The translations under genes were made by a program, and so were the position numbers. A stretch of 64,000 nt of DNA, taken from assembly GCF_963921235.1 (NCBI RefSeq), contig NC_086097.1, positions 159,838,001 to 159,902,000 on the forward strand, written 5' to 3'. The stretch's first letter is position 1; each line of letters starts with the position of its first letter. Of the stretch, positions 1 through 64,000 are shown in pieces. Under the pieces are notes generated by a model, which had not been told where the DNA came from, searched no databases, and was given only the letters and a program-made list of their open reading frames with translations. This stretch comes from Mobula hypostoma. Lineage: Eukaryota.

Positions 1-159
1 TGGAATCTAGAATTTTAAGGAATCTCTTCTATGATAATTTTGTTAGTTTCCAATTGCACAAATTCTTATGGAGTATTGCTTGTAGCAGAAAGCATCCTTT
101 AATCCAGACGTGATGGGATTGCTTGGGGTATTGTCTTCTTCATTTGTTATTTGTATGTA

Positions 160-428
160 CTTATTAATTTAGAGATGCTATGTGGAACGGGTCAATGAGC
201 TGCACCATTCAGCAGCCCACCTATTTAAACCTTACAGTGACCAATTAACCTACTAACCAGAATGTCTTTGAAATGTGGGAGGAGACCGGAGCATCCTAAG
301 GAAACCCATCTGTTCATGGACATACAAACTCCTTACAGATGGCACATGAATTGAACGCTGAACTCCAAACTCCGACACCCTGAGCTGCAATAGCATTGAA
401 CTAACCATTACACTACCATAGCAACCCA
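160..428 (-). mobile_element. V-SINE/HE1-like SINE, degenerate
   Basis: Reverse complement of the V-domain core (GGGTTTCC..GGATGCTCCGGTCTCCTCCCACATTTCAAAGAC...GGTTAATTGG); related copies at 3025 and 6560. Confidence 0.7.
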
Positions 429-3024
429 TGGTATGTGAGATGACTAATTTTAACAAATAAAGTATGATATACACTGTAAGATAACCCCAACAATATTTTT
501 GAATCAATAATCAATGCCATTTTTAGCCAGCTACTGATTCATTTTTGACTAAATGGTTCTCTGGGGGAAGGTAGTAGACCATATAATTACGATGCATTCT
601 AGAATACAAGTGACCCTGCATTGCAGTCATTCAGATTACAGAAATTTGCTCTTACTAAATTCACAAATCATTACTCAAATACTTCTGATATGGAATAAAA
701 TTTGCATATACAGAATTTTTGTGAAAAAAATGAAAAGTCAACACAACATTTCCCTCTTTTCAATTTATGTTTCTTGACACATATGTAGATGTCACGTAGT
801 TATTTTAAGGAAAAATGTAATACTGGCTGTTTCTACGAACGCCAACCTCCATAACCTGAGTGTTCTTTTAAGCCCTCTATTCAAAATCCATTGAAAAACA
901 AGTTCATATTCTAATTAAATTGCAGCTCAGATGCATAACTAAAAAAATATAACTGGTGAGAAATAACTTGGCAATAAATTTTTTTAAAAACTTCTACTCT
1001 TTGCATGAAGCAGGATGCCTATAAACTGAAAATGGATAATTTAAATCCGCAGTGGATTAACCTCTAAGTTAAAAGACATCGTGGAGTTAAACTCATATCT
1101 TCTTACTGAAAACCTGAATACAGAAAATTCTTTTTAAAGCAGTCACTGACCCCTTGCTCCTATTTCCATGTAGTTTGAATGATCCTGAGCAAAAGGAATG
1201 AGTGCAAACAGGGAGTTTAATACAAACTGCACAAATTATTTTTACAATTCTGATTTGGATTTAGCACATCATTGGTGCCTTAGATAGTGGCTACTTCTCA
1301 TAAAAAGGCATTAAATGATTTGAACATTATCTCATTCAGGCTATTTATATGGTGAGGGCACTATGGAAATCATTACCCAGAGAGGTTGTACAAGATTCCA
1401 GCTGAGTCAGTTAATTAATAAACTTATATCTCTAATTGAAAGTTATGCTGTAGGGCACTGAGATCCCACACCAATCCTAAGCACTTTCACTAACATCACA
1501 GAGAAAAAGATAATAATGCTGCCTGGGGGACTTATTTTGATATTCAAATATACTTTCACTTTAAAGAATTAGGTTTTATGTTTGCTGACTTGACATCCCA
1601 ACGAACAATTGAAGCTTCATATAATTACACATTTAATCTCCCAAAGCAACTGAACATTGACATTATTTATTTTGTCAAAATTGTTCTTAACTGAAGCTAA
1701 ATGTGATTTTAATGAAAATTAAACTTATTAAGCTGCATTGCAGTATCCAACCTGTTATAATCAATTGCATACAGTGTATCTCCTTTTTTGTGTGTATACA
1801 TACTATACACGTACTGCATATACACAAAACAACATCTTCCAATCCATTTTCCAATTTGACCCAATCCCTTAATCTATACTGGAGCTTTGCACTTGGTACT
1901 TACCTAATCATCTTTAGAAATCTAATATTGTTCCTGTTCCCCACACACTTTCAGGAAGTGGATTCCAAATATAAAAGAGCTTGCTTATTTTGAAAGCATT
2001 TCTTTATCTTTTCTCTGGTTCTTCTGTTACTTCCATAAATTCAGTTACTTGGGTCATCAGTCTACAGGAATAACTGAAATAAGTGTTTTTTTTTTAAATT
2101 TAATTTATCATCAAAAACATTAATGATCTTGAACATTTTGCACCTTCTTCTGCATCCTGTGGTAAGGAGAAAAACACTTTTTCTCTTATCTCCAGCTGAT
2201 ATCTTTCAGTTCTTTTTTAATCGTAGTAATCTCTATCCTTCCAGAAGTTTTGACATTTGTTTCTGAAGTCTTTCTCATGCCCATAGGTAATGGACCAGGC
2301 ACCTATATGTTAGAGCAATGAACCAGCACATAATTACTATGAAGAATGACTCAGAAGGAATAGCACAGTAAGATATAAACAGTTAAGAGTGATGCAGAAT
2401 ATGAAGAGGCATAGATGCTTAAAACAGCATATGTTTTGAATGTAGCATAAATAAGAAAGAATGCATTAGAATTGGCTTTTATTCAACAAGTTTAATATTC
2501 TGCTTATCATGTGCTCCATCCTCTTTTGTGGCAACCCATCAAATGCTTTCTGAATATCTAAATATGCTAAACCTACAAATTCCCCTCAATAGATACCCCT
2601 TTGCAAGTATTCATTGAAGCTCTTGATGTTCGTTTTGATATTACTTGTCACTTTCCCCTTTTAATAGAATTTCTCCCTCTTTTTAGTCCCCTGGAGTTGA
2701 TTCCTGAAAAGTTCCCAGTCCTTTGGTCTATTATTAGTTTCTGCCACTTTCTATGCTCTAGTTTTTAATTTTGTGCTCCTTTGTTATCATAGGTGATTCA
2801 TCATACTCCTGAGGCTATAGAATTGCACAACACACCTTCAGCCTACCTGTCCATGAAGTCATGGTACTTTCTACATTAATCCATTTGTTTTAGATTAGTA
2901 AAGAAAATTAGGAAAAAAAATTGGATTCGGAGTGAATATTACCAATAGCCCATCCTGGTCTGATCCCTTTAATGTCATGGCGAAGAAAAATCGATGTAAT
3001 AAAAGGAAAGTATAGAATTTATTT

Positions 3025-3326
3025 ATATTATTTTACTTAGAGATACACTGTGCAACAGGCCCTTCTAACACAATGAGCTTCACTACCCAGCCACCCACCT
3101 ATTTAACAGTAGCCTCACTAATCACAGGACAATTTACAAGAACCAATTAACCTAATAACCGGTACATCTTTTGACTGTGGGAGGAAACTGAACACGTAGA
3201 GTAAATTTACGCAGTCACAGGGAGAAAGTAGAAGCTCATTACAGACATAGTTGCAATTAAACTCTGAGCTGTTATGGCCTAAGCTGTAATAGTGTTGTGC
3301 TACCCAATCATTTATCGTGGCACCCA
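3025..3326 (-). mobile_element. V-SINE/HE1-like SINE
   Basis: Colinear with 160-428 (CCAATTAACCTA...CTTTTGACTGTGGGAGGAAACTG). Confidence 0.7.
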
Positions 3327-3459
3327 AGAAATAGTTATGGAGCGATTGAGCACAGTAACAGGACCTTCAACCTACCGATTGCTGCAACTTTCAAACACTT
3401 ATTTTACACTAATTTCAATTTATTTCATAATTTCCTTCAACTCTTTCTCAACACATATT

Positions 3460-3820
3460 AGGTAGCAGATGATTACGGTGGAGGGGATGCAGAAGAGATT
3501 CATCAGCGTACTGCAGGATTGCAACCCTATGGTTATTAGAGACTGACAAGGGTGAGTTTGTTTTCTCTGGAGTGGAACAGGCAGGCAGGCAACCTGATGA
3601 GGTGTATCAGATAGATTATGAGGGCAATAGTACTCTTTTTTTCCCATGATAGGGGTGTTTTAAGCAAGAAGACATTGGTTTAAGATTTAGAGATTGGAAT
3701 TTGAGAGGTGATTTATTTTCAAAGACAGTATTCACTGGAATTCACTGTATGAAGAGATGGCAGAGGCAGAAACATTATAAATTTACGAAGCCTCCAAACA
3801 AGTATTTAATTCCCACAGAA
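3460..3820 (+). mobile_element. CR1 LINE 3' fragment, highly degenerate
   Basis: GTGGAGGGGATGCAGAAGAGATTCATCAG (..Q.RF..) and downstream CR1 C-terminal-like sequence. Confidence 0.55.
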
Positions 3821-3834
3821 GACGACAGATCTAT

Positions 3835-4250
3835 TGGTATTGGCATTGGTTTATTATTGTCACAAGTACTGAGTCCTGAAAGGCTTGTCTTACATTCTGT
3901 TTATATACACAGTACCCTGAGGTAGGACAAGGTAAAACAATAACAATGCAGATTAAAATGGAACAACTACAGAAACAGTGCAGTGGAGGTAAACTATAAA
4001 GTAAGTGCAAGATCATAACAAAGTTGGTTGTGCGGTGAGGAGTCCATATTACTGTATTAGAGAACCATTTAGTAATCTTATTAAAGGGGGGTAAAAACTG
4101 TCCTTGAGCCTGCTGATACTGTACATGCTTCCAGGCTTCTGCATCTTCTGCCTGTAAGAGAGGGAAGGAGAGAATGTCAGGTAAGGGTGAGGTCTTTGAT
4201 TATCCTGGCTGCTTTTAAGATGCCAGTAACCAATCTTTGACCATTCTCCT
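3835..4250 (-). mobile_element. Rex1/Babar-type LINE 3' end
   Basis: Minus translation ..SRLKDSFYPPLIRLLN.. followed by an AATAAA tail. Confidence 0.6.
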
Positions 4251-4786
4251 GTCAGTAGAAATGGTTCCACCAGGCCTAGCAGCTAAACCACATGTGAAGA
4301 TCCTGAGCTGGACTTGGTCGTCAAGGGCTATTTGAGATGCACACATTGAGAGCATTTAGTAGGTAATGGGAGCTTATCACCACTGCCTTTCTCCACCCTC
4401 CCCGCTATCTATGAGAACCTTAGGGAACCTTCAGTACTTGCTATATCTTAAAAGTAGAACAACAAACTGTGAAACATGTGACCAAACTAGGGACTCTGTT
4501 TACCTTAGAACTCTGCTGATACATAGTGTATTATTTCCTACTCTTCTGTCAGTCTTTAGTCAAAATTTAGTTTTTATTTTTTGTATGTGCAAAGGAACAG
4601 GCCTTTCAGCCCCTTGAGTGAAGAAATAGTTTCTACTGAATGGTTTCTACTCTATCTACTGAATTTTTAATGGGATTAATTTACTGTAATTAGTAATCAG
4701 GGCAATGCAAGGATGATTTGCACAAGTTACCCTCATATTCTCAAGTTCAAGTTCGCATTTAATTTTCATTCAACCATACATATGAA

Positions 4787-5271
4787 CGAGGGGTGATTGA
4801 TAAGTCTGTGGCCTAAGGTAGAAGGAGTCAATTTTAGAAAACCTAGCACATTTATTTTTGCCACATTTACACACTTAGTCCAGCGGTCATGGAGCATACG
4901 GATCCCTTCTTTGTAGAACTTGGCATGTTGGACCTCCAGAAAGTGGTCCACAGCAGGAGTGATTGGTAAGTCCGTGGCCTAAGGTAGAAGGAGATGAGGA
5001 GAAACTTCAAACTTTCTGTATTTTCACTCAAAGAGTTGAACTGCACTTGCATGTAACAAGAGCTGTATAACTCATCTCCTTCTACCTTAGGCCATGAACT
5101 TATCAATCACCCCTGCTGTGGACCACTTCTACACAGAAGGGATCCGTATGCTCCACGACCGCTGGACTAAGTGTGTACATGTAGGAGGGGACTATGTTGA
5201 AAAATAAATGTGCTAGGTTTTCTAAAATTGACTATTTCTACTTAGGCCATGAACTTATCAATCACCCCTTG
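4787..5271. mobile_element. Mariner-derived foldback MITE with four TIR copies
   Basis: Outer TIRs CGAGGGGTGATTGATAAGT / ACTTATCAATCACCCCTTG followed by TA; inner TIR pair at ~4955-4998 and ~5071-5114; both arms carry the mariner transposase C-terminus (FYKEGIRMLHDRWTKCV; GGDYVEK* on the right arm). Confidence 0.85.
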
Positions 5272-5799
5272 TATATAGCTAAGCAAAGCAATGTCCTCTG
5301 GGGCCAAGTTACAAAACATAGTACCAACAGTCTCACACAGCACAAAGCACCTATGACATAGAACATACAGTTACAATAACAGAGAAGCTGACAGTCACAA
5401 ACAAAATAGCCCGTGATCCTGAGTAACTTGGCCTGGAGAATGATTGTACATGGGATGTTGTCCTGGGGCCACATTTCTGCAAGAACAAGCTAGCACATTT
5501 GCAGAGGAATGTAACCCAGCTTGTCTTCCCAGGAGTGAACAATAGCGCAGTTGCAGAGGAATGTAGCCCTTCCTGGAGTGAACACTAGAGGGCAGCACCA
5601 ACAGGAGGTGCTGACCCCCAACACAGCACAGATTCCAGCATGTTCGCTGCACATCTGCTCCCTCCCACACGGCTGGTCAGCACCACAACCGAGGTCACGT
5701 GGCTCCCTGCCATCAGACTTTCCAATGAGCCAGTGAACCTTACTTGAAGTATTCTACATTACCAATGTTCAACAAGTTCTTACAATCACAAGAAAAATG

Positions 5800-6400
5800 T
5801 CCAGGAGTTATCCACTATGGAACAGGCCCTTTGGCTCAGCTGGTTTAAGATAACCAAGATATCCCATCCAAGTTCCATTTGCCATTATTTGGATCACAAC
5901 CTCCTTAACTTTCCAATCCATGTACCTCTTCAACTGTCTTTTAAAATTGTTATTGTACCTACCTCAGCAAATTTCTCTGGCAGCTGATTTCAGATATCAT
6001 CCTTGGGTAATAAGTTGCCCTTCAAATTCTTGTTAAGCCTCTCCCGTCTTTCCATAGACCTACACCCTCTAGTCTTGATTTCCTGAATTTTGAAAAAGAC
6101 TGTGTGCATTCACCTTATCAATGTCTCTCATCATTTTATACTGCTACAACACTGCCTCTCACTCTCCTGTGCTCCAAGGAATAAAATCCTAGCCTATCCA
6201 AGCTCTTCCCTATAACTCAGTCCCTCAAGCCTTGGGCAGCATCCTTGTAAATTTTTTCTGCAGTTTTTCTAGTTTAATAACATCTTTCCTATAGCACAGC
6301 AATTAAAGCTGAACGCAATACTTCAAGTATAGTCTCACCAAAATCCTGTAGAACTGCACATGACCTCCCAATCTTAATCCTTGAAAGGTTAACATTCTGC
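5800..6400 (-). mobile_element. CR1 LINE 3' fragment
   Basis: Minus translation QFYRILVRLYLKYCVQ, a degenerate CR1 LY..LVRPHLEYCVQ motif. Confidence 0.7.
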
Positions 6401-6559
6401 TGAATCTGTGCTGTGCCCACTCCAGTTGTAGAATCATCACATCATAAAACATAAAATCACTTCTGGTCACCAGGTGACCATCAAACACTCATTATTATCA
6501 ATCCTACACTATTCCTATTTTTATGCTCTTCTCATTCCCAAAACTGCCCCATATTCTAC

Positions 6560-6740
6560 CACTCATCTACACACCATGGTTAATTAACAATGCCAATTAA
6601 CCTATCAACAAGCATATCTTTGGTATGTGGGAGGAAATGAGAGAAGCTGAAAAAAGTCCACCTTGTCACAGGGAAACCATGCACGCACCATAAAAGCAGC
6701 ATTGGAGGCCTGGGTTGAAGCTGTGTCACTGAAGCTGTGT
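6560..6740 (-). mobile_element. V-SINE-like fragment
   Basis: CCAATTAACCTATCAACAAGCATATCTTTGGTATGTGGGAGGAAA, same core as 160-428. Confidence 0.55.
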
Positions 6741-6959
6741 GACACTCAAAGCCTCCAGACGTAGAGTCTAGCCAAGGCTCTGGAGGGAAAAAAATACATT
6801 GATCCTTCCTTTCTGTGTTCCAGCACACAAAAGGGCTTCCAGTCCAAATGACCCCTGCATAGTAATTTCTTCAGTAACTTTCAGGGCAGTGAAACTGTTG
6901 CACATCCCTTACATGCACTTCAGATGAGCTGAGAAGCCACAAAAATTAGCCAAAAAAGA

Positions 6960-7572
6960 TGGGAGGAGAGAAGCAGTGCACGACGCCTGTGCGCAGGCCA
7001 CCGGTGAAAATTATATCGTATCTGTTAAATAGGGGCAGTGGACAATTCTGATTTGATGGAGAATGGACGTGAAAGCACAGAGGGACATCTGGAGAAATTT
7101 CTGAAACGCACGTTCGCTGCTGTCGTTACTGTGTGGTCGGGAATCTTTCGAAGGTTAGGCCTCAAAATCCCCGGCTTTGCTGTTGTTGGCGACCGAGGTT
7201 GAGGTCGAATCGTTCAGACAGAGATGGCACTCAGTACTCGGTGTCGGACAGCTGATCAGAACTTAAAGTTTTCGGATGACTCAGAGTCGGACTGTGGTCA
7301 GCATGGCAGGGAGAGTTCTTCCTTCTCCTGTCTGCATGAGATGTGGGACATTTGAGAGACTTTGAACTTTTACTGTGCTCATGGACTTCTTCATCAAGTT
7401 ATGGTATTGTTGCACTGTTGTAACTATATGTTATAATTATGTGGTTTTGTCAGTTTTTTTCAGTCTTGGTCTGTCATGTGTTTTGTGGATTCACAGCGGA
7501 GGAAATATTGTATCATTTCTTAATGCATGCATTACTAAATGACAATGAAAAAGGACTACGTGTCTTCATAAT
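6960..7572 (+). repeat. CpG-rich non-autonomous retroposon with LINE-like 3' tail
   Basis: Abrupt CpG-rich block in AT-rich DNA ending ..GCATTACTAAATGACAATGAAA..; resembles a recalled batoid repeat family. Confidence 0.45.
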
Positions 7573-8062
7573 TTAAAATATTAAAAGTAAGTTTATATTT
7601 AGAGCATATGTTTTGGATTCAGCCAAATGACAAAGTACATGGCAAAAAGTTGTTTGCTGCAGAAAATCTGACCCTCTTATGCAGAAAAATGGTGCACTTT
7701 TCAAATGTCACAGAAAGGCTGCATGATAGAAATTCGTGCCACAGGAGGAGGTCGTTTGGCCTATTCTGACCACGAAGGCCAGAACTTGTCTCCAGCTTAG
7801 TACCACTTCTCTGCCTTTAGTCTATAGCTCTGCGAGATAACGGTTTTCAAATGCTCACACAAACACCTAAATACTTCTTAAGCAGTTAAAGTTTGAGATA
7901 GTAAATTCTCTCAAGATCCTCAACTTGAATTCATACCTTATAGTTACTGGTTTCACTGCTTTTAAAAGAACATTTCCTTTCGGTTCATCTTGTCTGTAAC
8001 CTTGTATAATTAAATCTCACCTCTGTTTGCTTTGCGTTGAATGATATAAACTTAGTCTAGAC

Positions 8063-8307
8063 TACAGCAATAAATAATCTGCTGGAAGAACTCAGTAGGT
8101 GAACAGCATCTGTGGGAGGAAAGCAATTGTTGATATTTCTGGTCAAAATCTGCAACAGGACTCTCCTGATGCAGGTTTTCTGTCATTATCATTCAGATGC
8201 AGAGTTTTGACCTGAAGCATCGACAGTTCCTTTCCCCTCACAAGTGCTGGTCAACCTATTAAGTTCTCCAGGTTGCTCCAGATTCCAGCATCTGCAGTCT
8301 CTTATGT
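8063..8307. repeat. Inverted pair of Penelope terminal-repeat (pLTR) fragments
   Basis: CTGCTGGAAGAACTCAG...CAGCATCTGTGG on the left mirrors CACAAGTGCTGGTCAACC...AAGTTCTCCAG...CCAGCATCTGCAGTC on the right. Confidence 0.65.
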
Positions 8308-9885
8308 CGACCCTAGTCCAGATACTCTCTCTTTATAACTACAGGTTTGACAGAAACTATGCACCTTCTGCATTGGCATGTCATTGTTCTTGTAGTGGGA
8401 AAATCAGGATTGTGCACAGTATTCTAATTGTCACCCAACTATTATCTCATACAGTCCTAGTATGACCTCACTGCTCCTATATTTTTTGTCTCAACCGATA
8501 AAATCTTAATTGCTGCAAAACCTTATCTTCAGGATGCTGTCACAATTTTCTAGTCATGGAACATAGGTTTTTAATTGTCACTCATCAATACTATCAAGAA
8601 TGGCTCCAGTCTTTTAAAATACCGTAGGCATTTCCTAAATGAAGTACGAATATATCATGGATTCATGATTCAAGTGATTCATGTTAGCGTTCGGTTCCTC
8701 AGGTCTAAATGGTGAAGATTGATCTTCAAAGCACTGCATCAAGTGAACCCAAAAAAACTCATGCCCACACTTCTACTTTTTGGCTTGTCTCTAAAAATAA
8801 CCGATTTGCTTTTGCTGAATAAATTCCTTTAAAGTTAAATTTAAATTATACTCCACTAAATTGCTACAGAAAAGGCATACCGTATATTTTAAGACATTGA
8901 GTACCCTTTTGAGCTTCTTTGAAGTGTATTAGAAAATAATTGTATTTCATAATGGATTACAGAATGGTGATTTGTAACGCTGTGAAACCCAGTTTCCACA
9001 AATTTAAAATGCTTTCTTCATGGTTGCTTGAGCTAGATGGAGCTGTACGAGCAAGTATTGAAATTTCTTTCTGTTAGATTAATTGAAGGGCGCAGAAGAT
9101 ATAGATTTTTTTTGCCTGATAGGCTTACTAAAGCATTCAGCAAGAACATATTTGCATTCATCACTCTTGTATTAGCTTATAGACTAAAACATCCTGCAGT
9201 CAAATGTTGATTATGTCGTCTCTGAACGTTAAGTAATCGCCAAAGCTTAATACAAGGGAAGAGTGGCTACCACTGAGCTTCTGATCTCATGTATTCAAAG
9301 AATACTTCAATGACGTTGGATTACTTTTGTCACTGCTGTCCTCAATTATAAAAAATTTGCACAATAAACTGAAGGGACTTGGGTTTCTGTCCCTGTGATA
9401 TATTCAGCTTCAAAAGAGAATACCGAGAGTGATTTGTGGGTCTCCATAATGACACACAATTGGAATAGATGGCTTTGCTTGGTTGATGTACTTCAGAGGA
9501 CAGGGGAAGAAATAAAAGGTATTTATACAATGTTTTTCACATCCTCGTTAAATACCACAAAATGCTTCATAACGAATTTACTTTTGAAATATTTTCACTA
9601 TTGAAATATAGAAGATGCAACCGTTAATTTGCAGACAGCAATGTGATAATGAACAGATTATGAACCAGAATTTGAAAATGAAGGGGAACCATCAGACTCT
9701 CTGCTTAACATCAAAATGTGAGCTTACCTCGTGTGACAATCCCCCTGAGGAGTTGCATTTGGAGGCTGATGCAATCCCTCGCAGGCTATTTAGCATATCT
9801 ACAGGACCCTCTATGATATGAGGGTACTGTGTGAACTGAGGGAGAAACCAACCCCACCCCCCTACCTCCTCTGCCCCGTACAGAA

Positions 9886-10090
9886 TGGACACAAGAGATT
9901 CCGCAGATGCTGGAAATCCTGAACAACACACAGAAAATGCTCAAGGAACTCAGCAGGTCAGTCAGCATCTGTGGAAGGAAATAAAGAGTTGATGTTTCTG
10001 ATACTTCATCAGGACTGGGAAAAACGGGGGCAGAGGTCAGAATAAGAAGGTGAGAGGAGCACATATAGGCAGGTGCTAAGTGAGACAAAT
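9886..10090 (-). mobile_element. Penelope-like element 3' end/pLTR with degenerate hammerhead motif
   Basis: GCAGATGCTGGAAATCC...GGAACTCAGCAGGTCAGTCAGCATC; minus strand CAGTC-CTGATGA-AGTATCA-GAAAC-ATC at ~9986-10017. Confidence 0.7.
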
Positions 10091-11899
10091 GAACCAGTCA
10101 AAAAAATGAATTCTAGATATATCCTGGTGCCAGAAAATCCTTAAGGCTTCCAACAGTGGAGATGATTCATGCAATAGTGCAATGCTCCCTTAGTCCTCTG
10201 CCAATTTAGAGTATTATGCTTGAACTGCTTTGGGGAGATTTTGATATGGGACTATCACGCTATAGAACTAGTTCATTATAATCTGCTCAACTTTTGCAAC
10301 ATTTAACACCAATACAAAGCAAACTAAGTATTGTAGATACATAAACTTAAGTTTCAACAATAAATCCTACATCCGTTCTCCTCAGGGAGTAAGGCGGGGA
10401 CAAAAGGTATGAATGTGCACCCAAAGAGAAGCAGATTGTTATGGTTCAATCTTCGTTTGACTTCTTTGGGAACCTTTCTGTGTAAAGAATTACTTCCTAA
10501 TAACTATCTTGGTTCTACCTTACATGGTTTGCAATTATGACTTTTCTGCAGAGTCTAGAGTCTTTAACATTCTATAAACCAATTAAATAAATCTTAAAAT
10601 TCCACTAGCCACAAGCCAGAAATTCCTATGTTTGAACCTAACTTAATAACTATAGTAGCATAGTGATAATGCAAATGAATCACTGTGATGATTGTACGTT
10701 CTAGTATCAATTGTTTGACGACAATAAAGTATGAAATGTAGAAATATGGAGACCCAATAGCAGAGGAAGTTAAAACAGTTAATTAAATAAATTTGAAATC
10801 AAAGCCCATCATGAGGAAGTTAGGCTATTTTTTGCAAAAACACCTGAGGGGAGGATAACTGCTGCTCATATTTGGTCTAGGAGCTACAGATCACTCTAGT
10901 CTCGGGAATATCATTGACACTAATTCTGCCAGCGGACACTAACTTGGATATATTGAAGTATGAACACTTAAATGTAACAGAACATTAAATTCATGATTAG
11001 AGCACAACAAAAGTGGATAGATCTTATTTCTTTACAATAGTGTAAAGGAGTAATTGCAAACCTATGTATGCAGTGAATGCTGCTAGGTTCTCAAACAGGG
11101 TGGAAATCACTTCTTCAGTAGGAGCCCTTTAGGTAAAAGGGCTGTGGTGCTTAAAAGTTAAATTGTTGAACTCCTGGACTCAAAGGAGATCAAAGAAAAT
11201 GATGTTTGAACAGGAAGGTGAATGAGTACTGATGGTTGAATTTGTCATTTAGTTCACGATTGTCATTACTATGTAGTTAACTTTCTAACAGTAATCAGAA
11301 ACTGACTATTCTTCCAGGGTAGTTTTGATTTTAGAGCGATAGACAGGAAATTGCTTGACCCAATTCTCTATTTTGACTTTAGAAATTTCTTATCACCTCT
11401 GCCAGGAAATTACACTGTTTTGATGAGTCTATCCATTGCTAGGTCCAAGATAAAAATGCATTCTATGACTGGATGAACTATTTCTAGAATTGTTCTTACA
11501 TATGTAGTCAGCAAATCATGCAGACACTGAACTGTGAATCTCATCTAATCCAAACCTTGTATATCCATCTTCAGGTTTTCTCTTGTTTCTTATAAATCCA
11601 TCACTCACAAATTTAATCTAATTAACTTTATCCATTATCCATTTATCTGTTCATCCTTTATCCACCTGCTTTTCCAGATTTCCAGCATCTGCAGTCTCTC
11701 TCCCAAGGGTTGCTTATAAATGCAAGGCTGTTACATTTTGGAAAGTAGGACTTTCACATTGAATAGCAGGACACTGGGGAATGCTGTAGAACCAATGGAT
11801 CATAGAATCACAAGAAAATGCAATACTCTTCCCGGAGCAACATACAAAATACTAGGGGAACTCAATAGAACAGACGTCATTAAAGGAGGGAAGTGAATG

Positions 11900-12965
11900 A
11901 GCATCTGAAATAGGTTTTATTATCACTGACATCTGTTGTGAAATTTGTTGTTTTGAGGCAGCAAATACGGTTCAGACATAAACATTACTAAGTTACAATA
12001 AATAAATAATACACAAGAGGAATGGTGAATTAGTGTTCATGGGTTCATGAACCATTCAGAGGAGGAGAAGCTATTCCTAAAATATTGAGGGTGGGTTTTC
12101 AGGCTCCTGTGCCTCCTCCCTGACAGTAATAATGAGAAGAGGGCACGTTTCAAATGATGAGGATGCTTAATGATAAATGGTGTCTTCTTGAGGCACCAAC
12201 TTTTGAAGATGTCCTTGATGGTGGGGCAAGCTTGTGCCCCCCAGAGTAGGCTGAGTCTACAACTCTCTGCATCTCCTTTGATCCCATGCATTGGAGCCTC
12301 CGTTTCAGGCAATGATGCTGCCAGTCAAAATGATCTCCATGGTACATCTGTTGTAAGGATCAATAGCAAACTCAAGTACAGGAATCACAGAGATTTTGTC
12401 AATTCGAACAAACAAAAGATTTATTGCCCGACCCCGGCCCCCTAGGCCTAAGTCGGCATAGTAGTAATAGCAAAGATTTATTAGCTAAATTAAGGAGAAA
12501 AACTAACAAGAACTCTGGTAAACTATACAGAATCTTGATGAACAGAAATCACTGACAATACACAAAAGTCTGACTTTCACCTGATTAGGAACCACAACAA
12601 CCCTACAAAGAGGGGTTGGCAAGGCCGCCTGACATATACACTGGAGCACATAGGAATTCTGGATGTTGACAATACCATGCTAATTAGATTATCCCAAATT
12701 GAATGCAAGTGATAAAAACAAAGAGTTTAACAATCCCCATGATCCTAAATGAAATGCCTGCCAACACAGTGAAAAACCAGAGCGAGTGCAAAGACAAACA
12801 ACTAGACATAAAAGGTAAACAATCCAGGGACAATGCATTCCCACAAGGTGACACTGAGCAAATACAGACCACAGACTAACTGACACAAAAAAACTTAAAC
12901 GATCCCTGATCCTGACAGCTGTAGAGATTTGCTAAGGTTGTTGGTGACATGTCAAAAATCCTCAT
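11900..12965 (-). mobile_element. Rex1/Babar-type LINE 3' part, interrupted by a solo LTR
   Basis: Minus ORF ..HPHHLKRALFSLLLSGRRHRSLKTHPQYFRNSF..; the host resumes after 12922. Confidence 0.7.
12352..12917 (-). mobile_element. Solo LTR (566 bp)
   Basis: TG..CA termini with 10-bp inverted ends TGTAAGGATC/GATCCTGACA (1 mismatch); 5-bp TSD TCTGT/GCTGT; AATAAA on the minus strand near 12420 and 12478. Confidence 0.8.
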
Positions 12966-13139
12966 ACAAAATGCACAGTCAGTTCGAGACTCATCATCCG
13001 GACTGAAGGATTGAGGGGAGACAGTCAGTACAAAAAGTGGAGGGAAAAGGTAGAAGAGCTGGCAGGTGATCCAGGTGAAGTGGGGTGAGACAGAGATGGG
13101 GGAGAGTGCAAGTTCGAATTGCTCTAGAAGCTGGAGGTG

Positions 13140-13500
13140 ATTGGTGAAAGTGCACAAAGCATACAGTGATAAAATACTTTTTCCCCGGGCTACAGAATCA
13201 GGAATTAGAGGGTATAAGATTAAAGTGAGAGGGAAGAGATTTAATAGGAACTTCATGTGCAACATTTTCATACTGAGTGTAGTCAGTATATGGAATGAGC
13301 TGCCAGAGGAAGTGGATGAGGCAGATGCATTAACAACATTTCAAAGACCCTTGGTCAAGTACATGAATAGGAAAGGTTTAGAGGGATATAGACCAAACCT
13401 GAGCAAATGCGATTGACTTAGATGGCGACATATTGGTCTACATGGACTAGTTGTGCCAAAGGGCCTATTCCCATGCTGTATAACTCTATGACTCTGTGAC
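13140..13500 (+). mobile_element. CR1 LINE 3' end
   Basis: ORF ..RGYKIKVRGKRF...VVSIWNELPEEV..; CTCTATGA tail. Confidence 0.8.
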
Positions 13501-15101
13501 TTGAATTCGAAGTGATTTTTCTGCACAGTCCATGTAGCATCAGTTCTTAATCCTAAACTAAAAGCCATGAAAACTAAAGACATTTAATCAAATTAAAAGA
13601 CATGATCAGCATCAGACTAATGAAGGTAACCGCTTCAAGGATAAAGTTTATCTGATACCAAAATTACAAACATATTTGTTTATGCCATCGGTACCCATCA
13701 CCCGAGCTAATCTCCAAGTTTCTACTGTAAATTGTCTGCATGTAGTGAAAGACATTTAATGTTTTAATAGCTTACTAATCACATTTGATTTGCTGCCCGG
13801 CTCTCTACAGTTTTGCATCTCAAATAACTTCTGTTCATCAACTCATACCTCCACTACAATGCATTTTGAGTTGTGCAATTTGTCATAGGTCTTATATAAA
13901 ATTAAGATGGGATGGGTGACTTTTCTCACTTTGCAGCAATCTATCATGAAAAGGACGGAGCTCCATCTGGGTCTAATCTCTCCTAGCAGATGATTTCTTG
14001 ACAGGATTTGTTCTCTGTGACTTACACTGAGTAATGGGAACATGGGCAGATGTCACGTAGGGTGTCAATAATGTTGGCCAATGAGTTCCAGTGCTGCAGT
14101 CAACAATTATTCTGTCGGAATTACCTACTGGATCAAATGAATTATTTTTATAACTTAAATATTCAATCTATGACAGCCTCACATATCAATTCAGCAATCC
14201 AACAAATTAAAAAAGCACTGATGAAAATTGTAGACCTAAGCACATCATAGTATAAAATTAGACGGATTTCTGAAGTGCCTCCAGCTAAAATTTTTCAAAA
14301 GCTTAATTATAGTTAAAAATGAGATTAATATGACAAAACTAATTTGGGTGTTTTGCGTTTAGATTAAAAACACTGCACAGCGCAAGGAAATGCAAGCAGC
14401 ACACCTAGTTTACAGTGTACATGTACAACATTTGAATCAGAGGTGTGTTTATTTAGAAAACATCAGTTTCAAAAAGAAATGCAATAAGAATCTTTCCTTT
14501 TGGCTGTGAACAAGGCCAAATATAGAAATCTTACCGCTGCAGCAAATGAGATTGATTGAGACAATACAGACTAGGAACTGAATTCAGACATACTGCCATT
14601 CAGCAGAATGGTATATCGTTATTAAATTACATAATTCAGTGATTAACCCATTAGGAAGGCTGTGAAAATACATTTTGAGTATCTTTCTTGCAATCATGAG
14701 CAACATTAATTTTGGAGATAAATCTCAGAAAGCAAACATACTTTAAGCTGTAGAATTCTCCCTCCAAAGCACTGCAAATGTCTCCTCCTCCAAGAAGCTG
14801 ATTAACCTCTACCTTACATGGAGAATGCTAATAAAAATATTATTTTCTCTAGTTACACCCCACTAGCATTTATTTCTGAGTGAGAATACATTCATTAGAA
14901 CGTTGGACAAGACACATTGAAATGCAATTCACTCTGTACTGCTTCAATTTTCTGGAATCATTTGCCGGTGATGATGTCATCATTTGTGCACAGCACATTT
15001 TCTGCTTTGCCAGCAAAACTCAGAGATTTTGGGTGCATTGAATGCTCTTAGTCCTACTCTCATATTTCAGGTGCATTCTGTGGTGTCAGTTTTACACTCA
15101 C

Positions 15102-15244
15102 CTTGCAATTTGGACAAGTGTGGCTGTTTAAAGGCACGGTGTGCTGATACTGGGATGGCTAATTGGACAGCTTCAGAATTGTTTCCCAGCTGGTCAAACT
15201 GATAGGGGTATATAATTTCGTCCCAAGTGCAGAGCTGTGCAGAA
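15102..15244 (-). other. Candidate exon (143 nt) of an unidentified transcript
   Basis: Acceptor TTGCTTTTTTTCCTTTAG and donor AAG|GTGAGT; one open frame SAQLCTWDEIIYPYQFDQLGNNSEAVQLAIPVSAHRAFKQPHLSKLQG; not recognised as a repeat; no homolog recognised. Confidence 0.35.
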
Positions 15245-16371
15245 CTAAAGGAAAAAAAGCAATAAATACTAGGCCAGCAGGATGATGCCAACACTGTGGC
15301 TCGGAAGCAGTAACTTAAAACTAAAGAAATACTGCTCCTTTAAAGCATCAATTTAAATGGTAGACTTCTTTCCCAGAACAAGGACAAAAGTAAGTGTGGA
15401 AAAGAGACATTGTTATGCTTTTGGTTAAGACTCAACAAGACTGAAATGAGAGGAAGAGAGTTAAATACCATCACAATGAAACACTAATTGGAAGGAACAT
15501 GCATACTCATGAACTTGATTGCCAGTCCCATTCAGCAGCCCACCTGTGAGGGTGCCCAGACCCTGCGGCGGAGTCCGTAGTTGTGACATAAACATTTTCC
15601 AAATTCTAGAGTGTACAAAAACAGAAAATGTTTTGTAAAACATTTAACTACTGAGATTCACATTCAGTGGGTTCTCAGAGGTAGTCCCATTGTAAGCATT
15701 CCTTTACTGTCGACATAAGTATCTCAATGATTGAGTGGGAGACCTTGAGGCTGGAAGTGAAAACATAGCTTCCTGCCATACCCTCACCCATAGAATCTTT
15801 AGAGAAACCAAATCCCAGCTGAACCTCTCTGATGGGCAATGTACTCATCAAGATGTGTGAAATAATATAGGAAGGTCTTTGGCCACACTGACTTAAGCCT
15901 GCAAAATTCCATTCAGTCAAGGTCACTTTCATTTGCCACTGGAGCTGCAAAGTGGAGTTTAAAAAGAGGCCCACTTTCAGGCATGGGCAGCGTTGGTGCA
16001 GGAGCAAGGAGTGCTCGAGGACGACGGACGACTGGAGATCGGAGGATCGGAGGATCAGCCGTTGTAGGTAGGCTGAGGAAGATCGGGACTACCTAGGCAT
16101 TACCTGAGGAGGAAGGTAAAACTGCGCAGACGCGGGTGATGTCAGCAGTGAGCGCGGAGTTTAAAAAGAGGTCCACTTTCAGGCACGGGCAGCGTCGGTG
16201 AGGGCAGCGGAGTGCGCGGGAGCAGAGTGCTGGGCTTTGGCTCAGTGGGCTTCGGCGTAAGGGGGTCTTCAGTGAGAGGTAATCAGTGAGCCTGAGTACG
16301 TACTTGCTGAGGGAAAAAGGTAAGGTCGGTAGGTACTTTTTCATTTATTCTGATTAATCTGGGATCAGGTA

Positions 16372-17310
16372 ATGGGGGAGATAGTTAGAGCAATGGTGTG
16401 CTCCATATGCAGTATGTGGGAGGTCAGGGTCAACGCAGTTGTCCCTGATGACCACACCTGCAGAAGGTGCATCCAGCTGCAGCTCCTATCAGAGCGAGTT
16501 AGGGAATTGGAGCTGGAGCTGGATGAACTACGGATCATTCGGGAGGCAGAGACAGAGATAGATAAGAGTCATCAGGAGGTAGTCACACCGAAAAGACGGG
16601 AGGTAGGCAACTGGGTGATTGTCAGGAGATGGAGGGGGAGCAGGCAGAGAGAGCAAAGCACCCCTGTGGCCATTCCCATCAACAATAAGTATACCGTTTT
16701 GGATACTGTTGGTGGGGATGACCTACCAGGAACAAGTTGCAGTGGTCCTGTCTCTGGCACTGAGGTTGGACCCTCGACTCAGAAGGGGAGGGGGGAAGAG
16801 AGGACAGTGGTAGTGATAGGGGATTCTATAGTCGGGGGGGAGATAGGAGATTTTGTGGGGGAGATCGGGAGTCTCGGATGGTATGTTGCATCCCTGGTGC
16901 CGGGGTCCGGGACATCTCAGATCGGGTGCAGGTTATTCTCGAGAGGGAGGGCAAGAATCCAGATGTTGTGGTCCATGTAAGGACCAACGACGTGGGTAGG
17001 AAGAGTGAGGGGGTCCTGTGTAGTGAGTTCAGGGAGTTAGGTGTGAAGCTGAAGGGCAGGACCTCCAGGGTAACAATCTCAGGACTGCTACCTGTGCCAC
17101 GTGCGAGTGAGGCGAGGAACAGAAGGATTATACAGATCAATACGTGGCTGAGAGAATGGTGCAGGAGGGAGGGCTTCAGGTTTTTAGATAATTGGGCTTT
17201 GTTCCAGGGAAGGTGGGATCTGTTCTGACGGGACGGTTTACACCTGAACTGGAGGGGTACTTACATTCTTGCAGGAGAGTTTGCTAGTGCTGCTTGATGG
17301 GGGGTTAAAC
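16372..17310 (+). pseudogene. CR1 ORF1 (zinc finger/coiled coil + SGNH esterase), frameshifted
   Basis: CSICSMWE...CRRC, leucine-rich coil LSERVRELELELDEL, VIGDS motif, HVRTND esterase block; frameshift near 16835-16845 and downstream stops. Confidence 0.85.
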
Positions 17311-17599
17311 TAAATTTGCAGGGGGCAGGGATCCAGAATGTGAGAGAGGATAGCGAGATGAAGTATAAAGGACAGGCGGTGACTGCACGGTTCCTGAATA
17401 TTAAGTGTGAAGTAGAGAAAGGTGAGGCGGAACGAGTGATAAGGAGGATACATGTGCAGAGGGATGGTCTGACGGAGCATGGAGTTAAATGTGCAGAAAG
17501 AGTAAGTAAATTTAAGAAGGACAACAAAATTCAAGGGGCGTATAGCCCGGTGAGAGTTCGGGGAGCTGGGTTATGCACAATAGGCAGCGATTTAAACAG

Positions 17600-19313
17600 A
17601 GAGAGGAGAAATGGGTTAAAAATTCTGTATCTGAATGCACAAAGTGTCAGAAATAAGGCGGATGAGCTTGAAGCTCAGGTGCGAATGGGTAACTATGATG
17701 TTGTTGGCATAACGGAGATATGGCTGCAGGGGGATCAGACCTGAGAATTGAATGTACAAGGGTATACGTGCTATCGAAGGGACAGAAAGGTGGGCAGAGG
17801 GGGTGGGGTGGCCCTGTTGGTGAGGAATGAGATTCAGTCCCTTGCAAGGGGGAACATAGAATCAGGAGAAGTAGAATCAGTGTGGATAGAACTGAGGAAC
17901 AGTAAGGGAAAAAAGACCCTAATAGGTGTTATCTACAGGCCCCCAAACAGTAGCATGGATATTGGGTGCAAGTTGAATAGGGAGTTAACAATGGCATGTG
18001 GCAAAGGAAATGTTGCAGTAGTTATGGGGGATTTCAACATGCAGGTGAACTGGGAAAATCAGGTTGGTACTGGACCCCAGGATAGGGAGTTTGTAGAGTG
18101 CCTACAGGATGCATTTTTGGAGCAGCTTGTACGAGAGCCGACCAGGGATAAGGCTATTCTGGATTTAGTGTTGTGCAATGAACAGGATTTGATAAGCGAT
18201 CTTGAAATAAAGGAGCCATTAGGAGATAGTGACCATAATATGATAAGTTTTTATCTGCAAGTTGAGAGGGATAAGGGCAGATCAGAAGTGTCAGTATTGC
18301 AGTTGAACAAAGGAGACTATGGAGCCATGAGGGAGGAGTTGGCCAAAGTTGACTGGTCGGATATCCTAGCAGAAAGGACAGTGGAACAGCAATGGCAGGT
18401 ATTCTTGGGAATAATGCACAAGGTGCAAAATCAGTTCATCCCCCGGAGAAGGAAGGGAAAGTGGCCACAGTGGTTGACAAAGGAAGTCAGAGATAGCATA
18501 GCATGTGACATGTGATGAGGATGTTAGGAGAATTCAAGGTGACTTGGATAGGCTGGGTGAGGGGGCAGAAACTTGGCAGATGGCGTTTAATGTGAATAAG
18601 TGTGAGGTTATTCACTTTGAGAGCAAGAACAGGAGGGCAGATTATCATCTGAAAGGTGTGGAGTTAGGTAAGGGAGAAATACAAAGAGATCTAGGAGTAC
18701 TTGTTCATCAGTCTCTGAAGGTGAATGAGCAAGTGAAGCAGGCAGTGAAGAAGGCTAATGGAATGTTGGCCTTTATTACAAAGGGAATGGAGTACAAGAG
18801 CAAGGAAATCCTTCTGCATTTGTACAGGGCCCTGGTGGGACCACACCTGGAGTATTGTGTGCAGTTTTGGTCTCCAGGGTTAAGGAAGGACATCCTGGCT
18901 GTGGAGGAGGTGCAGCGTAGGTTCACTAGGTTAATTCCTGGGATGTCCGACTGTCTTACGCAGAGAAGTTAGAGAGACTGGGCTTGTACGCGCTGAAATT
19001 AAGGAGATTGAGGGGGGATCTGATTGAGACATATAAGATTATTAAGGGATTGGACAAGATAGAGGCAGGAAATATGTTCCAGATGCTGGGAGAGTTCAGT
19101 ACCAGAGGGTATGGTTTAAGAATAAGGGGTAGGTCATTTAGGACAGAGTTGAGGAGGAACTTCTTCTCCCAGAGAGTTGTGGAGGTGTGGAATGCGCTGC
19201 CTCAGAAGGCAGTGGAGGCCAATTCTCTGGATGCTTTCAAGGAGGAGCTAGATAGGTATCTTATGGATAGGGGAATCAAGGGTTATGGGGACAAGGCAGG
19301 AACCGGGTATTGA
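17600..19313 (+). pseudogene. CR1 ORF2 remnant (APE endonuclease + RT C-terminus)
   Basis: YLNAQS, GITEIWL, GGGVALLV, IYRPP, MGDFN, LDLVL, SDHNMI motifs; in-frame stop at ~17742; RT catalytic region absent. Confidence 0.88.
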
Positions 19314-19849
19314 TAGTAGATGATCAGCCATGATCTCAGAATGGTGGTGCAGGCTTGAAGGGCCGAATGGTCTACTTCTGCACCTATTGACTATTGTCTA
19401 TTGTCAAATGTGTTATGCTTTACAATCTGTTCTCACAACAGCATCAGAGAGGGCACCCCAATGCTGTGTTAGTGTAGAGCTGTCTTCATATAGTTCTATT
19501 TCTGTGAGGAGAAAGTGACATGTCAGGAACTGGTGTTGGAAAAATCCAATGAATGCAGGGAGCTGCTGACTGCACTGCTGTGCTCATGGGAGTTACCCAT
19601 AATAGCACAGACGTCCACATCCTCAATATTTAACTTGCTGTGGATTATCCAGGAGATTTTCCCAATGGTGAAGGTCTTTTCTCCGGGAAACACACGTGAT
19701 GAATTCACCCTCAGCATAACAGGATTGCTGGACATTTTCCTCTTCAGAAATATAGAAGAAAAAAATCCTTGGATACGTGAGGTACCTTTTCCTTCCAGTT
19801 TAGTTCTTTTTACAAATTTGCACTTCTCCCATAGCAGTATAACCCACGT

Positions 19850-20498
19850 AACATCAAAATCAAAATTGAGTTTATTGTCATATGCACAAGTACATGTATG
19901 CACAGATGTAATGAAAAGCTTACCTACAGCAGCATCACAGGTGCATAGCATCATAAAACCGACATTCACAAAAACAGTTTATTTAAACATACAATATATG
20001 CAACATTTTATAAGTATGCACAATTGGAGCAAAAAAACTCTATTTTAGAGCCAAGTGGTCTAAGTGTTCATTGTGTTGCTAAGCTACAGTAATCAGCATT
20101 TTGCCACCTTGTTCAAGAATCGAAAATTTGAAAGAAAGCAGTGGTTCTTTAACTTGGTGGTGTGAACTTCAGGCTTTCTGTAACTCCTACCCGATGGTAG
20201 TAGCAATGAGATGGCATGGCTCAGGTGATAGGGATATTTGATGATACATGTTGCCATCTTGAGGCAGTGCCAATGTTGGGGAGGGATGTGCCCATAATGT
20301 AATGGGCGGAGACCACTCCTCAACTCAGCTTTTTACATTCTTGCAAAGTTCAATTACCGTACCAGGCCATGATGTGACCAGTTAGGATACTTGTAAAAGT
20401 ACACGTGCAGAAGTTTGTTAGAGTGTTTGTTGGTAAGCTGAACTTCCTTAACCTGCTAAAAAATAATGAGGCTGGTGCACTTTTCTTATCATCACTTC
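19850..20498 (-). mobile_element. Rex1/Babar-type LINE 3' part
   Basis: Minus ORF ..IIKYPYHLSHAISLLLPSGRSYR..TTKLKNHCF..; GACAATAAACTC tail. Confidence 0.65.
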
Positions 20499-20500
20499 TA

Positions 20501-20902
20501 CAGTACTGTGCAAAAGTCTTCGGCACAAGTTAAAAAAATCTGTAAAGGGAAGAATCTTTCAAAAATAATGAAATGAAAAGTTTCTAAATATCAAAAAAAT
20601 TACTATAAAGAGCAATCAACAGTAAAAAACTAAATCAAATCAATATTTGGCCTTTAAAACAGCATCAATTCTCTTAGGTGCACTGTCGTACAGTTTCATA
20701 AGAAAATTAGCTGTAGGTTGTTTCAAGAATTTTGCAGAACTAGCTACAGTTCTTCTGCGGACTTTGCCTTGTCTCACTTGCTTCTGTCTCTCCAGGTAAT
20801 CCCAGACAGCCTTGATGATGTTGAGATCAGGGCTCTGTGCAGGTCATACTATCTGAAACCATATAAAAAATTTAGCGTGCCTAAGACTTTTGCACAGTAT
20901 GG
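20501..20902. mobile_element. Tc1-like MITE
   Basis: TIRs CAGTACTGTGCAAAAGTCTT / AAGACTTTTGCACAGTATGG flanked by TA on both sides. Confidence 0.85.
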
Positions 20903-21986
20903 TATACTTCTAGAGTCACATCTCTTTCCTTTGCAAATACTTCTGCTTCTAACTCATTCCAAGTGAATATCAATTGAAGTTCAGCATTTCGTGCTTCTTC
21001 CATGCTGTCAATCTCAGATCACTGTTCTCATCACATTCTGAAATCCCTTCTCAACACCATACATACCACATGTGCTGGCCAGATTTGTTTATAAGACTTC
21101 CCAAAGTTTACCTCTGACTTTTTATTCTGGTATTCTTAGCACTGGGACAATGCCCAGAGATGCATACTACTGTCTTATTAGCAGTCGCATTACCTTATAC
21201 AGGTTTATAATAAGATCTAGTCTACCATGACTTCTCCATCTTGTTGGATAAAGATAAAGACCGGACTTTAGTAACAAGCCTTGATCATTTGGTGCCTCTC
21301 CATTGCTCATTATATATATTTGAATCTTTATCATTCTTAAATTCTTTAATACTTCAATACCAGGGCCTTGACAGGCAAGATTTGCCCATTTATTGAATTC
21401 CTAGGCTCTCGATTTTGGGTATAAATTTTGAAGTCTATACCTCTTTCCTCCTTTTTGCCCAAATTCTCTTTTTAATTCTTTCATCAAGCTCTCTGTGTGC
21501 AGTTCTATTTTATCTTTTGAAAAATAGAAGTCAAATGCTTTGCAGATGCCGTTGAAGACAATTTTGTAAACTTCTGCAGGGTATCTTGTATGTTACAGTG
21601 ATGTTACCTTTGTAGTGAAAGGCAGGTCAGGGCTTGGTTCAGGGGTTGACAACTTTTGCACCCATTTGGACAAATGAATGATCTTCCATTGAATTCCTGT
21701 TATAGATGATAGAAACTATCTGATCATTCAGCAGTTAATTCACTTGCTGCACAATGCCCAAGCTCTGATCTTGACCAATTAATATTACTACTGTTGAGAT
21801 ATTTGGTTAATGGTGATACCGGTTATCAGGAATTGATTATTGAATGGCAAGATGAGCTGATTGCCATTACACTTTCCCAGATGGATGATTGGATGATTGC
21901 AGAAACATAAGGTACAAAAGTCATACCTTTTATAGAGTCATAGAGTCATAGAGAATGACAGCACTGAAACCTACAGCCCTTCTAAT

Positions 21987-23340
21987 TCAACACTCACAAC
22001 ACACTAGAGGAATCCAGCAGGTCGGGCAGCATCCGTGGAAAAGATCGGTTGACGTTTCGGGACGGAACCCTTCACCAGGACTGTAGAGGGACGGGGCAAA
22101 GACCCTATAAAGAAGATGGGGGGAGGGTGAGAAGGAGAAGGCTGGTAGGTTCCAGGTGAAAACCAGTAAGGGGAAAGATAAAGGGGTAGGGGAGGGGAGG
22201 CAGGGAGAGGCAGGAAAGGTGAAGAAAGAATAGGGGAAAACACAATGGATAGTAGAAGGAGGCGGAACCATGAGGGAGGTGATAGGCAGCTGGGGGAGGG
22301 AACAGAGTGACATAGGGATAGGGGAAAGGGGGGGGGGGAGGGAATTACCAGAAGTTGGAGAATTCTATGTTCATACCAAGGGGCTGGAGACTACCTAGAT
22401 GGTATATGAGGTGTTGCTCCTCCAACTTGAGTTTAGCCTCATCATGGCAGTAGAGGAGGCCATGTATGGACATATCTGAATGGGAGTGGGAAGCAGAGTT
22501 GAAGTGGGTGGCTACTGGGAGATCCTGTCTGTTTTGGTGGACGGAGCAGAGGTGCTCGAAGAAGCGGTCCCCCAATCTGCATCGGGTTTCACCCATGTAG
22601 AGGAGGCCGCACTGGGAGCACCGATGCAATAGATGACCCCAACAGACTCACAAGTGAAGTGTTGCCTCACTTGGAAGGACCGTTTGGGGCCCTGAATGGT
22701 AGCAAGAGAGGAGGTGTAGGGACAGGTGTAGCACTTGCGTTTACAGGATAAGTGCCAGGTGGGAGATCCGTGGGGAGGGACGTGTGGACCAGGGAGTCAA
22801 GGAGGGACCGATCTCTGTGGAAAGCAGAGAGGGGTGAAGAGGGAAAGATGTGCTTAGTGGTGGGGTCCTGTTGAAGGTGGCGGAAGTTGCAGAGGATAAC
22901 GTGCTGGATCCAGAGGCTGGTGGGGCGGTAGGTGAGGACAAGGGGAACTCTGTCCCTGTTGTGGTGGCAGGAGGATGGGGTGAGAGCCAAAGTGCGGGAA
23001 ATGGAGAAGATGCGGGTGAGGGCATCATTGATGACAGCAGAAGGGAAACCATGGTCCTTAAAGAAAGAGGATATTTGAGATGTCCTGGAATGGAAAACCT
23101 CATCCTGGGAGCAGATGCGGCGGAGACGGAGGAACCGGGAATAGGGAATGGCATTTTTGCATGTGGCGGGGTGGGAAGAGGTATAGTTGAGGTAGTTATG
23201 AGAGTCAGTGGGCTTGTAGAAGATGTCAGTGGACAGTCTATCTCCAGAGATGGAGACTGAGAGATCGAGAAAGGAAAGAGAAGTGTCCGAGATAGACCAA
23301 GTGAATTTGAGGGCTGGGTGGAAGTTAGAAGTAAAGTCGA
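21987..23340 (-). mobile_element. Penelope-like element, 5'-truncated (RT C-terminus, GIY-YIG endonuclease, pLTR)
   Basis: ORF 22667-23362 FHPALKFT..LSFLDLSV..TDIFYKPTDSHNYL..SSHP; ORF 22345-22629 CSQCGLLYMGET..LGDRF.EH..GMNIEFSNF. Confidence 0.92.
22046..22083 (-). ncRNA. Minimal type I hammerhead motif with a core substitution (CUGGUGA)
   Basis: Minus strand: CAGTC CTGGTGA A GGGT TCCG TCCC GAAAC GTC AACCG. Confidence 0.5.
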
Positions 23341-23344
23341 TATT

Positions 23345-24465
23345 GACTCTCTCTATGCCCATGACTGCCTTATGTCAAATACTATCCATAAATTTGCTGA
23401 TGATACAACTATTGTTGGTAGAATCTCAAATGGAGACAAGAGGGCGAACAGGAGTGAGATATGCCAACTAGTGAAGTGGTGTCGCAGCAACAACCTGGCA
23501 CTCAATGTCAGTAAGATGAAAGAGCTGATTGTGGACTTCAGGAAGAGTAAGACGAAGGAACACATACCAATCCTCATAGAGGGATCAGAAGTGGAGAGAG
23601 TGAGCAAGATCTCTGAGGACCTAACCTGGTCCCAACATATTGATGCAGTTATAAAGAAGGCAAGACAGTGACTATCCTTCATTAGGAGTTTGAAGAGATT
23701 TGGTATGGTAACAAATACACTCAAAAACTTCTATAGATGTACTATGGACAGCATTCTGACAGGGTACATCACTGCCTGGTATGGGTAGGGTGGGGGGTGC
23801 TACTGCACAGGACCGAGAAATGCTGCAGAGGATTGTAAATCTAGTCAGCTCCATCTTGGGTACTAGCCTACAAAGTACCCAGGACACCTTCAAGGAGTGG
23901 TGTCGCAGAAAGGCAGGTTCATTATTAAGGACCTCCAGCACCCAGGGCATGCCCTTTTCTCACTGTTGCCATCAGGTAGGAGGTACAGAAGCCTGAAGGC
24001 ACACACTCAGTGATTCGGGAACAGCTTCTTCCCCTCTGCCATCCGATTCCTAAATGGACATTGAACCTGTGAACACTATCTCCCTTCTTTAATATACATT
24101 ATTTCTGTTTTTTGCATGATTTTTAATCTAGTCAATATACATATACTGTAAGTGATTTATTTATTTATTTATTTATTATTGCTCTGCTACAACGCCAGTG
24201 CCAAGCTGTATGGGTTCCAGTGCCTTTCCCTCAGTGTCGTGGAGAGGGGAGACTTGCAGCATGGGCAACTGCCGGTCGTCCATACAACCTTGCCCAGGCC
24301 TCAGTCAACATCGAAAACTGATGGACAGCTGAAGAAGTATTATTATTATTATTATTTTATTATATGTTTTCTTCTTCTATATTATGTATTGCATTGAACT
24401 GCTGCCGCTAAGTTAACAAATTTTACGACACATGCCAGTGATAATAAACGTGATTTTGATTCTGA
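23345..24465 (+). mobile_element. Rex1/Babar-type LINE, RT C-terminal part to 3' end
   Basis: SLYAHDC..KFADDTTIVGRIS..WCRSNNLALNVSKMKELIVDFRK; 3' tail GATAATAAACGTGATTTTGATTCTGA. Confidence 0.85.
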
Positions 24466-24890
24466 ACTGCTGGCTCTGGGCCTGTATTCACTAGAATTCA
24501 GAAGAATGAGGGGTGACCTCATTGAAACCTATCGAATGGTGAAAGGCTTTGATAGAGTGGATGTGGACAGGATGTTCCCTATCGTGGGAGAGTCTAAGAC
24601 CGAGGACACAGCCTCAGAATAGAGGGGCTTCCTTCTAGAATGGAAAAGAAGAGCAATTTATTTAGCCTGAGGGTGGTGAATCTGTGGAATTCTTTGGCAC
24701 AGGAAGCTGTAGAGGCCAAATCTTTATGCATATTTAAGGCAGAAGTTGATAGATTCTTGATTGGTCAGGGCATGAAGGGATATGGGGAGAAGGTAGGAGA
24801 TTGGAGCTGAGAGGGAAATGGATCAGCCATGATGAAATCGTGGAGCATACTCGATGGGCCAAATGGCCTAATTCTGCTCCTAGGTCTTAT
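24465..24890 (+). mobile_element. CR1 LINE 3' end
   Basis: GLYSLEFRRMRGDLIETY motif; 3' UTR ..GGCCTAATTCTGCTCCT.. Confidence 0.85.
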
Positions 24891-25044
24891 CTTAGTTAAA
24901 TCAAATGTTGTACTTCTGAAAGTCAATTAAATTAAATAAATGAACAATATCTTATACATTTGATGCACTTGAATTTCCATCTCATTTGTTTTAACAGAGA
25001 AATTAACCCGTTTCTTTTAATTAGAGTATTGCCTTTATTAATAA

Positions 25045-27310
25045 AGACACCAGAGACAGCAGATGCTGGAATCTGGAGCAACACACAATCTGTTAGAAGA
25101 ACTTAATGTGTTGAGCAGCACCAATGGGAGCAAATAAACTGTCAACATTTCGGGCTGAAACCGTGCATGACGATTAAAAGGACAGGGCAATATTGTGGGC
25201 CGAAGGGCCTGTACAGTGCTGTAATGTTCTTTGTTCTCTGCTTCACATTCTATATTCTACATACCACCTTCTATGACTGAGAGTAGAGGGGTGAAATGGA
25301 CAGCATGGAAAGGAGAAGGAGAGTGGCAAATAAAGAAGGCTGAGGCAATTAATGAAGGTGGCAGTCAGATAGTGCCAGTAGGAGAGGTGAGCAGAGGTGG
25401 ATCTGGTGGATCTGGAGGACTGTGGCAAGTGAATACTATATCGTAGCAGAAAAAGAGAGAAAGGAAGAAGGGAAAAACAGACGGAGCAGGTTTGGTAAGT
25501 TGGTTGAGAAGACAGGTGACAATTGATAGATGGAGATAAACAGGAAGATCGATACTGGAATCTGGTATGTGAGAGAGGTGAGAATGGGGATCATTAGAGG
25601 AGATGGGAGAGGTGAACAGCAAATGGAACCAGATAGCTGGTGAGAGTGGAAGGGAAGGGGAAAAGGTGGATGGAGGCCCAATTTGAAGAAGGAGTGGCAA
25701 TGGGCAGTGGGACTGGGGATAAAAGCGGAAGGGCTGGAGGTTCAGAAGTTGGGAGGGGGGGTATAAAGGGAAAATTAAAAAAGAAAAATGAAAAAATAAA
25801 ATTGATAAACACAACATTCATGCTTTTTTATTGTAGACTACAAGTGGCTCCCGTTTTCCAAATGTTCGCTTTAGGACACCTCGCTGTTACGAAAGACCTA
25901 CATTAGTTACTTGTTTTCGCTAATAGAAGGTGTTTTCGCTATTACTTAAAAAGGCAGCGCAAGCCCGAACAGCCAAGCTCCTCCCCTGGAACTGCATTCT
26001 AGCTGGCATTGCTTAGACACGTGCTTTATCTCGATTTATTTTGTGCATCTGTTAGCAAGATGAGTTCTAAGGTATCGAAAAAACCTAAAAGAGCTCGTAA
26101 AGGTATTACACTTAGCATAAAACTAGACATAATTAAGCATTTGGATCGTGGTGAATGAAGTAAGGACATTGTCCCCTCGTTGAACATGCCTGCGTCCACC
26201 ATTCACACTATTAATACACATAGAGAAAGAATTTTGAAAGCTGCCGATGTTACTGTTAGTTCTGCTCGTAGCAAAGTGGTCTCTCTTAGTCGGCATCCAA
26301 TAATGGATAAAATGGAAAGTCTATTGCTTGAGTAGATTGATGGGTGTACAAAGCGCGGTGTTCCGTTAAGTTTTCTTATACTTAAAGAGAAATCAGTCAT
26401 GCTTTTTAATAAGCTGAAACAGAAAGCACTGGACGATGGTGATGAAAGTGTTGCAAAAGTGGAATTTCAAGGTAGTCATGGGTGGTTTGATCAGTTTCTG
26501 AGGCGAGGGCAGCTTCATAGTTTAAGCAGTGGTTCCCAACGTCCGGGCCGCGGACCGATACATTGCTGCAAAGAATGCAGGGGTGCAGCGGTAGTTGGAA
26601 CGCACCCAGCACATCCTGAAGAAAAAAGACAAAATGAACAAGCTAATTAATTGGGTGCTGCCCAGCACGTAAATGTCAGCCCAGATCAGAAGTGATTGCT
26701 GATTGCGTCAGGTGGTTATTCGTATGAGCAAGTGTTTAACTGTGATGAAACTGCAATTTATTGGAGTCTTCCCAATTCCGGTAAGTGAAACTACACTGTA
26801 CATACATTATTTCTACTTTATATAGACTGTGTATTTTATGTGTTTTTTGGTATGATTTGGCAGCTTCATAGCTTAAAGGTGAGAGAGTGTTTCTGCCAAG
26901 AACGCTTCCGTGAGATTTTCACTGCACTAGACAGTGCTGCAGTAAAGTATTTCTACTTTATATAGGTTGTGTATTTATCATATCATTCCTGTTTTTACTA
27001 TCTGTTACTGTTTTAGGTTTTATGTGTTATTTGGCATGATTTTGTAGGTTATTTTTTGGGTCTGGGAACTCTCAAAATTTTTTCCCATATTAATAAACGG
27101 TAATTGCTTATTCACTTTACGACATTCTGGCTTACGAACTGTTTCAAAGGAACGCTCTACCTTCGGATAGCGGGGGGAAACCTGTACCCAGATAAAATGT
27201 AAGGTATTGCTGCAGCTGCTTGCATTGAGTTTCATCCTGTCAGTAGAGAAGGCCAAGGATTTATAGGTTCGGTGTGGGAATGGGGAGGGAAGTTGAAATG
27301 GTCTGCACAC
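25045..27310 (-). mobile_element. Degenerate Penelope-like element split by a Tigger insertion
   Basis: pLTR at 25045-25180, purine-rich tract, GIY-YIG tail ending ..TGTAGACTA at 25840 and resuming CCCAGA.. at 27187. Confidence 0.65.
25841..27184 (+). mobile_element. Tigger/pogo DNA transposon, internally deleted
   Basis: TA-flanked imperfect TIRs CAAGTGGCTCCCG / CGGGGGGAAACCTG; from ATG 26060 a CENP-B-type HTH (MSSKVSKKPKRARKGITLSIKLDII...EFQGSHGWFDQF) with stops; QVFNCDET fragment near 26730. Confidence 0.9.
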
Positions 27311-29399
27311 ATATGCTCATTCTGAAATGGTTAACCCAAGCTCCCGTTTGCAGACTATTTCACTCCCCAAATGACTTGTTCATCCTGCCTGCATTCATCT
27401 CCACCCGCTAAGTTTTTCCAGCAGACTGAGTGTTGCATTATCTTTATTATCATGTTAAAGGACTCCTAAAGTAGTGCTTGAGGTCTATAGAACTCTAAGG
27501 AAGATTGTAAATTACCTTTGCAGTACAGAATCCCTAATCTGCTTCCATCGATCCTATCTATGAGGGTCAGGGCATTCTGTAGCTATTGCGGAACACTAGC
27601 ATTGGGATTCCTTCCATCCACTCTAGCCATCAAGTACACAAGTATAAAGCACATTTCAAACAGGGAAAGGAATTTACAAAGTGATTCTAGATGGGGGAAC
27701 GGTTCTAACAAAATCACCCATTGCACCGCTCTGTCAACTCCTCTCAAGATGAGAGTGGACTGGAGCAATCAATCTTCTGGACAAGAGGGGAATGTAAAGA
27801 GCATGTTAGGATGCATTTCAAAGAGAAAAAAAAACAGCAAAGACAAACCTCCTGTGCTTAGTCAATGGATTCAAATAATTACTTTGTATTTTCCGCTTAA
27901 GCTCAGATGCATAGTTCATCATTTACAATATTTCCTAAAGGATTGCAATCAAGGTGTGAAAAGGCTGATTGATAGGAAATATAATTAAGGCTGAGGGTCA
28001 ATAGCATCAAGAAAGCAGATTGATTTCAAACTTTGTTTTCTTCATGTGTGTACACATTGACTGAATGGCCAGTTCATCATGTTGCTTGAAGGACATGTTT
28101 TTTTTATCAGTTTACTTTGAACAAGGAATAAAAGAAGTTAAATTTAGTAATTATTTGTGGACAGTAATTTTGCCCTAATTTCAAGTAATTTAATTTATTT
28201 GATTTATTCCAATGCTGAATATCAAGCACAGCACTATGGAGGTAGTGCATAAATGTTGGTAATCTATTGTACTCCCAGAGAGATGTAGGAAACTTGTGAT
28301 GTAAAAAAACTATTCATTCTCAGACTGTGCGTGCCTCCACAATTATTTATTGCCCCTCAGCTGACAGTGTCACCTCACTGGAGGGTCTAGAATCACACAC
28401 ACAGACCGGACCAGATAAGATGAGAGGTTTCCTTCACAGAGAGATAATAGTGAACTGATTGGATTTTTATAACAATCTGTTGGCTTTGTAGTTAATGTTT
28501 CACAGACTACATTTATTTTGAACAATTGTGGATATGCTTATTTCCTTGTAAAGTATCCAAGCTGTTCAATGCTAGAATTCAAACTAATGTCTCTGGATCA
28601 CTGGTTCAAAACCAACAATACTGCTCCAGTGATTTAACCACTATCATATGTTACTGCGTTTTCTTGTTACTTATATTAGTGGATTTACCCAGTGATTAGC
28701 TCAATCCAGGTTCCTTTGTCCGATTTCATTCTAATATTTCTGACAGAACAGTACTGCAGACTGGTTGATTCCTGTGGTATGCAGATTGCCCTGTGAATGA
28801 AGATTGAAATGTTCCAAAGAATTGGAGATATGATATTAAGTCATACACCATTCTGAAAGGCATTGACAGGGCAGAAGTCGAGACGCAGTTCTGTCTAGCT
28901 GGAGAGTCTTAGACAAATCTTCTTTTTATGGGTTGACTGAGAGGAGGAGAAATTTCATTAGACAGGGACTGCAAACCATAGTAATTCTTTATCATGTGTG
29001 TTGTGGGTGCTTATTTTTTGATTTCCATCAAGGCACTGATGGATTTTTAATAACAAGGAAATTAGTTTATATTAGAATTGGATGTGAAAATGGATAAGGC
29101 ACAAGAGCAGTCAAGATATTGAATAATAGAACAGGCTCAAACGGACTAAAGGCTTTTTTTTAAGTTTATACTGTGATGTTTCAGATATCTTCCCTCCTCT
29201 CTCTTGCAGAGATTGCTTCTTTCAAGCTTGCTCTTCACTTCTCTCCTAGAACTTGTAAACTTACAGGGAACAGTCTCAGTGGTTCTTGGTAGAGCAAAGA
29301 ATGAAACGTGTTGTCCCTATCAATAATAGTCTTCAAAATGAAATAATATGCCTTTTTTGGCCTAAATGGCAATAAACTCAAGTAAGAAATCTTAGATTA

Positions 29400-30290
29400 A
29401 TAGAGCACTACAGCACAGAAACAGATCCTGTAGCCCATCTAGACCATGTTGCACCATTATTCTGTCTAGCCTGATTGAACTTCACGTGGACCTGAGCCCT
29501 GCATACTCCTCCCATCCACCCACATATCCAAACCTCTTAAATGTTGCATTGGAACCCACATGCAGCTCCAATGGCAGCTTGTTCCATACTCATATCCTGT
29601 GAGTGAAGAAGTTCCCCCTTGGGTCCCCTTAAACATTTCACCTTTCACCCTTAATCTATGATCTCTAGTTCTATTCTTACCTAACCTCAGTGGAAAATTC
29701 CTGCTTGTATTTACCCTGACTATACTGATCATACAGTAATTTTGTATCCCTCTAACAAATCTCCTCTCATTCTCCTATGCTCTAGGAAATAAAGTTCTAA
29801 CTTATTCACCCTTTCCATATGACTCAGGTCCTCAAGTTCCAGCTATATTCTTGTAAATTTTATCTGTACTCTTTCAATCTTCTTAATATCCTTTCTGTAT
29901 GTAGGTAACTAGAACTACACACAAAACTCCAAATTTGGTCTCACTAATATCTTACACAACTTCAACATAACATCTCAACTCCTGGATTTAGCATTTTGAT
30001 TTTTGAAGGCCAATCTGTTGAAATAAGCCTATCTGCTTGTGACAGCTCTTTCAAGGAATTATGGATCTGTATATCCTGATCCCTTCGTTTTACCACACTC
30101 TTCAATACCTTACCATTCACTCTATAAGTCCTACCCTGATTTATCCTCACAAAGTGCAATGTCCCGCATTAAATTCCTTCTGCCATTTTTCCACACATTT
30201 TTTCCAACTGGCCCAGATCAAGCTGCAAGTTTGATATGCTCCCTTGCTGTACATTATACCCCAATCTAAGTGACATCTGCAAAATTTGTT
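29400..30290 (-). mobile_element. CR1 LINE 3' part, degenerate
   Basis: Minus ORFs KWQKEFNAGHC, TRDHRLRVKGEMFKG. Confidence 0.8.
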
Positions 30291-31164
30291 AATGACTTCA
30301 GGATCAGAGCAAAGAATTTCAGAGAAACAAACAAAAAATGTTTTATACAAGCCATCCAAAAGGGACAACAATAAGGTGAAAAATAACAACTGTCTGCATG
30401 GATAGCAAATGTTTAGGTAATCTTATCCTTTTCATCATTCTTCCGAGGGAAGAGAGATTGATCAATTGGTAATACATTAATATTGGATTGGTAACTGTTT
30501 TTATCTCTCCTACAGCAGCACTACAATAAAAGACTAGATGTCAATTTTTCTTGCTATTTGATGGAAACAAAACAAAAACAAGTCATTCAAGTCATGAAGC
30601 ATGCTTTGCCATTTATTAAGCCTTTCAAGGTTTATTTGTAAAAGTTTAATCTTCTGTATAAGTTCATGTTCATTCCTGCCAACTTTACTCCTCAAATAAT
30701 TGCCCTATCCCTTTCAAACACATCAATTGTATTGTTACAAGATTAACACTGAATTTTCCTTGGATTAGATTATATCTGGTTTGGTTCATATTCTAAGGTC
30801 ATATCACAAAGGGAGATCTCATTGCTTATTTAAACTGCCAAGACCAGATATTATCTTAACTGATATTGGATGCTGTATTATAGTGGCTTGGTTACTGTGC
30901 TTGTTATCCATTATTTGGGACTGATGAACTAGGGGTCTAAATTCCAATCCTGCCAAAACAAGTGTTGAATTTATAATAGCCAATTAAATTATGGAAGTAA
31001 AAGAAAACCAGGATAGATGACCACAGAATTATGTCATTACTGTAAGTAAAACAGAGATGACACTTAGAAATGGAAAACTAGCAATCTCACTGTGTATGTG
31101 ATCCAGGCCCATCAGAATGTGACTTTAAATAAGCTAACAAGCTATGAACTTCAAGGCCAATTGT

Positions 31165-31690
31165 TCAAAGTTCAAAGTAAATTTATTACCAGATTATATA
31201 TATGTCATCATATACAAACCTGAGATTTGTTATCTTGTACATACTCAGCAAATCTATAGAATAGTAGCTATAACAGAATCAATGAAAGACAGAGTGCTGA
31301 GGACAACACACTGTACAAATGTAAGTATAAATAAATAGCAATAAATAATGAGAACATCAAATACCAAGATAAAGAGTCTTTAAAGTGAGATCATTGGTTG
31401 TGAGAACATCTCAATGGATAGGCAAGTGAGTTATCCATATTGCTCAAGAACCTGATGTGGGGTAGTAACTCTTCTTGAGCCTGGTGATGTGAGTCCTGAG
31501 GCTCTTCTACCTTTTTCCTGATAGCAGCAGTGAGAAAAGAGCATAGCTTGGGTGGTGAGGATCTCTGATGATGGATGCTGCTTTCCATGACAGCATTTCA
31601 TGTAGATGTGCTCAGTGGTTGGGAGGGTTTTAACTGTGAAGTACTGAGCCAAATCCATTACCTTTTGAGAGATTTTGTAGATTCTGTGGA
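31165..31690 (-). mobile_element. Rex1/Babar-type LINE 3' part
   Basis: Minus ORF QKVMDLAQYFTVKTLPTTEHIYMKCC; TTGAAC tail. Confidence 0.7.
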
Positions 31691-31810
31691 CAGGCAACAG
31701 CTGCTGAATTTATCAGTGGAACTTATCTCCAATGAATGTATAAATAAGAATAAGAAGGAAATATACCCCATTTTCTTTTTACCTGAGTAGAACCTCTGCA
31801 TCTCAGATAT

Positions 31811-31940
31811 GTCCTGATGAAGGGTCTCGGCCCTAAACGTCGACTGTACTTCATCCTCTAGATGCTGCCTGGCCTGCTGCATTCCATCAGCATTTTGTGT
31901 GTGTTGTCTGAATATCCCGCATCTGCAGATTTTCTTGTGT
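31811..31940 (+). mobile_element. Penelope pLTR fragment with a mutated hammerhead core
   Basis: GTC CTGATGA A GGGT CTCG GCCC TAAAC GTC GAC: the invariant GAAA reads TAAA at 31834. Confidence 0.75.
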
Positions 31941-32179
31941 TAGCGTCAACTAACTTGTTGGTGGGCTTTATTCAGCCGTAGCAATAGAAAGAAACTTAAG
32001 CTAAAATTCCTATTCTGTGGAGAATGAAATCATCCCAGGATTCTAATTCTGCATCGACTGATGCACTTGCATATGCTTGTCCACTTTTGAAGGTTGCTTC
32101 TATTGACTTCAAGTGGGGCTGGTTGTGGAGAGGTACATTTGTAACTGTCTTATTGCAAATTGCTTTAATACAAGTTTCC

Positions 32180-33000
32180 CTGGGCAGAGAAGTGGCAAAT
32201 GGACTTCAACCCAGATAAGTGTAAAGTAGTTCATCTTGGTAGGTCAAATTTGAAGACAGAATGTGGTATTAATGGTAAGACTTTTGGCAGTGTGGAGGGT
32301 AGTAAAGATCTAGGGGTCCATGTCCATAGGACACTCAAAGCTGCTGCGCAGGTTCACAGAGTTGTTAAGCAGGCAAATGGTGCATTGGCATTCATCATCC
32401 GTGGGATTGAGTTCAAGAGCCATGAGGTAATGTTACAGCTATGTAAGACCTTGGTCAGACCCCACCTGGAGTACTGTGTTCATTTCCGGTCATCTCACTA
32501 CAGGAAGGATGTTGATACTGTAGAAAGAATGCAGAGAAGATTTACAAAGATGTTACTTGGATTGGAGAGTGTACATTATAAGAGATAGAGTGAACTTGGC
32601 CATTTCTTCTTGGAGCAACAGAGGATGAGAGAAGACCTGAAAGAAGTGTATAAGATGATGAGAGGCATTAATCATGTGGCTAGCCAGAGGCTTTTTCCCA
32701 GTCTGAAATAACCAACAGGATGGGGCATAGTTTTAAGGTGCTTGGAAGTAGGTATTGAGGGATGTCAGGGGTAAGTTTTTCACACAGAGCATGGTGGGTG
32801 TGTGGAATGCACTGCTGGTGTTGGTGGTGGAGCCTAATACTAAAGGGTCTTTTAAGAGACTCTTAGATAGGTACATGGAACTTGGAAAAATAGAGGGTCA
32901 TGCAGTAGCACAATACTTGGCAGTTTCTAGAGTAGGTTACTTGGTCAGTACAACATTGTGGGCTGAAGGGCCTGTAATGTGCTGTAGATTTCTATACTCT
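32180..33000 (+). mobile_element. CR1 LINE 3' part
   Basis: ORF MDFNPDKCKVVHLG...KTLVRPHLEYCVHF. Confidence 0.88.
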
Positions 33001-33399
33001 ATGTATTGGTCTATGCCATAAAGGATGGGAATCCCAGCTTTAATATCTGTTTGCTGAACTGAGCCAGGAGAGGCAAAATGAAGGCATGACTTCCTGTGAG
33101 GTTAAAAGGGGTGCAATATTCATTGGCTAAGGCTAAATGTCATCATGTTTTTGTATATATCTTATGGAACTGGGCATTTCTACAGAAGTACTTTAATAGA
33201 GAATGGCAGAACAGGAGCTAAAGAAACAGAGTTGGAATGGATGTTATTCTGCTCCGTGCTGACTCCCAAGCAAACCCATCTGTTGCATCTCTATGTTGCC
33301 ATGCATCTCTGTTACCAGAAGTCCTCCACAAGTCCATTAGTACCTCTCTGATTAACTTGCCACTGATCTATACCAAAGAAAATTCATCTCCAATCATCT

Positions 33400-34300
33400 C
33401 ACACACACACACTGTTGGAGGAACTCAGCAGGCTAGGCAACATCTATGGAAAAGAGTACAGTTGACATTTCAGGCCGAGACCCCTCATCAGAACTGGTGA
33501 AATAAAAGATGAGGAAACAGACTATGAAGGAAAGGGGAGGAGAGGAAGAAACACAAGGCAATGGATGAAACTGGGAGGGAGGGGGGATGTTGATTAGTGA
33601 AAGAGATTCAGGGCTGGAGAAGAGGGAACCTGATAGGACAGGACAGAAGACCATGGAAGAAAGAAGAGAGGGAGGAGCACTTGCAGGGTTGATGAGGAGG
33701 TAAGGAGATAAGGTGAGAGAGGGAAATGGAATAAGGAATGGTGAAGGAAAGCGAAGGGGATATTACCAGAATATCGAGAAATCGATGTTCATGCCATTAG
33801 GTTGAAGATTACGCAGACAGAATATAAGGTGTTGCTCCTCCATCCTGAGTGTAGCCTCATTGCGACAGTAGAGGAGGCCATGGATTGACGTATCAGAATG
33901 GGAATGGGAAGTGGAATTAAAATTGTTGGCCATTGGGAGATCCCATTTTTTCTGGCGGAGGGAGTGTAAATGCTTGGCAAAACGACTCCAATATACAGGA
34001 GGCCAAACTGGGAGCACCGGATACAGTAGATGACCCCAATGGACTCACAGGTGGAGTGTCGCTTCACCTGGAAAAATTGTTGGGGGCCCTGAATGATAGT
34101 GAGGGAGGAGATGTAGGGGCAGGTGTACCACTTGTTCTGCTTGCAAAGATAAGTGCCAGGAGGGAGATCAGTGGGGAGGGACGAATGGACAAGGGAGTCA
34201 CTTAGGGATCCCTGTGGAAAGCAGAAAGTGGGGAGGGGGGAAATGTGTTTGGTGGTGGGATCCCTTTGGGGATGGTGGAAGTTATGAAGAATTATGTGTT
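33400..34300 (-). mobile_element. Penelope-like element 3' part (GIY-YIG + pLTR)
   Basis: Minus ORFs TCESIGVIYCIRCSQFGLLYIG and EEQHLIFCL..LQPNGMNIDFS. Confidence 0.88.
33459..33496 (-). ncRNA. Minimal type I hammerhead ribozyme motif (best-preserved copy)
   Basis: Minus strand: CAGTT CTGATGA G GGGT CTCG GCCT GAAA T GTC AACTG; perfect 5-bp stem I, CUGAUGA/GAAA core, GUC cleavage triplet. Confidence 0.65.
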
Positions 34301-36484
34301 GGATTTGAGGTATTTGCAGATTTTCTCTTGTTTGTCATCTACAATCATGTTTTGGGATATGAAAGAAAACTGAAGCCCACAGCAGAAACCCCAAGAAACA
34401 CAAAATGAAGATGTAAACTCCACATTCCAACTAAAGCTGCACTAATTTCTGCATCACTGCCTTTCAAGTGACTGTAGTAAAATCCACATTTCACTTATTT
34501 CCTTGTTAACTTGTTGTAACTGTAGAATTTCTATTGCCACCACTGTGTCAGCAAATGTTTCCATTAGAAGTTATTTTTACAGGAAAATAAGACAAGTTGC
34601 TCCACAGAGCCTATTTAAATAGCGCATAATTGCAAACCAAGTCTATTTAGAAGGAGACCTACATGATAAGAAATTATCATTAGCTTTCCTGATAAAAACA
34701 CACTAACTTGTTCGACAAAATTCAGGGAATGAAGTATAGTTTATATGCTAATGATGTGTACAAATTTGGTCCCAGTCATCTATAGCAATGTAACCCTCTG
34801 CACAATATAAAGGACTAATTGACTCAGTCAAATCCATTCAGACCAGAACCAGTGTTTTATAAAGCGTAGCTTCCGATTTGTTGTAACCATTAAAGTCATC
34901 GATTCCGAAAACTGGGAAAATAAGGAAGACTTTTATTTTATAGCCTCTTATGACTTCAGAATAGTCCACATTGTTTTACACTCAATTAGATTTTATTGAA
35001 GTGAATGTAATGTTGAAACAAGTGAGAAAATGGCAGGTAAGTTCCACAAACAACAATGGGGGAGAAAGTAATTTGTAGATTTTTTGTGGTATTTGTTTTG
35101 ATATACTTGTTCAGGACACAGAGTGGAGGAAATAGTTAACTTCTCTGCTCATTAGAATGCTACCTTGGCAACATTCATATCTACTTGAGAGAGCAGATGG
35201 GACTTAGTCTCAATACTTCATCCAAAAAATTGCTAGATCTCACTGTGTAACATTCCTTCCGTACAACACTGGAGTTTTAGTCTTTTTTATGCATAGGCAT
35301 TTGGAGTGGGCCTTAAACCAATAACTTTCTGAACTGGAACTTGGACATGGACCAGATCAAGGAAAGCAAAGCCAATAAAGAAAGAGTGGAGAGAGAGAGA
35401 AGGAAAAGTGTTTATGACATCAATAAAAGTATCTATGGGTGAATCAAAGGAATTAATAGGTGTCATGTTAGTACCATGAGCATCGTGAGCCCCATTTTTA
35501 GACAGACGTTCAAGTGGTCGTGAAATGGGTGAGAGGATGTACAGCTACAAAGGACTGCATATTGCCTGACAGCATATATTTTGCTAATATACACAAGCTT
35601 TGGCATACTCACTGGAATCTTGAAGAATGAGAGATGGTTTCATTCAAATATATACTGCATAGTCTGATTGAAATTGACTGGGCACGTATCAAAAGGCTGA
35701 TGTTCTAGCTGAAGGGTCTTGGAGGAAGGGTATAATCTCAAGATAAGATGCTGTTCATGTAGTATTGAAATTAGAAGAAATGGCTTTTGCAAATATTTGT
35801 AGTCTTTCAGACCTTCTGCCTCTGAGAATAGTGGATGATTGCTTACACATTATATTCAGAACTGAGATAGAGTCATATACTACTACAGCCCAGAAGTAGG
35901 TGTAATTGTCCATGTTGAACTGTTATGATGCCTAGTCCCATTGACCCACACTTGGACCAAAGCCCTCAATATCTCTCCCATCCACGTACTTACCCAAACT
36001 TTTCTTAAATGTTGCAATCAAATCTTTGTCATTGAAACACTGGTTATAGTCAGTGGCTGGAAGACCAAGAAGAGTTTATTCGCCTCTCTCCACCACTTCC
36101 GTTGGCCACTTATTCCACACTTACACCACTCATTGATTGAAAAAGTTCCCCTTAAATATTTCACTTTTCACTCTTAACCTATGACCTCTAGAGCTTTACA
36201 TTTTTTTTGATCTATAGACTTTTGAATGCAGTGGGAATCAAAGACTTTGGTGATCAGACAGTCATGCAGACTAGAGTTTTAAGATTTACAGTGATTCTAT
36301 TGGATGACAGAATGGGTACAAAAGACTTTATTTAATTTGCTGACAATCCTTAGTTTTATTTTGCCTTTGCTTCTTCCACTTTAAATTAGATAACCCCTCC
36401 CTCTCCTCCCCCATTGTGTGACTTGGGAGGAGAGCCCTTCATACTGTATATTTTTCCTTCCTCTGGTCATTTCTATTAATGTCA

Positions 36485-36640
36485 ACAAAACAAACTGCTG
36501 GAAGAACTCACCAGTTCAAATAGCATCTGTGAAGGTAAAGCGTTAGTTAATGTTTCGGCTTTTGACCTGAAACATCAACTACCCTTTTGCTTTCACAGAA
36601 ATTGCTTGATCCACTGCTTTTCTTCAACAGTTTGTTTTGT
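36485..36640. repeat. ~155-bp inverted repeat of two head-to-head pLTR halves
   Basis: Arms ~36485-36558 and ~36566-36640 (ACAAAACAAACTG.. / ..CAGTTTGTTTTGT). Confidence 0.75.
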
Positions 36641-37385
36641 ATTCCAGATTCCAGCATCTTCAGTCCCTTTTATTTCTATTCATTTCAAACTGCTGTTCAG
36701 TCCAAGTGAGAATCAATTGATTACTACATCTGGAGGAAGAAGTCATTTTGTCCTGAGAGTGTTGGCTGACTGCTGTTAGACTTCCTTCAAGCGTGGTCGC
36801 AGGTGCAGTGTTCTGCTGTTTACACAGCTCCCAACACGTTCATGTACTGTGCAGTCTAGAACTTGTCTTAATGCAAGCAGTCACCCAGACGCATGTAAAA
36901 GGTTCTGATAATCATTGAAGCCTTGTCCCTATATTCGATTTGACATTTGCCATAGTTAGTGTTGTTATTGAATGTCTCTGAATATCTTCAACATTTAATC
37001 CATTTAGAATTGCTTGTGACCGATTAAAAAGTAAACAAAAAATATTAAAATTAGTGAAAAGAAAATGTTCTACCATAATGTTTCAATCTTTCAATTTTCT
37101 TGTCAATAATATAAATTTTAAAGAAATTAATATTAAAGAGGCTAATTTTCAATTGAAAAGAACTAAAGATCATTTACCAGCCATATCTCAGGAAATGAAG
37201 TTACCTTTGTCCAAATAGTTGACTTCACCTGTTCATTTTAATGAGAATGACCTTGGTGTGATCTGCAGAGAGATTTCCCAGTGTGAGTGCAGGGAAATCT
37301 GTAGAATGTCCCAGAGAAACTGCTGCTGCTGGAACCTGGAGCAATAATATGCTGGAGGAACTTGGTGTGTTGAACAGCATCCATG

Positions 37386-38190
37386 AACATACAAGAACAT
37401 AAGAAATAGGAGCAGGAGTAGGCCATCCAGCCCATCAAGCCTGCCCCGCCATTCAATAAGATCATGGTTGATCTGTCCGTAAACTCAGCTCCATCTACCT
37501 GCCTTTTCCCCATAACCCTTAATTCCCCTACTATGTAAAAATCTATCTAACTGTATCTTAAATATATTTAGTGAAGAAGCCTCAGATGCTTTCCTGGGCA
37601 GAGAATTCCACAGATTCACCACCTCTGGGAAAAACAGTTTCTCCTCATCTCTGTCCTAAATCTTCTCCCCTGAATCTTGAGGCAATGTCCCCTAGTTCTT
37701 GTCTCATCTACCAATGGAGACAAATTTCCTGCTTCTACCTTATCTATCCCTTTCAAAATTTTGTATGTTTCTATAAGATCCCCTCTCATTCTTCTGAATT
37801 CCAGAAAGTATAGTCCCAGGCAACTCAATCTCTCCTCATAGGTTAACCCCTTCATCTCTGGAATCAAACTGGTGAACCTCCTCTGCACTGCCTCCAAAGC
37901 CAGTATATCCTTCAAGTACGGAGACCAGAACTGCACACAGTACTCCGGGTGCGGCCTCACCAGTACCCTGTATAGTTGCAGCATGACCTCCCTGCTCTAG
38001 AATTCAATCCCTCTAGCAATGAGGGCCAACATTCCATTTGCCTTTTAAATAACCTGTTGTACCTGCAAGCCAACTTTTTGCGGTTCATGCACTAGCACTC
38101 CCAAGTCCCTTTGCACAACAGCATGCTGCAATCTTTCACCATTTAAATAATAATCTGCTCTTGTATTATTCCTTCCAAAGTGGATGACTT
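37386..38190 (-). mobile_element. CR1 LINE 3' part, well preserved, inserted into an inverted pLTR pair
   Basis: ORF 37616-37984 LYRVLVRPHPEYCVQFWSP..RRMRGDLIETYK; pLTR halves at 37310-37385 and 38195-38300. Confidence 0.9.
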
Positions 38191-38889
38191 GCAGTTACCT
38201 GTGGAGGTAAAGAAGCTCTGATGCACGATTTCAACCTAAAAATTCAACAATTCCTTTCCTCCCACAGAAGCTGCTCAACCCACTGAGTTCCTCCAATAGA
38301 ACATTGATTGTACTAGACATTCTGTTGGTGAATCCTGTGAAGTGTCCCAAAACCAATACATGGTGTTGCCAATGTGAACTTCATGAGATATTATGTGGTC
38401 AGGGTGTGATGCTTTATTTTTCGAAGAATATTTGCAAACTGTTCATTTCCATCACAATATAAACAAAATTCAAAGTCAAGTTAAACATTCACAGTATTCA
38501 CTGGTTCAAGAAGCCAACTCTCTTCAGGGACACTCAGACACAAATGTATCCTCAAAGATACCCAGACACAGATGGATCCTCAGACTGTCAGCTCAGGTTA
38601 AATCCCCAATGGGCCTGGATCTGTGAATGGCCAATGAAGTGGTCCTCTGATAAGTTCAACATCTCACCCTACCCTTCTGCACTAGCTTCACAAAGTGGGG
38701 CAGAGCTTGAGGAAAACCCTCTGCAAGATGCTCAGAGAGGGGTTGCAACTTCTCACAGTCCACATTCCTATCATTTTCCCATTTACCCCTCCAGGTATTC
38801 TGCTGGGCAACTGGGAAGCAACTTAAAATCCTGTTGCACAGCACTGCTGTGTTCAATGCTCTCCATTCCAGACCCCCGATGTAAAGGGG

Positions 38890-40675
38890 GAGGAAGCTTT
38901 TAAAAACCAACAGAAGGCAATTTAAAAAGTCATAAAGAAAAGATGGAATATGAAGATAAACTAGCCAACAATACGAAAGAGAATACTAAGTGTATATAAA
39001 GTAATAGAGGACAAAGAACTAGATGATGAACGGAATAAGTATTTTGTATCAGGCTTCACTGTGGAAGAAACTAATAGTATGTCGGAAGTTTAAGAGTGTC
39101 CGGGGCAGAAGTGAGTAGAGTAGCCATTACTAGGGAGAAGGTGCTTTCAAAATTGAAAAGTCTGAAGTTAGAAAATTCACCTGGACCTGATGGACTACAC
39201 CCCCGAGTTCTGAAACAGATGGCTTGTGGAGGCAGTACTAATGATCTTCCAAGAATCAAAGATTCTGGCATGGTTCTAGAGGAATGAAAAATTGCAAATG
39301 TCACTCCACCCTTCAAGGGAGAAAGGCAATCTTCAAGAGAGATAGGAAATTACAGTCCACTTACTGACCTCAGTGGTTGGGAAGATTTTAGAGTTGATTG
39401 TTAAGGATTTGGTTTTGGGGTACTTGGACATACATTTAAAAAAAATCTTGCCTGACAAATCTGTTGGAATCCTTTGAAGAAATAACAAGCAGGATAGATG
39501 AAGGAGAATCAGTTGATGTTGTATACTTGGATTTTCAGAAGGCCTTAACAAGCTGCCACTCATGTGGCTGCTTAACAAGTATGAGCCCAGGGTATTACAG
39601 GAAAGATTCTAGCATGGATATTGCAGTTGCTGATTGGCAGGAGGCAAAGAGTGGGAACAAAGGGAGTCTTTTCTTATTGCCTGCTGGTGACTAATGGTGT
39701 TCAACAAGGGTCTGTGTTGGACCACTTCTTTTTATGTCATATGCCAATGATTTGGATGATGGAATTGAAGGCTTAGTGGCCAAGTTTGTGGATGATACAA
39801 AGATAGGTGGAGGGGCAGGTAGTACTGAGGAAGCAGATAGGCTATAGAATGACTTAGACAGATTAGGAAAATAAGTAAAGAAATAGCAGATGGAATAGAG
39901 TGTTGGGGAGTATATGGTCATGCACTTTAGTAAAAGAAATAAAAGCATAGACGGTTTTCTAAATGGAGAGAAAATTTAAACATCTGCGGTGCAAAGGGTG
40001 TCCTCATACATGATTCCCTAAAGGTTGATTCAATGGTGAGAAAGGTAAATGTACTGTTAGCATTCATTTCAAGAGGACTAGAATATAAAAACAAGGATGT
40101 AATGTTGAGGCACTATAAGGCACTGCTGAGGCCTTATTTGGAGTACTCTGAGCAGCTTTGGGCCACCCTGTCTAAGAAGGGATGTGTTGACGTTGGAATG
40201 GCTTCAAGGGAGGTCATGAAAATGATTCTGGGTTGAAAAGCTTATCATAGGAAGAGTGTTTGATGACTCTGGGCCTGTACTCACTGAAATTCAGTAGAAT
40301 GAGGTGGGAAGGGATCTCATTGAAACCTATCAAATAATGAAAAGCCTCAAAAGAGTTGATGTGGAGAGGATGATGCCTATGCTGGGGTGTCTAAGACCAG
40401 AAGACACAGGCTCAGAATAGAGGGACATCCTTTTAGAATAGAGATGAGGAGGAATTTCTTCAGCTAGAGAGTGGTGAATCTGTGGAATTCGTTGCTATGG
40501 GTGGATGTGGAGGTCAAATCATTCGGTATATTTAAGGAAGAGGTTGATTGGTTCTTTATTCAGGGCATGAAGGCTTACAGAAAGAAGCCTGGAAAATGTG
40601 GTTGAAGGGGAAATCAATCAACCATGATGCAGACTCGATGGACCAAATGGCCAAATTCTGCCTCTATATCCTATG
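38890..40675 (+). mobile_element. CR1 ORF2 remnant (RT), degenerate
   Basis: SPGPDGLHPRVLK, VDVVYLDFQKA, KFVDDTKIGG, LLRPYLEY motifs across frames. Confidence 0.88.
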
Positions 40676-41124
40676 GTGTAATAAGACTCCTGCCTTGTGG
40701 TCATATGGTAGAATGGACTTCTGTAGCATAATTAGGCAGCAGATGAATGGAAGAAAATAGAGATTTGCCAGGTGCAGTCCATACAGGAAATGCCTTTTGT
40801 TGGCCCATGTTGTGTGGGAACAGCTGGCAGGAGGGTTTCAGGGCTGTACTGGTGAACTCTGCCACTAGACCCCTGCTGAGCAGAAAGTTTGTCTTTAATC
40901 AAAACTCAAGAGTATCCCAGTTATCTACTAATTTGCAGCATATGCAATCAAATGAGATTGGGGATTTGCCCCTTGAGAAGCAGGTATGTTATTTAGAGTC
41001 AGAGAGTCATAAAAACAAGCCCTTTGGACATCTTGTCCATGCTAAATAAGAGGCTCATCCAAGCTACTCCCTTTTGCTAGTGTTTGGCCCATAACCTTCT
41101 AAACCTTTCCAATCCTTTCCAATC

Positions 41125-42180
41125 AACAGACACAAAACATTGGAGGAACTCAGCAGTCAGGCAGCATTTACAGAAATGAATAAACAGTGGATGTTTTGGG
41201 TCAAGACCCTTCTTCAGGATTGGAAAGCAAAGGGGAAGACACCTGAATAAAAAAGGTAGGGGGAGGGGAAGGAGGCTAACTGGAAGGTGATAGGTGAAGC
41301 CAGGTGGGTGGGAAAGGTAAAAGACTGGAGTGGAAGGAATCTGATAGGAAAACAGAGTGTACCATCTGAGAATGAAAAGAAAGCGAGGCACCAGTGGGAG
41401 GTGATGGGCAGGTGACAGGAAGAGGTAAGAGGCCAGAGTGGGGAATAGAAGAAGAGAGAAGGGAAAGGAATTTTTTTACTGATGGGTGAAATCAAAGTAC
41501 ATGTCATCAGTTTGGAGTCTACCTGAAATCTGAGGTGTTGCTCCTCCACTCTGAGAATGGTGAAAGAGGCGGCCATGGACCAACATGTCAGAACGGGAAA
41601 GGAATTAAAATGGTTGGCCATAGGAAATTCTGCTTTTGGTGGATGGGGTAGAGGTGCTCAAAAAAGTGGGTCCCCCAATTTGCATCAGATCTCACCAGTG
41701 TAGGAGGCCACATTGGGAGCACCAGATATAATAAATGATCCAAACTGATTTACAGGAAATGTTGCCTCATAGCTTTCTGGCCATCAGTGGAGGTAAAGGA
41801 GAAGGGAAATGGGCAAGTGTAGCATATCTGTCACTTACAGGGATATGTGCTAGGAAGGAGATTAGTGGGGAGGGATGAATGGACGAGGGCAACAAGGAGG
41901 TTGCAATCCCTGCAGAAAGCAGAGAATGGGGGGGGGGGGAATGAGGTAAGGATGTCTTTCATGGGAGGATCCCATTGAAGATAGTGAAAGTTGCATGGGG
42001 TGATAGGTGAGGGCGAGTACCTCTATCCCTTTTAAAGTAATGGGTGGATGGGGTGAGTGCGAATGTCTGGGAAATGAAGCAGATGCAGGTGAGGATAGCA
42101 TCTATATTGGAGGAAGGGAAACCCCTTTCTTTGAAGAAGGAGGACATCTCTGATGTCCTGGAAAGGAAAGCCTCATCCTT
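41125..42180 (-). mobile_element. Penelope-like element 3' part, degenerate
   Basis: Minus ORFs MSSFFKERGFPSS..AILTCI and EEQHLRF; pLTR at 41125-41225. Confidence 0.82.
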
Positions 42181-42760
42181 TCAATCATTGTACGTGTCTA
42201 AATATCTTTTAAACATTATTATTATCTGCCTTAACCACTTCATCTGTTAGCTCATTTCACATGCTGTACATATCACCCTTATATAAAATAATCTCATGTT
42301 TCTATTAAATATTTCCCCTCTCACCATAAACCTATGATCTTCCGCTCTTGATTCCTCAACCTTGGAAAAAGTATGATGTGCATTTACCCTAATTATGCCC
42401 CTTCATAACACAGTCTTTCATCTTCCAATGCTCCGAAGAACGCAGCCCAAACCTCTCCAACCTCTCCCTATAACTCAGTCCCTTGGGTCCTGGCAACATC
42501 ACTACTGCATTCTTTCCAATGCAATAACATCCTTCCTATAACAGGGTGAACAAAATAGAACACAATATTCCAAGACTCAACAGCATCTTGTACAACCACA
42601 TCACAACCTCCCGTTTCTTCACTGACTGATGAAAGCCAGAATGCCATTAGCCTTCTCCATCATTCAGTCTACCCGTGATTCCGCTATCAGGGAACCCTGC
42701 TCCCGAACTCCAAGGTTCAACTATTCTTCAATACACCTCAGGGCCCTGCTGTTCACATGG
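42180..42760 (-). mobile_element. CR1 LINE fragment
   Basis: Similar to 5800-6400 (CTCTCCCTATAACTCAGTCCC...GGCAACATC). Confidence 0.65.
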
Positions 42761-44374
42761 GAAGATTGCAGGTAAGAAAACCAAAGGGTGATTTGCATCA
42801 CTAAATAAAACCATTTTCAGTTGAACACTCAAGGCTATTTTTCAAATGCATTCCTGCACATTGAAGGGAAGTGAAATATTATTTGAACAATTTCATTTTC
42901 ATATCCATTTATAGAAACTTTCTCAGAAGTAAATTATCAAAGCCACTGAGCAGTGAAATTATTAACAATCCATACAGAGAAAAGTTAGTGTAATTAACAA
43001 GTTAAAGGAATCTTTTGTTATTCTGCTAAATTAGGAATGAAGAAAAAATAGATATTGTTACTAAAATTGCTTAGTGTGATTATGATCCTTTTAGTTTATT
43101 AGCAGAATTGAAGTCAGTGGGATAAGGAGTGCTGTAGATGTATTAATGCTAATGGGCCAAGGGTTTGCGATGCTAAAAAATGACTTTTAATTTTCAGATT
43201 TGAGAGAAATTCTCAATGGTATCAGCAAAGGATTGTTGTTGCCCTCAGGATCATTATAAAACTTTCCTTTCTTGCTTTAAACTTACACATTTTAGGAAAT
43301 AATGGAGCCAGGTAGTTATAACATAAAAAGTACATTTGGATGGTTACGTGGCTAAGAAGGATACATTGCCAAATGCAGACAAAAGGAGCTAATTTGTTTG
43401 ACATAGGAGAGCAGGGCTAAAGGACTCCGTAGAGTATAGCTCTATAACTAGATAGGTCATTCATATTAGGAAGCAGTGGTGAAGATGTAGCTGTTGAAAC
43501 TCCAAATGAAGAAGGAAACAGATTATTAATGTATGAGTCCAATAATGATGAAGGTTATTGTAAAACATTACAGGTGCTGAATGTCGTATTTCAAAAAGAA
43601 TTTGTGTCAGATACAGTAAGCTTAACAATGTGGTGTACCAAATAGTCTTTTCTGGGTCACAACATTGTTCCATTTTGCAACCTGACTCCATTCTCAAACC
43701 TATTGGGAAAACAAACATGTGAATTAGGAGAAGGTGTAAACTAGGAGTTTGCTTAAGTCTTATATTAGTTTTAATAACAATTAAAAAGGATTATTTCTTA
43801 GTTTATCTTAAATTTTCAAGGTCAATGATGCCTTAATACTAGGGTCTGTTACTTCATCTACATTATAAAATTAGGATCAAAAGAGTGGCATTGTTAATAG
43901 TAGAGGAGCAAAAAACAGAACAATAATAATGGGTCAGTGTGAGATGTCTTTTCCTAGTAATCTGCCAGTGGCAGAGAAAAAGGAAGTTAACAACTAATCT
44001 AACAAAGCCAAAGTCATGCCAGCACTGTGTAAAACACTGGCTGGGCTACAGCTGGAATTCCGTTTACAATTCTGGTCACTGCACTGCAGGAAGGATGAGA
44101 TTTATTATGATATTGTGAGAGCTAGAGAGTTCCATCTGGGAGCAATTAGGAAGGTAAGGGTTTGCTTGCAAAGATTGAGATGAATAAAGCTATGACATGT
44201 TCAGTCATGGTGAACAGGAATACTCAAGATCCCCCAACAGTGAAGACAAGAAGAAGTATTGCAATGGTGTACACTGACCAAAACTGATCCATGTTTTTGA
44301 AGTACATGTAGTTGATAATCTCTTTTGGATTAAGATTAGATTAATTGGTAAAATGATAGAGGGAAGAAAAAGCT

Positions 44375-45395
44375 ATCAACACACAACCTGCTGGAAGAAC
44401 TCAGTGGGTTGAGCAGCATCAGTGGGGGGGGGGTGGGGGGGGGAAGGAACTTGTCAATGTTTCATGCCAGTACCCGCATCACAAAAGTGGAAAGGCAAGA
44501 TGACCGACACAGAGAGGAGAAGGAGAGAGACAAGGAAGGGCACTGAGGTCATAGGTGGACTGAGGAAGGGTTAAAGATGACAAAACAGACAAGTACTGAC
44601 ATGTAGGGGAGGTGAGTGGGGATGCAGCTGGAATATTGTGTCAGGTGAATGATAGATGGAAGCAGACAAATAGAGAGATGAAAAAAGGAATATAAAGCAG
44701 ATGGGGCAAGCGTGAAGATGGGAGACACCTGCTGGAGGGAGATAAGCAGCAATACCAGTGCTGGATTCTGTTAAATAAAGGAGGTGAGAATGAGAAGAAA
44801 TAGAGAAGGGAGAAAGAAACAACAAATGGAAGGTACAGGTGAGGGGAAGGAGCAGGTGTGTAGGGTATCTTAGGTGTGAAATCAGTGTATGAAGGAAGGG
44901 AAAGGGAAAAAAGTGAATAAGGTCGTGGCTGGTGGGGGGTGGGAAGGGAGACAAAAATGGGAGGACCAAAGGATTAGAAAGAGAAAGGGGAGGGCTGTGA
45001 AATAGGAGGGGTTGGAGAAAAAAAGGAAAAGCTCAGGGCAGTGCACCTAAAATTGGAAATCTCAGTATTCATGCCATTGAGCTGTAAATCACCCAGACAA
45101 TCTGTTTGACAGGAAAATAAAACTTGCTGACAGAGGAGGCAGAAACCCTTACCAAATTTCAACAGAATTTCAGTGAACACTGGAACAGCTGTAACCTACA
45201 AGGATGCAAATCAAATGGTGGGAAGTGGGATCAATCTGAAGTCCATTTTTGACTGGCATGAACAAAATGGTCCAAGCAATTGTGTTATGTAAGTCTTTGA
45301 TGGTTTCTAGGATCACATTATAGTGTCTCAAATTCCACATCGAAGTGCTATGTAGGAAATGAAGAAAGTGCATACAGGTTTTATCTGTAGTTTGA
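44375..45395 (-). mobile_element. Penelope-like element 3' part, degenerate
   Basis: pLTR CTGCTGGAAGAACTCAGTGGGTTGAGCAGCATC; minus ORF LGDLQLNGMNTEISNF. Confidence 0.7.
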
Positions 45396-47450
45396 CAGAG
45401 AGTCATAAACTCTACCACACTGCAACAGACCCTTTATCCCATCTGTTCCATGCTGAACCAGTAATCTGCCTAGTCCCATCAATCAGCACCCAGCCCATAA
45501 CCCTCTATACCCCTCCCATTCATGTACATATCTAAACTTCTCTTAAACTTTGAAGTCAAAATTACATCCACCACTTGCACTAGCTGCTTGTTCCACACTC
45601 TCACCACCTTCTGAATGAAAATGATCCTCCCTCATATTCCCCTTAAACATTTTATCTTTCACCCTTAACTCATGATCTCACCCAACCTCAGTGGAAAATG
45701 TCTGCTTGCATTTACCCTATCCATACTCCTCATAATTTTGTATACCTCAATCAAATCTCCACTCAGTCTTCTACAGTCTAGGGAATAAAGTCCAAACCCA
45801 TTCAATCCTTCCCTATAACTCATGTCCTCAAGCGCTGGCAACATCCTAGTAAATTTTCTTTGCACTCTTTTCAATCTTATTTACATCTTCCCTGTAGGCA
45901 TGTGATCAAAACTGCACACCATACTCCAAATTAGGGCTCACCAATTCCAACATTATTTAGAAAAATAGAGGGCTATGGGTAAGCTTAGTAATTTCTAAGG
46001 TTAGGACATGTTTGGCACAACCTTGTGGGCCAAATGGCCCGTACTATGCTGTAGGTTTTCTATGTTTCTAACATAACATCCCAACTCCAGTACTCAATAT
46101 ATCAATTTATTAAGACCAATATGCCAAAAGCTTTCTTTCTGATCCTTTCTACCTGTGACTACACTTTCAATGAATTATGGATGGGCATTCCCAGATCCTT
46201 CTGTTCTACCACACTCCTCAGTGCACTACCTCTCACTGTGTAATACCTACCTACCAAAGTGCAACCCCTCACACTTGTTTACTTTAAATTGCATTGGCTA
46301 TTTTTCAGCCCATATATTTAGCTGGTCCAGGTTCTGCTACTTTAATGGTCTTCTTCTCTGTCCACTACACCCCCAATCTTGGTATCATGCTGCATTATCA
46401 TCCAGATCATTGAAATAGATGACAAACAATGACAGACCCAGCACCAATCATTACAGAACACAGGTCTCCTGTCAGAGACACAACCATCCCATGTGGGATC
46501 TTGTCAAAGGCTGTGCTTAAGTCCTGTAAAAACTCTATAAGATTGGTTAGACCTAACATGCACAAAGCCATGTTGACTATCCCTAATCAGTCCCTGTTTT
46601 TTCAAATATATATCTCGCTCCTTTGATTACCTTCCAATAACTTTCCCATAACTGATGTCAGACTCACTAGCCTATAATTTCCTGACTTATTCTTAGAGCC
46701 TTTCTTAAACAATGGAACAACATTAGCTATCTCCCAGTCCTCCAGTACCTCACCCATGGCTACGGATGTTTTAAATATTTCTGCTAGGGCCTCTACAATT
46801 TCTGCACCAGCCTCCCGCAGGGTCTTAGGAAACACCTTTTCAGGTGCTGACTATTTATCCACTTTAATTTGCCTCAAGACAACAAGTAGCTCCTCATCTG
46901 TGAACTTGTCCTTGTCCTCGCTGCTGCTTTGCCTCACTTCTTAGACTCTGTGTCCACCTCCTGAGTAAGTACAGATACAAAAAAATTCCATTTAAGATCT
47001 CCCCCATCTCTTTTGGCTCCCTGCATAGATTACCACTCTGATCTTCCAGAGGACCAATTTGTCCCTTGCCATCCTTTTACTCTTAATATATCTGTAGAAT
47101 CCCTTCAGATTCTCCTTCACATTGTCTGCTAAAGCAACCTCATGCCTTCTTTTAGTCTTCCTGATTTTGATCTTAAGTGTCCACTTGCATTTCTTATACT
47201 CCTCAAGTATGACATTTGTTCCTGCCTGCCTATGCCTGTCATACACCTCCTTCTTTTTCAATATCTTTCAAAAACCTGTTATCCTGACATTTTATTCTGA
47301 CAGGAACATACAAAGTCTGTAGCCTCAAAACGTCACTTTTGAAAGCCCCCCACTTACCAAGTACAGCTTTGCCAGAAAACAACTGTCCCATCCACAGTTG
47401 TTTTCTCATATCATCAAATTTGGCCTTTTTCCAATCTAGAACCTCAACTC
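45395..47450 (-). mobile_element. CR1 ORF2 remnant
   Basis: Minus ORFs EDWEIANVVPLFKKG..GNYRLVSLTSVMGK and RVQRKFTRMLP..GDLIEVYKIM. Confidence 0.88.
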
Positions 47451-47454
47451 GAAT

Positions 47455-48132
47455 TATATGTTTTGTTGCTCCAAAACATAAAACTAATTGAATTAAAAAC
47501 ATGGAGCCAGGAATAAAGTGCTAACTTCATTTTTATTTTGAGTGAAGCATACATGTATGATGTGTTGGCTTGATGAAATATGTCATTCACATGTGTACAT
47601 ATATCTATCTAGCGATACATTATATATATATATACACATACACACATACATCCAACTACTTTATAAATGTCCACAGCATAGTAAAATTTAAATAGATGCA
47701 TGTACACAACAAGTTGAACCAATCAGGCATAAAGATATAATCACTGTAGGTGATTTCTTGTTCTTGTTGGGTAACGTCTTTCCTGACAAGAGGTGTAACT
47801 GCTTGCACGTGAGTCTTGAGGCTGTGAAATGATTTCAGAATTTGGGACCTGCTCCATTATTGTTGTAGGAGTTGACTCTGGGATTGCAGAAAGTGTTTTT
47901 CTGACAGCTTTGGACATCTTTCTTCTCCTTTCTCCAAGATTCTCCTGTCATTTTTTTGGATATGTTGGCATCCCTAACAGTGCATGGTAAGCTGCTCAAT
48001 CTGCTGATCTATCTCAGCCACCAGACAAAGCTTTGACCCAACACTTTCACCGTGCTTAGATGACCAGCATGTGGCTACACCAATACTTTAGCTTTCATCT
48101 TGGATGGTACAACAACTCTTAATCCTCACATA
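47455..48132 (-). mobile_element. Gypsy LTR-retrotransposon remnant (integrase fragments + LTR)
   Basis: Minus strand reads LRVVVPSKMKAKVL..HAGHL..FVWW..IEQL..HC.GCQ (HHCC zinc-binding region) and ERRYPTRTRN integrase tail, then LTR-like sequence. Confidence 0.7.
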
Positions 48133-48580
48133 AACAGTTTCTAACTAGTGTCACACAGGTGCACCTGCATGGCCATTAGATACTACACCATGCTTGAAGC
48201 AGACAGTTTTTAAATATCATCAGATGCATGTATTTGCGTTCAACAATCAGTGATTTTTCTCACTGGTAATTGACGAGAAATAGGCAGTAAGACAATTCAG
48301 AACTGTTTTGCTCAAGCATTCAGGCTTGGAGATGCCAGAAAGAGCAGGGAATGTAAATGAAACTATTTCACTACTTCCACAGGTTAGGAATTTGAAGGTA
48401 TCGATAATCATCTTCAATGTTACAATGAAAACGAAGATTTGGAAGTTGTGATCATTGAAAGCATTGTATGAAACCAGTCCACTGTCCACACTGGATGTCT
48501 GTGCTGATTTGGTTCATTTACAATCAATCAAAAGAACACAGCAGCATGTTCTGCATGAATTTTTCCGTCGATAACTATTA
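48133..48580 (+). mobile_element. Tigger-family non-autonomous element, left part
   Basis: Degenerate pogo/Tigger C-terminal motif (REIGSKTIQNCFAQ...FEGIDNHLQCYNENEDLE); ends ..CCGTCGATAACTATTA. Confidence 0.7.
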
Positions 48581-49857
48581 AATTCAAGGTAGCAAGAGCC
48601 AGAGAAGTGCTACAGTATAGGGACTCAAGTGACCTGAAGGAGGCTGGAGCAGGGATCCAAGTAAGTACTGGCAGGAAGTGGAGGGCAGAGGAAGCTGTTC
48701 AGGAGGCAGAGGCAAGGCTGCGTCACAGGAGGCTGGTGGGAGTGGACACACAAGGCCAAGCTGGGCTAGGATCCTCTCCAACTCCCCAAATGGACACCAG
48801 AGGGAAGGAAAGGCATCGTCTAGTTCAGGAGGAGGTGAGAGCAGTAGTGGAGGAGACGAGAGCCTGCAAGGCGGTGGGAATGAAGCAACAGGGAGCTTGG
48901 ACAAAATGGGAGAATGCAGTTGAGAGGAAAGTGACCTGGACTGATCTTTGGAAAGCCGAACCACACCGCATCCAATTTCTCATCCAGGCAGTGTACAATG
49001 TGCTTCCAAGCCCATCAAACCTGCACACATGGGGCAAGGCAGAGTCATCTGCGTGCCCACTGTGCTCCAAGCAAGGAACCCTGGAGCACATCCTCAGCGG
49101 CTGTGCAAGGGCACTTGGTAAGGGACGGTACAGGTGGAAGCATGAACAGGTCCTGAAGACCATCGCTGAAGCCGTCAGTGCAGGAGTCGAGTGGGCAAAG
49201 CGGTCCCGACCCTCCAAGCAGACCATTGCCTTTGTCAGAGCTGGGGAGCAGCCAACACCTGCCAAGAGAACATCTGCTGGCATTCTGACCTCTTCGAGGG
49301 ACTGGCAGCTGTTGGTGGACCTCGAAGGGCAGCTGAAGTTCCCCAACCATATCGCAGCCACCACCCTGCGACCAGACATTGTCCTAGTGTCTGAGTCTAC
49401 TAAGCAAGCGGTGCTGCTGGAGCTGACAGTCCCATGGGAAGATAGCTTGGAGGAGGCCTTTGAAAGGAAGCTCTCCAAGTACGCAGGACTGGTCAGCAAC
49501 TGTCCGCAGGCTGGATGGAGAGCGAGGTGTCTCCCAGTGGAGGTTGGTTGTAGGGGATTCATAGCCCGTTCTTTAGTTAGGGCCTTCAACATTTTGGGAA
49601 TCGAGGGAGAGAGGAAGAGGAGAGCCATCCGCAGTACCACTGATGCGGCAGAGAGGGCCTCAAGATGGCTGTGGCTCAAAAGAGGGGAGCCATGGAGCCA
49701 TAAGCAGCTAGCCATCTGGACACAAGCTGGGGTCTGATCAGCCCTGGCTGGGTCACCTGGAGGAGGTTGTATGATGTTGAAAGACCCGAAACACCCGATA
49801 ATTCCAGGAACATCACTGAAGATGTGTCCAGAAGCATCAACAGATGTATGTACACAG
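48581..49857 (+). mobile_element. HERO-like RLE non-LTR retrotransposon, 5'-truncated copy A
   Basis: Uninterrupted ORF with CCHC knuckle CPLCSKQGTLEHILSGC and RLE motif RPDIVL..ELTVPWE..ERKLSKY, PVEVGCRGF; 3' UTR ending AGATGTATGTACACAG. Confidence 0.9.
48583..49737 (+). CDS. C-terminal part of the HERO-like ORF (zinc knuckle + PD-(D/E)xK endonuclease), no start codon
   Basis: Open from FKVARAREVLQYRDSSD to the stop at 49737, without internal stops or frameshifts. Confidence 0.75.
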   Translation, partial: FKVARAREVLQYRDSSDLKEAGAGIQVSTGRKWRAEEAVQEAEARLRHRRLVGVDTQGQAGLGSSPTPQMDTRGKERHRLVQEEVRAVVEETRACKAVGMKQQGAWTKWENAVERKVTWTDLWKAEPHRIQFLIQAVYNVLPSPSNLHTWGKAESSACPLCSKQGTLEHILSGCARALGKGRYRWKHEQVLKTIAEAVSAGVEWAKRSRPSKQTIAFVRAGEQPTPAKRTSAGILTSSRDWQLLVDLEGQLKFPNHIAATTLRPDIVLVSESTKQAVLLELTVPWEDSLEEAFERKLSKYAGLVSNCPQAGWRARCLPVEVGCRGFIARSLVRAFNILGIEGERKRRAIRSTTDAAERASRWLWLKRGEPWSHKQLAIWTQAGV

Positions 49858-50082
49858 CTATATTTTTACATCTGTTTCTGAACATTGGCTTCAGTAAAGA
49901 TTTGGTATGAGCGTTGTACCAAACTAGTAAATATTTTGATTATGCAAATTAATTTGTAATGTTACAACTGAACATGAGAAAATATTCAAATTAATAAAAG
50001 AACTGTAGTCAAATAAGACACTGGGATATTGGAAGCATCGAATAAGGATAAAAAATAAAATCATGACTACACTATTAATGTT

Positions 50083-50260
50083 AGGGGCATCAAAGCTCGG
50101 AGTTCAATTTTAGTGTCATCTGTAAGGAGTTCATATGTTCTCCCTGTGAACCGTGTTGTTTGCCTCCATGTGCTCTGTTTTCTCCCACAGTCCAAAGACG
50201 TGCTGATTAGCAGGTCAATTGTTCATTGTAAATTGTACTGTGATTAGGCTAATATTAAAT
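50083..50260 (+). mobile_element. V-SINE fragment within the captured segment
   Basis: GTAAGGAGTTCATATGTTCTCCC...CTCCCACAGTCCAAAGACGT...AATTGTTCATTGTAAATTG. Confidence 0.7.
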
Positions 50261-50785
50261 AGATAGATAGATAGATACTTTATTGATCCCAAAGGAAATT
50301 ACAGTGACACAGTAGCATTACAAGTGCACAGGTATAAATATTAGAAAAGAAGTAGAAAGAATAAAAAATAACTTACCTCAAACAGTCTAACAAGCAGGGG
50401 GTCATCACTTCACCGGCTATAGTTTGATTCACTATAGAGCCTAATGGCCGAGGGTAAGAATGACCTCATATACTGCTCTCTGAAACAGCACAGTCTATTA
50501 CTAGAAGTGCTCCTCTGTTCAGTCAAGGTGGCATGCAGAGGGTGAGAAATATTGTCCAGAACTGCCAGGATTTTCCGTAGGGTCTTTTGTTCTACCACAG
50601 CCTCCAGTATGTCCAGTTTGACTCTGATAACAGAGTCAGCCCTTCGAATCAGTTAATTGAGCCTGTTGCAATCACCCGTGTTGATGCCATTGCTCCAGCA
50701 CACCAATGCATAGAAGACTGTACTGGTGACAACAGACTGGTAGAACATGTGAAGGAGAGGCCTGCATACTCCAAAGAACCTCAGT
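50260..50785 (-). mobile_element. Rex1/Babar LINE 3' end within the captured segment
   Basis: Minus ORF LAVLDNISHPLHATL..QRST..SFLPSAIRLY; (CTAT)n tail. Confidence 0.8.
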
Positions 50786-51697
50786 CAAGTCAAGTCGAGT
50801 CAAGTCACTTTTTATTGTCATTTCACCATAACTGCTGGTACAGAACATAGTAAAAATGAGACAACTTTTTCCAGGACCATGGTGCTACATGAAACAATAC
50901 AATATGTGTGTTGCTTGAATTTCCAGCATCTGCAGAATTCCTCGTGTTTGTTGTTTCAGTTTTTGTTGATTTGACTGTCAGTACTTGCACATCATAGGAT
51001 TTTTCTCATGTTTTTCTAATGCCTTCACTGTATTTTAAGACTGGTAGAATTTGTTTTTATTCAATATCTTCTTACATGGAGATGAATTCTGAATTTTAAA
51101 GGTAAAATAAGGGATAATTCATTGTCAATATATCAAATGTTTCTTGCATTCAATAATGTTTATAATCTCTCTTAATTCAACAATGAAATAGCTGAAGTTA
51201 TTGCAATCTCACTAAAAATAATTAAATTGCATCAACATCCTTGTACGCTGCAATTTTCTCTGACAAACTTTGTATTAATTTTTATCACCTGAAACTTTTT
51301 GTGAAATCACATCTTTTTGTAATACCTTCTCATCCGAAACTTCTACCAATCCCCCCCATTATGCTCATTTTGTGTTATCTATTGGCAAATGATCTTTATC
51401 TTCAGCTTGAAATAATATTCAAGCTTAGTGGCAGTATAGGGAGTGTTTTTCAACTATTTTTCTCCTCACTAATTTTGGCAATAAACACTATTTATAAAGC
51501 GTGGATTAGATTTCACCAAGGAGTTTTATAAAGAATGAAATGATTGATAAAGAATATTATATAGAGTGAACCATAGAACTTTTAGACTGTAACTTTTGTG
51601 CTTTTTTTTGGTAGTTGAAGCAAGAATAGGCCAGTCAATTACCTGACAATGTTATGCTGTTCTGTAAGAATTCATTGCTTTTGTTTTTTTAAAACAG

Positions 51698-51760
51698 GAG
51701 ATTCTACAGAGAAATGCGGGGAAATGCCTTGGAAAAGAAATCCAATTATGAATTACTGGA
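51698..51760 (+). CDS. PTK2: Focal adhesion kinase internal exon (FERM F2 lobe, about human residues 177-198), isolated
   Basis: Acceptor TTGCTTTTGTTTTTTTAAAACAG, donor GTGAGT; 63 nt, phase 2-2; encodes RFYREMRGNALEKKSNYELL(E) versus recalled human FAK RSYWEMRGNALEKKSNYEVLE and PYK2 RFFKDMPHNALDKKSNFELLE. Confidence 0.92.
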
Positions 51761-51828
51761 GTGAGTAGTTTATTGTTGTATTTCAGTTTTATTTATTTGA
51801 CTGTGTGAGCAATTGATTTGCACATATC

Positions 51829-52392
51829 TCAAGGGACTGGCAGCTGTTGGTGGACCTGGAAGGGCAGCTGAAGTTCCCCAACCATATCGCAGCCACCACC
51901 CTGTGACCAGACATTGTCCTAGTGTCTGAGTCTACTAAGCAAGTGGTGCTGCTGGAGCTGACAGTCCCATGGGAAGTTAGCTTGGAGGAGGCCTTTGAAA
52001 GGAAACTCTCCAAGTACGCAGGACTGGTCAGCAACTGTCAGCAGGCTGGATGGAGAGCGGGGTGTCTCCCAGTGGAGGTTGGTTGTAGGGGATTCATAGC
52101 CCATTCTTTAGTTAGAGCCTTCAGCATTTTGGGCATCGACGGAGAGAGGAAGAGGAGAGCCATCCGCAGTACCACCGATGCGGCAGAGAGGGCCTCAAGA
52201 GGGCTGTGGCTCAAAAGAGGGGAGCCATGGAGTCATAAGTAGCTAGCCATCTGGATACAAGCTGGGGTCTGATCAGCCCCGGCTGGGTCACCTGGAGGAG
52301 GTTGTAAGATGTTGAAAGACCCGAAACAGCCAATGATTCCAGGAACATCACTGAAGATGTGTCCAGAAGCATCAATAGATGTATGTACACAG
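51829..52392 (+). mobile_element. HERO-like retroelement copy B (3'-terminal 564 bp)
   Basis: Colinear without indels with 49294-49857 (offset 2535); about 24 substitutions by manual count (~96% identity). Confidence 0.92.
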
Positions 52393-52607
52393 GAACTAAT
52401 ACACAGTTTTATAGGATTGCATTGGTAGTGATCAAATTTGCTCTGTATTCCATTTAAATACATAAATTGCTGCTCACTTAAAAAGGAGTCTGTCTTTATT
52501 TCATACCTGTTTAACTATTTCCATGAAATTCCAGCCCATTGGGGCAGCCGCTTAATTTGGACTACATGTACCGATACCCATGTATCACAATTATCTGAAA
52601 TCCACTG
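52392..52607 (+). mobile_element. Tigger-family element, right part with TIR
   Basis: GGAACTAATACACAGTTTT...GGGGCAGCCGCTTAATT...GAAATCCACTG followed by TA. Confidence 0.7.
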
Positions 52608-54704
52608 TACTTAAAAATCTCTCATTTGTATCCTTTAATCTAACCCTTGCATACTCAATTATTTCATCTTCACAGCATCTCTGGCACAATGATGTACAAA
52701 GGCTCATGACCACCTGAGTGAATTGTTTTCTCCTCTTCTCTGTCTCAAATGGCAACTGTTTATCTGAAACTATTCTTCCTCCTTGATAATCTCACTGATA
52801 TTATCTCTTGTTAATCCACTTATAATTGCATGTTTCAATAAAATCACCACTTATTCTGTATTCCGGTAAGCAAAGGTCCAACCTGCTTAATCTTCCTGTA
52901 AATATTAACTCCTTCAATAACTAATGTTTATTTCACTTTTCTCCTCCATTTGTATGAAGGATATTGCTCTCACATTTCATCTTTTCCCTTTATGTATTTT
53001 ATCTTTTTCATTATTTTTTGCTGACTTCAAAAAAATTCCCAGTTCACTGGTTTACCACTCATCTTCACAATTTTGCCTTCTCTTTCAATTTTATACCATC
53101 CTTAGCTATTTTTGTTCGTTATGGATAGTTTATCCTTCCTTCCTGTGGTCCCCACCTTTGGCACTAAAATATACTTCTCATAAGATTTATGAAAATTCTC
53201 CTGAAATTCCTGCTACATGTCTATCATATCTCTTACTCTCTAATCTATTTCCCAGTAGACTTTATTCACCTCATTCCATTGTATGCTTTCTATAATGTAT
53301 AGGGCAGTTGTTTCGGATTCATTTCTCATCTTCAATTTGAATTTGAAATTCTACCATACTTTTTCATTTCGTTTACTGTGAGATCATTAATTAATTCTGT
53401 TTTATTATATAATCCCTGATCTAAAATGATGTGCTGCCTGGTTGGTTTCCAAAATATTGCTCCAAAAGACCATCCCCAAGGACATCCCTGATAATTTGAT
53501 TTGCCCATTTATACAACAATTAAAATAGCCCATGATTATTGAATCACTTTTATGGGCTCTTATTAAACCTGTCCAACAGTATAACTACTACTTTCATGAG
53601 TGATTCTTACTCTTAGTATTCCTTATTTCCAACCAGACTGAAATCCAAGAAATATTCTTTCTGGCACTTCCAAGAAGGAGTGTGTTATATTTTATTAGAC
53701 AAAAATTCTGAAAAGAAGAGTTATTTTTTTAAGGGTTGTTGGCTACGGTAGGAAAATGGATGCAGACGTGCACCTGAGCACATAACAAATCTGCTGTAAA
53801 TGCACAGTTTCCATGGTTCCCAAAGGGTTGGGTGGTCCTTTATGGAACAGAAGGAGATGTAGTAACCAGGATGCAGCAGGCATTAGATCCCATGGGTATA
53901 GGTGCCATGTCAAGCATTATTTGTCCTTCAAACACAATGAAAGTCGCTAATCATGAGGATTGCCTCATGAAAAGTCTGCTAGACTGGACACCTCATTGTT
54001 AAATATGAACATAATCTAACTCAAAGCATGTTGGAAACAGTAAGCCAGATAGCATCTTTGAAGGTGGTAATATTCAGGAACGCGACCTCTCCTCTATGGT
54101 CTGAGCTACAAAATTTCATTACATGTATCAACTGCTTACATGAATGAATTATAAATGTTATATCTTTATGTATCAGACCATTTAAACTTACTGAAATATT
54201 AAAATAAGGGATGTGGACTAATGATACTGAGATAAGCAAAAAAATGTTAGAAATACACTGCATATCAGGCAGCTGTTGTGTGAAATAAATAGAGTTAATT
54301 AACTTTCATGGTTTATTTGAGATATATCCGAGTTATGACTGGAATAGACAGTCTGAGCAGGACTGACCAATTTCATTTAAGAACTGAGAGAAATAGATTT
54401 AACTTACCTGTGATTGGTAGAAGAAATAAAGGAAATTCAAGCAGAAAATAGTTTCCACCAAAAGTGTAGTACATCATTGTCTGAAATGATGGTGGAATTA
54501 AAAACTTTCATCTCATTCGCAAAGTCATTTCAACAACTAGAACTTACAAATGAGAACTGGAAAGTAGGATTATAGAGTGAACAGCTGATTGACCTGCTTT
54601 CTATACTGTAAATTTATTGATTTTCTGAATATTAAGATTAGTCCTTGGCAATTTAAGAGTGAAAACTAAAAGCGAATTTCATATATGGGGCTATGAAAAT
54701 ATGG

Positions 54705-54850
54705 AGGCACAAGAGAGTTTGTAGGCACACAAAATGCTGGAGGAATAGTCAGTCCTGATGAAGGACCTCACCTGAAATGTCAAATCTTCATTTCCCTCCA
54801 TAGATGCTGTCTGACCTGCTGAGTTTCTCAGCCTTTTGTGTACATTGCAT
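54705..54850. repeat. Inverted pLTR fragments with a degenerate + strand hammerhead motif
   Basis: CACAAAATGCTGGAGGAA then CAGTC CTGATGA AGGACCTCACCT GAAA TGTC AAATC (stem I broken). Confidence 0.6.
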
Positions 54851-57164
54851 GGAAATATGGACCTCCCTTGACCCAGATAGCTTTAATCACTTGCATGATA
54901 CACAAATGTATAACTTTCAGTGTTCATTGCTAGACAATTTGGATAATAGAGTGGTTATGAATATGGAGAGTGCCTGAAAATTCAACAAAAAAAACACAAT
55001 TCAATATATGATAGGTGCTAATAAAATAAGCTAATGAACTTTTTAGCCTCCATTTTACAATGTTTGGAAATTTATGCTATTAGACCTGCAGTTAATTCAG
55101 AATATGACAATGTGAAATACAATTAACGTCAGTGTGATAAGTTACCCAGAAGCTCATTTGGGCATAGCTCATAGCTGTAAACCCTTGGGTATCAAAACAC
55201 CATTTGTTATGCTCAAGATACTTTTTTCTTCCAGTTGATGTGAAGGCTGTGGGCAAACAGCCCATTATAGGAACTTAATTGGCCATCAATACATGGATTG
55301 TCAATCACACTGCCTGCAAATCTGGCACCCAAAGCTAACTGTAATTATTATAAGTGCAACATTTCCCATTAGGTTGACTTAATAAAACTTTGGTACTAGG
55401 AGAAATATGCCAATTGATATCACGCTCATTCAATGTAAGAATGAACAAAGAGGACTATCTTAAGAGTGCTTTCTCTTGTTTTGTCCAAAAAATTCTGATG
55501 TATGACTTCCACAATCTCTTCCTGTTATATCAAAATATGGAAAAGTAATTAGATATATGTCAGAAGCTAGCATGTCTAATTTAAGTACTGTCATTGCTTT
55601 ATTATACTGTCACCTTGAGAAAAAAATGTTATTAAGTATTGCTGAGTTGGGGGATTTGCACTGGGATGTGACAGTAAATTGTATTGCACTGAATTTTAGA
55701 ATATAATTTCAAAGCTTTCTTAATACATTACTGACTAAACTCTCCAAATTATCTGGAACTAAACCAAAAAGACCATAATATCTTGGCTTGTCCTGAGTTA
55801 CTTGATTTCATTTGGGTTAGCAGAGTGAGTGCCAAATTTGGGCTCAGATACTGGCATGATGTAGGAGATAATGCACCATGGTTTTAACTCTTAGTCACTA
55901 TCCAGTGGTCTTTAGGAAAGTACCAATATGGTTGCTCAGGCAAGAATAAGGTTAGAATTGGCTTGGATGCCCACCACTGCTAAGACTGTATCAGCTGTTA
56001 TGTTGATAGAGTTTCCATCAGTTCTTATGAAGAGATGAAGGTGACAAAACTTAGAAGGATACAGAAAAAGTATTGGTAAAATGAATACATGATGATTGAC
56101 ATGAACAGGGTGAATCATTGTGCTGCATGACTCTACAGTATGCCTCTATAACAGTGTGAGAGTAAGATAAAGAGAGCAGCCAGTTTTAACGTTTTCAATC
56201 CCAATGACTATTTTGTGACACAAACCACGTTGTTTATTGTTTAATAGGATTCAACTAATTAATGTATTTGACCTATGGAATCCAATTTGTCTCCAAAAAT
56301 TACAGTTGAAGTAAGCATATTTTAATTTATGCTGCTCTAGTGCATTGATGCTGCTAACATCACTCTCTAAACTGTTTATCCCATCAGGGAAGAGGCTACG
56401 TAGCATCCATGCCAGGACAACTGGACTCAAAAACAAGAATGTTCCCAAGCAGTAAAGGATAATCAACTCCTCCACCTACTAACTCACCCCACCACACCCC
56501 CACCCCCCACAACTACTACTTTATGATTTCCTCTCAATGTCGCTTTAGGTACAGACACTCCTTAACCTCAAATCACTTTATGTACATACAACAAATCTAT
56601 GCAATAAATCTATGTAATGCATCTAATGCAAGCAGGCTTTTTCCACTGAGATTAGGGGGGACTAAAACTAAAGGTCATGGGTTAAGAGTGAAAAGTGAAG
56701 TTCTTAAGAGGTACATGAGAGGAGACTCACTCAGAGGGCCAAGGGAGTGTGGAATGAGCTGCCAGCACAAGTGGTGCATTTGATCTGATTTTAACATTTA
56801 AGAGAAGTAGGTACCTCAGACTGCCGAAGTGAAAGTTTAAAGATCTCAGTGAATACTGCAGCCCGTTGATAAGCACAGGTTCTCAGTACTTGGTGAGGTA
56901 CCACATCTGAGCTAGATGCTTTTCCGGGTTCACCCTCCTGAAGGATGCTCACACGTCGGCCTCAGAGACTTAAATCAAAGGACCGTTGGGGGTTTTGGAT
57001 GTTCACGGTGGTGCCACCATGTTTTGATGGTCAAAGCAAGCATAGAAGATATTGAGCTCATCTGGAAGTGAAGCCCCATTGCCACCTCTGATACATGATT
57101 TCACGTTGTAGAAGGTGCTAGCGTTCAAGCCCTGCCACAACTGTCAATCATCCTTTATTGACTC

Positions 57165-58650
57165 ATGTTCAGTTGTCAAATGGTATCACAACAACAACCT
57201 TGCACTCAGCATCAGTAAGATCAAGGAATTGATTGTGGAATTTATGAAGGAGAAGTCAAGGGAACACACACCAGTCCTCATGGAGGGATGTGCGGTGAAA
57301 AAGGTGAGCACTTTCAAGTTCTTGTGTGTCAACATCTCTGTAGATCAATTCTGGGCCCAACATACTGATGTAGTTACAAAGAAGGCATTACAGCACCAAT
57401 ATTTCATCAGGAGTTTGAGGAGAATTGGTATATCTCCAAAAACATGCACAAATTTCTGCAGGCAGACAGGTACATTCTAACTGGTTGTTTTACCACCTGG
57501 TATGGAGGGGTCACTTCACAGGATTACTAAAAGCTGCAGAAAGTTGTAAACTCAGCCAGGTACCTTTTGGGCAATAGCTTCCCCAGCACTGAGGACATCT
57601 TCAAAAGACAATACCTCTAAAACAGCGGTCCCCAACCACCGGGCCGCAAAGCATGTGCTACCGGGCCGTGAGGAAACGATATGAGTCAGCTGCACCTTTC
57701 CTCTTTCCCTGTCACGCACTGTTGAACTTTAACGTAAGGTTGCCAACTGTCCCATATTTGCCAGGACATCCCGTATATTGGGCTAAATTGGTTTATCCCA
57801 TACAGGACCGCCCTGGTCCCGTATTTCCCCCGCTAAGGTAGAGCGTTGCTATGAAACCTTTCGTGCCGAAATGGCGTAAAGCGAAGAAGCAATTACCATT
57901 AATTTATATAGGAAAAATTTTTGAGCATTGCCAGACCCAAAAAATAACCTACCAAATCATACCAAATAACACATAAAACCTAAAATAACACTAACATATA
58001 GTAAAAGCAGGAATGATATGATAAATACACAGCCTATATAAAGTAGAAATAATGTATGTACAGTATAGTCGGGAAGATTAAGCCGAAACTGATGTGGGAA
58101 AAAAAAATCGGCACGTACACGCAGGCGCACACCCGTCACACATGCATACACAGGAGCTCATGCAAGGCTTCATGGTCATAGTAATCTTTCCTGGGGTAAA
58201 CACTGTCCTGTATTTGACTGCTACTTTTATCCCTTATTTGGGAGTGAGAAAGTTGGCAACCCTAACTGTAAAAGACATGTTGAGGTGAGTATAACCCTAC
58301 TTGAACAACAGCCCCCTGCCGTCAATCGGTCGGTCCGCAAGAATATTGTCAATATTAAACCAGTCCGTGGTGCAAAAAAGGTTGGGGACCCCTGCTCTAA
58401 AAGATGATATCCATCACCCAGGACATGCCTTCTTCTCATTGCTACCAAAAAGGAGGTGGTAGAGGAGCCTGAAGACACACACACAACTTTTCAGAAACAG
58501 CTTCTTCTCCTCTCATCAGATATCTAAATGGAAAATGAACCCAATTTAGTTTTATATATGCTTATTGTAATTTTCAGTTTTTATTATTATGTATTGCAAT
58601 GTATTGCTACCACAAAACAACAAGCTTCACAACATATGCCAGCCATATTA
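57165..58650 (+). mobile_element. Rex1/Babar-type LINE 3' part, interrupted by a hAT element
   Basis: WYHNNNLALSISKIKELIVEF..FKFLCVNIS..; same type as 23345-24465. Confidence 0.8.
57623..58394. mobile_element. Non-autonomous hAT (Charlie-like) composite element
   Basis: TIRs CAGCGGTCCCCAACC / GGTTGGGGACCCCTG; perfect 8-bp TSD CTCTAAAA (57615-57622 and 58395-58402). Confidence 0.9.
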
Positions 58651-59469
58651 TTCTGATCAGTAGTGTGAGGCTACAAGATGAGCAAATGCATTGTGTTATA
58701 AAAATTTGACACAAATAATTGAGGAGATTTGGATATAAAGTTCTGGTGTAAAACCAGTGTAAGTTGTATAAATGTAAACCTTTCTGGTTTCAAATAATGA
58801 TAGCAATAGCTACAAAATTCTACAGCATTCACATGTGAGTGAGTCAATAGGCTGAATGATTGAATAAAGTCTTTCCAAGACACTGAGCAACTGAATGGTG
58901 TCTCTCCAGAAGTGAGAGAGGGTGACTTGATACAGAAAAATCCACTCAATACAACCATTCTATGCCCTTTGTCTTTTTGTCATTTAATCTAACTTGCTTT
59001 GTGTCCTGTCACAGAACTTCTCGTGTCCTTCCGTTACTCCATCTAAAACCCATTGATGCTCCTTTCTTCCAGTTATGCTGAAAGGCCCTTGGTCAGAGAT
59101 ATTAATCTGCTTCCCACTCCATGAGTCCTGCTGAGGTCTGCAGAACATTTCTGGCATTTTCTGTCTTCTTATTTTATTTTCTTAGCAAATGTTTGTGTGA
59201 TGTCCCACTAACTGAATGAAAAGTTTATAAAATTACAGTGTTTAAGACACAAAAGGTGGCTATTTAGCCCACATTGCCCATGCTGTTTTACCCAGATTTA
59301 GCCAAGTTCATTTAACGTTCTGGAATTTGGTATTCAGACAACTGTTCCAGTGCTTATTCAAGAACTTATTAAACATGTAAATGGTTTCTGCCTTAATCTC
59401 TCTTCCAGACCCTTAGGGCGGAAAATACTTTTCTTTATGATCCCCTTCACTCCTCTACTTTTTATCCAA

Positions 59470-60260
59470 AACAAATGAAAGAGGAATATACTGGAGGTAC
59501 CAGTTCAAGCAGCATCTATGAGGAAAGAAATGGAGTCAATATTTCTGACCAAATACCCTTTATTGAAACAGAGAAAGTGAGAAGACAAGAGTGTTTAAAT
59601 TTTTGCAGACAGCAAAAGAATTGAAGAAATGATAGAGAATATATGCAAGAGAGTGAAGAGCAAAATTGTAACGGTAACATTTACTTTAGAAACTGATAGA
59701 TGAAAAGAAAAGGAACAAAGTGATCTGAGGATTCAGACCTAGAGTCCTGTTACCTTGCTCTTTTCCTATTTCAAATGTCTAAACCCCCTATTACAGGTTG
59801 CATCTTCTACCACACTATTAGCAGTGAATTCCAGGTTGTAAATCCCAGGGTGGAGAGAAGGAATGAAAAAGATTTACCTGGAATTATTGAATTCTATTTT
59901 GATTCTCAATGGCTGCAATTCCCCATGGCTATTTTGATTCCAGTGGAACGTCCTCAAGCTTATGAATACAGTCCAAGGCCAAAGGCAGAAAGGTCAGAGG
60001 GGAAAGGGGATGGAAACTTAAAGCGAACATGACCAGAAGCTCAGGGAAACTCTCTCCGAATGAATACAGGTATTCAGCAAATTGGTACCAATTTATATGC
60101 TGCTGATTCAGTAAATCTGCCAAGGGACATACAAAATCCAGTGCAGGTTCGCAAAAGAAGTTGGGGTGAGACATAACAACAATGCTCAAATGAACCGAAT
60201 TGATGTTCAGGGTTTGAGGGGTTTGTGGAGAAGCAAGGGGAGAGTGGCACTCAGTACAGC
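59470..60260 (-). mobile_element. Old, highly degenerate Penelope-like remnant
   Basis: pLTR-like CTGGAGGTACCAGTTCAAGCAGCATCTATG; GIY-YIG-tail-like sequence near 59890-60170. Confidence 0.45.
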
Positions 60261-60329
60261 TGGCATTGAAACCATGCATGTTCTAAATAAGTTAATGTTT
60301 GTGAAGGGTTAATTGACCAAAATCAACTT

Positions 60330-62690
60330 ATTAGCAAGGGGAGATAGAAATAAGGTAAGGACAACTGGAGCGGCCATTGTTGGAGTGACCATGGTGTGAG
60401 GGAGCCAGTGTTAGAGTAGGGAAGCTTTAACTCAAAAGACTTGGGTGAGGTAAACATTTGGTATATTTTTTCTTGATTTTTTTTTATTCTTTGTCTGTTA
60501 CTACACAGTTGGAGTGGTGAGGATGACTTCAGGGGCTGTGCTGTGTCCTTTGTGTGAGATGTGGGCATTCTGGAAGACCTCCATCCCCCCAGAATAGTCA
60601 CAGTGCCAAGTGCATTACACTGCAGATCCTCAGAGAACATGTCCAGGAACCGCAGCTGCAAATCATTGACCTTCGGATCAAATGGGAAACTGAGGAGGAG
60701 ATAGATGGGAGCTACAGGGAGGTAGTCACCGCTTCCTGTAACTCCATTCTACCAGGAGTCAGGCGGCAGTCAATCAGGGTGACTGTCAGGAGAGGGAACG
60801 GAAATGGGCAGCCAGTTCAGAGTACCCCAACAGCCATTCACCTCAATAATAAGTACAGAGGCTTTGGGTACTGTTGGAGGTGACGACCTACTGGGAGGAG
60901 CTGCAGCGACTGTGTCTCCATCACTGAGTATCACACTGTGGCACAGAAGGGAAGGGGGGAGAAGAGGACTGTAGTCGTGATAGGGGATTCCATAGTTAGA
61001 GGAGTAGACATGAGATTCTGTGGATGTGATAGAGACATCCAGATGGTATGCTGCCTGCCAGGTGCCAGGGTGAAGGATGCTTCAGATCAGGACGACAACA
61101 TTCTAAAAGAGGGGGATGAGTAGACTTCTACATTTTGGCAGCAATGACGAGGTAGGAAAAGGAAGGATGTCTAGAAGAGAGATCTTAGGGACCTAGGTAG
61201 AAAACTGAAAAAGCAGGACTTCCAGTGTAGTATTGTCTGGATTACTACCTCTGGATTGCTGCCTGTGCCGCATACCAGTAAGGGTAAGGGGGCATATAAT
61301 ACAGCAATATTTAGTGGGAAGTTAGAGGATTGGGAAGCTTTTAAAAACCAACAGCAGGCAACTAAAAAGTTATTAATAAGGAAAAGATGCAATATGATAA
61401 CCAAAGATACTATAGAAGATACCAAAAGTTTCTTCAGAAACAAAGTCTAAAAGAGAGGCGAGAGTGGATATCGGACCACTAGAAAATGTTCGAGAAGTAG
61501 TAATGGGGGACAACGAAATGGCAGATGAACTGAATAGGTATTTTGCATCCGTCTTCACTGTGGAAGACTCTAGCAGTATGACGGAGGTTCAAGAGTACTA
61601 GGGGGCAGAAATGTGTGATGTTGCCATTATGAGAAGGTTCTTGGGAAAGTGAATGGTCTGAAGGTAGATATATCACCTGGATCAGTTGGTGTACACGCAA
61701 GGTTCTGAAAGAGATGGCTGAAGATATTGTGGAGGCATTAGTAATGAATCATTGTTATGAATTGTAATGAAACAACCAAAAATCAATTGATTCTGGCACG
61801 GTTCTGGAGGAATGGAAAATTGCAAATGTCACTCCACTCTTCAAGAAGGGAAATAAGCAGAAAAGAAAATCATAGGCCAGTTAGTCTGATCTCAGTCATT
61901 GGGAAGATGTTGGAGTTGATTGTTAAGGACGTGGCTTCAGGTTACTTGGAGGCACATGGTAAAGTAGGCCGTAGTCAGCATGGTTTCCTCAAGGAAAAAT
62001 CTTCCCTGACAAATCTGTTGGAATTCTCTGAAGAAATAACAAGTAGAATAGACAAAGGAGAATTGGTGAATGTTGTGTACTTTGATTTTCAGAAGACCTC
62101 TTCTTTTTCCATTTATGTCATTGATGGAATTGATAGCTTTGTGGCCAAGTTTGCAGATAATACAAAGATAGGTGGAGGGGCAAGTGGTGTTGAAGAAGCA
62201 GGGAGACTGCAGAGGAATTAGACAGGTTAGATGAATGGGCAAAGAAGCAGCACATGGAACACAGTGCCGGGAAGTGTATGATCATGCACTTGGAAGAAGG
62301 AATAAAAGTGTAGACTATTTTCTGAGCGGGGAGAAAATTAAAAAATCCAAGGTGCAGAGGGACTTGGGAGATCACGTCATGTGCAGATTTCCCTAAAGGT
62401 TAACTTACAAGTTGAGTCAGTGGTGAGGAAGGGAAATGCAATGTTACCATTCATTTCAAGAGGACTAGAGAATTTCTTTAGCCAGAGAGTGATGAATCTG
62501 TGGAATTTGTTGCCACCGGAGACTGTACAGGCCAGTTATTGGACATATTTAAGCTGGAGGTTGATAGATTCTTGATAATTCATGGTGTGAAAGGTTATGG
62601 GCAGAGGGCAGGAGATTTGATTTGAGAAGGAAATGGAGGAGCATTCGATGGGCCGAATGGGCTAATTCTGCTCCTACGTCTTATAGTCTA
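60330..62690 (+). mobile_element. CR1 LINE remnant (ORF1 esterase part joined to ORF2 RT fragments), multiple deletions
   Basis: VVVIGDSIVRG..CLPGARV; RPVSLISVIGK..QHGF..LTNLLEF..YFDFQK..KFADNTKIGG; CR1 3' UTR near 62650-62690. Confidence 0.85.
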
Positions 62691-63457
62691 ACTTAGAATT
62701 TGAAATACCCCTACACTTTCTGCTTACACTAGGACTTCTAACAGAATCTGTTGGACAATTTGCATTACCAATCCATCAAAATAGAGAGCTGGAGCTAAAC
62801 TTAGGGTTGTTGTTGTTTAACATACTGTATCTTCAGGTTCCCATTTACAGAACATTATTACAGCTTGCCTTATAAGAAATATCATTTTTAGTTCTTATCC
62901 TAATAGCATAAAAATCAAAAGTGTTTAGATAAACTTAACAGAGTGTCATAGTTGAAATTTGTAAGGTATTACGATTAGAACTCTCTGAAAAGAATTGTGT
63001 AAATCAAGCATGTTTTCTAATATCAAATCACAATGTATTAATGAAGATAGGATTTTCTTTTAATTTAAATATCTGCACTTCTAGAAGCATCAGTTATTGT
63101 TTTTCCTGTGGAGAACCCAGATCTGTGATTTACATCTTGATTGACATACACAGGGGGCTCTTGATGGATGTAGTCAGCGAGCAGACTAATATTAAGAAAA
63201 TGTACAGCACAATCAGAGCATCTGGGCTGTCTACAGGCATGCCTCAAGTTTATCATCTATGTAGTAAAGTCCCATAAATATATTGCATTATATTGTGAAA
63301 GTGGGATTCAATAGACATCTTTAAGTTACATCTTGCAATTCTGTTTTTAAATTTTAATATAAAGATCCATCCTGTCACTAAAGCCTTTAACTTGCTCTTC
63401 CTCTCTTACAAATACCCAAACTTCTTATTGCAAGTTATAAAATAAAACACTTTTATG

Positions 63458-63518
63458 CACTCAGTGGCCACTTTATTTGGTATAAGAAGTACTTGCCTAA
63501 TAAAGTGGATACTAGTTG
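63458..63518. mobile_element. Very short Tc1-like MITE remnant
   Basis: CACTCAGTGGCCACTTTATT / AATAAAGTGGATACTAGTTG inverted ends, TA on the right. Confidence 0.55.
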
Positions 63519-64000
63519 TATAATACCACTATTGTAGAAAGAAGTGTGTCTAAGCAATTAATATTCTGGCCATGTTGATTGAATCATTTTGACCTTAGGT
63601 GCTGTCTTTGTGGAATTTACGTGTTTTTCCTAGAACCATGTGGTTTCATGTTTTCTTATGAATAGTTGTGTTTTATTTTTCTGAAGTTAATCGTGACTTC
63701 TTCCAAAATAATATCCATGGAAGCCCTGCTGTTAGAATTACACATCAACTTCACAGAAACCATTAGGTTATTGTTAAAGTTAATCATGAATGCGTTCAGT
63801 TGGGTAATGCTGGAACAGATGCCTTTCAGCTATCAAGGAGGAAGATGTCCACTCAGTAAAGCCACTTGTTCCCCTCTTCAGATCCTCAATGAAGAATTAC
63901 GGATACTCTTTATTGTTCATGCTTGGATACTGGCACATATGCTTGCTGGCAGGGTCAATGTTCATTTCTGCAGATCATCATATTCAGCATGACTCAGTAA

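Follow-up and report, generated by a model that had tools for sequence, protein, structure and literature searches.

A PTK2 exon between two HERO-like copies within a split Tigger-like transposon: a probable two-donor repair-mediated duplication

A break in a LINE was reportedly repaired from other LINE copies by Tremblay, Jasin and Chartrand in 2000, and the coupled homologous/non-homologous repair of Richardson and Jasin (2000) is said to let copying overrun homology and finish by end-joining. Zebulon reportedly occurs in partial tandem arrays. Two donors fused in one acceptor are described by the accessible text of Pace et al. 2009 (PMC2671141) for 20 human cases; duplication of whole exons is described there for 2 cases. 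According to that text, every one of the 20 chimeric cases had a donor within 5 kb, proximal duplications did not exceed 619 bp, breakpoints carried 2-9 nt of microhomology, filler or small deletions, and 41% of the distant class were estimated to be true repair events. Ty-Ty non-allelic recombination (PMC2996329) and the multi-invasion rearrangement MIR2 (PMC10499017), as far as the available portions of these papers go, prefer intrachromosomal partners over more similar ones elsewhere and lead to insertion without further breaks. End-to-end template jumping is documented for R2 in the consulted section of PMC3414825.

We analysed a window of 64,000 nucleotides of Mobula hypostoma DNA, which holds a retroelement-cargo-retroelement sandwich at 48133..52609. 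Like the cases in the accessible text of Pace et al. 2009 (PMC2671141), it combines an insert within a transposon, intact donors, a two-donor fusion, an exon duplication and a same-chromosome bias; unlike them, both donors lie at a distance of 2-3 Mb, the copied unique-site DNA amounts to 1971 nt, invasion would have relied on retroelement homology hundreds of bases long, and the inner junction shows a blunt join. In further agreement with repair-mediated duplication, each piece of the insert occurs at one other locus and the copied DNA lacks a poly(A) tail or target duplication of its own. The donors, at 3.12 and 2.08 Mb rather than within 5 kb, assign the locus to the distant class, and the donor-donor joint holds 0 nt of microhomology or filler. 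It is in the megabase distance to its donors and in the long stretch of homology between repeats that the locus departs from described cases. As in LINE-break and coupled repair, a broken repeat would have been templated by ectopic family members, but those systems are cell-culture reporters, whereas here the event is germline and both ends ran into unique DNA of different donors. Intrachromosomal repeat partners and insertion without further breaks are shared with Ty-Ty recombination and MIR2 (PMC2996329 and PMC10499017, in their available portions); MIR2, however, is there said to need homology 3' of both donors, and the joint here has none, so a blunt, non-homologous joint sets this locus apart from MIR2 insertions. 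R2 (PMC3414825, consulted section) and Zebulon belong to a related enzyme class, and in the HERO-like family, too, 3' pieces precede full-length copies head-to-tail; the chimeras of R2 and Zebulon, though, arise within one insertion and carry the additional RNA at their 5' end, while here the element appears older than the cargo and the cargo is internal. No HERO-mediated case and none with two donors at megabase distance was found in the literature covered, most subscription journals and Repbase Reports lying outside that scope.

All parts of the sandwich named in the preliminary description were located where it had placed them, and all run on the plus strand. The acceptor is a non-autonomous DNA transposon of ~840 nt, putatively a Tigger. 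Copies of its family have this length, carry TIRs of ~20 nt and end in TA, and short TA-flanked TIRs starting CAG are a Tigger/pogo-like hallmark, of which the right TIR and TA are seen in the window. Relative to these copies, the left part (48133..48580) lacks the first ~160 nt, including its left TIR. The right part (52392..52609) had been said to end in TIR plus TA at 52607; the TIR does end there, but the TA occupies 52608-9. A match to the right half is present in 23 of 24 other copies, and in most copies it directly follows the left half, the family reading ..ACTATTA followed by GGAACTAATACACAG..; the exceptions include two divergent copies (L085 and L088) with ~500 nt between the halves. 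Since left and right are contiguous in most family copies, the two halves rejoin here with only 0-1 nt missing and no target duplication, as had been proposed; the ambiguity stems from one G common to the HERO end and the Tigger-like half. Among 26 truncated HERO copies a crude scan detected few clear target duplications, and the lack of one at this site therefore says little. No convincing Pfam match to a host gene was obtained at the acceptor in 110 of 542 non-repeat frames, where two weak matches stayed under the cut-off, and family searches placed none of the expected neighbour genes on C1.

Copy A (48581..49857; 1277 nt, 5'-truncated) and copy B (51829..52392; 564 nt), the latter starting 68 nt past the exon's splice donor as originally noted, are same-strand members of one family and 96% alike. 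A reverse transcriptase domain was recognised in the long copy L162 (RVT_1, E 4e-9), and homologues carry PF00078. Downstream of it, the 392-aa frame of copy A reads a C-X2-C-X8-H-X4-C knuckle and a PD..D restriction-like endonuclease, motifs defined for this element class in the accessible part of PMC2790886; its zf-RVT match (E 8e-6) falls narrowly under the cut-off. No solved structure matched the N-terminal frame. By pairwise identity, the family protein is 57% identical to Takifugu BAC82598.1 and 60% identical to a Tetraodon protein clustering with BAC82599.1, two accessions that, judging by organism and accession order only, probably correspond to HEROFr and HEROTn (AB097130/1). A 3' piece of 36-449 nt lies directly upstream, head-to-tail, of 3 of 4 unselected full-length copies, or 4 of 5 if a pair-picked full-length copy is included; L163 likewise has such a piece.

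The 1.97-kb spacer between both copies had been regarded as one PTK2-derived block, yet only 50903..51828 is PTK2-derived and 49858..50902 comes from a second locus. The latter segment duplicates the 3' flank of another HERO copy, X, which is inverted and 3.12 Mb upstream (source G000:C1:156764601-156765654, minus strand); it differs by 7 substitutions in 1045 nt (0.67%) and opens with X's own 10-nt target duplication, which the intact donor retains. On the other side, 50903..52392 corresponds to a PTK2 intron-exon-intron stretch plus the HERO copy resident there, Y, 2.08 Mb downstream (source of 50903..51828: G000:C1:161973091-161974016, plus strand), with 8 differences in 926 unique bases (0.86%). 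The 63-nt exon (51698..51760) has intact AG/GT sites, the same phase at both ends and a sequence identical to that of the donor exon, and its best match is FAK1 (E 5.7e-5) as opposed to PTK2B (0.0086). It is thus a displaced copy inside a split transposon, as first suspected, with its donor in the true PTK2 locus. Donor Y is intact between in-frame PTK2 exons and is the only HERO piece within 60 kb; the spacer contains nothing of the 3' flank of Y itself. The donors are 5.2 Mb apart and both lie in cis within 3.13 Mb of the acceptor, for which the chance is 3e-6 if donors are drawn genome-wide. The two donor pieces meet at 50902..50903 in a blunt junction without microhomology or filler.

Copy A differs from the family majority at 38 of 1277 sites (~3%), and from X at 48 of 808 (6%) against 7 of 1045 in the flank; its 5' 470 nt cannot derive from X, which is only 808 nt long. 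No source above 96% identity was found for copy A among 40 scored of 3125 candidates, nor any near 99% for A, its 3' part or the 3' part of B among the best 40 candidates scored per search. We read copy A as old resident sequence at least to ~49624. Its last ~230 nt hold two rare alleles common to X and its neighbour Z; however, the last 234 nt show 8 differences from X (7 substitutions, 1 indel), with a log-likelihood ratio of -2.2 over 1044-1277, so that the template of this stretch looks patchy. That A and B are duplicates of one copy over 1044-1277 was rejected (ratio -18.9).

Copy B is a chimera, found nowhere else among the scored copies: it follows donor Y to ~52141-52159 and then a different copy. 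Three of Y's rare alleles are shared ahead of position 1026 and none of 3 beyond it, which confines them to B's 5' ~310 nt. Copying from Y yields a log-likelihood ratio of +14.8 over the first part, where the best of 88 unrelated copies reaches -2.1, and then -10.9; a B wholly copied from Y was rejected as 7-8 log units worse. We read the remaining 3' part as the 3' end of the resident. In the best single-resident model the two switches lie close together, at 1026-1042 in B and at 1046-1114 in A; these estimates are not independent because the model penalises overlap, and a third-template model scores 4-6 log units higher.

The HERO copy appears to have been present before the cargo, because copy A is old and because, in a related organism (B), a HERO 3' end sits at the same Tigger junction with single-copy cargo depth. 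This order is supported with caveats. Contigs of both organism B runs start with 28 HERO letters and continue into the Tigger right half, below the 31-letter bridging rule and from one sample. Relative to the flank, pooled cargo depth amounts to 1.01 in organism B and 1.59 in organism A, contig depth being, per the tool, not a copy number, and organism B run X5 alone giving 1.49; in this run the X flank was uncovered or not among the contigs listed. A substitution test for an age younger than speciation was weak (11 vs 21, p 0.055). The junction in organism B and the far greater age of copy A speak against the 3.8-kb block being, in time, a single foreign insert.

We consider it probable that the locus arose by a two-donor, repair-mediated duplication, in which each end of a broken resident HERO invaded a different HERO copy before end-joining. 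An ordinary 5'-truncated HERO copy, R, would have entered the Tigger-like element before the split from organism B, the step supported by the data above. Much later, R may have broken ~235-250 nt from its 3' end. Its left end would have invaded X (3.1 Mb, inverted), with synthesis running past the 3' end of X and on through 1045 nt of flank; its right end would have invaded Y in the PTK2 intron (2.1 Mb), with synthesis running back via the 5' part of Y and on through 926 nt of intron-exon-intron. The two newly made strands would then have been released, leaving the donors intact, and joined blunt, with a net gain of 2535 nt and the PTK2 exon as a passenger; the pathway would be two-donor synthesis-dependent strand annealing completed by end-joining, presumably on DNA rather than RNA templates. 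Each donor is joined via its own HERO copy, with the polarity that two invading ends require, and the two pieces have diverged from their donors to a similar degree (0.67% and 0.86%), in keeping with a single event instead of two. Against this mechanism count the 0 nt of microhomology at a central joint where some is expected and the last 234 nt of A, which are no clean copy of X. Invasion between copies 4-6% diverged must also evade mismatch rejection.

RNA-templated repair is unlikely. A break or nick in R would prime the HERO reverse transcriptase on nascent PTK2 pre-mRNA via Y, followed by a jump to an X-locus transcript and annealing of the cDNA to R's left end. Y is indeed sense to PTK2 and both spacer pieces are sense to their HERO copies, but homology imposes this orientation under any model. 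The blunt junction suits the end-to-end jumping reported for R2 (PMC3414825, consulted section), nascent RNA is also spatially near, and the family makes head-to-tail pieces, although these could also arise by read-through of tandem sources. Both RNA ends would, moreover, be arbitrary intronic points, and a transcript at X is not indicated, since no host exon was detected in 30 kb around it (80 of 149 frames scanned, with only a repeat-type match). We give the same low credence to a HERO protein, or host repair using it, re-entering an old copy and reverse transcribing nascent host transcripts with embedded HERO sequence, jumping end-to-end between two; were this true, sense intronic HERO remnants would be handles for copying unspliced exons of neighbouring genes into HERO copies of the same chromosomal neighbourhood.

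It is very unlikely that a single crossover brought into the resident HERO a chimeric DNA circle composed of X's 3' end and flank, the PTK2 piece and the 5' part of Y. The parts would come out in the observed order and the direct repeat would be explained, but prior X-Y recombination, a blunt join and integration are all needed, and crossover and integration point must fall within ~20 nt, since at 1045 and 1049 A does not carry the alleles of Y. Because Y's own 3' flank is missing from the spacer, PTK2 cannot have been the only source of such a circle. Of the mechanisms first put forward, homology-led entry of DNA into a resident HERO comes closest, without the single PTK2 circle, which cannot yield a two-donor spacer.

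A single retrotransposition with jumps from HERO RNA to PTK2 pre-mRNA, X RNA and HERO RNA, with an empty Tigger receiving all 3.8 kb, is highly improbable. The outer junctions resemble ordinary HERO ends and the family forms tandem pieces, but it would take four templates plus two homologous switches and a blunt jump, and neither donor is farther than 3.13 Mb away in cis. Element and cargo are not of one age, A being ~3% from the family majority with no close source and the cargo <1% from its donors, and organism B has a HERO-Tigger junction with single-copy-looking cargo in place of an empty site; the single-insertion proposal of the preliminary description is therefore unsupported.

An assembly chimera, with alternate-haplotype X and Y sequence misplaced between collapsed repeats, is hardly credible. 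All joints lie in or beside high-copy repeats, the central junction (50902/50903) is bridged by none among the contigs listed, and sample S1 is possibly the assembly's own source. However, organism A cargo depth is 1.64 and 1.46 times the flank, with 0.91 expected without duplication, 1.31 if heterozygous and 1.81 if homozygous; window and donor versions of the X flank both occur in the runs; organism B alleles are window-like at two sites and donor-like at two others; and the chimera that is copy B is encountered in none of the other scored copies. The other early proposal, 3' transduction with tandem HERO copies in a PTK2 intron as the source, has only the order of parts in its favour and is refuted for this assembly, because a single HERO piece lies in 60 kb of the donor and the spacer's first 1045 nt, about half of it, come from a locus 5.2 Mb off, so the cargo is not the contiguous 3' flank of one source; nor did any two of 77 copies have a 3' flank in common.

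Among 20 loci taken with 5 kb on either side, none showed a HERO-cargo-HERO structure, nor did any of 77 with 1.5-kb flanks, a length too short to catch the present case. Most likely, the locus is a known repair accident in clear natural form and not a new retroelement trick; what had been offered as a HERO exon-capture route is better understood as the host repairing a break with HERO homology as its guide, and no function is indicated for the exon copy. The locus offers an unusually legible natural record of homology-guided repair among dispersed repeats: the copy that broke can be read, as can its two donors and the state that probably preceded the event. Two-donor copying, it suggests, may work over megabases in cis and with 4-6% divergence between the copies, and an exon that is intact, in frame and still flanked by its splice sites may be moved without any retrotransposition. 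Repeat-cargo-repeat structures resemble transductions and could be mis-assigned as such. Allele sharing among neighbouring HERO copies would make donor choice by broken repeats in the vertebrate germline testable from genome sequence.

All named parts of the sandwich in the window (G000:C1:159838001-159902000), i.e., the split host element, HERO-like copies A (48581-49857) and B (51829-52392), and the PTK2 exon, were found at the locus. The host element, a putative Tigger, is a ~840-nt TIR/TA element whose halves rejoin, as anticipated, with essentially no loss (0-1 nt missing). Copies A and B lie on the same strand and are fragments of a single high-copy retroelement, with 3125 first-look candidates and a common terminal motif in nearly all of 77 HERO copies. 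In copy A, one frame encodes a CCHC knuckle together with a PD..D nuclease motif, an RT domain is present in a long HERO copy, and homologues include pufferfish proteins, which we infer to be HEROFr and HEROTn (background in sections of PMC4640811, PMC7650587, PMC9004415, PMC3636483 and PMC2790886).

The spacer between both copies had been regarded as a PTK2-derived block, which holds for 50903-51828 but not for 49858-50902. Window 50903-52392 aligned ungapped (98.5%) to C1:161973091-161974580, inside a gene identified as native PTK2 by neighbouring exons matching FAK1 and a same-strand FAT domain at 162.24 Mb. A truncated HERO copy, Y, is already present at this donor, 68 nt past the exon. 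The segment 49858-50902 matches C1:156764601-156765654 (minus strand), which flanks a second truncated HERO copy, X, on its 3' side; X retains its 10-nt target duplication. Substitutions relative to the donors amount to 8/926 in the PTK2 piece and 7/1045 in the X-flank piece, the latter with two further repeat-length indels (1-nt and 10-nt), and at their junction 0 bases are shared and 0 added. Each spacer piece has one full-length second copy among the best 40 candidates scored per search, and both donors lie within 3.13 Mb, with a chance of 3e-6 if drawn genome-wide. The stranded exon (51698-51760; 63 nt) is identical to the donor exon, with equal phase at both ends and intact splice sites; scanning 110 of 542 frames in its surroundings revealed no host gene, and the exon is thus most likely inert. 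A second gene with a FAT domain (L017, L020; G000:C22:2.27-2.28 Mb) is probably PTK2B.

The sandwich is real and most likely arose in two steps, the HERO copies apparently being older than the cargo, rather than as the single 3.8-kb foreign insert of the preliminary description. The simplest account, which we consider probable, is break repair from two donors. The resident HERO would break near position 1030-1045 (numbered along copy A, 1-1277), its left end invading X and its right end Y; synthesis would run beyond each donor's HERO end into unique DNA, and the released strands would be joined blunt, leaving the acceptor 2535 nt longer. The direct repeat, the intact donors, their proximity in cis and the polarity of the two pieces would all follow from such repair. 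RNA-templated repair at the resident copy would also suit the blunt joint and the 3' pieces lying head-to-tail ahead of 3/4 unselected full-length copies (a count setting aside L163 and one locus picked as a known pair), and we hold it unlikely. Two-donor break repair fits better than a chimeric DNA circle, which is improbable, than one-step template jumping (R2 jumps are treated in parts of PMC3414825), more doubtful still, and than an artefact, for which we see very little room; 3' transduction fits worse too and is scarcely credible.

Allele patterns mark copy B as a chimera and copy A as a probable one, both apparently older than the cargo. Copy B differs from Y at 14/564 positions, above the cargo rate of 15/1971 (Fisher p 0.002 with no CpG correction, CpG transitions being 3/14 differences). 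It carries the rare alleles of Y at 890, 945 and 1025 and none of those at 1045, 1049 and 1163, the copying ratio being +14.8 over 729-1030 and -10.9 over 1044-1277. This switch is not visible from raw mismatch counts (6/316 vs 8/247, p 0.41), the signal lying in shared alleles. No source of the 3' part of copy B was found among the best 40 candidates scored per search. Copy A shows 38/1277 differences from the family majority, and its best match among the best-scored of the 3125 candidates is <=96% identical; X, covering only positions 470-1277, differs at 48/808 sites and shares rare alleles only at 1118 and 1261 (two are shared by 2/2926 background pairs). A single-resident model places the switch of copy B at 1026-1042 and of copy A at 1046-1114, and a third-template model outscores it by 4-6 log units. 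Z (L155, G000:C1:156884010-156884558), a HERO copy 119 kb from X, shares alleles at 1118, 1165 and 1261 with copy A and at 1214 with copy B. Together with 8 differences from X in the last 234 nt, this makes the tail of copy A X/Z-like but patchy, a pattern that template switching, conversion in patches or a later round of conversion between neighbours could each produce. Rare alleles are also common to Z and X (L022; 964, 1118, 1261) and to L121 (C1:156063945-156064751) and X (696, 704, 1032, 1043); such sharing within 4 Mb on C1 suggests conversion among neighbouring HERO copies.

For organism A, contigs from two sequencing runs of a single sample, which may be the one behind the assembly itself, showed 0 differences from the window's cargo alleles over 50925-51856, and both the window's and the donor's versions of the X flank. 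Cargo depth, a rough proxy when taken from contigs, was 1.59x flank (pooled; expected 0.91 without duplication, 1.31 heterozygous, 1.81 homozygous). In the relative, organism B (two runs of a single sample, differing at 29 of 1035 positions in the flank of this site), it was 1.01 pooled, and 0.85 and 1.49 in single runs. A contig from each organism B run opens with 28 HERO 3'-end letters, below the 31-letter bridging threshold, followed by the Tigger-like right half, so that HERO appears to have been at this site already. At Y, and in one of the runs at X, organism B contigs likewise run out in HERO sequence, so all three HERO copies seem older than the split. The central junction 50902/50903 was absent from the contigs listed for both organisms, and a substitution test of cargo timing gave p 0.055.

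A survey of 20 loci with 5 kb on each side, a small sample biased to long, young copies, yielded no second HERO-cargo-HERO sandwich. At L163:4173-4300, L198, L207, L208 and L214, a full-length element (~3.6 kb) has 36-449 nt of its own 3' end directly ahead of it; these are partial tandem arrays, as reportedly formed by Zebulon. Other copies showed a ~0.9-kb interruption (L199), a ~200-nt 5' inversion (L209) or internal rearrangement (L151/L173, with a ~0.5-kb interruption near position 730 in L151). The HERO protein piece (48559-49737) is 84% identical to teleost elements, e.g., of Conger and Limanda, which, for a cartilaginous fish as host, suggests horizontal transfer. Elsewhere in the window, 4818-5241 is a ~420-nt near-perfect, MITE-like inverted repeat (arms 93-95% complementary), and 26790-27131 and 57865-58069, an inverted pair 31 kb apart and 88-96% alike, are probably two copies of one family.

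Literature searches found no published report of exactly such a structure. Its mode of action resembles that of the repair-mediated duplications with two templates described by Pace et al. (PMC2671141). In the portions considered, the confident class of these has a donor no more than 5 kb away, and microhomology or filler where the pieces join; neither mark is present here, so the sandwich is better called a variant than an ordinary member, and Table S1 of that paper may contain closer cases. In yeast, intrachromosomal repeat partners are reported to be preferred (PMC2996329), and MIR2, as outlined in PMC10499017, requires homology common to the donor 3' sides. The sandwich is most likely the product of host repair guided by retroelement homology. 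L1 cDNA intermediates recombine with breaks, according to PMC13526784, which would be a further possible route for reverse transcriptase products to take part.
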